Of a stretch of DNA of 56,244 nucleotides, positions 1 through 56,244 are shown in pieces (position 1 is the stretch's first letter; each line of letters opens with the position of its first letter). A model generated the notes under the pieces. That model did no database searches. It saw only the letters and a list, made by a program, of their open reading frames with translations, and was not told where the DNA came from. This DNA is from a virus (lineage: Duplodnaviria > Caudoviricetes). The stretch spans positions 1-56,244 of IMG/VR virus record IMGVR_UViG_3300044527_000109; one strand, 5' to 3'. The translations under genes and the position numbers were made by a program.

Positions 1-73
1 CTGTGCCGGTGGGCGCATTAGTTGTTTTAGGCTGATTTGCGCCTATAGTGCTGAATCCTACATATTGTGACAT
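1..73 (-). CDS. N-terminal fragment of a probable baseplate wedge subunit (gp25-like), running off the window edge
   Basis: ATG at 73-71 gives MSQYVGFSTIGANQPKTTNAPTGT, open to the edge. The YxGFST start and the position after the gp5-like gene are typical of gp25-like proteins. A CTAAATA motif lies 5 nt upstream. Not in the ORF track. Confidence 0.55.
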   Translation of the reverse strand, partial: MSQYVGFSTIGANQPKTTNAPTGT

Positions 74-90
74 ATTAGTATTTAGTTACT

Positions 91-3000
91 TTATGTGGCT
101 GCCCCTATACCAGTAGCACTATCTCCATCTGCTACGTTAGGAGTTGTAGATGATGCTATAGCAGATGCTATAGCAGGATATTGGTTAGGTAAATCGTCAA
201 TTTGTGCTATTATTGTTTCCCATTCTTCGATGGCAGCGTAATACTCATCTCTTGCTTCATCTATCGCAGGGTCGCCAGCCGGATAGTTAAACTGCGTAGT
301 TAGGTATGCATCTAGTTTCGCTTCAATGTTTGCTTCAGCCGCTGATCTTTCTTTTGTCAATATATCTGATTCAGCGATATAATCTCTTCCCTGTTGTTCG
401 ATATCATCGATAGTGCCTTCTGCGGCTTCATCGATTTCACCGAATGTAGGTGTCGGTATTCCAGGATCACCCAATTGACTTGTTACAGCCTCTGTTATAG
501 TGCTTCTATCCGTAGTGTTAAATCCAACACTAGGTATCTTTATTCCCGACCCAGGACTTGCTAATGAAGACATTGCGCTTTGCAACTCGCTGGCGGCGCC
601 TGCAGGTAGACCAGCAGATAATAGACCCTTTAGTCCATCTCCTGAACTTGTTGCTTTGCTTAATAAGTCTGATGCATCTTTTGTGAGATTATCTACCCCA
701 GTCAATGCTTTGTTAAACGATCCTGTTATAGCATCCTTCAATGTTCCAGTACCCGGTAAACTTGGTAATGCCCCAGCGGCTAGATTAGTCACAGCAGAAG
801 CCATTCCTTGTCCACCAGGCAGTTTAGACAAACCACTTGCTACTGAGGAGTTGACTGTTGATATCAATCCTGATTTAATATTACTTGCTGTCTGTGCTAA
901 ACCTTGTGCCGATGTCAAAGAAGATGATAATGATGACGGGCTAGCAAATGCAGTGGCTACTGTAGTTGCAGTTTTTGACACAGCCGATAACTTACCAGTG
1001 ACTGATGCTAAAGCGTTGTTGCCAGTTACCGAACCTAAAATAGTGCTGGCTTTCACTAAACTGTCAGCAACACTACCTGCATTGGGCAATATAGATTTTG
1101 CTTGATTTAACAGACCTCCGGCTGCGCCGCCTACCGCATCAACTAGTCCGCCTTGACCTAAAATAGAAGTACCTGTTTGTGATGCTATCTCATTGATGCT
1201 TGATTCTGAGGCAGCCATAGTACCTTCGGCCGATTTTTTAGCAATCTCAGTAAGATTCTGCGGCACACCTGCTTCTAATGGCTTGAATGAGGCTTTGATT
1301 GCGCTGAATGCAGATGCGGCTACACCTTTGGCTTGATCAATTACAGCATCAAGGCTGGGTGACTTGATGAGTGCATCTACTGAGTTCTGTATTCCACTTA
1401 AAGCCCCATCTAAGCCGTCGCCTATACCTGATGCAAAATTACCAGACGCAATATCTTTGATTACTCCATCTACTTCTCCGGTAACTCCGGCAATGGCTGC
1501 TCCTGGATTGCCTAATGATTTGACTGCATCTAATGTAGAGTTTAATCCGTTTTTAGTTGTGGCAAGAACCATGCCACCTATCTGGCTAGCGGTCTCGGCA
1601 CCGCTTATAGCACCTGCTGATTGCAATGATGTTTGAGCCTGCTGTAATGTCTTACTCAATGACGCACCTTGTGCAGGAACGCTTGATATCAATTGTGGCA
1701 ATGACTGCGCACCTTCTTGACCAGTAAACAAATTCTGTGTCAATGATTTAGAAACATTTCCAGTAGACTGAGCCAATGAATTAACTAATGCCGCGCTTCC
1801 GGGCTTGATAGTTCCCGCTTGCTCAAGTTGAGTTGCTGTCAATGCATATTTACCAACAGCAGCCTGAACACCTTGTGCTGTTTGTCCTATCGCGGTACCT
1901 TGTGTTACTGCACTTGCCAACGGTCCTACAGATGCTTGCTGTGCTACCGATCCTGCTATGGCACTTGTGACATCAGAGTTTAGAGCCTTAGTAGCAGCCG
2001 GTATGCTAGGCACTGATGCTGCCGTAGCCGCGCTTACTGGGTTGTCTAAGGCTGCCGCCGCTGCCTGATTTGTGTTTTGTATGCTAGCAGGAGGTGCTGC
2101 CGGTAAATTGCCATCAGCAGTCACATCTGTTTTAACGTCTACACCTTGACCTGCATTAGACCACGGTGCGTGTGCTGGAGCGCGACTAGTGATGCTTACT
2201 AATTTACCCGGTGCTGCCAAGAATCCTTTTTGCTGATCGAACAATGTGTCTGTATGTAATATCTTATCGATAGCAGGAACTTCTTGTGGCTTAGTACCTG
2301 TCTGACCCGAATTAAGATTAACTTTACTTCCATTTACATAAGCGATAGCACTACTTGCCATGCTAATATCACCACCGCTTTCCATGCTCATAGCACCAGC
2401 AACTTTCGTCAAATGTTTACCTTGAGTAAACACACCATAATCTGTTCCAACTCGACCTTTGAATTCTTTTTCACTATTGAATTGTATATTCTCACCTTGT
2501 AGATTTAGATTCTTAGTGGCATGTATGTTTACGTTGTTGTCTGCGTGTAAGTTTAAGTCACCTTGTGTGCGCAAGTTGATACTATTAGTAGAATAGATAT
2601 CTACTGTGCCCTCTTTACCTAATTCAATATAACTTTGACCATTACTATGAAGTATCATCAATACTTGACCATCATCACTCATCAATATCTGATGACCTAA
2701 CGATGTACGTATTCTTACCAATTGATCACGTCCAATGATATCACCGTCATCCATGACGATGCTGTGACCACCTCTACGTGCTACTACTCGTAATTGAGCA
2801 GCCTTATCACCTTTTAAGTTGTCTGCAATGGTCTTATCATCAAATCCACCTTCATAGATAGGTCTGCCTGGTGTACTTATGCCCCACCCAACTCTTGAAG
2901 GAGTCTCGCGTTGTGAACTTGAACCGATAGGTCCTCGTACTGGATCACGTAATATCCCCTGCTGAAACATGATCGCGGATGTATAACTGTGTATAGGCTT

Positions 3001-3546
3001 AGGTGCGGTCAAGTATTCACTACTGTCTGCTACACCTTTGTTATTTGTATTGATGTTGGTGACCGGTAATCTTAAAGCACCACCGTAACTTTGCGCTTCA
3101 CCTTCGTTTGGTATGATATTATCTGTAGCGCCTATAGCGGGAACCATTTGCAATGCTTCTGGTTCTGGTACACAACCTATGTAATAACCATAGTTCATGT
3201 CACCATCTACGAACACACATAATACAGTAGTGCCTATGTCAGGTGGACTCATCCACATACCATAACTGCTTGGATTAGTCTTATATGTACCTAAATCATC
3301 ATTGCTAGCATCGGGTCTTGTGAAACCAAAGAAAGGACTTAAGAATCTTACCGGTCTCCAGTTGTCTTTATTTTCAGGATCTAAGCCGCTGTTGTCAGTA
3401 ATATATACCATTATCTGACCCATGCGTTTAGGGTCAACATTATCTTTGACTATTGCTAATACAGGCGTCAGACGTGGATTGGCGCCGCCCGAATCAGGGC
3501 TACTGCGCTTTAGCGAGCCTTTCGGCTTGATTATGTCTTCTGCCAT
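91..3546 (-). CDS. gp5: Baseplate central spike, gp5/VgrG-like, with a long Ala/Ser-rich C-terminal extension
   Basis: N-terminal OB-fold motifs (VKDNVDPKRMGQIMV, SYGMWMSPPDIGTTVLCVF) are followed by beta-helix repeats (RGGHSIVMDD, RTSLGHQILMSDD, INLRTQGDLNLHADNNVNI). SD GAGGA upstream; baseplate context. Confidence 0.8.
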   Translation of the reverse strand: MAEDIIKPKGSLKRSSPDSGGANPRLTPVLAIVKDNVDPKRMGQIMVYITDNSGLDPENKDNWRPVRFLSPFFGFTRPDASNDDLGTYKTNPSSYGMWMSPPDIGTTVLCVFVDGDMNYGYYIGCVPEPEALQMVPAIGATDNIIPNEGEAQSYGGALRLPVTNINTNNKGVADSSEYLTAPKPIHSYTSAIMFQQGILRDPVRGPIGSSSQRETPSRVGWGISTPGRPIYEGGFDDKTIADNLKGDKAAQLRVVARRGGHSIVMDDGDIIGRDQLVRIRTSLGHQILMSDDGQVLMILHSNGQSYIELGKEGTVDIYSTNSINLRTQGDLNLHADNNVNIHATKNLNLQGENIQFNSEKEFKGRVGTDYGVFTQGKHLTKVAGAMSMESGGDISMASSAIAYVNGSKVNLNSGQTGTKPQEVPAIDKILHTDTLFDQQKGFLAAPGKLVSITSRAPAHAPWSNAGQGVDVKTDVTADGNLPAAPPASIQNTNQAAAAALDNPVSAATAASVPSIPAATKALNSDVTSAIAGSVAQQASVGPLASAVTQGTAIGQTAQGVQAAVGKYALTATQLEQAGTIKPGSAALVNSLAQSTGNVSKSLTQNLFTGQEGAQSLPQLISSVPAQGASLSKTLQQAQTSLQSAGAISGAETASQIGGMVLATTKNGLNSTLDAVKSLGNPGAAIAGVTGEVDGVIKDIASGNFASGIGDGLDGALSGIQNSVDALIKSPSLDAVIDQAKGVAASAFSAIKASFKPLEAGVPQNLTEIAKKSAEGTMAASESSINEIASQTGTSILGQGGLVDAVGGAAGGLLNQAKSILPNAGSVADSLVKASTILGSVTGNNALASVTGKLSAVSKTATTVATAFASPSSLSSSLTSAQGLAQTASNIKSGLISTVNSSVASGLSKLPGGQGMASAVTNLAAGALPSLPGTGTLKDAITGSFNKALTGVDNLTKDASDLLSKATSSGDGLKGLLSAGLPAGAASELQSAMSSLASPGSGIKIPSVGFNTTDRSTITEAVTSQLGDPGIPTPTFGEIDEAAEGTIDDIEQQGRDYIAESDILTKERSAAEANIEAKLDAYLTTQFNYPAGDPAIDEARDEYYAAIEEWETIIAQIDDLPNQYPAIASAIASSTTPNVADGDSATGIGAAT

Positions 3547-3559
3547 GTATTAGTCCTCT

Positions 3560-5923
3560 CTAGTCTCTAGGGTTTAATGGTTCTAGTGGTTCTGTTTCTA
3601 GATTTTCTAGTGCATCCGGGTCAGAATTTGATTCGCCGCCAACTGGATCTGCTGTTTGTGAACCTGCAGGAGATTCGGCACCTGCATCGAACGCAGTACC
3701 TATCAATGATAATGTTTGACTGAATGTTCCGCTACTGAACACACTCTTGACTTCAGTAACTTCCCATATCACTGCACCTTGTGCCATATCTTTTATATAC
3801 TGAGGATAATTTAAAAAGAAAATATTATCATTGATTTCCATCAATCCAGTACTATTTTTGTAATCAACTGCTTCTTTGAATGCTACCTCTATGAATACTT
3901 GTCCGCCTTGTGCGCTTATGCTATAGCCGTCTGTACCATAAAATTTATTATAAAAATCTGTTAGTGAAGTAGCAGAATCACGCATTAAATAATCAGGATC
4001 ACCTAATATCTTTATAGTACCTTTGCTCCATGTTTCTTCATCTTGCAATGATGTGCCCAATTGATTCTGTGCTTCTAGTCCAACACCTAATGCGCCGGTT
4101 CTATCACCATTCGATCTAAGTCCAGGTGTTACACTAGTACCGCCGGCTGTCGCACTACCTGCACTGTTATCTTTTGTTCCCGGTGGTGGGGGATCAGCCC
4201 TCTGACCTTTATTGTTTGCGGTCGCTTGAGTATTACCTGTAGCAGAACCCGAACCCTGCGCCGCTTGAGTATCTTGTCCAGGACGTTCCGCGCCCGGATT
4301 GCTGGTAGCACCTACAGGTTTGAAATCTTTTTTAGGTACACCTAATACTGTATTAAAGAATACGTTATTGAATGTCAAACTATAATCTAATATCTCGCTG
4401 TTTTGACCAGTGAAATAATAATCATAACGTTTGTGAGGGCCATAATATCTTGACTTATCCGGAGCGAATGGAGTCATCACGCTAGGTACATCATATACTG
4501 TTATTACAAACACTTGTTCATAAGCCCAATCTTGTAATTTAGGATCCCAAGTAACACTTACAATATCTAAGTTCACAGCAAAGTATGCCAGTGGTACTGG
4601 ATTATCTCTGACTACTTGAGGATTGTTCTTTTGATCTGGGTCCGGTTGTTTTGCATTGGTATAGACAGAATTCATAGACTGCTCAATATAAGAACTTTTC
4701 TTTACTATCTGTTCTATTGCTGAGATAATGCTAGTGTCATTATTAAAATTAAACATTCTCTCGTTTGGATCAGGTGGTTTAGTTCCTTGACTATCATTCG
4801 ATTCTGTCGTAGTTTTTGCACCTGAACCGGGCCATCTAGATTTATCAAGATCAGACTTAGTTACGATTGACGCTTTACCTATTCTTTGAAATGCATCACC
4901 TAGATATTCTACTCTATAGACATTAGGAAATGTAGCATCAGCCGGATCTTTGTTTACCTTGTCTTGTTCCATCTTGTTTAATTTAGTAAACAAGCCTTCA
5001 GGTCCTTGAAGTGCATCATCTACAGTAGCACCTTGAATCTTGAGACCAGTTGCCATTCTGCCGCGTTTCACACCCAACAGTGCTTGTGCATTCATCCCGT
5101 GTGCTTCAACTGTATAAACAACACTTTTGCCATCTAATTTGAAAGTGATATTAGTGATACCTATATCGTAAAAATTTTCAAATAATGCGTCTGTGCCGGC
5201 TGGATCTATGGGGCTTCCGTATAATTCATCTTGCGGCATTATAAGATTACCATTGATGTCGTAACCGTAAAATCTTAATCCTAATATAAAAATCTGTTTG
5301 AAATCATTACTTAGATTTTTATAACTTGTACTATCAGAATATTGCTTTAACGCATCTGTTGCTTTTTTCAAGTTTGTTAGAAAACTAAATCCATATGGCT
5401 CAGTGATCTGAAATCTAACTTCTGTTACTGCGCTGGTCGCGCTGCCAATCGCTTTAGTTCCTATTGTTGTTAAGAAGTCTAGATTATCAATATAATAATC
5501 TAACTCAAAACCAGGCGCTCTTCTTTGTGTAGTATTATTGATACCACCCGATTGTGCTATCAAATATGCACCGGGACCCACACTTGATGTTTCTGTTGGC
5601 GGACCAGCAAATGATAATGCATCTATTTTTTGTCTACCATTATTGACGAACGCTTCATATGCGTCTGGTGTTATAACGTATAGTGACAAGTTATATGTGT
5701 AACTAGCAAGTTTAGACAATGGATTATATAATCTTTTACCAGGACGACCTGTGCCGCCTAATCCACTTGGTCCAGGACTTGCTACTGTGCCGGTGGCTCT
5801 TCCAGTACTTGATATAGTAGTTGCTACACCACTACCTCTCGCTATCACATTTTGTGGTTGATTTAGATAGGTTTTAGCGAGATTATTAAGATCATCGTCA
5901 ACCTGATTTACATTAGATGCCAT
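3560..5923 (-). CDS. Baseplate hub protein (gp27/gpD-like)
   Basis: 787-aa ORF directly upstream of the spike gene. NPLSKLASYTYNLSLY near the start, IKILGDP and VTEVKSVFSSGTFSQTL near the end, as in contractile-tail hub proteins. Confidence 0.6.
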   Translation of the reverse strand: MASNVNQVDDDLNNLAKTYLNQPQNVIARGSGVATTISSTGRATGTVASPGPSGLGGTGRPGKRLYNPLSKLASYTYNLSLYVITPDAYEAFVNNGRQKIDALSFAGPPTETSSVGPGAYLIAQSGGINNTTQRRAPGFELDYYIDNLDFLTTIGTKAIGSATSAVTEVRFQITEPYGFSFLTNLKKATDALKQYSDSTSYKNLSNDFKQIFILGLRFYGYDINGNLIMPQDELYGSPIDPAGTDALFENFYDIGITNITFKLDGKSVVYTVEAHGMNAQALLGVKRGRMATGLKIQGATVDDALQGPEGLFTKLNKMEQDKVNKDPADATFPNVYRVEYLGDAFQRIGKASIVTKSDLDKSRWPGSGAKTTTESNDSQGTKPPDPNERMFNFNNDTSIISAIEQIVKKSSYIEQSMNSVYTNAKQPDPDQKNNPQVVRDNPVPLAYFAVNLDIVSVTWDPKLQDWAYEQVFVITVYDVPSVMTPFAPDKSRYYGPHKRYDYYFTGQNSEILDYSLTFNNVFFNTVLGVPKKDFKPVGATSNPGAERPGQDTQAAQGSGSATGNTQATANNKGQRADPPPPGTKDNSAGSATAGGTSVTPGLRSNGDRTGALGVGLEAQNQLGTSLQDEETWSKGTIKILGDPDYLMRDSATSLTDFYNKFYGTDGYSISAQGGQVFIEVAFKEAVDYKNSTGLMEINDNIFFLNYPQYIKDMAQGAVIWEVTEVKSVFSSGTFSQTLSLIGTAFDAGAESPAGSQTADPVGGESNSDPDALENLETEPLEPLNPRD

Positions 5924-5926
5924 CTA

Positions 5927-6241
5927 TCAAATACCTAACGCCTGCTGTAGTGTTGTTAATTTAGGAACATAGAATTCTATGCCTGCTTTGAAATCAAAAT
6001 AAGGATCAAACCCTAATCTGTTTGGATTACGTGCGGCAAATACCCACCAAAGTCTGCTATCATTATACAAGTCATTTGCTAATAGATCAGGACGATATTC
6101 ATAGACAGCAGGCAAAGTATATAATACATCACTAGGTTGGCTAGGTATAGGTCTATTGACCATGAAGTCTAAAAACTTATTATTGAATACTCCTGTATTC
6201 TTATAAGGACTTGTTCTTGGATATAAACTATTTGTTGGCAT
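5927..6241 (-). CDS. Baseplate wedge protein, gp53/LysM-like
   Basis: The motif YEYRPDLLANDLYNDSRLWWVFAARNP is characteristic of gp53/tail-X LysM-like proteins; 1-nt overlap with the upstream stop. Confidence 0.75.
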   Translation of the reverse strand: MPTNSLYPRTSPYKNTGVFNNKFLDFMVNRPIPSQPSDVLYTLPAVYEYRPDLLANDLYNDSRLWWVFAARNPNRLGFDPYFDFKAGIEFYVPKLTTLQQALGI

Positions 6242-7872
6242 TACCAGAATCCTCCACCTGCACGTTTCACTCCTTGTAATAATGAACCGTTAGCATAGTC
6301 TTTCACGCTAAAGTTATTGCTGATTTCATATCTACTTACTATCGGTATCGCGCTTATATTAATATTAATCTTAGTAGGAACATACGTAGGTTCTACTGTA
6401 CCCGGTGGTACTGGGCTGTTGAAACGATTAGAACTACCAAAACTATATCCCTGAGACGTGCCACCTGGTTGCAATCGTAATCCTAATGCACTACCTACGC
6501 TAGCGATGCCTTGGCCCAATCTATCAGTAGCCATATTTTTCAACATAGAACCTATCGATGTATTTGTGGGTTTGGTTATATCTGCTGTCTGTGCCCTAGA
6601 TTGTCCGGCTTCTTCGGTCAATGATCCGGCTCTTATATAGTCTACATCATTGGGTAAACTATATGTGAAATTAGTTATGGCTAATGGATGGGCATTGAAT
6701 TGAAATTCACCTAATCCAAAAAGATAGCATAATGGGGGCGGTGTGCCTGGTTTAGGATCAAAATCTTGACCATAAAACATCTTAGTGACTGAGCGCAAGA
6801 AATGAATCACTGCCAATAGATATCTTGCTTCTTCTGTATCTTGTGCTGTGAAATCACATGTTATGCTTATTGTATCTACATAACTATTCTCATATTGAAA
6901 TATCTTGTAGTTGCTATGCACTGGTGCATTGGACTGATAGTTAGCACCATAAGTGACATTCACTGCGGGTGTGTAGGGGAAAATGATGCCATCAGTACCT
7001 CTTAATGGTGCTAATAGTTCGTTTGATTCATCCTTATAAAGATAATATGCTCCGGGACTTAAACTCAAGCGAACTCTCCAGTCTGCTTTTTGTTCAAAGT
7101 TTGTAGTATCTTGTAACGTTGCTTGGGCTCTAGTAGTATTCACCTCTCCCGGTAAACCTTGATTTGTATTGTCTACGGTCTGGTATACTTGACCTGTTTC
7201 TGGGTTTACAGCGAATCCTTGCACAACAGTTCCGTCGTCTCCTAATAGGGGAATACCTGCTTGAGCACCTACGGAAGCGGGGTCAGGGCTGTTTTGACCT
7301 TGATTCTGATTAGGTTGTTGTTCTGCTTGCTTTTGAGGTTTAGGATTGAGTACATCGTTTAATAATGAAACCCCGCCGACGACTGCCACAGCAGTTGCTG
7401 CCGTTCTAAGTATGCCGCTAGATGAAGATTGTTGAGTAGTTGTTGATATAGGCTGCGGGGCAGTAACAACTGTAGGAGGAACCACTGGGTTGGCGGAGAG
7501 GCCGGTGGCAATCGAGGGTGTTCCGGCACTTAAAGAATTTTCTATTGTAGTAAATTCTTGTTTTACCCCATTTGCAACATTTATTATTGTCCCTAAAGTA
7601 ATCGTAGAAACTGTATAGCCCGGAGGCACAAAAGGTTTTAATGCCGCTGATAATTCAGGATCACTGTCTGCGGGAAGAGGGGTATCATACCCAAATGAAT
7701 TTGCTAACTCTTTTAAATTGTCTATCTCTACATCCAACGCTCCTATGCCACGATTCAGATTGTCTCTATCATTAACCGTAGTGGGAGGATTATTGATGTT
7801 GTATTCTTTATATGCTCCGGGCAATGCTGCCTGAACTTTTTGTTGCAACGTTAGCGTATTATAGTCTGCCAC
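6241..7872 (-). CDS. Baseplate/tail-tube junction protein (gp48/gp54-like) with a low-complexity N-terminal half
   Basis: GTG start. The C-terminal half has a tube-fold pattern (GIIFPYTPAV, ISITCDFTAQ, HFLRSVTK, GTPPPLCYL, ITNFTYSLPNDVDY, YVPTKINI). Confidence 0.6.
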   Translation of the reverse strand: MADYNTLTLQQKVQAALPGAYKEYNINNPPTTVNDRDNLNRGIGALDVEIDNLKELANSFGYDTPLPADSDPELSAALKPFVPPGYTVSTITLGTIINVANGVKQEFTTIENSLSAGTPSIATGLSANPVVPPTVVTAPQPISTTTQQSSSSGILRTAATAVAVVGGVSLLNDVLNPKPQKQAEQQPNQNQGQNSPDPASVGAQAGIPLLGDDGTVVQGFAVNPETGQVYQTVDNTNQGLPGEVNTTRAQATLQDTTNFEQKADWRVRLSLSPGAYYLYKDESNELLAPLRGTDGIIFPYTPAVNVTYGANYQSNAPVHSNYKIFQYENSYVDTISITCDFTAQDTEEARYLLAVIHFLRSVTKMFYGQDFDPKPGTPPPLCYLFGLGEFQFNAHPLAITNFTYSLPNDVDYIRAGSLTEEAGQSRAQTADITKPTNTSIGSMLKNMATDRLGQGIASVGSALGLRLQPGGTSQGYSFGSSNRFNSPVPPGTVEPTYVPTKININISAIPIVSRYEISNNFSVKDYANGSLLQGVKRAGGGFW

Positions 7873-7896
7873 TTTGATTTAGCCCCTCTATAGACA

Positions 7897-7925
7897 GATA
7901 AATAGACTGTCTGCATATATTTATC
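7897..7925. promoter_or_regulatory. Face-to-face pair of late-promoter motifs (GATAAATA on both strands)
   Basis: GATAAATA at 7897-7904 (+) and TATTTATC at 7918-7925 (-) resemble the T4 late promoter TATAAATA; they lie in the divergent region between the baseplate genes and gp55. Confidence 0.6.
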
Positions 7926-7958
7926 GCCACAAAAATCACCAAATTTTACCCTCTTCTG

Positions 7959-7987
7959 TTGCTTTTGCGCAACAGATAGTGTATTAT
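7959..7987 (+). promoter_or_regulatory. Sigma70-type promoter of gp55, with an inverted repeat over the -35 element
   Basis: TTGCTT(7959-7964)-N17-TATTAT(7982-7987); inverted repeat TCTGTTGC(7955-7962)/GCAACAGA(7969-7976); SD GAGGA before the ATG at 8015. Confidence 0.6.
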
Positions 7988-8014
7988 TCTTACAACATTA
8001 TAAGAGAGGATTAG

Positions 8015-8911
8015 ATGTCTATAGCAAAAAAGCCCGTTAATTACCTTAACAATAAAGATATTTTAAAAGAGATACACGCAAGCAAGAATAGTTATTGCAG
8101 TTTCGCACGCCAAGAGTATCATCAATATGATCTGATTATCGATACCCCGGCAGATCCGTTAGAAAAAAGCCTAGCACAAATATCAAAACCAAAAAACATC
8201 AAGGCTGCTAAAGAAATCAGAGCCGCACGAATTTTGGCTACGACCGGTGAGGAAGTCAAACTTAAAGACATACCTACTACTGACTTAGTATTTCGTGTAA
8301 TGACATGGGAGCATATACCCATGAACCCAAAACAACCCCGAAAAGTCGTAGTCAAAAAGACGGCTAAGGATATATTAGAATTTGATGACGTAGATGAAGA
8401 TAGTTTATTTGAAGATTTAGAAATCGAAAGCACCAAAGATGAAGTTGATGACATGGTTCATGTCAAAGTGAATTTTCCCCCTTTCCAGCATTATAAGATT
8501 GATGAAATCGGTAGCGCAGTATGCGTAGGAAAAAGTCACTGGACAGGTGGTGTCAAGACCGGAGAATTCAGCAAAGATCACGGTCAGATCACAAACAAAC
8601 TAGCACGTATGTATATCATGCTTTGTGAAAAGTATGCTATGAAGTTCAATTGGCGTGGCTACACATACAACGATGAGATGCGCAACAGTGCCATTCTACA
8701 ATTAACATATGTTGGCTTGCGATTCAATGAAGCAAAGAGTGCTAACCCGTTCGCATATTACACAGCCGCTATCACTAATAGTTTTTGCCGTGTATTGAAT
8801 ACCGAAAAGCGTAATCAAAATATTCGTGATGACATTCTTGAGATGAATGGGTTGAACCCAAGTTATTCTAGACAAATGTCCGGCATGAAACTAGATAGTT
8901 ACGAAGAGTAA
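8015..8911 (+). CDS. gp55: Late-transcription sigma factor (T4 gp55-like)
   Basis: Motifs NYLNNKDILKEI, KFNWRGYTYNDEM, FNEAKSANPFAYYT and NSFCRVLNTEKRNQNIRD; lies upstream of gp47/gp46 as in T4-like phages. Confidence 0.85.
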   Translation: MSIAKKPVNYLNNKDILKEIHASKNSYCSFARQEYHQYDLIIDTPADPLEKSLAQISKPKNIKAAKEIRAARILATTGEEVKLKDIPTTDLVFRVMTWEHIPMNPKQPRKVVVKKTAKDILEFDDVDEDSLFEDLEIESTKDEVDDMVHVKVNFPPFQHYKIDEIGSAVCVGKSHWTGGVKTGEFSKDHGQITNKLARMYIMLCEKYAMKFNWRGYTYNDEMRNSAILQLTYVGLRFNEAKSANPFAYYTAAITNSFCRVLNTEKRNQNIRDDILEMNGLNPSYSRQMSGMKLDSYEE

Positions 8912-8920
8912 CCATAAAAC

Positions 8921-8949
8921 TTGAACAAATACAAAGAGTTATATAAAAT
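8921..8949 (+). promoter_or_regulatory. Sigma70-type promoter of the gp47 operon
   Basis: TTGAAC(8921-8926)-N17-TAAAAT(8944-8949); the expected +1 falls at or next to the ATG at 8956. Confidence 0.55.
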
Positions 8950-8955
8950 ATCTTG

Positions 8956-9972
8956 ATGTCTAATTTATTTAAAAAGGCAGCATGTTTTACTGATATACAT
9001 TTTGGTCTTAAGAGCAACAGTCTTGAACATAATCAAGACTGTTCGGACTTTGTCGATTGGTTTATACAGACTGCAAAACAAGAGGGTTGCGAGACTTGCA
9101 TTTTCTTAGGTGATTACAATCACCATCGCGCAAGCATTAATATACATACCATGCAATATGGATTAAGAGCCTTAGAGAGGCTCAATGATGCATTTGATCG
9201 TGTGTATTTTATTCCGGGCAATCACGATCTTTATTATCGTGACCGCAGAGATATTCACAGCGTAGAGTGGGCCAGACATTTACCCAACGTCACAATCGTA
9301 AATGATTGGTTTAGTGAAGGTGATGTTGTTATCGCGCCTTGGCTAGTGGGTGATGATTACAAGAAGTTGGCAAAACTCAGAGGTAAGTATTTGTTCAGCC
9401 ATCTTGAGTTACCGCACTTCTATATGAACGCTATGGTCGAGATGCCAGACGTAGGTGAAGTCAACGATACACATGTTCAACAATTTGAAACTGTGTTTAG
9501 CGGCCACTTTCATAAGCGCCAGGCACGTAAAAACATTTGGTATATAGGAAATGCTTTCCCACATAACTATGCTGATGCAGGTGATGATCAGCGTGGTATG
9601 ATGATACTTGAATGGGGCCAAGACCCAATATTCAAAGCATGGCCTAAACAACCTGTTTTCCGTGTGTATAAGTTAAGCGAGATACTTGACAATCCTCAAG
9701 GACTATTATTACCTCGTAGCAATGTCAGAGTACACTTAGATATCGATATCAGTTATGAAGAAGCCAATTTCATCAAAGAAGAATTGATTCCTAAGCATCA
9801 ATTACGTGAAATGGCACTGATACCCATGAAGTTAGAACAACACCAACTTGATCTTGCTCCGGGTGAGATAAAGTTTGAAAGCGTAGATCAGATCATCATG
9901 GATCAGATTAGCAATATCGAAAGTCAGTTCTACGATCAAAAATTATTGCTAGACATTTATAGAAATCTATGA
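8956..9972 (+). CDS. gp47: Recombination endonuclease subunit (gp47, SbcD/Mre11 family)
   Basis: Metallophosphoesterase motifs TDIHFG, LGDYNH, PGNHD and SGHFH. ATG 8956 is preferred over the TTG at 8953. Confidence 0.92.
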   Translation: MSNLFKKAACFTDIHFGLKSNSLEHNQDCSDFVDWFIQTAKQEGCETCIFLGDYNHHRASINIHTMQYGLRALERLNDAFDRVYFIPGNHDLYYRDRRDIHSVEWARHLPNVTIVNDWFSEGDVVIAPWLVGDDYKKLAKLRGKYLFSHLELPHFYMNAMVEMPDVGEVNDTHVQQFETVFSGHFHKRQARKNIWYIGNAFPHNYADAGDDQRGMMILEWGQDPIFKAWPKQPVFRVYKLSEILDNPQGLLLPRSNVRVHLDIDISYEEANFIKEELIPKHQLREMALIPMKLEQHQLDLAPGEIKFESVDQIIMDQISNIESQFYDQKLLLDIYRNL

Positions 9973-10631
9973 AAAAGATACATTATCGTAATATTGGTTT
10001 TCCTAAGACCGGTACAAATTGGTTGTGGGTTCAGTTGATGAAACACCCATTAGTAGATTGTAAGTTAGATGTAATGTTTAAAGAATACAGAGGAAATAGT
10101 ATTGAGTCTTATAAAAAAATATACGAGAAATACGATATCTCTGTAAACATGGATGTTCACGCTTACGATGGGTCATTTCCAAAAGATCATTATATAACAC
10201 CATTAAAGATACATGAACATACTACTCACGTTACTATGATATTGCGTAGTCCATACGAAATCATAAACAGTATGTTCAACATGGATAAGAATAGGAACAT
10301 CAATTTTAAACTGACTCCGGAACAGCATATTGAAAAATGTTATAAAACTTATTCAAATATGAAAAAAATATTCGATGATTGGGAATCTTGCAAGATTCCT
10401 GTCAAATATCTAGCATATGATGATCTTAAATCTGATCCTGAGAATTTTTTCTATGATATATGTGATCACATAGGATTAAAAAGGTACTATAAAGATATCG
10501 GATATAAATTTAAAACAGAGATCAATAGTCCATTAACATTTGACAATCCCATGATTATCAAATATATTAATGAAGGGATCGACTTAATAGAAGAAAAATT
10601 AAATCGTGATTTATCACACTGGAAGCATTAA
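9969..10631 (+). CDS. Sulfotransferase-family protein, copy 1
   Basis: PAPS 5'-PSB loop IGFPKTGTNWL, 3'-PB-like LRSPYE, and YDDLKSDP...ICDHIG; ATGA overlap with the gp47 stop. Confidence 0.75.
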   Translation: MKKIHYRNIGFPKTGTNWLWVQLMKHPLVDCKLDVMFKEYRGNSIESYKKIYEKYDISVNMDVHAYDGSFPKDHYITPLKIHEHTTHVTMILRSPYEIINSMFNMDKNRNINFKLTPEQHIEKCYKTYSNMKKIFDDWESCKIPVKYLAYDDLKSDPENFFYDICDHIGLKRYYKDIGYKFKTEINSPLTFDNPMIIKYINEGIDLIEEKLNRDLSHWKH

Positions 10632-10692
10632 TGATTTTACTGAAAAACATAACACTCAGAAAATATTGCTTAACATCTATAGGAATCTATGA
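10631..10692 (+). pseudogene. Chimeric remnant: gp46 5' end fused to gp47 3' end (recombination scar)
   Basis: 10631 ATGATTTTACTGAAAAACATAACACTCAGA reads MILLKNITLR (gp46 starts MIKLKNITLR). From 10657, in another frame, CAGAAAATATTGCTTAACATCTATAGGAATCTATGA reads QKILLNIYRNL* (gp47 ends QKLLLDIYRNL*). Confidence 0.85.
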
Positions 10693-11357
10693 AAAAGATT
10701 CACTATAGAAATATAGGATTACCGAAAACAGGTACAAATTGGTTATGGTTACAATTGATGCGTCACCATCAGATCGATGGTAAGATGCGACAGCACCTTA
10801 AAGAATTTAGAGGGAATAATCTAGAGGATTACAAGAAGCGTTATGAAAAGTTTGATATCACAGTAAATCTTGACACTCAACTTTTTCATGATGCAAATGA
10901 CTTCACTAGCCCAGAAAGAATCCACGAACACACTACACATATCACAATGAGTTTAAGAAATCCATATGAGATATTAGATTCTATGTACAATATGTTATGC
11001 AACCATGATCCAAAATATTGTGCTGTAAAGAATTCATACACTGATATGGATAGTGATGCAGTCAAGCGTTATGTAGATTACAAAAGAATTTTTGATTATT
11101 GGAAATCTTGCAAGATAGATATCAAGTATATGTTTTACGATGATATGGTAGACAATCCTGAAAAATATATATTTGATATTTGTGAACACATAGGGATAAA
11201 ACCTTTATATCACGCAAAAATGAACAGAGTGTTTGTAACGGACAAGAAAGATCCCTTAGTGTTTGACAATACAAGCACGATCAAGTATATTAATGAGAAC
11301 ATATCTGCGATAGAAGATAAACTAAAACGCGATCTATCACACTGGAAAAAACAATGA
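10689..11357 (+). CDS. Sulfotransferase-family protein, copy 2 (paralogue of copy 1)
   Basis: Same MKKIHYRNIG(F/L)PKTGTNWLW start, IHEHTTH, LRNPYE and RDLSHWK end; ATGA overlap with gp46. Confidence 0.75.
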   Translation: MKKIHYRNIGLPKTGTNWLWLQLMRHHQIDGKMRQHLKEFRGNNLEDYKKRYEKFDITVNLDTQLFHDANDFTSPERIHEHTTHITMSLRNPYEILDSMYNMLCNHDPKYCAVKNSYTDMDSDAVKRYVDYKRIFDYWKSCKIDIKYMFYDDMVDNPEKYIFDICEHIGIKPLYHAKMNRVFVTDKKDPLVFDNTSTIKYINENISAIEDKLKRDLSHWKKQ

Positions 11358-13117
11358 TTAAATTAAAAAACATAACATTAAGAAACTTTTTATCCATTGG
11401 TGCTGTCACACAAGCGGTAGACTTTGATAGCAAAGAACTCACATTGATCTTGGGTGAGAACCTTGATCTTGGTGGTGACGGTGCTAGAAATGGTACTGGT
11501 AAGACCACACTCATTCAAGGCTTGAGTTATGCATTATTCGGTACACCGATCAACCAGATTAGAAAAGATAATCTAGTCAATCGTACAAACGGTAAAGGCA
11601 TGATGGTCACATTAGAGTTTAGTGTGAGCGGAATCGATTATAAGATTGAACGCGGTCGTAAGCCGAACGTACTCAAGTTTTATGTAGATAATAAAGAAGA
11701 AGAAACACAGAATGACGCTCAGGGCGAGAACAAAGAAACACAAGAACACATAGAACGTGCTATCGGTATGACTCCTGATATGTTCAAGCAAACAGTTGCG
11801 TTGAACACATACAGCGAACCATTTTTAGCCATGAAGGCTAACGATCAGCGCAATATCATCGAACAGTTATTGGGTATCACATTATTGAGTGAGAAGGCTG
11901 AGTTGATCAAGACATTGATCAAGAATACCAAAGATAGTATCACTGAAGAAGAATATAAAGTCAAGGCTGTTGAAGAAGCCAACAAGCGCATACAAGAACA
12001 GATCGATAATCTAAAGCGTAGAGCAAAACTATGGGATACTAAGCATGATGAGGATCTAAAGAAACTCAAAGATGACCTCGAAGATTTGCAAAAGTTAGAT
12101 ATCGATAAAGAGTTACAGGGTCATAAGGATTTGGCTGCGTACAACCAAAAGAAAAAAGATATCGCTGACTTAGACAAGACTATTTCCCGAACCCAAGATG
12201 ATTTAGATAAAGAAGAAAAATCATTAAAGAAAGTGGAAAAGGAACTAGCGCAGTTGAAAGAACACAAGTGTCATACTTGTGGTCAAGACTTCCACGATGA
12301 AAAGCACGCCAAAGTAACAAAAGAAAAAGAAAAGAGTAAGAAAGAGAATGAGAGAAACATCAAGGAATTCAATGACTTACTTGAGCAATTAAAATCTGCT
12401 AAAGATGAATTGGGTCCTGTCGGCAAGCAACCGAAACTATATTATGATACCGAGCAAGAAGCATTTCAACATCGTAGCCTAGTGGATGCATTAGTATCAA
12501 AGATAGATGAGAAAGACAAAGAGTTAAACCCATACACCGATCAAATCAGTGAGATGGAAAATCAAGCATTACAAGAAATAAATTTTGATAAGATTAATGA
12601 GTTGTCACGAATTCATGATCATCAAAAGTTCCTGCTTGATCTATTGACAAGCAAAGATAGTTTCGTCCGCAAGAAGATTATCGATCAAAATCTAAGTTAC
12701 CTCAATGCAAGGCTCACACACTACCTTGACAAGATCGGATTACCTCATCAAGTGATTTTCTTAAACGATCTTTCTGTTCAAATCACAGAGTTGGGTCGTG
12801 AATTAGATTTCGATAATCTTTCTCGCGGCGAACGCAATCGACTGATATTAGGTCTATCGTTTGCGTTCCGTGATGTATGGGAAAGCCTATACAGCCCGAT
12901 CAATACATTGTTCATCGATGAATTGATTGATAGTGGTATGGATAGCATAGGTGTTGAGAACAGCATGGCTATCTTGAAAGACATGAGCCGCAATCGTAAT
13001 AAGAGTGTGTGGTTAGTATCGCACCGAGAAGAGTTAGCAGGGCGTGTGCCTAGCGTACTCAAAGTTATTAAAGAGAATGGCTTTACTACATACAGCACTA
13101 GCCGAGACATGGCATGA
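11354..13117 (+). CDS. gp46: Recombination ATPase subunit (gp46, SbcC/Rad50 family)
   Basis: Walker A region NGTGKTT, coiled coil with zinc hook CHTC, signature LSRGE, Walker B LFIDE, and H-loop VSH. Confidence 0.93.
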   Translation: MIKLKNITLRNFLSIGAVTQAVDFDSKELTLILGENLDLGGDGARNGTGKTTLIQGLSYALFGTPINQIRKDNLVNRTNGKGMMVTLEFSVSGIDYKIERGRKPNVLKFYVDNKEEETQNDAQGENKETQEHIERAIGMTPDMFKQTVALNTYSEPFLAMKANDQRNIIEQLLGITLLSEKAELIKTLIKNTKDSITEEEYKVKAVEEANKRIQEQIDNLKRRAKLWDTKHDEDLKKLKDDLEDLQKLDIDKELQGHKDLAAYNQKKKDIADLDKTISRTQDDLDKEEKSLKKVEKELAQLKEHKCHTCGQDFHDEKHAKVTKEKEKSKKENERNIKEFNDLLEQLKSAKDELGPVGKQPKLYYDTEQEAFQHRSLVDALVSKIDEKDKELNPYTDQISEMENQALQEINFDKINELSRIHDHQKFLLDLLTSKDSFVRKKIIDQNLSYLNARLTHYLDKIGLPHQVIFLNDLSVQITELGRELDFDNLSRGERNRLILGLSFAFRDVWESLYSPINTLFIDELIDSGMDSIGVENSMAILKDMSRNRNKSVWLVSHREELAGRVPSVLKVIKENGFTTYSTSRDMA

Positions 13118-14127
13118 GTCTAGCACTTTGGCACTGGCACATTGAAATCAGCAGTAAGTGTACATTACGCTGTCCTCGTTGCGCACGTACCGAAGTGCCT
13201 GATAGTTTGATTAACACCGAACTAGATTTAGAATTCTTTAAAAGAAATTTCACTCCAGAGTTTATTTCTAAAAACGTAGAAAAAATAACTTTCTGCGGTG
13301 ATGACGGTGATCCTATCTATGCGCATGAATTGATAGATGTTATCAAGTATATCAAGTCCGTCAAGAATGTCAGCATCATTATAGTGACCAATGGTAGTTA
13401 TAAGAAACAAGAGTGGTGGCTAGAGTTAGCACAGACATTGAACAATGTTGATCAGATACATTTCAGCCTAGATGGTTGGGATCAAGATAGTAACGAACAA
13501 TATCGTGTGAATAGTGATTGGGATAGCATCATGATCGGTGTGAACACGATTCGCGCTAACAGCGAAGTCTATATGTTATGGGACTGTATTGGATTTAGGT
13601 TCAATGAACAACGAATAGAATATATGAAAAGCCTGGCTAAGAAGTTAGGTTTTGATAGTTTTCAGTTGACTAAAAGCACAAAGTTCGGTAGCAAGTATGA
13701 GCATTATGGTAAAGATGATATACTAGAGCCTACTAGAAAAGACTTGATCAGCACTAGCCATAGATTTGAACGTAGATTATGGTATTTTAATAGTAGACCT
13801 GTTCCTGAACAATGGAAAAACAAAAACAACGAATTGTTAGCACAGGTTAAAACGATAGATAGTATCACGCCTATATGTCATATAGGAAATAAGGGATTAT
13901 TCATCAATAGCAGGGGAGAGTTTTATCCTTGCTGTTGGGTAGCCAACAGATATGGTCACAACGATCATTGGGGCAAGTTAGGAAAGAAATATAACTTGCA
14001 TGAGAACCTATTATCGATTGTGGTCAGTGACAGTTTTTGGAATAAAGATTTTATGAACGGCAGTTATGAGTGTTCTACTAAGTGTGCATCCAAATATGTC
14101 GATAAAAATTATGCCACTGAGTGGTGA
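13114..14127 (+). CDS. Radical SAM protein with a C-terminal SPASM/twitch-like Cys cluster
   Basis: CxxxCxxC (CTLRCPRC), FCGDDGDP, VTNGS, FSLDG; C-terminal PIC...GEFYPCCW...ECSTKC; ATGA overlap with gp46. Confidence 0.85.
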   Translation: MSLALWHWHIEISSKCTLRCPRCARTEVPDSLINTELDLEFFKRNFTPEFISKNVEKITFCGDDGDPIYAHELIDVIKYIKSVKNVSIIIVTNGSYKKQEWWLELAQTLNNVDQIHFSLDGWDQDSNEQYRVNSDWDSIMIGVNTIRANSEVYMLWDCIGFRFNEQRIEYMKSLAKKLGFDSFQLTKSTKFGSKYEHYGKDDILEPTRKDLISTSHRFERRLWYFNSRPVPEQWKNKNNELLAQVKTIDSITPICHIGNKGLFINSRGEFYPCCWVANRYGHNDHWGKLGKKYNLHENLLSIVVSDSFWNKDFMNGSYECSTKCASKYVDKNYATEW

Positions 14128-14143
14128 GAGAATACATATAAAC

Positions 14144-14701
14144 ATGCCTAGTCCACAGAAAGCCAAAGGTAATAGTTATGAACGCGAAGTTGCAAATTAC
14201 CTTTCACAATTATACAATGAGAGTTTTATTCGCGCCCCGGGATCGGGAGCCTACGTAGGTGGGAAAAATCAAGTAAGAACACAATTCTTACATGAAGGGC
14301 AGATACGTAGTTTCAAGGGAGATATAGTCCCGGGAGAAAGTTTCTCTAAACTCAACGCAGAATGTAAAAGTTATGCTGATTTTCCTTTTCATCTAGTGCT
14401 TGCAGGTTCTTGCAAAGTATTAGATGGTTGGATAGATCAAATGATGGACGTTGCCGAATCTGATGACATCAATGTGTTATTCATGAAGTTCAACAGAAAA
14501 GGTAAGTTCGTAGCAGTGCAAACTACTGTGACCTGGGTCACAGACAACTTTTTATATTACACATCATCAAAACACAAAGATTGGCTCATCATAGAGTTCG
14601 AACATTTTTTCAGATTAAACAAAGACCTACTTAAATCATATTGTTCCGGTAAAGCAGAGACCAACTCAAATCTAATCATAGATACATCAATTAGCGTTTA
14701 A
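14144..14701 (+). CDS. Holliday junction resolvase (Hjc-like PD-(D/E)xK nuclease)
   Basis: KAKGNSYEREVA, RAPGSGA, GDIV and AECK motifs. The start is taken as ATG 14144 rather than 14066, which overlaps the upstream gene. Confidence 0.75.
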   Translation: MPSPQKAKGNSYEREVANYLSQLYNESFIRAPGSGAYVGGKNQVRTQFLHEGQIRSFKGDIVPGESFSKLNAECKSYADFPFHLVLAGSCKVLDGWIDQMMDVAESDDINVLFMKFNRKGKFVAVQTTVTWVTDNFLYYTSSKHKDWLIIEFEHFFRLNKDLLKSYCSGKAETNSNLIIDTSISV

Positions 14702-14710
14702 AACAATTTG

Positions 14711-15060
14711 TTTGGTCGAGGTGCTCGACCCTCCTTGAGATTGTACAGATAGTGCTGTGCCGTCAGATTCTGGAGTAAGCGTAGAGTAACATCTACGGAA
14801 TACCGAGAGGGCAATCGACAGGTTTGCGAACCCTCAATGAGTCTATAATCTACTTTGTCTTGCGATTATAGAACATGCGTTGCCGAGATATGTAACAGTA
14901 TCTCACTACAGTCCCATAAACTTTATAGGGCAACCGGTGGCGATATACAGCGATAGGGCTAGTATGTCGGGGAACAGACGACATGGGTGATAGGGCATGG
15001 CAATGTGCTTTTTCCAATGGTGGTGCTGAATAGCACTACCATGGACTCTAAGGCGGCAAT
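14711..15060 (+). ncRNA. Candidate large structured non-coding RNA of unknown class
   Basis: No ORF in the track; lies between convergent stop codons; ~47% GC by hand count; at least eight stems, several with G-U pairs that form only on the + strand; possible long-range closing helix TGCCGTC(14758-14764)/GGCGGCA(15052-15058). Confidence 0.6.
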
Positions 15061-15070
15061 ATGATTCCCT

Positions 15071-15165
15071 TAATAAAAAGATTAAGAAAAATAATAAGTC
15101 TGAGCGAAAGCGAAGACTTAGACAAACGAAGTTTGTCTTCCCAGATAAAGATTAAAAGATTTGTA
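15071..15165. other. A-rich tract with two tandem GAA(A)-loop hairpins; origin-like or terminator element
   Basis: TAAGTCT(15095-15101)/AGACTTA(15114-15120) enclosing GCGAAAGC; AGACAAAC-GAA-GTTTGTCT (15120-15138); AAAGATTAA direct repeats at 15077 and 15147. Confidence 0.45.
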
Positions 15166-15167
15166 TA

Positions 15168-15404
15168 TTAGAAAAATGGAAGTTGTGTCTTCTTTGTGAT
15201 TTCCATATGTTCTTCAACTAGTTTGCTTATGGATTCACGTTCAAAAGTAGACATGTTAAGGACATCCTCATAAGTAGCACCACCTCTCATATACCAAGCC
15301 AAGGTGAGTGCTGCCTTACGTATGCCCTCTGTTTCTTTTTCTAAACTTTCAATATACTTCTGTACGGCTTCAGGGCTAGCAGTAAGAAGTTTCAGCCGAA
15401 AAAA
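15168..15404 (-). CDS. gp51-like ORF, probably translated as a -1 frameshift extension of the upstream chaperone
   Basis: Open frame of 78 codons plus stop: FFRLKLLTASPEAVQKYIESLEKETEGIRKAALTLAWYMRGGATYEDVLNMSTFERESISKLVEEHMEITKKTQLPFF*. The first ATG is only at 15290. It begins at the slippery heptamer T TTT TTC. Not in the ORF track. Confidence 0.7.
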   Translation of the reverse strand, partial: FFRLKLLTASPEAVQKYIESLEKETEGIRKAALTLAWYMRGGATYEDVLNMSTFERESISKLVEEHMEITKKTQLPFF

Positions 15405-16216
15405 TCGCTGGCGTTCAACGTGAAAGGCTGAACGTATTCGTGTGTGCAGTTGTCACACTTGATGTCTAAGGGTTTTAATTCTGTGCTGGCCTTGAGTTGG
15501 GAATTATAATCACGTATAGCAATATAAACACTTCCATCGCAATTATGCAAGAAATCATCAATAAATTGTTTTTCTTCAACTCTAGTAGTGGGCGTATCGA
15601 TATATTCAACAGTTGTTGAAATGATTTTCATTGTAGTTTCCGTAATTACACGTACTGCTTCCTGTGTCTTTTTGTTACGGTCATCATCATTCTCTATCTT
15701 ATCTAAGTCGCCATAAGCCTTTTGTATCTTAAATTGCTCTAACCCGGCCTCATTCATTTCTTTATAAGAAAGAGGTCTAAATTTTATTTTCAGATCATTT
15801 ACTTTTAATTCAGTATCATAGTCGCCGTGCTTTAATTGTGATAGTACGGCTACAAGGTTCAAGCCATAAGTAGATTCATTCTGACATTTAGGGCACTGTG
15901 TGCTGATCTCTAATTGCTGTTGTCCACCTGCGGCTCTGATAGCAATCAATACAGCATCTAAATCGTTTGAATTAATTTGCCATGGATCTTTAATACTTGG
16001 TACGCAACTCTTGATCAAGTCTACAACAGCCGCGCCGTTGAACAATGCGTCAGGAGTTCTTACAGTGATCTCATCGATAGCAGTCATAGGATAAACTGGA
16101 ATCTCACCGTTAGGTGGCATATCTAATACCCCGGGTGAGTATCCTTTGCCCCCGCTAGGTAGTTTAAAATGTACTGCTGGTCTACGGAAATACTGTCTTA
16201 GTGGGTTGTTGTCCAT
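15392..16216 (-). CDS. Baseplate hub / tail assembly chaperone (gp26-like)
   Basis: NPLRQYFRRP, LPSGG, PVYPMTAIDE, DLDAVLIAIRAA, two CxxC pairs and a DFFG C-terminus; SD GAGGA. Confidence 0.75.
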   Translation of the reverse strand: MDNNPLRQYFRRPAVHFKLPSGGKGYSPGVLDMPPNGEIPVYPMTAIDEITVRTPDALFNGAAVVDLIKSCVPSIKDPWQINSNDLDAVLIAIRAAGGQQQLEISTQCPKCQNESTYGLNLVAVLSQLKHGDYDTELKVNDLKIKFRPLSYKEMNEAGLEQFKIQKAYGDLDKIENDDDRNKKTQEAVRVITETTMKIISTTVEYIDTPTTRVEEKQFIDDFLHNCDGSVYIAIRDYNSQLKASTELKPLDIKCDNCTHEYVQPFTLNASDFFG

Positions 16217-16252
16217 GTTTTGTCCTCGTTAAAATCTGATTGGTTTTCCAAT

Positions 16253-16273
16253 TATAAATACAAGTGTATTTAT
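16253..16273. promoter_or_regulatory. Palindromic bidirectional late promoter
   Basis: Exact T4 late consensus TATAAATA at 16253-16260; ATAAATAC-AAGT-GTATTTAT is a perfect inverted repeat between the divergent chaperone and tape measure genes. Confidence 0.7.
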
Positions 16274-16306
16274 TGACACAAAAACCCACCAGAAAAAAGT
16301 AGAGAT

Positions 16307-19978
<3,672 letters not shown>

Positions 19979-19994
19979 TACTAAATACTAGATA

Positions 19995-21770
19995 ATGCCA
20001 TACACTAAACGATTCTTAAACAAATCCGGCGTCACTAGCCCGATATCAGGTATAAACAGCAATGCCGGTGCATGGAATTCCGGCAACGGGTCCAATGACG
20101 GCTACAATAATGCTGATTGGGGATACCGCAATTACATGAGTAGACTGCCTGAAGTTTACACAGGGCACCCTAATAGGATTGAACGTTATAATCAATATGA
20201 AATGATGGATGTCGATGCTGAAATCAATGCATGTTTAGATATTCTTGCTGAGTTCAGCACACAAAAGAATGAACATAATGGAACTCCATTCAATATAAAT
20301 TTTAGCGAAGAGCCTACTCCTCATGAAGTTAATATATTAAAACAGCAGTTACAGCAATGGTGCAAACTAAATCAGTTTGATCAGAGATTGTTTAAGATAT
20401 TTCGTAACACTGTAAAATACGGTGATCAAGTGTTTGTACGTGACCCAGAAAACTTTAAGTTATACTGGGTTGATATGGTTAAAGTTATTAAAGTTATTGT
20501 TAACGAAAGTGAAGGTAAGAAACCTGAGCAGTATGTTATCAAAGACTTGAACATCAATTTACAGAATTTATCTGTAGCACAAAAAACAAATACAGATTTT
20601 GCCGCAAATCCAGCAACTGGTTTAGGCGGTAGTGGGGGCGGAACAAATACTCCTTACACTGTTCCTGCTATGCCATATAATACATCAGGTAGCCGTTTTA
20701 CATTAGGTCAGAGCGAAGCCGCTATCGATGCGAAACACATAGTACATCTTAGCCTGACAGAAGGTCTTGACCGTTTCTGGCCTTTTGGTCAGAGTATATT
20801 AGAAAATATTTTCAAAGTTTACAAGCAAAAAGAATTGCTTGAAGATGCTGTTCTTATCTATCGTGTACAACGTGCTCCTGAACGTAGATTGTTCAAGATT
20901 GACGTTGGTAACATGCCGAGTCATTTGGCTATGGCATTTGTTGAACGTATCAAAAATGAAATACATCAACGTAGAATTCCTAGCGTATATGGTGGTTCAA
21001 GTATTGTTGATGCTTCATATAATCCATTGAGTATGAATGAAGATTACTTCTTTCCAGTCACTGCCGACGGTCGTGGAAGTAGTGTTGAAGTCATGCCCGG
21101 TGGACAGAATCTAGGTGAGATCGATGACTTGCGTTACTTCAACAACAGATTAGCACGTGGATTACGTGTACCAAGTTCATATCTACCAACTGGTCCAGAC
21201 GATAGTGATCGTCCATTAAGTGATGGTCGTGTCGGTACAGCATTGATACAAGAATATCGTTTCAATCAATATTGTGAACGACTACAAAACTACTTGTCAA
21301 TCAAGTTAGACGAAGAATTTAAACTATTCTTACGTTGGAGAGGATTCAATATTGATAGTGGGTTGTTTAATATAGAATTCAATCCGCCACAGAACTTTGC
21401 GGCATATCGTCAAAGTGAACTTGATACAGCAAGAGTAGGTACATTTCAGGCTATAGAAGCGTTTCCTTATATGAGTAAACGTTTTGCTATGGAACGTTTC
21501 TTAGGATTGACTGAAGAAGAGATTACAAAGAACGAAAAATTATGGCGTGAAGAAAATAATAAAGAGCCGTTAGACGAACCAAAAGGTAGCGATTTACGTA
21601 GCGTAGGCGTAAGCGCCGCAGACATAGATACAGATGAACAAACCGGAGACGAGATGGAAGCACCGCCTGAAGAAGAAATGGGTGCTGAAGTAGCAGGTCC
21701 AGTAAGCGCGGCTCCTGCAGGTGCATCAGCACCAGCGGCTCCAGCAACTCCAGCAAGTCCACCGGCATAA
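19995..21770 (+). CDS. gp20: Portal vertex protein (T4 gp20-like)
   Basis: LLEDAVLIYRVQRAPERRLFKIDVGNMP, EDYFFP, PGGQNLGEIDDLRYF and LRVPSSYL; acidic, Pro-rich tail. Confidence 0.95.
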   Translation: MPYTKRFLNKSGVTSPISGINSNAGAWNSGNGSNDGYNNADWGYRNYMSRLPEVYTGHPNRIERYNQYEMMDVDAEINACLDILAEFSTQKNEHNGTPFNINFSEEPTPHEVNILKQQLQQWCKLNQFDQRLFKIFRNTVKYGDQVFVRDPENFKLYWVDMVKVIKVIVNESEGKKPEQYVIKDLNINLQNLSVAQKTNTDFAANPATGLGGSGGGTNTPYTVPAMPYNTSGSRFTLGQSEAAIDAKHIVHLSLTEGLDRFWPFGQSILENIFKVYKQKELLEDAVLIYRVQRAPERRLFKIDVGNMPSHLAMAFVERIKNEIHQRRIPSVYGGSSIVDASYNPLSMNEDYFFPVTADGRGSSVEVMPGGQNLGEIDDLRYFNNRLARGLRVPSSYLPTGPDDSDRPLSDGRVGTALIQEYRFNQYCERLQNYLSIKLDEEFKLFLRWRGFNIDSGLFNIEFNPPQNFAAYRQSELDTARVGTFQAIEAFPYMSKRFAMERFLGLTEEEITKNEKLWREENNKEPLDEPKGSDLRSVGVSAADIDTDEQTGDEMEAPPEEEMGAEVAGPVSAAPAGASAPAAPATPASPPA

Positions 21771-21784
21771 GATAAATAATAACT

Positions 21785-22012
21785 ATGAAACTATTTGAGA
21801 TGTTTGATCCACCCATTAATGGGATGCAAGATGTTAATGCCGATAACAGCAAACCTGTGTGGAGAACCTCACGTAAAACTAAACTCACACTTAAACAATT
21901 ACGCAAATTGCGCAAAATGCTAGATGTTCGAAACTATGAAAAGAAAGAACATTTAAAGAAAGTCCGTGAACAATACGGTGCGGCAAATCAACCTCAAGAA
22001 GCAACCGCTTGA
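21785..22012 (+). CDS. Small basic head-module protein
   Basis: 75 aa with RKTKLTLKQLRKLRKM; lies between portal and core genes; GATAAATA motif 6 nt upstream. Confidence 0.7.
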   Translation: MKLFEMFDPPINGMQDVNADNSKPVWRTSRKTKLTLKQLRKLRKMLDVRNYEKKEHLKKVREQYGAANQPQEATA

Positions 22013-22102
22013 TCGATTTTAGATACTAATATCTAAAATTGTTACATTTTTAACAAAAACGTAAAAAAATAGTACTTATTGAGTGCTTTTTATAACTACG
22101 CA

Positions 22103-22109
22103 CTAAATA
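22103..22109 (+). promoter_or_regulatory. Late promoter motif for the head core/protease/scaffold/capsid operon
   Basis: CTAAATA 34 nt upstream of ATG 22144, followed by SD AGGAG. Confidence 0.55.
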
Positions 22110-22143
22110 AATCTACAAAGCCATTTAACCCAGGAGATATACA

Positions 22144-22923
22144 ATGGATAACAAAAAATTTGAACAACTTATTGATTTGATCATCAATGAGAACGAAGAC
22201 AAAGCAAAAGAATTATTCCACGAGATCGTGGTTGAAAAGTCACGCGAAATTTATGAATCTATCATGGACGAAGAAATGATGGACGAAGAAGGTTCGATGG
22301 TTGGCGAAGTAGGCGATCTAATGGACGAGATTTCAGCAGAAGAATCAGGTGACGTTGTAGAAGCCGAAGAAGACGAAGCAGACATCGATTTTGACGATGA
22401 AGCAGAAGAAGCCGGAGACGACATGACCGCTGATCTAGAAGCAGATCACGATGCTGAAGGTTCAGTAGACAAAGAAGATTTAGGTGACATCAAAGACAAG
22501 TTAGATGATTTGATGGCAGAATTCGAAGCACTCATGGGCGGTGACGCTGATATGGGCGACGGCGAAGAAGAAATGGTTGACGTAGAAGTTGACGGCGAAG
22601 AAATGATGGAAGCCGTACAGTTACAAAAAGTATCTGTAACTCACGGTGATAACGGTGCTCAGACTAAGAGCCCGGTAACAGCAAACTCAGGCGCTAAAGG
22701 AATGGACAGCAAGCCTGTCAAATTCGCAGGCGGTACTGAATCTGTACCAAATGGTCCAAAAGGTCCATCAAATGAGTACAGCAAGAAAGAAGGCGATCTA
22801 CCAGGTGCAGGTTCATTCAAGAACGTACCAGGTGGCAAGGCAAAAGTTGATTTGTCAGCCGCTCCTAAGCCAGTGACTAAGGACGGTTCAGCAAATAGCA
22901 AGAGCCCGGTAGCCAAAGGTTAA
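22144..22923 (+). CDS. Acidic prohead core / scaffold-type protein
   Basis: Very Asp/Glu-rich, starts KFEQLIDLIINE, lies directly before the prohead protease; SD AGGAG. Confidence 0.65.
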   Translation: MDNKKFEQLIDLIINENEDKAKELFHEIVVEKSREIYESIMDEEMMDEEGSMVGEVGDLMDEISAEESGDVVEAEEDEADIDFDDEAEEAGDDMTADLEADHDAEGSVDKEDLGDIKDKLDDLMAEFEALMGGDADMGDGEEEMVDVEVDGEEMMEAVQLQKVSVTHGDNGAQTKSPVTANSGAKGMDSKPVKFAGGTESVPNGPKGPSNEYSKKEGDLPGAGSFKNVPGGKAKVDLSAAPKPVTKDGSANSKSPVAKG

Positions 22924-22944
22924 TTAAGAGGAACTTGGAGACAA

Positions 22945-23583
22945 ATGGCTTTGTATCTCAAGGAGCACTTAACGTTCGATAGAGCGAACATGGTCGTTGA
23001 GTCCGTCAAGGAAGGCAACGACGAGTTAAAGACCCTCTATATGAAGGGCATCTTTATTCAGGGCGGGGTTAAAAACGCAAACGAGCGTGTTTACCCCGTT
23101 TCTGAAATAGAGACCGCAGTAGATACGTTAAACAAGCAAATCCAAGAAGGTTATTCAGTGTTGGGTGAAGTTGATCACCCAGACGATTTAAAAATTAACT
23201 TAGACCGTGTCAGCCATATGATCACAAATATGTGGATGGATGGCGCAAACGGTTTCGGTAAATTAAAAATTCTACCAACTCCAATGGGTCAATTAGTAAA
23301 GACAATGTTGGAAAGTGGTGTGAAACTAGGCGTTTCAAGTCGTGGATCAGGTAATGTAAGCGACTTAGATGGCAAAGTAAGTGATTTTGAAATAATCACT
23401 GTAGATATAGTCGCACAACCTAGCGCACCTAACGCATATCCTAAAGCAATATACGAAAGCCTCATGAATATGAAGCATGGTCATAAAGTCATAGATATCG
23501 CTAGAGAAGCAAGAGGCGACAAGAAGGTACAAAGTTACTTGGCTGAGGAAGTAAAGCGCCTCATCAAGGAACTTAAAATATAA
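22945..23583 (+). CDS. gp21: Prohead protease (T4 gp21-like)
   Basis: GIFIQG..KNANERVYP, LGEVDHP, VSH, GVSSRGSG and DIVAQPSAPNAY motifs. Confidence 0.95.
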   Translation: MALYLKEHLTFDRANMVVESVKEGNDELKTLYMKGIFIQGGVKNANERVYPVSEIETAVDTLNKQIQEGYSVLGEVDHPDDLKINLDRVSHMITNMWMDGANGFGKLKILPTPMGQLVKTMLESGVKLGVSSRGSGNVSDLDGKVSDFEIITVDIVAQPSAPNAYPKAIYESLMNMKHGHKVIDIAREARGDKKVQSYLAEEVKRLIKELKI

Positions 23584-23599
23584 AATAGGGGATAAGAGC

Positions 23600-24712
23600 A
23601 TGTTAGATGCTATCAAACCATTAGTTGAAAGCGGTCTCATCAGCGAAGACATCTCAAACGAAATTAATAAAGTTTGGGAAGGAAAGTTGACTGAAGCCCG
23701 TGATCAAGTACGTGCTGAACTCCGCGAGGAATTTGCACACCGTTACGAGCATGATCGTAGCGTTATGGTAGAAGCCCTAGATAAGATGATAACAGAAAGC
23801 CTCTCAACTGAAATTGCAGAATTTCATGATGAGAGAAAGGCTTTAAACGAAGACCGAGTACAAGCGAAAATTAAAATGCAAGAAAATGCAGCCAAATTCA
23901 ATGGTTTCATGGTTACTAAACTATCCGAAGAAATCAAAGAATTGCGCAATGATCGTAAGGCTCAAATGGAGAATCAACAAAAGTTAGAAAAATTCGTTGT
24001 CCATGCTCTTGCAAAAGAGATCAGGGAATTTTCAACGGATAAGAAAGCAGTTGTTGAGGCTCGCGTTAAGTTGGTCACAGAAGGTCGCCAGAAACTTGAA
24101 GCACTTAAGCAAAAATTTGTTGCCGAAAGCGCAAAGAGAGTCAGCGATGCAATATCATCTCATTTGAAGGGTGAACTATCACAACTCAAAGAAGACATCA
24201 AAACAGCCCGCGAAAACAGTTTCGGACGTAAGTTATTCGAAGCATTTGCTAGTGAGTATTCTGTAACTTATCTAAATGATAAAGCAGAAGCCCGCAAGTT
24301 AATGTCAGTAATTACTGCGAAAGATCAGGCGTTGGCTGAGGCTACAGCAAAGGCTATTGAAGCACATAAGCTTGTAGAGTCAAAGGATCGTGAAGTTAGA
24401 ATCATTAAAGAATCAACTCAGCGTGAAAAGGAAATGGAAAAACTTCTATCTCCTCTAAACAAAGAGAAGGCTGATGTGATGAAGGCTTTACTTGAAAGCG
24501 TACAGACACCAAAATTGAAGTCCGCTTTCGATAAGTATCTACCAGCAGTTCTTAACACAGGAATTGAGAAGTCAGGCGCTAAAACTGCTCTCACTGAAAG
24601 TGTTGTAAAAGAAGTAACTGGTGATAAAGAAACTGCCAAAAAGAAAATTGAAGAAGATCCAAGCGTTGAAAACAATTTGATCGATTTCAAGCGTCTGGCA
24701 GGGCTTAAGTAA
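23600..24712 (+). CDS. gp22: Prohead core scaffolding protein (T4 gp22-like)
   Basis: Coiled-coil protein with FGRKLFEAF and a C-terminal KRLAGL; lies between protease and capsid genes. Confidence 0.8.
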   Translation: MLDAIKPLVESGLISEDISNEINKVWEGKLTEARDQVRAELREEFAHRYEHDRSVMVEALDKMITESLSTEIAEFHDERKALNEDRVQAKIKMQENAAKFNGFMVTKLSEEIKELRNDRKAQMENQQKLEKFVVHALAKEIREFSTDKKAVVEARVKLVTEGRQKLEALKQKFVAESAKRVSDAISSHLKGELSQLKEDIKTARENSFGRKLFEAFASEYSVTYLNDKAEARKLMSVITAKDQALAEATAKAIEAHKLVESKDREVRIIKESTQREKEMEKLLSPLNKEKADVMKALLESVQTPKLKSAFDKYLPAVLNTGIEKSGAKTALTESVVKEVTGDKETAKKKIEEDPSVENNLIDFKRLAGLK

Positions 24713-24734
24713 GACATATTAGGAGAATATTAAA

Positions 24735-25931
24735 ATGTCAAAAGTACTCTTAGAAAGCCGTTGGGACGAGACCAAAGAGGCCCTGTTAGAAGGCTTAAAG
24801 GGAACTCGCCGTTCAACGATGGGTGTTATTCTAGAAAACACCAAAAAACAGTTGCTCGCAGAATCTACTGCAGGCACAACGACTGCTGGTAATATCGCAA
24901 CATTAAACCGCGTGATTCTTCCAGTAATCCGTCGTGTTATGCCAACTGTTATTGCTAACGAACTAGTCGGCGTTCAGCCAATGACTGGTCCAGTTGGTCA
25001 GATACACACATTGCGTGTACGTTATGCTCAGTCATTGACTGACAACTCAGCAGCCGCTACTAGCGTTGTTGCTGGTGAAGAAGCATTGAGCCCATTCAAA
25101 ATTGCTCAGGCCTATTCACGTTCACCTCAAAATGCAACATCATCAAATTACTACACAGGTAATGATACTGCGGCATTAGAAGGTAACGGCGGTAAGCAGA
25201 TCAGCGTACAAATCTTACGTCAGGCTGTTGAAGCCAAATCACGTAAGTTGCAAGCACGTTGGACATTTGAAGCAGCTCAGGATGCTCAGTCACAGCATGG
25301 TATCGACATCGAAGCAGAAATCATGGCAGCACTTGCCCAAGAAATTACTGCTGAAATCGATCAAGAAATCTTGTTGTCATTGCGTACTCTTGCTTCAACT
25401 GAGTTCACATACAACCAAGCAACAGTATCAGGTACTGCAACATACGTTGGTGACGAACATGCTGCCTTAGCAGTTCTAATCAACCGCGTAGCAAACTTGA
25501 TTGCACAGCGCACACGTCGCGGTGCAGGTAACTGGGCAGTTGTATCACCAGCATCATTGACTGTTCTACAGTCAGCAACAACTTCAGCATTCGCAAGAAC
25601 TACTGAAGGCACTTTCGAAGCACCAACTAACACTAAGTTTGTTGGTACATTGAACGGTGCAATGCGCGTATTCGTTGACTCATATGCACCAGATACCCAG
25701 CCAGTATTGGTTGGTTATAAAGGTTCAAGTGAGACTGACGCAGCCGCATTCTACTGCCCATACATTCCATTGATGAGCAGTGGTGTTGTTCTAGATCCAT
25801 CAACATTCGAACCAGTCGTGTCATTTATGACTCGTTATGGTTACATCGAATTAACTAACACTGCGTCATCGTTCGGTAACGCAGCTGATTACGTTGGTGA
25901 GATTGCTGTACAGAACTTAACATTCCAATAA
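24735..25931 (+). CDS. gp23: Major capsid protein (T4 gp23-like)
   Basis: IRRVMPTVIANELVGVQPMTGPVGQI, AKSRKLQARWTFEAAQD, EITAEIDQE, FYCPYIPL and FMTRYG; SD AGGAG. Confidence 0.97.
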   Translation: MSKVLLESRWDETKEALLEGLKGTRRSTMGVILENTKKQLLAESTAGTTTAGNIATLNRVILPVIRRVMPTVIANELVGVQPMTGPVGQIHTLRVRYAQSLTDNSAAATSVVAGEEALSPFKIAQAYSRSPQNATSSNYYTGNDTAALEGNGGKQISVQILRQAVEAKSRKLQARWTFEAAQDAQSQHGIDIEAEIMAALAQEITAEIDQEILLSLRTLASTEFTYNQATVSGTATYVGDEHAALAVLINRVANLIAQRTRRGAGNWAVVSPASLTVLQSATTSAFARTTEGTFEAPTNTKFVGTLNGAMRVFVDSYAPDTQPVLVGYKGSSETDAAAFYCPYIPLMSSGVVLDPSTFEPVVSFMTRYGYIELTNTASSFGNAADYVGEIAVQNLTFQ

Positions 25932-25963
25932 TCAAATCTTCTTTCGGGATGGGAAGAACAATC

Positions 25964-25985
25964 AGGGGACTTCGGTCCCCTTTTT
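25964..25985 (+). terminator. Rho-independent terminator after the major capsid gene
   Basis: GGGGAC-TTCG-GTCCCC followed by TTTTT (cUUCGg tetraloop); a second hairpin TCTTCTT/GGGAAGA lies at 25937-25957. Confidence 0.92.
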
Positions 25986-26003
25986 GTCGGGCATAAATAA
26001 ATT

Positions 26004-26711
26004 ATGATTGAAATCCTATATACCCTCATAGTCACACACATCACAATATTGTGTGTCACACTTTATCTCCACAGAAGTCAAGCACATAAATCAGTAGAGT
26101 TTCATCCTGCTGTCTCACATTTCATGCGATTCTGGTTATGGTTAACTACAGGAATGGTTACAAGACAGTGGGTAGCAATACATCGCAAACATCATAGATA
26201 CAGTGATTTTGAAGGAGATCCACATACACCACATGTGTATGGTATATACAATGTAGTATTCAAAGGTGCATTACTATATCATATTGCAAGTAAAGATAAA
26301 GAAATGATTAAACAATATGGTGTTGGCACTCCTGATGATTGGGTGGAACAGAATGTATACAGTAAACATTCTCGTCTAGGAATAGTTTTGTTATTATTGA
26401 TAAATTTACTTTTATTTTCATGGTGGGGACTGTTGGTGTGGGGCGTACAGATGATATGGATTCCGTTCTGGGCCGCCGGAATCATCAATGGCATAGGACA
26501 TTATTGGGGATATCGTAATGGTGAAACTAAAGATCACAGTAGAAACATTAGTCCTTGGGGCATTATTATTGGTGGAGAGGAGTTGCACAACAATCACCAC
26601 CTCAGTCCTGCAAGTGCCAAACTCAGTCGTAGATGGTTTGAGATAGATATAGGTTGGGTTTATACAGTTATATTAAGTAAACTGCATTTAGCCAAGATCA
26701 AGCAATCTTAA
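26004..26711 (+). CDS. Membrane fatty acid desaturase (delta-9/DesA-like), auxiliary metabolic gene
   Basis: Three His boxes HRSQAH, HRKHH and HNNHH; hydrophobic segments; NGIGH and WFEIDIGW motifs. Confidence 0.9.
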   Translation: MIEILYTLIVTHITILCVTLYLHRSQAHKSVEFHPAVSHFMRFWLWLTTGMVTRQWVAIHRKHHRYSDFEGDPHTPHVYGIYNVVFKGALLYHIASKDKEMIKQYGVGTPDDWVEQNVYSKHSRLGIVLLLLINLLLFSWWGLLVWGVQMIWIPFWAAGIINGIGHYWGYRNGETKDHSRNISPWGIIIGGEELHNNHHLSPASAKLSRRWFEIDIGWVYTVILSKLHLAKIKQS

Positions 26712-26719
26712 ATCAGCAT

Positions 26720-27388
26720 CTACTTCATGAATTCTTCTATACGACTAGATAAGATTAAATGCCCCTTTGCATTCAAATGATATCCGTCAGGGTAAAAATA
26801 TTCTTGCTGTATGTTTTGTAGATTTAGATATACATTATATGTTTCATACAGAAAATCTATAGTATCTCTATCAAATTTTTTTAAGTAGTTTTTAAAAACA
26901 GTAGAAATATAAACGATTTTAGGTTGCACATAATCTTTATAAAACATTTCCCGTATACTAGGTATAAAACTAATTAGATTTTTGGTCGATTCTATCTCTT
27001 CTAATTTGTGGTGCCCACCTATCATGTGTATCGGATAATTCAGACTATCAAACATCAGATATGAATTGCACCACAATTCATCATACATTTTTAAAACATC
27101 TTTGTATGTTATAGTGTAATCAGGAACATCGAAATATTTGGAATATAAATTATCAGATATTATATCTCTAAATGGATTGGTATAAAATGCAAAAACATAA
27201 TCAAATTCTGATAAGTCAACTGTTTTTAATGACCTATAAATTTCTGTATTTGAATAACCGCACACAGATAAATTAGTCACTATGTGACCCTTCATCTGTA
27301 GAAATAACTCTAGACCTCTATGTGTATTTCCGGTCTTATCCCAACACCCGCAACCCCAACTATCACCTGCTATTAAAACTTTCATCAA
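26720..27388 (-). CDS. SGNH/GDSL hydrolase-like protein
   Basis: Block I AGDSW, NLSVCGYSN, and C-terminal DGYHLNAKGH (DxxH); strongly AT-rich. Confidence 0.7.
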   Translation of the reverse strand: MMKVLIAGDSWGCGCWDKTGNTHRGLELFLQMKGHIVTNLSVCGYSNTEIYRSLKTVDLSEFDYVFAFYTNPFRDIISDNLYSKYFDVPDYTITYKDVLKMYDELWCNSYLMFDSLNYPIHMIGGHHKLEEIESTKNLISFIPSIREMFYKDYVQPKIVYISTVFKNYLKKFDRDTIDFLYETYNVYLNLQNIQQEYFYPDGYHLNAKGHLILSSRIEEFMK

Positions 27389-27753
27389 CTAATCCTTATA
27401 TCAGCATCAACAGTCATGTTCATGACTGACTTGCGCCCTTTCTTCAAGCGTTTTTGAAACAACCTGGCGCAGTTAGCACATAGTGTTTTTAGATTACTTT
27501 CTTTCTTGTTCTTCTTATTACCATCTTTAAATACTACATCCATCTGACATTTGTCCTGCGCTTTAAAGCCACAGAACTCACACTTCATTTGCTTGTTTTG
27601 TAGGTACTTGTGCTTCTCGCTATACAATAACTTACTGCAATCTATACAATACTTGTGCCATTTTTTGAATCCTAACTTACTTATACCGTTGGGCTTGGCC
27701 GGCACTATACCACAATGACTACATATAGGTCTTGATTTTTGTTTAGTAAGCAT
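27385..27753 (-). CDS. Zinc-binding HNH-like protein, catalytic His apparently absent
   Basis: Four CxxC pairs; CEFCG...DVVFKDGNKKN..ESNLKTLCANC matches the HNH scaffold without the His residues. Confidence 0.6.
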   Translation of the reverse strand: MLTKQKSRPICSHCGIVPAKPNGISKLGFKKWHKYCIDCSKLLYSEKHKYLQNKQMKCEFCGFKAQDKCQMDVVFKDGNKKNKKESNLKTLCANCARLFQKRLKKGRKSVMNMTVDADIRIS

Positions 27754-27758
27754 GACTA

Positions 27759-27823
27759 TATTTAGAAAAAAGTTCTAATTGGATCTTTTTTCTATGGCTT
27801 AGTAAGAATATATTTGATAAATA
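27759..27823. promoter_or_regulatory. Divergent late-promoter motifs with an intervening inverted repeat
   Basis: CTAAATA on - (27759-27765) and GATAAATA on + (27816-27823); inverted repeat TAGAAAAAAG(27763-27772)/CTTTTTTCTA(27785-27794). Confidence 0.55.
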
Positions 27824-27852
27824 TAATAAGATGATAGAGGACCTGTACAATA

Positions 27853-30741
27853 ATGAGTGCTGAACCGTTTAACACGTTAGGTGGATATTCCGTAGGAATT
27901 CCACCTGAATTAGTAATAGATGCGAATGGAAATGTTGTTAACAACGTCAACGCTCCCAATGCCAACGTCACGGCAAATCGTATATTTGCCAACGCATATC
28001 TATATGCTAACGGTCAACCACTAAGCATAGGCGCATCAGGTTCTAATACACAAGTTCAATATAACAATGCTGGATTGCTAGGTGCGAGTTCGGCATTCAC
28101 ATTTAATAGTGCTACTAGTTTATTAACAGTCACAAAATTACAAGTAGGTAGTAATGCCAACTTAGGAAACGTATCAAACGTTGTGATCTTGGGTGGTACC
28201 AATGGTTATTTCTTACAGACTGACGGTGCAGGTAATCTAACGTGGGCACCTGCAGGTAACGGTGGAAACACAGGTAACGGTGTGCCCGGCGGTGCAAACA
28301 CACAAGTTCAGTTTAATGATGCAGGTGTATTCGGCGGAGATGCAGGATTCACTTATAACAAGGTCAGCAATACTCTTTCAGTAGCAAATACTATATCTTC
28401 CGGCAATGCTATTACCGGTGTAAACTTATCAGTAACGGATGCTACAATTTATGGAACTTTATCAGCCACAGATATTATAGCATCAAATATAACACTATCA
28501 GCCAACATAACAAGTGCTAACTGGATCAATGCTAATTATTTTGCAGGTAATGGAAATAGTTTATTTGGATTAGTAGGCGCTAATGTCACAGGTCAAGTTG
28601 GTTTTGCCAATGTAGCAAATAATGTAGCAGGCGCTAATGTTAGTGGGGCAGTAGGTTTTGCCAACGTAGCAAATAATGTAGCGGGTGCTAATGTCAGTGG
28701 TCAAGTTGCAAACGCATTGATAGCCGGTACTGTTTACACATCAGCACAACCAAATATCACAAGCGTAGGCAATCTAACAAGTTTAACTGTTGTTGGCAAC
28801 ACTACATTAGGAAATCAAGTCGTATCAAATTACTTTATAGGTAATTTATTTGGTACAGCCAATCTTGCAAGAAATGTAACACTAGCATCTCAGCCTAATA
28901 TCACTAGTGTCGGTACATTGACATCACTTACTGTAAGTGGTAATACAACATTAGGTAATAGTGTTACATCGAATTACTTTATTGGTAATTTATATGGAGT
29001 AGCAAATAGTGCTACTATAGCAAACACAGCCAATCTAGCAACATTTGCCAATACAGCAAATTTAGCCAATGCCGCTAACGTAGCTGGTACAGTCACAGTA
29101 AATGCTCAACCAAATATTACAAGCGTAGGCAATCTAACAAGTTTAACTGTAACAGGAAATGTTACAGCCGCAAACTTTATAGGTAATTTTGTAGGTAATA
29201 TTTCTAACGCAAACTATGCAACATTTGCTGGCACAGTAACAACTAATGCTCAGCCAAATATCACTAGTGTAGGCACACTAACTTCCTTAGCAGTATCAGG
29301 AACTGTAACTGCATCAGGAATTTCAGGACCACTATTAACTCCATCACAGCCCAACATCACTAGTGTTGGTACGTTGACTTCATTAGCAGTAACTGGTAAT
29401 GTAACTGCAGGAAATATAAACGCTGGAAATCTATTAACAGCAAATTTCATATCAGGTACGTTGACAACCAACGCACAGCAAAATATCAATTATCTAGGAA
29501 ATATTGGTTGGTTAAATGTTGATACAGCGATACCAAATAGTAATGGTAATATATCATTCAATGGTAGCATGAGTGGTACTGGTTTAGGTAGTAATATTAC
29601 TATCACAGGTAACCTAAATGCAGGAAATTTCGTAGAAGCAAATTACTTAATAGGAACATTAACCACTGCTAGTCAACCTAATATCACAAACATAGGTAAT
29701 CTTACATCATTAACAGTAGTAGGTACTAGTAATTTAGGAGACGTAGGCAACATTACTATCACGGGTGGCAATGCTAATTACGTACTCAGCACAGACGGTA
29801 TAGGTAATTTAAGTTGGGTACCACAGAGTAACGGCGGCGGCAATGGTGGTACACCCGGTGGATTAAACACACAAATTCAGTTTAACGATAACGACACATT
29901 CGGTGGCGACAATACACTGACTTGGAACAAAACTATTAATTACCTGTATCTAGGCGGTAATGCAAACGTTCTAGGTACAATGAATGTATTGACTACATTG
30001 AATAGTGCAAACTTTACTGCTACTGGAACAGCAAACTTAAGCGGAACGGTATCATTAAGTAACACTACGATATTAGCATCTAGCACATTGACGGTTGCAG
30101 GTAATTTAAACACACAAGGTTCAGCAAACGTAAATCTAGGTAATATCGCTAATATACATATACCAGGTGGCGTTAATGGGTATGTACTCAGTACAGACGG
30201 ATTAGGTAATCTAAGTTGGAAAAATGCCGGTGGCGGCAACGGCGGTGGCACACCGGGCGGTAGCAATACACAGATTCAATATAACAGTGCAGGTACGTTT
30301 GCTGGAAGTCCATTTTTGACTTTCAATGATGTTACAAATGAAGTCAATGTAGCAGGCAACTTGATAGCGAACTCATTTCAGATGGGTTCTGGTGTCTATG
30401 AGTTTAGTAAAGCAAATGTTTATTTTGCTACTACGAACAGCACTAGTTCGCAAGTCTTATTGAGTATTCCAGCAGACGATCTTGCGGCAATAGATTTAAC
30501 GATCATCAGTGATGATGACATTATAAGAAACTTTATAAAAATTTCGGCAGTTGTGAAAGGAAGCACAGTTAACTATGCGGAATATAGCACACTGCCAGTA
30601 AACGGGTACACTGGAGACTTTGCTATAGAATACAATGCAGGAAACGTTATAGTAGAGCCTACAGTACGAGTAGTCATGACACCTCAGAGCGCAAATTTGA
30701 TGACTCATAGGATGCAAGTGACTACTTTTTATGTATATTGA
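27853..30741 (+). CDS. Repeat-rich virion fibre/adhesin-like protein 1
   Basis: 962 aa, G/N/T/A/V-rich; QPNITSVG(T/N)L repeats, G(S/A/L)NTQ(I/V)Q(F/Y)N modules and LSTDGxGNLSW joints. Confidence 0.7.
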   Translation: MSAEPFNTLGGYSVGIPPELVIDANGNVVNNVNAPNANVTANRIFANAYLYANGQPLSIGASGSNTQVQYNNAGLLGASSAFTFNSATSLLTVTKLQVGSNANLGNVSNVVILGGTNGYFLQTDGAGNLTWAPAGNGGNTGNGVPGGANTQVQFNDAGVFGGDAGFTYNKVSNTLSVANTISSGNAITGVNLSVTDATIYGTLSATDIIASNITLSANITSANWINANYFAGNGNSLFGLVGANVTGQVGFANVANNVAGANVSGAVGFANVANNVAGANVSGQVANALIAGTVYTSAQPNITSVGNLTSLTVVGNTTLGNQVVSNYFIGNLFGTANLARNVTLASQPNITSVGTLTSLTVSGNTTLGNSVTSNYFIGNLYGVANSATIANTANLATFANTANLANAANVAGTVTVNAQPNITSVGNLTSLTVTGNVTAANFIGNFVGNISNANYATFAGTVTTNAQPNITSVGTLTSLAVSGTVTASGISGPLLTPSQPNITSVGTLTSLAVTGNVTAGNINAGNLLTANFISGTLTTNAQQNINYLGNIGWLNVDTAIPNSNGNISFNGSMSGTGLGSNITITGNLNAGNFVEANYLIGTLTTASQPNITNIGNLTSLTVVGTSNLGDVGNITITGGNANYVLSTDGIGNLSWVPQSNGGGNGGTPGGLNTQIQFNDNDTFGGDNTLTWNKTINYLYLGGNANVLGTMNVLTTLNSANFTATGTANLSGTVSLSNTTILASSTLTVAGNLNTQGSANVNLGNIANIHIPGGVNGYVLSTDGLGNLSWKNAGGGNGGGTPGGSNTQIQYNSAGTFAGSPFLTFNDVTNEVNVAGNLIANSFQMGSGVYEFSKANVYFATTNSTSSQVLLSIPADDLAAIDLTIISDDDIIRNFIKISAVVKGSTVNYAEYSTLPVNGYTGDFAIEYNAGNVIVEPTVRVVMTPQSANLMTHRMQVTTFYVY

Positions 30742-30749
30742 GATAAATA
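30742..30749 (+). promoter_or_regulatory. Late promoter motif
   Basis: GATAAATA immediately after the stop at 30741, followed by SD GGAG and ATG 30774. Confidence 0.55.
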
Positions 30750-30773
30750 CGAAATTAGCGGAGATTATCAAAC

Positions 30774-33700
30774 ATGGCACTTAAACCACTTAATTCAGTA
30801 GGCGGCTTCTCAGTAGGAGAAGTCCCAGCAAATGTGATACTTGCAAACGCAGATATCACAGCAAATAAAGGTACGTTCGTAGGAAACGTTGCAGTAAGCA
30901 ACACTAATGCCGCGTATGGTATCTTAACAGACAATCTATATTATAGTAACGGTCAACCCTGGGATTTACAGGAAGCGGCTGGTTCTAATACACAGATTCA
31001 GTTTAATAATAGTAATAATTTTGGTGCGAGTGCAAACTTTACGTTCGATAATGCCACTAACTTATTGACAGTTGTAGGTAACGTACAATTTAACAATGCT
31101 AATCTTGGTAATATTGTAACCGCAAATTTTGCTAATATTGCTTCAAACACTGTTACAAATAACTTATCTGTCAACTTAGAACTTGCTGGTAACACAGCAA
31201 ACTTTAGTGGTAACATCACTGCCTTAAATGCTAATCTTGGAAATCTAGCAAGTGCTAACTTTGTAAACGTATCATCAAATGTCAACGTTACTAACACGAT
31301 GCAAGCAGGCAATGTACGTACAGACAATCTATTATATGCTAACGGCAATCCTTGGGACTTACAAGAAGCAGCCGGCTCAAATACTGAAATTCAATATAAC
31401 TTAGGTGATAATTTTGCAGCCAGTGCAAACTTTACATTCAATGATACAACAAACGTATTGACTGTAAATGGTAATGCTAATGTTACAAACACATTATTGA
31501 CACCAAATATCAACAGCGGTACCGGTAACTTAACACTAACGTCAAACGGCTCCAGTACTGTTTATGATAATACAGGTAACGTCACATTCCCTGCCGGTGG
31601 CTATGTAACAGCAGGTACATTCGTAGGTAACGTACAAGCCAACATTACAATCACTGCGCCAAATACAACTGTTCTTTTCTCAGACAATGGTTTGGTAGAT
31701 GGTAGCAATGCATTCACATTTAACAAGACATCAAATCTTCTTACATTAGGTGGTAACTTACAATCTGAGAATGCAAATCTCGGTAATCTTGCTTATGCAA
31801 ATTACATCAATGTTGCAAGCAACTTAATATCAAACAACGTAAACGTAAATGCGGCACTTAGTGGTAACACTGCTAACTTCAGCGGCAATGTTGTAGTACC
31901 AAACCTAACTGTAAATCTACAACTTGATGGTAATACTGCTAATTTTACAGGTAACATCACTGCTCTAAATGCAAGTTTAGGTAACTTAGCAACTGCTAAT
32001 TATGTAAATGTTGCTAATGATTTAAATGGTAACATTGCAAACTTTACTGGTAACCTAACATCACTAAATGCAAGTTTAGGTAACTTAGCAACTGCTAATT
32101 ATGTAAACGTTGCTAATGATTTAAACGGTAACATTGCAAACTTTACTGGTAACCTAACATCACTAAACGCTAATTTAGGTAATTTGGCTCTTGCAAACTA
32201 TGTAAACGTTGCTAACGATCTAAACGTTATTGGAAATGTAAATGCAGGTAACTTAGTTGGTACATTAGCAAACGGTAATAGTAATGTAAGAATATTCCAA
32301 GATGCTAACATTGAATTCAGTTCAAATGCTGTATCTAACATTGTGACAATATCCGATACTGGATTGTTCACATCAGGTAATATTCACGCAACAGCAGGTT
32401 ATATCATAGCAAATGGTAACGTGACTGCAAACAGTTTCTTAGTTGGTGCAAATCTTGCAGTAACCGGCGAAGCAAATGTTGGTAGTTTACTAACTTCAAA
32501 CATCACAGCAAATGGTAATCTAACGATTACTGCTTCAGGTTCAAATGTCAATATCAATCTTGTTCCTGGCGGCCCTAATGGTGTGATCGAAGCATCATTG
32601 GCTCGTATCGCACAAGTCGGTGGACCAACACAACCAAACGATGCGGCAACAAAAGAATATGTTGATAGCACTGCACAAGGTCTAACAATACACACGGCAG
32701 TAAGAGTAACAAGTGTAACTAACTTGAATGCTACTTACGCAAACGGTGGTAGCGTATTGACTACAATCGCAATCACTGGTGGTAAAACAATACAGTTTGG
32801 TGCAAATCACAATCTAAGCATAGGTGATGAACTTGCTTGGGATAACAGTTTCAATGGTATCATCGGCAATGACCCATACTTTGTCTACAGCACCCCAGGA
32901 GCCGATACTATAACAGTCAAGGCAGGGTATTTCGGTGCTGAAGTCACTACATTGACTAACGGTACTGGATTATCACAGACAGCAAGAGCAAACACGGGCG
33001 TTGGAGCAACACTAACAAACGCAGGTGCAAACGCCGCACTATCTATTGATAGTATTGCATTAGTATCAACAAACAGAGTTCTTGTTCAAGGTCAGACAAA
33101 TCAATTTGAGAACGGTGTCTATACTGTAACAACAGTGGGTAATGGTTCAACTGCGTGGGTATTGACAAGAGCAACAGACGAAGATACATATAGCCCAGTA
33201 GAGACAACGGCATTAGGTTATGGCGACTACTTCTTTGTATTAGAAGGCCTAAACTATGCTGGTTCAAGTTATGTATTGACTGATCCGGTAACTGAAATAC
33301 TGTTTGGATTGACAAACATTCAGTTTAGCCAGTTTAGCGCAGCCGGCACTTTTAGTGCAGGTAATGGTATTGCTATCACTGGTACAGTAATCAGCGCAAA
33401 TGTTGATAATGACACCACTGCTATCAGTTCAGGCAACATCGTCGTCAAGACAAGCGCAAATCTTGTGACACCAAACATTGGTGATGCAACATTTAGCAGT
33501 CTAACTTGGAATACACTAAGCAACGGCAACGTTACTGCAAACAACTTGAGCATTAGTAATATTGCTAATATCACACTCGACCTAACAGTTGGCGGTAATA
33601 TTGCGGCTAATGGTACTATCAGTTCAAATGCTAACGTAAGTGGATTGAATTTAACTACATCAGGTAATGTTCACGCAAGTGGTAACGTACTAGCAAACAA

Positions 33701-34589
33701 TGTCAATGCAAACACATTGATCGTTGTACCAACTGCTAACATCTCAAATATCGTCAATGCTGGTAACATAGACATTATTAATGCATTGACTGGCAACACA
33801 GCAAACTTCAGTGGTAATGTCGTAGTACCAAATCTAACTGTAAATCTAGCACTTGCTGGTAATACTGCAAACTTTAGTGGTAATGCTGTATTCAATGGAG
33901 CAAATGTAACAGTTGGTAATGCATTGTTAGGTAACACAGCAAACTTTAGCGGCAATGTCATCGTACCAAATCTAAGCGTAAACTTAGAACTTGCTGGTAA
34001 TACTGCAAACTTCACAGGTAATGTTGTTGCAGCCAACTTTGCTACAGCAGGTCTTGCAAACGTCAGTAACTTGAATGTACAAGCGAATGTCACATCAGCA
34101 TTGAATCCAAACGCTAACTTGACACTTGATTTGGGCACAAGTACTCAGCGTTGGGCAAATGTCTACGCAGGTAATATTGACGCTTCAGGTAATCTAACAA
34201 TTGCCGGAAATCTACAGTCAAATAATTACACAGCAAATATTATCACAGCAAATACTCAAGTAAATGTAGGTAATACTACTATTACATGGGATGAAGTTAC
34301 TACAACTGCGATAACTGCAAACCAAACTATATCAACGTTCACAGTCACAGGAGTGACCGGAGTTCAATGGTTAGTCAAAGGACTCGATTCAGGCGGCAAA
34401 CAAAGTGTAGCAACTGTACAGGCAGTTACAAACGGTAGTGCTGTAGATTGGGCAGTGTTCGGTGGAGTAACATTAGGAGGAAGCACGGGTACTCTTGCAG
34501 TAAACATAGCAGGAAGCAACATAGAATTACAAGTAACCCCAGCAAGTTCTAATTCAACTTTATGGGTAACTCAGTATAGATTGATATAA
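30774..34589 (+). CDS. Repeat-rich virion fibre/adhesin-like protein 2
   Basis: 1271 aa; GNTANFSGN and LGNLATANY repeats; tail-fibre module DAATKEYVD...RVLVQGQTN..ENGVY...LTRATD. Confidence 0.7.
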   Translation: MALKPLNSVGGFSVGEVPANVILANADITANKGTFVGNVAVSNTNAAYGILTDNLYYSNGQPWDLQEAAGSNTQIQFNNSNNFGASANFTFDNATNLLTVVGNVQFNNANLGNIVTANFANIASNTVTNNLSVNLELAGNTANFSGNITALNANLGNLASANFVNVSSNVNVTNTMQAGNVRTDNLLYANGNPWDLQEAAGSNTEIQYNLGDNFAASANFTFNDTTNVLTVNGNANVTNTLLTPNINSGTGNLTLTSNGSSTVYDNTGNVTFPAGGYVTAGTFVGNVQANITITAPNTTVLFSDNGLVDGSNAFTFNKTSNLLTLGGNLQSENANLGNLAYANYINVASNLISNNVNVNAALSGNTANFSGNVVVPNLTVNLQLDGNTANFTGNITALNASLGNLATANYVNVANDLNGNIANFTGNLTSLNASLGNLATANYVNVANDLNGNIANFTGNLTSLNANLGNLALANYVNVANDLNVIGNVNAGNLVGTLANGNSNVRIFQDANIEFSSNAVSNIVTISDTGLFTSGNIHATAGYIIANGNVTANSFLVGANLAVTGEANVGSLLTSNITANGNLTITASGSNVNINLVPGGPNGVIEASLARIAQVGGPTQPNDAATKEYVDSTAQGLTIHTAVRVTSVTNLNATYANGGSVLTTIAITGGKTIQFGANHNLSIGDELAWDNSFNGIIGNDPYFVYSTPGADTITVKAGYFGAEVTTLTNGTGLSQTARANTGVGATLTNAGANAALSIDSIALVSTNRVLVQGQTNQFENGVYTVTTVGNGSTAWVLTRATDEDTYSPVETTALGYGDYFFVLEGLNYAGSSYVLTDPVTEILFGLTNIQFSQFSAAGTFSAGNGIAITGTVISANVDNDTTAISSGNIVVKTSANLVTPNIGDATFSSLTWNTLSNGNVTANNLSISNIANITLDLTVGGNIAANGTISSNANVSGLNLTTSGNVHASGNVLANNVNANTLIVVPTANISNIVNAGNIDIINALTGNTANFSGNVVVPNLTVNLALAGNTANFSGNAVFNGANVTVGNALLGNTANFSGNVIVPNLSVNLELAGNTANFTGNVVAANFATAGLANVSNLNVQANVTSALNPNANLTLDLGTSTQRWANVYAGNIDASGNLTIAGNLQSNNYTANIITANTQVNVGNTTITWDEVTTTAITANQTISTFTVTGVTGVQWLVKGLDSGGKQSVATVQAVTNGSAVDWAVFGGVTLGGSTGTLAVNIAGSNIELQVTPASSNSTLWVTQYRLI
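31965..32225 (+). repeat. 99-bp (33-codon) tandem repeat, about 2.6 copies
   Basis: CTAAA(T/C)GC units at 31965, 32064 and 32163; the first two are nearly identical and encode [33 protein letters not shown]. Confidence 0.9.
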
Positions 34590-34610
34590 TATTAATAGGA
34601 TGTACCTAAT

Positions 34611-36935
34611 ATGGCTGTTCGACCATTAAATTCGATAGCAGGATTCTCGGCAGGGGATCCTGCCATTACAGTTATTCAGGCTAATGCCGATATAACTACT
34701 ATCAACTTTACAGCCAATGGCATAAGCAATGTTGGTAATGTCGGTAATTTTAAAATTACAGGTGGTAGTAGTGGTCAAGCATTGACTACTGATGGTAACG
34801 GCAATCTAACTTTCAGCACAATAAACACAGAAAGCAATCGTGCGGCTCCTATGCCGTATTTGATTCCTACTGGTGCGTCATATATTGTCAATAACAATTT
34901 TCAAGGTCTTTACACGCAAGCAATAACGATTGACGGTGAATTGACAGTTGACGGTATGCTCATTGAAATACAAGATAGCATACAATCTAGCCCTACTCAA
35001 GTTTTATTTGACACTAATGGAACTGCGACCGGTAATACTGGATTCACATTTTTAAACTATAACGGTAATTTAAATGTTCCCGGTAATATAAATGCTACAG
35101 GAAGCATCATACCTGGTGCAGATGATGTATATGATCTAGGTCGCGCAAATGCTCGTTGGCGTAATGGTTATTTTGGTGGCAATACGATTTACTTAGACAC
35201 AGCGACTATTAGTGTAGACGCTAATGGTTCCGTTGTTATTCGTAATGAATTAGGTGGAACATTTGCTGTTGAAGGTACTGAACAGACTAGTACTACAGAA
35301 ATAGAAAACGGTACTAGTAATGTAAAAGTTTATGCTAATGGAAACGTAGCAACTACTGTATCAGGTGTTTCTAATGTATTTGTAGTAACGACTGCAGGTG
35401 CTAATCTATTAGGTAATTTGACTGCTGGTGGCATAAAGACAGATAATCTTTACTATGCTAACGGTTCTGCTTGGGACCTAAGCAATCCAGGCGGCAGTAA
35501 TACACAAGTTCAATTTAATAACAACGGTGACTTTGGCGCAAGCGCCAATTTTACTTTTAACAGTACAACAAACAATTTAACAGTCACAGGAAATATCGTT
35601 ACTAATACCGGCGCATACTACGGTAATGCAGCCGGCTTGACAAACGTTCCTGGTGCTAATATTGTCGGTAACATCACAGGTAATATTTCTAATGCAGTTC
35701 ATGCCGGTACTGCAAACACTGTGACCGATGCCGCACAACCAAACATCACAAGTCTAGGTACATTAACCGGATTAAGTATAAACGGAAATATTAGTGTTAC
35801 TGGTACAGCAAATATAACTGATTTGGCTGTGTCAGGAAATGCTGTAGTAGGTGGAAATCTACAAGTAAACGGTAATTTAATTTATATCAACGTTGAAGAA
35901 TTCAGCGTAGAAGATCCGATAGTCAACTTAAACACTGGTCCAAACGGGGTACCTCCTGTAGCAAATACCGGTAAGGATATCGGTACAGCATTAAACTATT
36001 ACGATACACAAGCACGTATCGCATTTATGGGTTGGGATACTAGCAATGCTGAATTTGCATTTAGTAGCCAATCAAGTATTACGGGTGAAATAGTTACATT
36101 TACTACACTCGGTAATGTTCGCGCCCAGACATTTAAGGGTAATATTGAAGCGACTACTATTAGTGGTAATTTGACAACCGCAAGTCAAGCAAACATCACT
36201 ACGGTAGGAACATTAGGATCATTATCTGTAACTGGTAATGTTACACCCGGTAACGTATCCGGCGCTAATACTTTAGCAGGTAATTATCTAGTATCAAACA
36301 GTGGATGCGTAACTATCGGTAGCGCCACTATAGCAGTTACCGGAAATAATGCAGGTATCTTTGCGTCACTCGTAGATGATATTAATTTAGGCCTTGTATC
36401 AAACATCACGATGGGCGGTACTACTGCAAACGTTACTGTACAGGGTAATTTAATTGCTAATAATAATATCTCTGTGACAGGTAATGTTAGCGCAAATTTA
36501 GTTACTGGTACACTAACTACCAATGCTCAACCAAATGTTACAAGTGTAGGTACATTGACTAGTTTGAATGTAACAGGAAATGTTACATCAAATATTGCTA
36601 ATGCAAACACAGTTATTACTAATTCTATCGCAAGTAAGCGCGGTAATATAGCAGTTACTACAGATACGATTATTGATAGTTTTCCTGTCAGTAAGTATAG
36701 ATCAGCAAAGTATGTGGTAAGAAGTAGTAGTGATATAGGTTATGAGAGCCTAGAAGTGCTTTTGATACATGATGACATAAATAGTTATATTACAGTGTAC
36801 GCGGCGATAAACGATGGTGGAGGCAACACAGTCTCTATCACTACAGGGGTTAGTAGCGGAAATGTAGAGTTACGTGCGACTGGGTTGTCCACAAATACAA
36901 AAATAAATTTGATCGGGACATATGTTCCTGACTAA
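34611..36935 (+). CDS. Repeat-rich virion fibre/adhesin-like protein 3
   Basis: 774 aa; N-terminus paralogous to proteins 1 and 2; YDLG...RW..GYF module; C-terminal IDSF...YRSAKYVV domain. Confidence 0.7.
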   Translation: MAVRPLNSIAGFSAGDPAITVIQANADITTINFTANGISNVGNVGNFKITGGSSGQALTTDGNGNLTFSTINTESNRAAPMPYLIPTGASYIVNNNFQGLYTQAITIDGELTVDGMLIEIQDSIQSSPTQVLFDTNGTATGNTGFTFLNYNGNLNVPGNINATGSIIPGADDVYDLGRANARWRNGYFGGNTIYLDTATISVDANGSVVIRNELGGTFAVEGTEQTSTTEIENGTSNVKVYANGNVATTVSGVSNVFVVTTAGANLLGNLTAGGIKTDNLYYANGSAWDLSNPGGSNTQVQFNNNGDFGASANFTFNSTTNNLTVTGNIVTNTGAYYGNAAGLTNVPGANIVGNITGNISNAVHAGTANTVTDAAQPNITSLGTLTGLSINGNISVTGTANITDLAVSGNAVVGGNLQVNGNLIYINVEEFSVEDPIVNLNTGPNGVPPVANTGKDIGTALNYYDTQARIAFMGWDTSNAEFAFSSQSSITGEIVTFTTLGNVRAQTFKGNIEATTISGNLTTASQANITTVGTLGSLSVTGNVTPGNVSGANTLAGNYLVSNSGCVTIGSATIAVTGNNAGIFASLVDDINLGLVSNITMGGTTANVTVQGNLIANNNISVTGNVSANLVTGTLTTNAQPNVTSVGTLTSLNVTGNVTSNIANANTVITNSIASKRGNIAVTTDTIIDSFPVSKYRSAKYVVRSSSDIGYESLEVLLIHDDINSYITVYAAINDGGGNTVSITTGVSSGNVELRATGLSTNTKINLIGTYVPD

Positions 36936-36955
36936 AAAAATAGGATCAAAACAAA

Positions 36956-39900
36956 ATGAGTATAAAAAATTTCGTAGTCAAAAATGGTTTAACAGTAGGT
37001 AACGCAAATATCGATGCGGTTTCTGGTAATTTATTTACAGGTAACGCTAATCTCGGTAATCTGGCTACTGCAAATTTCTTTACAGGATCGTTAACGACTA
37101 ACGCTCAACCTAACATCACTAGTGTAGGTACATTGACTGGACTCACAGTTAACGGCGTAAGCAATTTAGGTGCAAACGGTAACGTGATAATCACCGGTGG
37201 TACTTCAGGACAATTCTTGCAGACTAACGGTTCAGGTAACTTAAGTTGGGTAACAGTTGGTACTTCAGGTATCAGTAACGGCAATTCAAGCGTAAGCGTA
37301 CCGGTAGCAAATGGTAATATCATTGCAAACGTTGATGGCAATACAACAATGGTTATCACATCCACTGGTTCAAACATCACTGGATATGCAAATATATCAG
37401 GCAATGCTAACGTTGCTAACTTAGGCACAGGTGGCTTAATTACTGCAACCGGTACTGTTACTGGTGGTAATTTATCAACCGGTGGAACATTAAATGTAAC
37501 AGGTAATGCTAACGTTGGTAACTTAGGCACAGCCGGAATTGTTACTGCTACAGGTACAGTAACAGGTGGTAACTTATCAACCGGTGGAACATTAAGCGTA
37601 ACAGGTAATGCTAACGTCGGTAATTTAGGCACAGGTGGATTAATTACTGCAACTGGTAATGTAAGTGGTGGTAACTTAACTACTGCTGGCGCAGTAGTAG
37701 CAACTGGTAATGTAAGTGGTGGTAACTTAACTACTGCTGGCGCAGTAGTAGCAACTGGTAATGTAAGTGGTGGAAATATCACAACAGCAGGTCTCGTAGC
37801 CGCAACTGGTAACGTATCAGGTGGTAACTTAACTACTGCTGGAAAAGTTGTAGCAAGTGCATTAGAATCAAACGTTGCAACTGGTACAGCACCAATCGTA
37901 GTAGCATCAACTACTAAAGTAACGAATTTAAATGCTGATTTATTAGACGGTTATGATACTGCAACAGCGGCAACAGCAAATACAGTTGTTGTTCGTGATG
38001 CTAATGCAAACATTACTGGTAATAACATCAGTGGTACATTGTCAACAGCGGCACAACCAAATGTAACTAGCCTTGGTACACTTTCATCATTAGATGTGAC
38101 AGGTAATATAGTTTCAAGTGCAAACGTTGTAACCGATTTGATTGTTGGTAAAACATCAAGTGTGACAATTACTGCAACTGGTTCAAATCAAAATATCAAT
38201 TTAACTCCTACAGGTACTGGTACAGTTAACGTTGGTAACTTTATTATTTCTAACGTTAGTGCTCCAGTTGCATCAAGTGATGCGGCAACTAAACAGTATG
38301 TTGATGACATTGCACAAGGTTTACATGTACATGCAAGTTGCGATGCCGCAACTCCCAATACTCTTGCATCTATCTCAGGTGGTACTGTTACATATAACAA
38401 TGGCACAGCGGGTGTTGGCGCAACTCTTACTACAACCGGTACTTATACAACTATTGATGGTGTTGCACTATCAAATGGTATGCGAATTCTTGTCAAGGAC
38501 GAAGCCAACACAGCACATAACGGTATCTATGTCCGTACAAGCACAACTGTGTTGACCCGTGCTACCGACTTTGATACTGCTGCCGAGATTCAAGGTGGAG
38601 ACTTTACATTCGTTACTGCAGGTACACTATACAACTCAACTGGTTGGGTGCAAATTGATGACGTAACTACAGTTGGTACTGATCCAATCGATTGGGTACA
38701 ATTCTCAGGTGCAGGTACATACTTAGCAGGTACAGGATTAACGTTAACCGGAGATACGTTCAGTATCACTAATACTACTGTAACAGCCGGCTCATATGGT
38801 AATGGTGATTACAATGCTACATTTACGGTTAATAGTCAAGGTCAATTGACTGCGGCTGCCAATGTAGCACTAACTCCAAATGCCGCAAATCTATCAGGTA
38901 CAACACTTTCATCAACTGTTGTTAATTCAAGTTTAACAAGTGTTGGTACATTAGGCTCATTAGCAGTTACAGCAAATGTAACGGCAGGTAACGTATATGC
39001 TAATAGCGGTACTATCGGTGCTTCATTATTGACTGGTACACTGACTACTGCAAGTCAACCAAACGTCACTAGCGTTGGTACACTATCAACACTAAGTGTA
39101 ACAGGTAATGCTAACGTAGGTAATATCGGTGCAGCCGCAGGTGTGTTTACTGCTAACGTAAGTGCAGGTAACTTATCAACAGGTGGTGCATTAAGCGTAA
39201 CTGGTAATGCTAACGTCGGTAACTTAGGCACAGGTGGTTTAATTACTGCAACAGGTAACGTAAGTGGTGGTAACTTAACTACAGGTGGCGCAGTAGTAGC
39301 AACTGGTAACGTAAGTGGTGGTAACTTAACTACACTTGGTGCAGTAGTAGCAACTGGTAACGTAAGTGGTGGTAACTTAACTACTGCTGGAGCACTGAGT
39401 GTAACTGGTAATGCTAACGTAGGTAATTTAGGTACAGGTGGCTTAATTACTGCAACTGGTAATATTACCGGTGGTAACTTATCAACAGGTGGTGCATTAT
39501 CTGTAACTGGTAATGCTAACGTTGGTAACATCGGAGCAGGTGCAGGCGTATTCTCAACTACAGTAGCCGCAACCGGTAACGTATCAGGTGGTAACTTAAC
39601 AACTGGTGGCGCATTAAGCGTAACTGGTAATGCTAACGTCGGTAATATCGGTGGCGGTGCTGGTATCTTCACTGCTAACGTAAGTGCAGGTAACTTATCA
39701 ACAGGTGGTGCATTATCTGTAACAGGTAATGCTAACGTTGGTAACATCGGTGCTAATAACGCGGTGTTTACTTTAGTCACAGGTACATTGACTACAGCGG
39801 CACAGCCTAACGTCACTAGTATTGGCACATTGACTGGTCTTGCTGTAAACGGCAACATCACTGCTGCCAATATCACAGCAAACACAGGTGTGTTTACTGG

Positions 39901-40534
39901 TAACGGTAGTGGATTAACAAATCTTACAGGTGCTAACGTCACTGGTCAAGTAGCAAATGCTCTTGTAGCCGGTACAGTATACACTAATGCTCAACCGAAT
40001 ATCACTAGTGTTGGTACATTAACAAGCCTTGCTGTTTCAGGTAATGCAAGTGCGGGTAACATAAGTGCTACCGGCGACGTAAGCGGTGCAACACTAACTG
40101 GTACATTAACAACTGCGGCACAACCAAATATCACATCAGTAGGTACATTAACAAGTCTTGCTGTTTCAGGTAATGCGGTTGTAGGTGGCGTTGCTAAACT
40201 ACAAGTAGGTGTGACAAGCAATCGTGCAAATGTCAATGTACCAACAGCGACAGCAACACTAATTGATAGTTTTGCTCCAAGCGATTATAGAACTGCTAAG
40301 TATGTAATCAGCGCAAGCGGAACTAATGGCTATCAGTCAGTTGAAACATTGCTTGTACACGATGGTACAGATGCTTATATAACGATATATGGTTCAATAT
40401 CCTCAAACGTAAGTGCAGACATTATTGAACTAAGTGCAAATATCAACGGAGTATCAGGAAACGTATCTGTTTACGCGACTACAAACAGCGCAAGTTGTGT
40501 TGTAAATCTAGTAAGCAGTTATATTAAAACATAA
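36956..40534 (+). CDS. Repeat-rich virion fibre/adhesin-like protein 4
   Basis: 1192 aa; two blocks of 17-aa repeats ([34 protein letters not shown]), a DAATKQYVD module, and a C-terminal IDSF...YRTAKYVI domain. Confidence 0.7.
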   Translation: MSIKNFVVKNGLTVGNANIDAVSGNLFTGNANLGNLATANFFTGSLTTNAQPNITSVGTLTGLTVNGVSNLGANGNVIITGGTSGQFLQTNGSGNLSWVTVGTSGISNGNSSVSVPVANGNIIANVDGNTTMVITSTGSNITGYANISGNANVANLGTGGLITATGTVTGGNLSTGGTLNVTGNANVGNLGTAGIVTATGTVTGGNLSTGGTLSVTGNANVGNLGTGGLITATGNVSGGNLTTAGAVVATGNVSGGNLTTAGAVVATGNVSGGNITTAGLVAATGNVSGGNLTTAGKVVASALESNVATGTAPIVVASTTKVTNLNADLLDGYDTATAATANTVVVRDANANITGNNISGTLSTAAQPNVTSLGTLSSLDVTGNIVSSANVVTDLIVGKTSSVTITATGSNQNINLTPTGTGTVNVGNFIISNVSAPVASSDAATKQYVDDIAQGLHVHASCDAATPNTLASISGGTVTYNNGTAGVGATLTTTGTYTTIDGVALSNGMRILVKDEANTAHNGIYVRTSTTVLTRATDFDTAAEIQGGDFTFVTAGTLYNSTGWVQIDDVTTVGTDPIDWVQFSGAGTYLAGTGLTLTGDTFSITNTTVTAGSYGNGDYNATFTVNSQGQLTAAANVALTPNAANLSGTTLSSTVVNSSLTSVGTLGSLAVTANVTAGNVYANSGTIGASLLTGTLTTASQPNVTSVGTLSTLSVTGNANVGNIGAAAGVFTANVSAGNLSTGGALSVTGNANVGNLGTGGLITATGNVSGGNLTTGGAVVATGNVSGGNLTTLGAVVATGNVSGGNLTTAGALSVTGNANVGNLGTGGLITATGNITGGNLSTGGALSVTGNANVGNIGAGAGVFSTTVAATGNVSGGNLTTGGALSVTGNANVGNIGGGAGIFTANVSAGNLSTGGALSVTGNANVGNIGANNAVFTLVTGTLTTAAQPNVTSIGTLTGLAVNGNITAANITANTGVFTGNGSGLTNLTGANVTGQVANALVAGTVYTNAQPNITSVGTLTSLAVSGNASAGNISATGDVSGATLTGTLTTAAQPNITSVGTLTSLAVSGNAVVGGVAKLQVGVTSNRANVNVPTATATLIDSFAPSDYRTAKYVISASGTNGYQSVETLLVHDGTDAYITIYGSISSNVSADIIELSANINGVSGNVSVYATTNSASCVVNLVSSYIKT
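37649..37773 (+). repeat. Exact 51-bp tandem repeat inside a larger degenerate 51-bp array (about 37390-37860, second array about 39090-39750)
   Basis: GCAACTGGTAATGTAAGTGGTGGTAACTTAACTACTGCTGGCGCAGTAGTA at 37649 and 37700, partial at 37751. Confidence 0.9.
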
Positions 40535-40569
40535 TATTAAACTAGTCTTAAAAAATCTGGTTTAGTTAA

Positions 40570-44814
<4,245 letters not shown>

Positions 44815-44837
44815 AACCATGTTCTAGGAGATAGAAT

Positions 44838-46097
44838 ATGGCAACACTAAAAAACACTACAGTCAACGATACAGGATTTTTAACACTCCCTAACGGTACG
44901 TTATCACAACGCCCGGGTAGTCCCACACTCGGTATGATGAGATATAATTCTACTATTGCTAGAACAGAAGTTTACAATGGTTCACTTTGGATAGATCCTG
45001 CTACTAACGCACCAGTAGATGGCGCCATAGTAACATCTGGTTTAGGATTATATTATGATTTTGGCAACACGGATAGTTACTATCCTAGTAGACAAATTGT
45101 TTATGATATATCAGGAAATAATAAACATGGTAGATTTGGCGCACCTACTATAAATTTGTTAAGCAATCCAACACAACAATTTAATAGTGGAGAGTTTGCA
45201 CAATACTATGATTTAAGACCTATTTTTGAAGCAAACGGATTATTGCCATATAGTTTGAGTTTTGATATGAGAGCAGATGTTCCGGGTGGTGTTTTGTGGT
45301 ATATGCAAAATGGATCGTATACAAAGTATAGTTTTGTTAACACTTCAGTTAATGCTACAACTTCATGGGCACGTTATAAAATTGAGAATATAACACCAGC
45401 CGGACCAAACGCTACTTGGTTACAAAATAGTCCAAGTGATAATAGAGCAATGTTAGCGACTTATACAGGTTATGGTTCAGGAATAAATCCTCAAGTAAGA
45501 AATATGCAACTTGAATTAGGTGCATATTCTACTCCTTTCGTTGATGGAATGCGTACAAATAATATGAGTTGGTCTTCAAGCAACGGTGGGTCGTTAGCAT
45601 TTACTGGCTTGAATACGCACATTAATGCAGGCAATATAAATTTACAACAGAATTTTACACTTGAAGTATGGGCTCGTATGACTGATAGTACAAGTTTTGG
45701 CATTTTTGGACAAGGCATTACTGCAATAAATCAAGGATTACACATATTGTATAATTCTGGGTCAAGAGGCATGGTATTTGGCATGTATGGTAATGATAAT
45801 GATTATGGTGATAACTATAGACCATCAAATAACGTATGGTATCATTGGGTATTCACATACAATAATTCAACTTTTGCCAAACAGTTTTATGCCAATGCAG
45901 TATTACAAACTCCTAGTGCAAGTGTGCAAAATCAATATACTGGTTCTGGACAATTTAATGTAGGATCAACCTATGGTATTCCTATATACGCAAGTGCTAC
46001 GGGTGATATTGCAATTGCAAGAATGTATAATCGTGTGCTTTCACAATCAGAAATCACACAAAATTTTAATGCTCAAAGATCAAGGTTTAATGTATAA
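44838..46097 (+). CDS. Putative receptor-binding protein: shared N-terminal adaptor plus LamG/ConA-like domain with an inserted CBM-like domain
   Basis: MATLKNTT..DTGF..LP.GT..QRP adaptor; LGLYYD...DISGN...FTLEVW...WYHWVFTY...ARMYNRVLSQSEITQNFNA. Confidence 0.7.
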   Translation: MATLKNTTVNDTGFLTLPNGTLSQRPGSPTLGMMRYNSTIARTEVYNGSLWIDPATNAPVDGAIVTSGLGLYYDFGNTDSYYPSRQIVYDISGNNKHGRFGAPTINLLSNPTQQFNSGEFAQYYDLRPIFEANGLLPYSLSFDMRADVPGGVLWYMQNGSYTKYSFVNTSVNATTSWARYKIENITPAGPNATWLQNSPSDNRAMLATYTGYGSGINPQVRNMQLELGAYSTPFVDGMRTNNMSWSSSNGGSLAFTGLNTHINAGNINLQQNFTLEVWARMTDSTSFGIFGQGITAINQGLHILYNSGSRGMVFGMYGNDNDYGDNYRPSNNVWYHWVFTYNNSTFAKQFYANAVLQTPSASVQNQYTGSGQFNVGSTYGIPIYASATGDIAIARMYNRVLSQSEITQNFNAQRSRFNV

Positions 46098-46810
46098 TGG
46101 CAAATCTTAAAAATACAACAATAAATGATACTGGCTTTATTAAAATTGCCACTGGTAGTACGGCGCAAAGACCTGCGACTACTGCCGGTAGTATTCGTTT
46201 TAACAACACTACAAGTCAAATAGAATTTGCTAATGGTTCAAGTTGGGCTAATACAAGTTTTACACCTAATGAACCAACACTTCATTATTATGAAGGACGA
46301 GATGCAAATTTGTATTTAGGAAATTGGAATAACACCACAAACTTTACAATGTTAGATTTTGGTCAATTAGGATGTGTTAATGCACATGGTTATAACACAG
46401 GCCCAGTGAATTACACACTATCACTAAGCAATTTACCAACACATACACAAATTAGATACTGTGTACTATGGCATTGTGTTGATAGTTTTGATAACGAAAC
46501 AAATAATTTATATTGCACAAATGCCGCCGGCGGAGAAACAGAAATTTTAAATTTTACAAAAGTATATAATACAGCACCATCTATAAATGTTTTATTATCC
46601 GGTGCTACTGCTGTTTGGAGTGGACCAAGAACATATTCTTATAGACCATGGGCCCAAGGAGCATATAATAACGATGGCTATATAACTATAGATACTGGTT
46701 TTTATAATCATGCTCTAACAACTTTTAGTGCAAGAAATTATATGGGAATAGATCAAGCTCAGGCAGACGAGGCCGCTTACCTCACACACGTACAAGTATG
46801 GATTAGATAA
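46097..46810 (+). CDS. Putative receptor-binding protein: shared adaptor plus an unrelated beta-rich head
   Basis: MANLKNTTINDTGF...GSTAQRP...GSIRFN..IEF..G..W adaptor; TAATG coupling on both sides. Confidence 0.65.
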   Translation: MANLKNTTINDTGFIKIATGSTAQRPATTAGSIRFNNTTSQIEFANGSSWANTSFTPNEPTLHYYEGRDANLYLGNWNNTTNFTMLDFGQLGCVNAHGYNTGPVNYTLSLSNLPTHTQIRYCVLWHCVDSFDNETNNLYCTNAAGGETEILNFTKVYNTAPSINVLLSGATAVWSGPRTYSYRPWAQGAYNNDGYITIDTGFYNHALTTFSARNYMGIDQAQADEAAYLTHVQVWIR

Positions 46811-48465
46811 TGGCAACACTTAAAAATACAACAATTGATGATACAGGTTTTGTTGCACTACCGTCTGGTACAGGTGCACAAAGACCTAGCGCATCAGCAG
46901 GTATGTTACGCTATAATTCAAGTAGATCAGAGATGGAATTTAATGATGGATCAACTTGGGTAAGCGAACAAAAACGTGCAGAAACTATCCCTACATCTGG
47001 ATTAGTACTATACATGGATCCAGGAATGCCTGGCACATATAGTGGTAGCGGTACAACTGTTACTGATTTGAGTGGAAATAATAATAATGGAACATTGCCC
47101 GGTAGTGGTGTAACATATAGTACTGTTGGCAATGGTTCATTTCAATTTGATGGTACAAACAGAATTAGTATCCCCAACAGTTCTACATTAAATTTCGCAG
47201 GCACACAACAATATACTGTATTATGTTGGTTTAATCCAGCTGGTGGCGGCGGTACATGGCATGGACTAGTAAGTAAAGGAAATGACCAACAGTATTCTGT
47301 TGCCGTTAATAGACCAAGTTTGTATTTGCATTATGAATCTCCGGCCAACAATGCTATTAATACTCCGGCAAATAGTATTACATTAAACACTTGGCAACAG
47401 ATGGCTATACGTTTTGATGGCACATCAAAGTCAACATTTATTAATACTATACGATGTGCTTATCAAACAACTGTTATCAATACTCCAAGTAATACGGAAG
47501 AGTTACGTATAGGTGAAGGCAATACAGGAGAATTATTCATAGGGAACATGGGCTCTGTTTTAATTTATAATAGAGCATTAACTGATGACGAAATAGGTCA
47601 AGTATTCAATGCCCAACGAGGACGATATAACGTTACCGCACCACTCGGGTCTGCTTTTAATCCTGCTGATTCGGCATCTGTTATTAAAGCAATGAATACG
47701 AATGCTCCCGATGGAGTATATTATATTAACATACCTACAGTAGGTTCAACTAAAGTCTATTGTATAATGGATAGTGCTTATAATGGTGGCGGCTGGATGC
47801 TTGCTATGAAAGCAACTAGAGGGACAACATTTAATTACTCTGCAAATTATTGGACGACAGCAAATACATTGAATCCTACTGCTTTAAATCTTGATGACGG
47901 CGATGCCAAATATGATGTTTTTAATTATTATGAAGGCGCAGATATTATGGCCAGATGGCCTGATATAACTACAAGCGGAGGAAGTATACCCGGTGTTGGG
48001 GTTTGGACATGGATGGAAAAGAGTTTTAATAGACAAAGAAGTACAGTAGCAAAAATTTCACTATTAAACTTCTTCACAACTGCCGGAACATACTTGTACA
48101 ACGTCACTAATTACGGTGGATATTTTATACAAGACGCAAAAACCTTTAGTGGATGGAGCAGTAGTGTATTTTCAAGTCAAGTAGATATTCGTTTTTATGG
48201 ATTTAACTTTCAAAATTTTAGGGCGGGTTACTACAATTTCGCCGCTAAAGTCAGATGGGGCTTTGGTTGGAATGAAAATGGTGAAGGGCTTTATGTAGAC
48301 CCATCGTCACTTGCTATCGGAGGAGCCCCGGGTTCAGATGACGTAAGCGGTGGTATAGGTATGGACTCAAGTTTTGGAGATTATTCAGCGGGTGATCGTA
48401 TAAACTGCTGCCAAGATAATACGGGTATAAATCGTAGTGCCAGAGTAGAAGTCTACGTAAGATAA
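46810..48465 (+). CDS. Putative receptor-binding protein: shared adaptor, LamG domain and fibrinogen-like domain
   Basis: Adaptor; LVLYMD...DLSGN...IYNRALTDDEI (LamG); then SAS.IK....APDGVYYI...KVYCIMD...GGGWML (fibrinogen-C-like start). Confidence 0.72.
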   Translation: MATLKNTTIDDTGFVALPSGTGAQRPSASAGMLRYNSSRSEMEFNDGSTWVSEQKRAETIPTSGLVLYMDPGMPGTYSGSGTTVTDLSGNNNNGTLPGSGVTYSTVGNGSFQFDGTNRISIPNSSTLNFAGTQQYTVLCWFNPAGGGGTWHGLVSKGNDQQYSVAVNRPSLYLHYESPANNAINTPANSITLNTWQQMAIRFDGTSKSTFINTIRCAYQTTVINTPSNTEELRIGEGNTGELFIGNMGSVLIYNRALTDDEIGQVFNAQRGRYNVTAPLGSAFNPADSASVIKAMNTNAPDGVYYINIPTVGSTKVYCIMDSAYNGGGWMLAMKATRGTTFNYSANYWTTANTLNPTALNLDDGDAKYDVFNYYEGADIMARWPDITTSGGSIPGVGVWTWMEKSFNRQRSTVAKISLLNFFTTAGTYLYNVTNYGGYFIQDAKTFSGWSSSVFSSQVDIRFYGFNFQNFRAGYYNFAAKVRWGFGWNENGEGLYVDPSSLAIGGAPGSDDVSGGIGMDSSFGDYSAGDRINCCQDNTGINRSARVEVYVR

Positions 48466-48478
48466 TAAGGAAAAAATT

Positions 48479-48760
48479 ATGTCAAAAACATACACAATTA
48501 CAATATCAGATGCAGAACAAAAAGCACTGGAATATGTCTTTTATAGTCCACAGGACTGGATAGAATCTGCTTTAAAAGAACGCGCTACTCTTGCTATGCA
48601 AGAAATCGCTGATTATCAAATACGACAAGGATTAGTAACTGAGGGTACTTCCATAGAAGATGTAGTTTTAGGTGCTAATGTTAGAAGTGTCGTCCAAAGA
48701 CGAAATGATATAGATGCATATGCTTCTAGTATAGGAAACACATCATTTATATCTACATAA
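48479..48760 (+). CDS. Small fibre-associated hypothetical protein
   Basis: 93 aa, SD AAGGA; YTITISDAEQKALEY...PQDWI; follows the fibre-tip genes. Confidence 0.65.
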   Translation: MSKTYTITISDAEQKALEYVFYSPQDWIESALKERATLAMQEIADYQIRQGLVTEGTSIEDVVLGANVRSVVQRRNDIDAYASSIGNTSFIST

Positions 48761-48802
48761 CAGGGTTACAGAGTCCATAAGTTTAATAATATATGGAACT
48801 AA

Positions 48803-48844
48803 AATAAATAGTGTATATGCTAAACTTGGGTGAAATGATAAATA
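48803..48844 (+). promoter_or_regulatory. Two tandem late-promoter motifs
   Basis: AATAAATA at 48803-48810 and GATAAATA at 48837-48844, upstream of SD AGGAG and ATG 48894. Confidence 0.55.
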
Positions 48845-48893
48845 CATTACACATATGGCAAGAGAGTGTCTACCATAGTAGGAGAGAAAAAAC

Positions 48894-51800
48894 ATGCTAA
48901 TCTTAAAACAAAACGCGGCAAATACAGTACCAACACCCCCAGCCGGTAAAGGTACAATATTCTTAGACGATAGTGATACACTATCGGTAAAAACTAGTGA
49001 CGGTAATGTTGAAACGTTTCCAACAGTAGCCGCAAGTAACTCACAAGTCGTTTTCATGAACGGCACTGCGTTGTCAGGCGAAGCCGCACTTACATATGAC
49101 TTTAATAATAATGTATTGAACATTAGTGGTAATGTCGCTGCCGGTAATGTAAAAACTGATAACCTATTATATGCTAACGGTACTGCTTGGGATCTAAGCG
49201 ATCCAGGTGGTAGCAACACTCAAATTCAATTTAATGATGATGAATCATTTGGTGGCTCATCAGCATTTACTTTCAACAAATCAAGCAATCTCGTATCAAT
49301 GGGCGGTGCATTGAGCGTAACAGGTAACGCTAACGTAGGTAATATCGGCGCCGCGTCCGGTATATTCACAACTGTAACCGGTACATTGACAACTGATGCT
49401 CAACCAAATATTACTAGCGTTGGTACATTAAGTTCATTAGCAGTAACAGCAAATATAACAGCAGGTAATGTCTATGCTAACTCAGGCGTAATTGGAGCAA
49501 GCGTATTGACAGGGACACTAAGCACAGCCGCTCAACCAAACATCACTAGTGTTGGTTCATTAACTTCATTGACTGTAACAGGTAATGCAAACGTCAGTAA
49601 TATTGGCGGAAACAACGGTGTGTTCACTACAGTATCAGGTACGTTATCAACAGCCTCACAACCAAATATTACAAGCGTAGGTACACTATCAGCATTAGGT
49701 GTTAATGGTAACCTTACTGCGTCAAACATCAATGCAAATACCGGAGCATTTTATGGTAACGGTGCAGGATTAACTAATATTCCTGGCGGAAATATTACTG
49801 GTAATATTAGTGGTAATATTACAAATGCCAATTTTGCTGCCTTTGCAGCCGAAGTTACAGACGCATCACAGCCAAACATTACTAGTGTTGGTACCCTTGT
49901 TGATTTAACTGTAACAGGTAATGCAAGCGCAGGTAATGTTAATACAGCAGGTAAAGTAGTTGCTTCATCATTAGAATCAAACGTAACAACAGGTACTGCC
50001 CCATTCGTAGTAGCAAGTACTACTAAGGTAACAAACTTGAATGCTGACCTACTTGATGGTTATAGCACAGCAACTGCGGCAACAGGAAATACAGTAGTAA
50101 TTCGTGATACTGACGGAAGTTTTAGTGCAAACATCATCACAGCAACATTAAGTGGCGCAGCCACAACAGCCGGTACAGTAACAACAGCGGCTCAGCCAAA
50201 CATCACTAGTGTTGGTACATTAAGTTCACTAGCAGTAACAGGTAATGCTACTGCAGGTAATGTTTATGCTAACTCAGGTACAATTGGTGCTTCATTACTA
50301 ACAGGTACATTGACAACTGCGGCTCAGCCAAATATTACAAGTGTTGGTACACTATCAGCACTTACTGTAACAGGTAACGCAAGTGCAGGCAATATATCAA
50401 CAGGTGGTGCATTAAGTGTAACTGGCAATGCAAACGTTGGTAACATCGGTGCTACAAATGGTGTATTCACTAACGTATCAGGCAATGGTTCATCATTAAG
50501 TGCAATTACTGGTGCTAACGTAACAGGTACAGTACCAAGTGCCACAACAGCCGGTACAGTAACAACAGCCGCGCAACCAAATATCACTAGTGTTGGTACA
50601 CTAACAAGTTTAGCAGTAACAGGTAATGCTACTGCTGGTAACATTTATGCTAATAGCGGTACGATCGGTGCAAGTTTATTGACTGGCACATTAACCACAG
50701 CCGCACAGCCAAATATTACATCAGTTGGTACACTAACAAGTTTAGCAGTAACAGGAAATATTAGTGCTGGGAATGTAAGTGCAACTACATTTACAGGCGC
50801 ACTAAGTGGCGCGGCTACTACAGCAGGTACTGTAACAACTGCGGCTCAGCCAAATATCACTAGTGTCGGTACATTGTCATCACTAAGCGTGACTGGTAAC
50901 GTAGCAGCCGGTAACTTAACAACTACAGGTGTACTAAGTGTAACTGGTACAGGTGTAAGCAGTATTGCTGGTAATCTAGATATGACCAGCAACAATATTA
51001 TTAACCTTGCAACTCCGGTAGCAGGTACTGACGCGGCAACTAAGCAATATGTTGATGATTTAGCAAGTACTGCTCTTGTATACCACGAAGGTGTAATAGC
51101 AGCCACAACTGGTACATTGGCTAGTGCTACTGGCGGAACAATCACTTATAACAACGGTACAGCAGGTGTTGGTGCAACATTGACAACTACTGGTACATTC
51201 AACTTGATTGATACAGCAAACGTTCAAACAGTTGGTGCTCGTATATTAGTCAAGAACGAAGCAAACGCCGCGCATAACGGTGTCTATACTTACACAAGCA
51301 CGACAGTTATCACCCGTGCAACTGATGCTGATTCATACGGTCCTGGTGCCGGAGAATTGAGTCTCAATAATTACTTCTTTGTAAGCGGCGGTGACGTGAA
51401 TAAAGGTAGCGCATATGTTCTTGATGCTCCTACTGGGACAATCACATTTGGTACTTCTAATATTACATTCGCTCAGTTCAGTAGTTCACAAGTTTATCTT
51501 GCAGGCACCGGCCTAACTCTTTCTAATCTAACATTTAGCGTAAACGCAAGCCAGTCACAGATCACTAGTGTTGGTACTTTAACATCATTGGGCGTAAGCG
51601 GCACTATAACGGCTGCAAATATCACAGCAAACACTGGTGTGTTTACTGGTAACGGTAGTGCATTAACTGCACTAAATGCAAGTAATATCAGTTCTGGTAC
51701 ATTAGCACAAGCAAGACTTGCCAATAGTTCATTAACTGTTAACGGCACATCAATTTCACTTGGTGGATCTGGTACTATTACTGCAACAGCAACTAATGCA

Positions 51801-52556
51801 CTCACAATTGGTACAGGTCTTGGTGGCACAAGTTATAACGGTAGTACTGGTGTAACTATTACTAATACTGGTGTAACTAGTATTAGTGCAGGTACTAACA
51901 TTGCAGTCAGCGCCGCAACTGGCGGAGTCACAGTTAGCGTAACTGGAACAGTTCCAACTGCAACTACAGCAGGCACTGTAACAACTGCGGCACAACCAAA
52001 CATCACATCAGTCGGTACATTGACTGGCTTAACATTATCTGGTACATTGACCGGAGCAGTTCAAATTGGTACAGGTACAGCAACTCACTTTGGTACGACT
52101 CTAACAACCGGTGCAAACTCTACTGCAGGTACAATTACTGGTAACTGGTCATTAAGTGCTGGTTCAAGATTGAATGCTACTTACGCTGACTTGGCAGAAA
52201 AATATGTTGCTGATGCAGATTATGAAGCCGGTACAGTATTGATATTCGGCGGTGCCCATGAAGTAACACTATCAACAGATTATGATTCACATCGTGTAGC
52301 AGGAGTTGTATCAACTAACCCAGCATACACTATGAATAATGACTGTGCAGGCGCACATATCGCTACAATAGCACTACAAGGTCGTGTTCCAGTTAAAGTA
52401 CACGGCCCGATTGCTAAAGGCGATTTAATGGTAAGCGGTGCAGATGGTCGTGCTGTTGCAAATAATATGGCACGTGCAGGTACTATATTAGGTAAAGCAC
52501 TAGAAAACTTTGAAGGTGGTTCAGGCGTAATCGAAGTAGCAGTCGGTAGATTCTAA
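48894..52556 (+). CDS. Repeat-rich fibre protein with a C-terminal DxAE-type (Peptidase G2-like) autoprocessing/chaperone domain
   Basis: About 11 [10 protein letters not shown]-type repeats, a DAATKQYVD module, and C-terminal YADLAEKY...VAGVVSTNPAY.MN...IALQGRVPVKV.G...KGDLMVS...GKALE. Confidence 0.72.
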   Translation: MLILKQNAANTVPTPPAGKGTIFLDDSDTLSVKTSDGNVETFPTVAASNSQVVFMNGTALSGEAALTYDFNNNVLNISGNVAAGNVKTDNLLYANGTAWDLSDPGGSNTQIQFNDDESFGGSSAFTFNKSSNLVSMGGALSVTGNANVGNIGAASGIFTTVTGTLTTDAQPNITSVGTLSSLAVTANITAGNVYANSGVIGASVLTGTLSTAAQPNITSVGSLTSLTVTGNANVSNIGGNNGVFTTVSGTLSTASQPNITSVGTLSALGVNGNLTASNINANTGAFYGNGAGLTNIPGGNITGNISGNITNANFAAFAAEVTDASQPNITSVGTLVDLTVTGNASAGNVNTAGKVVASSLESNVTTGTAPFVVASTTKVTNLNADLLDGYSTATAATGNTVVIRDTDGSFSANIITATLSGAATTAGTVTTAAQPNITSVGTLSSLAVTGNATAGNVYANSGTIGASLLTGTLTTAAQPNITSVGTLSALTVTGNASAGNISTGGALSVTGNANVGNIGATNGVFTNVSGNGSSLSAITGANVTGTVPSATTAGTVTTAAQPNITSVGTLTSLAVTGNATAGNIYANSGTIGASLLTGTLTTAAQPNITSVGTLTSLAVTGNISAGNVSATTFTGALSGAATTAGTVTTAAQPNITSVGTLSSLSVTGNVAAGNLTTTGVLSVTGTGVSSIAGNLDMTSNNIINLATPVAGTDAATKQYVDDLASTALVYHEGVIAATTGTLASATGGTITYNNGTAGVGATLTTTGTFNLIDTANVQTVGARILVKNEANAAHNGVYTYTSTTVITRATDADSYGPGAGELSLNNYFFVSGGDVNKGSAYVLDAPTGTITFGTSNITFAQFSSSQVYLAGTGLTLSNLTFSVNASQSQITSVGTLTSLGVSGTITAANITANTGVFTGNGSALTALNASNISSGTLAQARLANSSLTVNGTSISLGGSGTITATATNALTIGTGLGGTSYNGSTGVTITNTGVTSISAGTNIAVSAATGGVTVSVTGTVPTATTAGTVTTAAQPNITSVGTLTGLTLSGTLTGAVQIGTGTATHFGTTLTTGANSTAGTITGNWSLSAGSRLNATYADLAEKYVADADYEAGTVLIFGGAHEVTLSTDYDSHRVAGVVSTNPAYTMNNDCAGAHIATIALQGRVPVKVHGPIAKGDLMVSGADGRAVANNMARAGTILGKALENFEGGSGVIEVAVGRF

Positions 52557-52591
52557 TATCTATCGACTTCTTTCCTGCGATAAGTAAAAGC

Positions 52592-53032
52592 GTGACTAAC
52601 GTTTTTATACTCGACTACGAGACGCGCCTTAGGGCGTGGGCTACCCTCAGAGAGAAAATCCCTCAATTACCCATTGATCAGAGATGTGTTGAAATAGACA
52701 ATTTCTGGCAACGGGTACCTTTGATGACCCATTATCTACATACCGACTATATCAATGATTGGCCTGATCCATGGCAATTGATATCAGATAATCTATATTG
52801 TTATTATGGTAGAGCATTGGGTATGATTTACACCCTTATCTTGTCGGATACCAAAAATATTGAACTTGTAGAAGCAATAGACGATAATAGCAATGAAGTG
52901 GTATTAGTCCTAGTTGATGATGCAAAATATGTGCTGAATTATTGGCCTGATACGGTAGTAAATAATCTCATCACAGACTTTAAGATAACTAGAACACTAG
53001 ATATTTCCCCACTATATAATAAGATAGGTTAA
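52592..53032 (+). CDS. Hypothetical protein, possibly a degenerate transglutaminase-like (BTLCP) fold
   Basis: GTG start 5 nt after GATAAGTA; WPDPWQLI...C....LGMIYTL...VLVLVD...VLNY pattern. Confidence 0.6.
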   Translation: MTNVFILDYETRLRAWATLREKIPQLPIDQRCVEIDNFWQRVPLMTHYLHTDYINDWPDPWQLISDNLYCYYGRALGMIYTLILSDTKNIELVEAIDDNSNEVVLVLVDDAKYVLNYWPDTVVNNLITDFKITRTLDISPLYNKIG

Positions 53033-53034
53033 CA

Positions 53035-55347
53035 ATGAAATTAAACGTTATTAAACGCTCAGGCGCACAAGAACCTCTAGCCGTTGAAAAATGGCAAGCA
53101 CAGGTTGCAAAAATATGTAAAGGTATTGCAGATGTAAGTCAGTCGATGATTGAAATCAAAGCACAGCCCCATTTTTATGATGGTATCACAACTAGAACCA
53201 TAGATGAAATTACATTACGAGCCATAGTAGATTTAATCGACGTAGAAAGTAATCCGGACATCGGTCATACTAATTATCAATATGTGGCTGGCAAACAACG
53301 TCTCAGTATGTTGCGTAAAGATGTTTATGGAAGTTATACACCATTGTCTCTCTACCAGATAGTACAAAAAAATGTAAAGGCTGGACTATACTCGCATGAA
53401 CTACTAGAGTGGTATAGCGAAGACGATTGGAATAAGATGAACGATATGCTAGAGCATGATAAAGATGAGCAGTATAGTTATGCCGCTATTGAGCAACTTA
53501 TTGAAAAATATCTAGTAAAGAATAGAGCAACGAAAGAAACTTATGAAACTCCTCAGATTAGATACATGGTTGCAGCCGCTACTGTGTTCCATAAGGAAGA
53601 ACCTAACACGGCTCGTATGCGTTATATTAAAGAATACTACAACGCGGCTAGTGACGGTCTTTTTACTCTTGCTACTCCTGTACTTGCTGGCCTTGGTACT
53701 CCCACCAAACAGTTTAGTTCTTGCGTACTCATCAGAAGCGACGACGATCTGGACTCAATTTTTGCGTCCGGAGAAATGATGGCAAAGTATGCCAGCAAAC
53801 GAGCTGGTATTGGTTTAGAAATTGGGCGACTACGTCCTTTAGGAAGTCCCATTAGGGGCGGCGAAATCATGCATACAGGTATGATTCCATTTTTAAAGAA
53901 ATGGTTTGGAGACCTGCGTTCATGTTCACAAGGAGGAATTCGCAATGCAAGTGCTACTATCTTTTATCCAATCTGGCATCACCAGTTTGACGACCTTATT
54001 GTACTCAAGAACAACCAAGGAACCGAAGAAACCCGAGTCCGTCATATGGATTATGGGGTTGTGCTTAGTGCTTTCTTCTGGAGAAGATTCAAAAACAAAG
54101 AAAACATAACTTTTTTCGATCCTAACGAAGTCCCAGACTTATATGAGGCTTTCTATTCAGATTGTGCGAAGTTTGAAGAACTTTACGTCAAATATGAGAA
54201 GCGCAAAGATTTGCGTAAGAAAACTATGAATGCTGAAGATGTATTCAAGGGCGGAATTTTAAAGGAGAGAACTGACACGGGTCGTATCTATCTTGTCTTT
54301 ATTGACAATGTGATGAATCAAGGATCCTTTGATCCTGAATATCATCCGATCTATCAGTCAAACTTATGCTGTGAGATACTTTTACCTACTAAACCTTTTA
54401 AGCGTCTTGATGATCCTAGTGGTCGAATCGCACTTTGCACTTTGGGGTCCATTAATTGGGGGGCATTCCGAAACCCTGAGGACATGCGCAGGGCTTGCCG
54501 CATTCTTCAGCGCAGCCTCTGTAATATTCTTGACTACCAGGACTTCCTAAGTATTCAAAGCAAACTAAGCAATGACGAGATTAGTCCATTAGGCATCGGT
54601 GTAACTAATCTAGCATACTGGCATGCCAAGCGCGGCTATAGATATGGAGAGAAAGATGCACTTCAAGATGTTAAAAGTTGGATGGAGCATCAAGCATATT
54701 ATCTGACTGAAGCAACAGTTGAACTTGCTAAAGAACGTGGCAAGTGTGTAGATAGTGATAAGACACGTTATGGTCAAGGTATATTCCCTTGGGAGTTACG
54801 TAGTAAAGGTGTGAACCAACTTGCAGACTTCAATACTGAATTGGATTGGGAACCACTAAGACAAGATATGTTAAAGTATGGGGTACGAAATGCAACGCTT
54901 ATGGCCATCGCTCCTGTTGAGTCTAGTAGCGTGGTCATTAACAGCACTAATGGTATTGAAATGCCCATGTCACTTATCTCAACTAAAGAAAGCAAGGCCG
55001 GGTCTTTTACACAAGTTGTACCCGAATATCAAAAGTTAAAAAATAAATATCAATTGATGTGGGAACAGAAAGACTGTGATGGTTATTTAAAGACTGCCGC
55101 AGTATTAGCCGCATATGTAGATCAAAGTATATCAACCAACACATTCTACAATCCTGCACACTTCACAGATCGTAAAGTTCCAACAACATTAATCGCTAAG
55201 AATTTGATGTTGGCACATAGTTGGGGACTGAAGACATTCTACTACAGTCTCATCAATAAGGCTGGATCAAAATCAGTAGAAGAAAAACCGTTAGCACAAG
55301 AAGTAGCAACATCAGAAGATGATGATTGCGAGGCTTGCAAACTTTAA
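53035..55347 (+). CDS. nrdA: Ribonucleoside-diphosphate reductase class Ia, alpha subunit
   Basis: N-terminal ATP cone (VIKRSG), TPV, QFSSCVLI, SCSQGGIR, QSNLCCEI, CTLGS, KTFYY and C-terminal CEAC. Confidence 0.97.
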   Translation: MKLNVIKRSGAQEPLAVEKWQAQVAKICKGIADVSQSMIEIKAQPHFYDGITTRTIDEITLRAIVDLIDVESNPDIGHTNYQYVAGKQRLSMLRKDVYGSYTPLSLYQIVQKNVKAGLYSHELLEWYSEDDWNKMNDMLEHDKDEQYSYAAIEQLIEKYLVKNRATKETYETPQIRYMVAAATVFHKEEPNTARMRYIKEYYNAASDGLFTLATPVLAGLGTPTKQFSSCVLIRSDDDLDSIFASGEMMAKYASKRAGIGLEIGRLRPLGSPIRGGEIMHTGMIPFLKKWFGDLRSCSQGGIRNASATIFYPIWHHQFDDLIVLKNNQGTEETRVRHMDYGVVLSAFFWRRFKNKENITFFDPNEVPDLYEAFYSDCAKFEELYVKYEKRKDLRKKTMNAEDVFKGGILKERTDTGRIYLVFIDNVMNQGSFDPEYHPIYQSNLCCEILLPTKPFKRLDDPSGRIALCTLGSINWGAFRNPEDMRRACRILQRSLCNILDYQDFLSIQSKLSNDEISPLGIGVTNLAYWHAKRGYRYGEKDALQDVKSWMEHQAYYLTEATVELAKERGKCVDSDKTRYGQGIFPWELRSKGVNQLADFNTELDWEPLRQDMLKYGVRNATLMAIAPVESSSVVINSTNGIEMPMSLISTKESKAGSFTQVVPEYQKLKNKYQLMWEQKDCDGYLKTAAVLAAYVDQSISTNTFYNPAHFTDRKVPTTLIAKNLMLAHSWGLKTFYYSLINKAGSKSVEEKPLAQEVATSEDDDCEACKL

Positions 55348-55361
55348 GAAAGGATGATATA

Positions 55362-55742
55362 ATGGCCTATAGCGCACAAGTGGTTGACCATTACGAGAAT
55401 CCTCGTAATGTAGGTAGTTTTGCAAAAGACGATGATAGTGTAGGTACTGGAATGGTAGGTGCACCGGCATGCGGTGATGTGATGAAATTACAAATAAAGG
55501 TAGATGATGTTACAGGTATTATTACAGACGCAAAATTTAAAACGTATGGCTGCGGCTCGGCAATCGCAAGTTCCAGTCTTGTTACAGAGTGGGTCAAAGG
55601 CAAAACCCTTGACGAAGCAGGACAACTCAAAAACAGTCAAATCGCCGAAGAACTAGCATTACCGCCAGTTAAGATACATTGCTCTATATTAGCAGAAGAT
55701 GCTATCAAAGCAGCCGTAGAAGATTATAGGAAAAAACATTAA
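55362..55742 (+). CDS. iscU: Fe-S cluster assembly scaffold IscU
   Basis: MAYS..VVDHYENPRNVGS, GAPACGDVMKLQI, FKTYGCGSAIASSS and LPPVKIHCS; ATG 55362 after SD AAGGA. Confidence 0.96.
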   Translation: MAYSAQVVDHYENPRNVGSFAKDDDSVGTGMVGAPACGDVMKLQIKVDDVTGIITDAKFKTYGCGSAIASSSLVTEWVKGKTLDEAGQLKNSQIAEELALPPVKIHCSILAEDAIKAAVEDYRKKH

Positions 55743-55789
55743 GTGATAAATGTAAAACAATTTCTTGAAAAATTATTTAAGGAAAAACA

Positions 55790-56244
55790 ATGAGCAAAGC
55801 ACAATATAATTTAAAAACAAAAACAGACTACCTAAATCGCAAGATGTTTTTGGATCCACAGGGTCCTGTAACCATTCAACGATTTGAAGAAGTAAAGTAT
55901 AACAAACTACAAAAAATTGAACAGACAGCACGTGGTTTCTTTTGGGTTCCAGAAGAAATTAGTCTTACTAAAGATGCCAACGATTTTAAAGAAGCAAGTG
56001 ATGCGGTGAAACATATCTTTACTAGTAACTTATTAAGACAAACAGCACTTGATAGTTTACAAGGACGCGGTCCCGCGCAAGTATTCACACCTATCGTTAG
56101 CCTGCCTGAATTAGAAGCACTGATGTATAATTGGAGTTTCTTTGAGACTAACATTCATAGCCGTAGTTATAGTCATATCATTCGTAACATCTATAATGTA
56201 CCTAAAGAAGTATTCAATACTATCCATGACACTAATGAGATTGT
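55790..56244 (+). CDS. nrdB: Ribonucleotide reductase class Ia, beta subunit (partial, runs off the window)
   Basis: ATG 55790 after SD AAGGA; MFLD...IQRFEEVKY...GFFWVPEEISL..D...IFTSNLLRQTALDSLQGRGP...FETNIHSRSYSHIIRN. Not in the ORF track. Confidence 0.95.
   Translation, partial: MSKAQYNLKTKTDYLNRKMFLDPQGPVTIQRFEEVKYNKLQKIEQTARGFFWVPEEISLTKDANDFKEASDAVKHIFTSNLLRQTALDSLQGRGPAQVFTPIVSLPELEALMYNWSFFETNIHSRSYSHIIRNIYNVPKEVFNTIHDTNEI

What the first reader, a model, noticed from the sequence alone, without database searches (positions are those of the whole stretch)
14711..15060. Unannotated ~350-nt multi-helix element between convergent genes: candidate new large phage ncRNA
Seen: this is the only long non-coding stretch in an otherwise tightly packed 56 kb. 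It sits between two stop codons, so it is not a promoter region, and is ~47% GC by hand count while other intergenic gaps are very AT-rich. It is almost wall-to-wall stems: GGTCGAG/CTCGACC (14714-30), GTACAG/CTGTGC (14743-60), CGTAGA/TCTACG (14780-97), GAGGG/CCCTC (14807-35), TCTATAATC/GATTATAGA (14842-72), GTTGCC/GGCAAC (14879-934) enclosing GAGATA/TATCTC, CGATATAC/GTATGTCG (14941-69), and TCCAATGGTGGTGCT/AGCACTACCATGGA (15013-45). A possible long-range helix joins TGCCGTC(14758-64) to GGCGGCA(15052-58). Several stem mismatches are G-T on the + strand, as expected for a + strand RNA fold. By eye it lacks the hallmarks of tRNA, tmRNA, RNase P, group I/II introns or omega/HEARO RNA. Inference: an undescribed structured RNA (scaffold, ribozyme, protein decoy or replication primer) co-transcribed with the gp47-gp46-resolvase operon.
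Basis: partly seen in the sequence, partly recalled or inferred. Interest (0 to 1): 0.85.

Follow-up and report, generated by a model that had tools for sequence, protein, structure and literature searches.

The report
New large structured jumbo-phage RNA
The stretch is a gene for a roughly 350-nucleotide, intricately folded non-coding RNA that matches no described RNA family, is kept at the same place in more than a hundred related giant phages from lakes and seas, and has an unknown job.

Summary
Window 14712-15062 (+ strand) folds into about 14 helices plus two pseudoknots. The fold is strongly supported by covariation in related IMG/VR phage contigs: on 38 diverse sequences, 93.3% of pair cells are paired against 34-42% when partners are slid, and 62 of 90 pairs show compensatory changes. 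I collected 117 distinct copies from 185 loci. The element follows a PD-(D/E)XK ("RusA-like") nuclease gene in 110 of 111 loci and precedes a convergent gp51 baseplate gene in 105 of 105. It is single-copy in 5 of 5 large genomes checked (259-525 kb). It is not coding, and wobble pairs point to the + strand. It matches no Rfam 15 family, tRNA or tmRNA, nothing in 50,697 cultured phage records, and neither PA5oct nor Atu_ph07.

Two findings are new. The P7 loop and the P8 internal loop both pair with one 3' segment, locking a four-way junction. A nearly invariant hairpin (P10) is flanked by two copies of an 8-nt motif that co-vary as identical sequences, with no complementary partner found.

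Function is unknown. My best guess is a trans-acting scaffold or decoy RNA. Transcription is shown only weakly.

The parts
14066..14701 (+). Upstream gene: 211-aa putative PD-(D/E)XK endonuclease (PHROG name: RusA-like Holliday junction resolvase). It always lies directly 5' of the RNA.
   Evidence: PHROG 244, E 7.5e-19. Pfam PF24608 PDDEXK_15, E 1.1e-22. Found upstream on the same strand in 110 of 111 loci with at least 1 kb upstream. 74 of 74 nuclease-found loci with at least 420 nt downstream carry the RNA.
14702..14713 (+). Conserved A/U-rich leader with a 5+5 nt inverted repeat. Possible 5' end or processing site of the RNA.
   Evidence: Conserved block in the alignments. No sigma-70-like site and no consistently placed T4-late-like box.
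14714..14730 (+). P1 hairpin
   Evidence: All 6 pairs show changes on both sides in 38 sequences. Only 63.7% of cells are paired because MAFFT misaligns this variable stem. Compensated variants are visible by eye.
14731..14775 (+). P2 (CUCC 14731-34 with GGAG 14772-75) enclosing the P3 hairpin (14743-48 / 14755-60, plus 14740:14763) and an invariant internal loop.
   Evidence: P2 is paired in 114-115 of 115 sequences. It has one compensated variant (CUCU/AGAG) in A3 and a doubly compensated version in the distant L107 variant. In P3, 4 of 7 pairs have changes on both sides.
14780..14797 (+). P4 hairpin
   Evidence: 6 of 6 pairs with changes on both sides; 90.7% of cells paired.
14801..14939 (+). 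Core domain. Closing helix PJ (14801-05 / 14935-39) around a four-way junction of P5+P5a (14807-35), P6+P7 (14837-76) and P8+P8a (14879-14934). P8 carries a 26-nt conserved internal loop (14905-28).
   Evidence: A2, 40 sequences: 96.4% paired against 31-39% when slid; 18 of 29 pairs with changes on both sides. PJ covaries at 14801:14939. Covariance model R1 of this domain scores 64-163 bits in 94 of the 98 loci L111-L208, which had been fetched by the P10 pattern.
14855..14860 (+). 5' strand of pseudoknot PK2, lying in the P7 hairpin loop.
   Evidence: Found by corrected mutual information on 117 sequences: 14855:14981 is UA 69 / CG 43, and 14857:14979 is GC 63 / AU 47. 99.6% of cells paired, and 5 of 6 pairs with changes on both sides.
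14912..14915 (+). 5' strand of pseudoknot PK1, lying in the P8 internal loop.
   Evidence: 14912:14973 is UA 74 / CG 18 / AU 11 / GC 6. 90% of cells paired, and 3 of 4 pairs with changes on both sides.
14941..14969 (+). P9 hairpin with a conserved loop and a short inner stem.
   Evidence: 8 of 10 pairs with changes on both sides; 96.4% paired. 106 G.U cells against 3 A.C cells.
14970..14981 (+). Single 3' segment that supplies the partner strands of both PK1 (14970-73) and PK2 (14976-81).
14987..15015 (+). Small hairpin Px (14987-89 / 14996-98) and repeat R1 (about 14995-15004). A further weak stem (GGN with N'CC) is suggested only by single-sequence folds.
   Evidence: In Px, 2 of 3 pairs have changes on both sides. 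R1 and the weak stem.
15018..15044 (+). P10: a 10-bp hairpin (15018-27 / 15032-41) followed by a palindromic hexamer. It is the most conserved part of the RNA.
   Evidence: 7 of 9 pairs never vary. Positions 15033-15044 are at least 97% conserved in 117 sequences. When the loop is longer, the stem is extended by complementary bases. One copy per genome in 5 of 5 large genomes.
15053..15060 (+). Repeat R2, a second copy of the R1 motif, 49-67 nt downstream of R1.
   Evidence: 14995 and 15053 are identical in 105 of 117 sequences (GG 72, UU 17, CC 14, AA 2), against 53.6 expected from shuffles with a maximum of 68. Spacing.
15096..15138 (.). Two adjacent hairpins between the convergent transcription units. 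They are likely a bidirectional terminator and the outer limit of the RNA's 3' end.
   Evidence: Predicted in both strands' folds, with hairpins at the same place in relatives. The simple terminator scan does not call them.
15168..15302 (-). Convergent small ORF (44 aa from a TTG start; its frame is open up to 15392).
   Evidence: tblastn finds it on the - strand in 112 of 117 distinct loci. Translation. No PHROG or Pfam family.
15392..16216 (-). Convergent gp51-like baseplate hub gene.
   Evidence: PHROG 150. Pfam T4_baseplate, E 2.3e-16. Present downstream in 105 of 105 loci with at least 1.3 kb downstream.

Best explanation
Window 14712-15062 (+ strand), possibly running on to the hairpins at 15096-15138, is a single-copy gene for a new family of large (334-390 nt) structured non-coding RNA. 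The family belongs to a clade of uncultivated aquatic jumbo myoviruses that are distant relatives of PA5oct, Atu_ph07 and Rak2-like phages.

Shown:
- The RNA has a 5' arm (P1-P4) and a four-way-junction core.
- Two pseudoknots tie the P7 loop and the P8 internal loop to one 3' segment, locking that core.
- The 3' arm holds a nearly invariant hairpin (P10) flanked by two copies of an 8-nt motif that stay identical to each other while differing between phages.

Inferred:
- It is transcribed as the tail of the gp47-gp46-nuclease unit and ended by the bidirectional hairpins.
- It works in trans as a folded RNA. The rigid core serves as a platform, and P10 plus the two identical motifs are the sequence-specific sites that hold a phage or host factor in two copies. 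That makes it a ribonucleoprotein scaffold or decoy.

My odds: about 0.95 that it is a real, selected, + strand structured RNA. About 0.35-0.4 that the scaffold or decoy reading is the right function.
For: Conservation. The element is 70-90% identical at DNA level in relatives whose neighbouring nuclease is only 65-100% identical in protein. I collected 117 distinct copies from 185 loci.

Structure. 90 pairs in 16 helices are 93.3% paired, against a shuffle mean of 79.7% (0 of 500 shuffles reach the observed value) and 33.7-42.5% when slid. 62 pairs have changes on both sides, against 21-30 when slid. Both pseudoknots came from a structure-blind mutual-information scan.

Strand. There are 873 G.U cells against 275 A.C cells overall; P9 alone gives 106 against 3 and P7 gives 53 against 3. 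The z-score is -5.35 on the + strand and -3.75 on the - strand.

Not coding. The window's five small ORFs are intact in only 3-11 of 117 copies. Only 99 of 907 deletion runs are multiples of three, and there is no 3-periodicity.

Synteny and copy number.

Sequence-level selection in unpaired parts. 81 of 351 columns are at least 97% conserved, including junctions, the P8 internal loop and P10.

Identical co-variation of R1 and R2, with no complementary column inside the RNA. The mutual information of 14995 with 15053 is 1.14. The next-best partner column scores 0.44 for 14995 and 0.63 for 15053.

RNA libraries. Pieces nearly identical to the window, or closely related, occur in contigs of four RNA runs from three studies: 14662-14941, 14862-15012, 14732-14925 and 14999-15480.
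Against: - No direct proof of a transcript. The RNA-library evidence is assembled contigs only, which cannot show strand, ends or level, and may stem from DNA carried into the library.
- No promoter was found.
- No binding partner is identified, so the scaffold or decoy function is inference from anatomy alone.
- The nearest cultured relatives have the nuclease and gp51 genes but no detectable copy, so no experimental system exists.
- The near-invariance of P10 could reflect a DNA-level role.
- Identical co-variation is not what protein-binding sites usually show.
Confidence: 0.5

Rival explanations
1. It is a ribozyme. The pseudoknot-locked core with invariant unpaired nucleotides is an active site, and the two identical motifs are two equivalent substrate or processing sites. 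Cutting at both would, for example, release the P10 hairpin.
For: The size, the two pseudoknots and the many invariant junction and loop nucleotides are typical of large ribozymes. Two identical short motifs flank a conserved module.
Against: No Rfam ribozyme or intron model matches, even at E up to 10. No internal guide complementary to the motifs exists in the RNA. The only joint in the laid RNA contigs (14891 to 15234, with 381 other letters between the two sides, 25 letters on the shorter side, min_likeness 85) looks like a relative's contig and does not link R1 and R2. Contigs could also miss a joint at the motifs.
Confidence: 0.18
2. It is a cis-acting 3' untranslated element of the nuclease operon. 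It would act as a stabiliser against 3' exonucleases and as an insulator between convergent transcription units.
For: It always sits at the 3' end of the + strand unit, facing convergent genes, just before hairpins that look like a bidirectional terminator.
Against: A 350-nt fold with two pseudoknots and about 80 near-invariant positions is far more than such a role needs. The terminator hairpins already provide a 3' block.
Confidence: 0.1
3. It is the specificity subunit of the adjacent PD-(D/E)XK nuclease. The long fold is the protein-binding scaffold and the two identical 8-nt motifs recognise a nucleic-acid target.
For: Adjacency is strict, in the order nuclease gene then RNA: 110 of 111 and 74 of 74 loci. 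The motifs vary between phages, stay identical within a phage, and have no partner inside the RNA.
Against: In two whole genomes, one fragment estimated 73% complete and the window, complements of the motif occur at chance frequency. At homologous places they do not change with the motif. Cultured relatives keep the nuclease without the RNA. Eight nucleotides is short for a guide.
Confidence: 0.06
4. The selected object is DNA, not RNA. A folded single-strand or cruciform signal would serve as, for example, a replication origin, a packaging site or a recombination site, with P10 as a palindrome and R1/R2 as direct repeats.
For: P10 is a perfect palindrome flanked by direct repeats and sits next to recombination genes (gp46/47, nuclease). 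G.T pairs are tolerated in DNA too.
Against: Two 4-6 bp long-range pseudoknots and a four-way junction kept by covariation are not expected of transient single-stranded DNA. Wobble use is strongly one-stranded. P10 stems lengthen when the loop lengthens, which does not fit spacing-dependent binding by a dimer on duplex DNA.
Confidence: 0.04
5. It is a template RNA for repeat-adding reverse transcription. R1 and R2 would be the identical ends that let the product re-align, as in telomerase or DRT2.
For: Identical direct repeats flanking a defined unit are what template jumping needs, as I recall it from the DRT2 and telomerase literature. The only related passage I saw is the description of the DRT2 ncRNA being reverse transcribed into a concatemeric cDNA. 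The identity of R1 and R2 itself is measured.
Against: No RVT_1 reverse transcriptase was found in 0 of 5 large genomes, three of them 100% complete by CheckV's estimate, while the control search rang in 3 of 14 known genomes. The repeat spacing shows no preference for multiples of three: 23 of 117.
Confidence: 0.02

Closest known systems
GOLLD, ROOL and OLE 'ornate large' RNAs
   Same: They are large, elaborately folded bacterial or phage-borne RNAs. The abstract of PMC12286853 (search listing) reports that they form homo-oligomeric complexes, and the acronym there shows GOLLD to be lake-derived. That their function is unknown and that they have multiple pseudoknots is my recollection.
   Different: Rfam 15, which by my recollection holds these families, gives no match even at E up to 10. 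This RNA is about 350 nt, against roughly 580-800 nt as I recall. It sits in a fixed recombination-to-baseplate junction rather than near tRNA genes (also recalled). I have no evidence on oligomers.
Guide-RNA scaffolds encoded beside nucleases or recombinases (IscB/TnpB omega/reRNA, IS110 bridge RNA)
   Same: A long structured RNA is encoded right next to a nuclease gene, with short segments that differ between elements.
   Different: The neighbour is a PD-(D/E)XK protein, not a RuvC/HNH or DEDD protein. The locus is syntenic, not mobile. The variable segments are only about 8 nt, duplicated, and have no detectable target. HEARO is in Rfam by recollection and gives no match.
phi29 pRNA
   Same: A phage-encoded structured RNA that works as a part of a protein machine (recalled).
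   Different: No sequence or model match. As I recall, pRNA is about 120-174 nt and belongs to small podoviruses. Its intermolecular loops are complementary, whereas R1 and R2 are identical.
Multi-site protein-sponge RNAs (CsrB/RsmZ type)
   Same: A short motif is repeated and presented in or next to hairpin loops; my reading of R1 and R2 is of this kind.
   Different: There are only two copies. The motif is not GGA-type. The rest of the RNA is a rigid pseudoknotted fold that sponges lack. No Rfam match.
Candidate structured RNAs from IMG/VR (Fremin and co-workers 2023, PMC10690425)
   Same: They were mined from the same collection by covariation. The passages I read mention six candidates 'upstream of RusA'.
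   Different: Those candidates are 29-151 nt long, with a mean of 67. This element lies downstream of the nuclease gene and is about 350 nt. Single hairpins of it may be listed in that paper's supplementary tables, which I could not open.

Membership tests
Any Rfam 15 family (4227 models) | cmscan score at or above the family's gathering score | tested here: not met
   0 matches over the whole window. With E up to 10, there were 5 matches, the best at E 5.2, all at 15065-15275 and none within 14702-15060.
tRNA / tmRNA | Cloverleaf or tRNA-like domain detected by ARAGORN | tested here: not met
   0 genes in the window.
RNase P RNA | Match to the Rfam RNase P models; 5' and 3' ends paired (P1) and the P4 long-range helix | tested here: not met
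No model match. I recall that Rfam holds RNase P models. The comparative structure has no 5'-3' closing helix.
Group I / group II introns | Match to the intron models; interruption of a host gene with exon-pairing guide sequences | tested here: not met
   No model match. The element lies after the stop codon of the upstream gene and before convergent genes. No internal sequence is complementary to the flanking motifs.
GOLLD / ROOL / HEARO / OLE large RNAs | Match to their Rfam models | tested here: not met
   No match at E up to 10. That these models are in Rfam is recalled.
Retron / DRT / telomerase-type template RNAs | A reverse transcriptase encoded with the RNA | tested here: not met
   PF00078 was found in 0 of 5 large genomes that carry the RNA, while the control search rang in 3 of 14 known genomes. 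No such gene lies next to the RNA.
Guide RNA of a nuclease (omega/reRNA-like) | A variable segment complementary to a target that changes with it | tested here: not met
   Complements of the motif occur at chance frequency: 5 against 3.9 expected, 21 against 22.4, 9 against 18.5 and 2 against 3.4. Homologous sites do not co-vary. This tested exact 7-8-mers in three fetched genome records and the window; host genomes were not tested.
Guide RNA of a nuclease (omega/reRNA-like) | Physical binding of the RNA to the adjacent nuclease | not testable with these tools
   Only gene adjacency is known.
Protein-coding gene or pseudogene | A conserved reading frame, indels in threes and third-position variation | tested here: not met
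   The window's ORFs are intact in 3-11 of 117 copies. 99 of 907 deletion runs are multiples of 3. Column entropy by phase is 0.80, 0.85 and 0.77.
IMG/VR candidate structured RNAs (PMC10690425) | Overlap with one of the 8495 published models | not testable with these tools
The text gives lengths of 29-151 nt.

The most novel reading that the evidence does not exclude
The RNA is the programmable half of an RNA-directed nucleic-acid enzyme in jumbo phages. The pseudoknotted fold docks onto the always-adjacent PD-(D/E)XK nuclease, and the two motifs, kept identical within each phage yet different between phages, read a target twice, for example the two arms of a branched or repeated DNA or a host RNA. 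That would add a PD-(D/E)XK enzyme to the RNA-guided nucleases and would explain why identity, rather than complementarity, is under selection.
Probability: 0.06. Interest if true: 0.95.

Novelty: categorically new. Interest (0 to 1): 0.8.

Why it matters
New large RNA classes with complex tertiary folds are rare. Past ones turned out to be ribozymes, riboswitches, guide scaffolds or self-assembling RNA cages.

This one is backed by unusually deep natural variation: 117 distinct sequences, 62 covarying pairs and two pseudoknots. That is enough to build a reliable model and go straight to structure determination and biochemistry.

It is fixed in the genomes of a widespread group of giant aquatic phages, between their recombination genes and baseplate genes. 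It therefore marks an unknown RNA-dependent step in jumbo-phage biology.

The pair of short motifs that evolve in lock-step as identical copies is a covariation signature that the usual tools do not look for. It points to a partner still to be found.

Tried and rejected
1. Cultured relatives. Sensitive blastn of 14650-15250 against 50,697 phage records gave no match. Model R1 run over the whole PA5oct and Atu_ph07 genomes gave only E 0.63 and 0.092. The syntenic stretches there hold tiny annotated ORFs instead. The four ncRNAs reported for PA5oct lie elsewhere in that genome (passages of PMC7318152).

2. Cellular genomes. The P10 pattern hit one contig among the species genomes. On reading it, the hit is a chance match with none of the fold.

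3. More distant phages. Loci whose gp51 is 55% identical or less (L091-L096, L098-L106) have no domain-B match and no blastn match. L107/L108 keep only the 5' module (P1-P3), joined to a different 3' sequence. That 3' sequence is itself conserved in L095, L096 and L098-L103, has folding z = -0.06, and has no Rfam match.

4. The identical repeats R1 and R2.
- Coding concatemer: spacing is 49-67 nt, a multiple of three in 23 of 117.
- Complement within 3 kb either side: none at a consistent place.
- Complementary column in the alignment: none.
- Pairing with the 5' strand of P8: rejected, because P8 changes in one clade without R1 or R2 changing.
- Complement elsewhere in three fetched genome records and the window: chance level, with no covariation.
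- Local hairpins around R1 and R2: single-sequence folds suggest weak stems, but I could not show that these explain the identity.
- The heptamer CGGCAAT is over-represented in the window (16 against 4.6 expected), but 14 of the 16 are same-sense copies, mostly inside large + strand ORFs at 28-43 kb. I take this as codon usage.

5. Promoter. There is no sigma-70-like site upstream on the + strand. A match to TATAAATA with at most one mismatch occurs in 34 of 116 upstream regions, at scattered positions; that consensus is recalled from T4.

6. Sequencing runs. The DNA is held by 14 lake-water DNA runs that may be its source. A lack of cover over the flanking genes in the RNA contigs means nothing by itself. 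The only joint (14891 to 15234, with 381 other letters between, in one X15 contig) does not link R1 and R2.

7. Tools and slips. mafft-qinsi failed in the script box because MXSCARNA is missing, so the alignments are plain MAFFT and the variable stems P1, P3 and P8a are under-counted. In one search I gave P2 and P10 in a register off by one; this was corrected. One search failed because I had overwritten a query file; I repeated it.

8. Literature searches found no description of this RNA. I did not see the supplements of PMC10690425.
Full report
**What the window is.** The window is an IMG/VR virus record of 56,244 bases that CheckV rates 16% complete, so it is a fragment of a genome of several hundred kb.
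- The genes around the finding are T4-like: a gp47-like phosphoesterase, a gp46/SbcC-like ATPase (11354-13117) and a radical-SAM protein.
- Next comes a 211-aa protein (14066-14701) that PHROGs calls RusA-like resolvase and Pfam calls a putative phage PD-(D/E)XK endonuclease.
- On the other strand lie a gp51-like baseplate hub gene (15392-16216) and a small ORF (15168-15302).
- The closest cultured phages by gp46 protein are PA5oct (48.6% identity), Phosso, Atu_ph07 and Rak2-like jumbo phages.
- The DNA occurs in lake-water metagenome runs.

- The + strand of 14702-15175 folds at -146.4 kcal/mol, 5.35 standard deviations below dinucleotide shuffles. The - strand reaches only z = -3.75.
- GC rises to 0.445-0.465 inside the element, from 0.35-0.385 beside it.
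- No tRNA or tmRNA is found.
- No Rfam 15 family reaches its threshold anywhere in the window.
- With permissive filters, nothing at E up to 10 falls inside 14702-15060.

**Relatives.**
- Searching IMG/VR with the nuclease protein gave 196 confirmed stretches, of which 80 loci were kept. Searching with gp51 gave 27 loci.
- A blastn of the element against these loci hit 90 of them at 70-99.6% identity, always right after the nuclease gene.
- Of the nuclease-found loci with at least 420 nt downstream, 74 of 74 carry the element.
- In all I extracted 185 loci with enough flank, giving 117 distinct sequences 334-390 nt long, with median identity to the window of 0.71.
- Gene order is fixed. The nuclease lies upstream in 110 of 111 loci, gp51 lies downstream and convergent in 105 of 105, and the small convergent ORF is found in 112 of 117. 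The radical-SAM gene is present in only 32.
- Five large genomes of 259-525 kb, three of them rated complete, each hold exactly one copy.

**Structure.**
- RNAalifold on 16 sequences already gave 71 pairs, 34 of them compensated.
- For the core domain (40 sequences), the structure I named is 96.4% paired, against 31-39% when the partners are slid. 18 of 29 pairs changed on both sides.
- A covariance model of that domain (R1) found it at 64-163 bits in 94 of the 98 loci L111-L208, which had been fetched by the P10 pattern alone. It also found it in 21 of the 22 further pattern-fetched loci L209-L230.
- A structure-blind mutual-information scan over 117 sequences recovered the helices and added two long-range ones. 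PK1 joins four bases of the P8 internal loop (14912-15) to 14970-73. PK2 joins six bases of the P7 hairpin loop (14855-60) to 14976-81.
- On a fresh MAFFT alignment of 38 diverse full-length copies, the whole structure has 90 pairs in 16 helices, pseudoknots included. It is 93.3% paired, against a shuffle mean of 79.7% (0 of 500 reach it) and 33.7-42.5% when slid. 62 pairs changed on both sides, against 21-30 when slid. PK2 is 99.6% paired with 5 of 6 pairs compensated, and PK1 is 90% paired with 3 of 4.
- The low figures for P1 (63.7%), P3 (83.4%) and P8a (82.2%) come from misalignment of these length-variable stems. No structure-aware aligner was available.
- P2 (CUCC/GGAG) is nearly invariant. 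It is compensated once within the family and doubly in a distant variant.
- P10 hardly varies, so it is supported only by its stem growing when the loop grows.

**Strand and coding.**
- Wobble pairs are G.U on the + strand 873 times, against 275 A.C cells. In the cleanly aligned helices the contrast is 106 to 3 (P9) and 53 to 3 (P7).
- None of the window's small ORFs is kept (3-11 of 117 intact).
- Deletions are multiples of three in only 99 of 907 runs, and variability shows no codon phase.
- The selected object is therefore a + strand nucleic-acid fold, and the pseudoknots make RNA by far the likelier molecule.

**The odd feature.**
- P10 is flanked by two copies of an 8-nt motif: R1 at about 14995-15004, which has two extra bases, and R2 at 15053-15060.
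- The motif differs between phages but is the same in both places.
- The first base is identical in 105 of 117 sequences (GG 72, UU 17, CC 14, AA 2), where shuffling gives 53.6 with a maximum of 68. Four further positions also exceed every shuffle.
- This is identity, not complementarity. No column of the RNA is complementary to it, and no complement lies within 3 kb.
- In two fetched whole genomes, one fragment estimated 73% complete and the window, complements occur at chance frequency and do not change with the motif.
- The spacing of 49-67 nt has no codon periodicity, and none of five large genomes encodes a reverse transcriptase. A template-jumping mechanism is therefore unlikely.
- Single-sequence folds put R1 in or near the loop of a weak hairpin and R2 next to another. 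I could not show that this explains the identity, and I leave it as unexplained.
- The simplest readings are two equivalent sites for one partner that co-evolves with them, or two segments that compete for a partner I could not align.

**Expression.**
- Contigs from four RNA-library runs in three studies carry pieces of this element or of close relatives: 14662-14812 and 14791-14941 with one difference each, then 14862-15012, 14732-14925 and 14999-15480.
- Contigs cannot show strand, ends or abundance, and DNA may be present in such libraries, so this is only a weak hint.
- I found no promoter. By position the RNA is most simply the 3' part of the nuclease transcription unit, ending at the two hairpins at 15096-15138 that separate the convergent units.

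**What it most likely is and does.**
- Shown: a new, single-copy, syntenic, + strand structured element with a pseudoknot-locked four-way junction, and about 80 near-invariant positions, many of them unpaired.
- Inferred: it is a stable trans-acting RNA whose rigid core displays P10 and the two identical motifs to a partner, making it a scaffold or decoy. I give this about 0.35-0.4.
- The rivals are set out with their tests in the rival explanations: a ribozyme (0.18), a cis-acting 3' element (0.1), the specificity subunit of the adjacent nuclease (0.06), a DNA-level signal (0.04) and a reverse-transcription template (0.02).

**Comparison with what is known.**
- The element is no member of any Rfam family, tRNA, tmRNA, RNase P, intron, GOLLD/ROOL/HEARO or retron-type RNA by the tests available.
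- Cultured relatives lack it.
- More distant uncultured relatives, with gp51 at most 55% identical, lack the core. One lineage joins the same 5' module (P1-P3) to a different 3' sequence.
- The literature searches found no description of it.
- A 2023 survey of IMG/VR reports candidates of 29-151 nt, some near RusA genes (passages). Parts of this RNA may be in its supplementary tables, which I could not open.
- I therefore rate it as a new class, with function open.

Noticed in passing
window 15168-15392 (- strand): The small convergent ORF is conserved: tblastn finds it in 112 of 117 distinct loci. Its frame is open for 74 codons right up to the gp51 stop codon, offset by one base, with no ATG, GTG or TTG before the TTG at 15302. 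It may be a separate small gene with an unusual start, or a frameshifted or extended tail of gp51.
   Followed up: partly
L107:5090-5460 (- strand); also L095, L096, L098-L103: A second conserved intergenic element in more distant jumbo phages. It shares only the 5' module (P1-P3, with a doubly compensated P2) with this RNA and continues with an unrelated sequence of about 280 nt that is 73-81% conserved. It has no Rfam match and a folding z-score of -0.06.
   Followed up: partly
window, 16 sites (e.g. 28401, 29838, 30485 ... 55558): The heptamer CGGCAAT, which is the core of R2, occurs 16 times against 4.6 expected, 14 of them on the + strand and mostly inside the large ORFs at 28-43 kb. I take this as codon or repeat-domain usage rather than a link to the RNA.
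   Followed up: partly
window 13114-14127: The radical-SAM/SPASM gene between gp46 and the nuclease is present in only 32 of 117 related loci, so it is an accessory insertion in this module. Its ORF overlaps the nuclease ORF by 62 bases, so the nuclease may start later than 14066.
   Followed up: no
window 9969-11357: Two adjacent sulfotransferase-domain ORFs (220 and 222 aa) sit between the gp47-like and gp46-like genes. That is an unusual insertion in a recombination-nuclease pair.
   Followed up: no
window 14702-14712: Directly after the nuclease stop codon lies a 5+5 nt inverted repeat with a one-base spacer, conserved in many relatives. It could be a protein-binding site or the RNA's 5' end.
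   Followed up: no
L109 (PA5oct NC_071039.1 75704-77632): In PA5oct, the stretch between the RusA-like gene and the gp51-like gene is about 2.2 kb and is annotated only with five tiny hypothetical ORFs (117-453 nt). There is no homologue of this RNA there, but it is a candidate place for an unrelated non-coding element.
   Followed up: no
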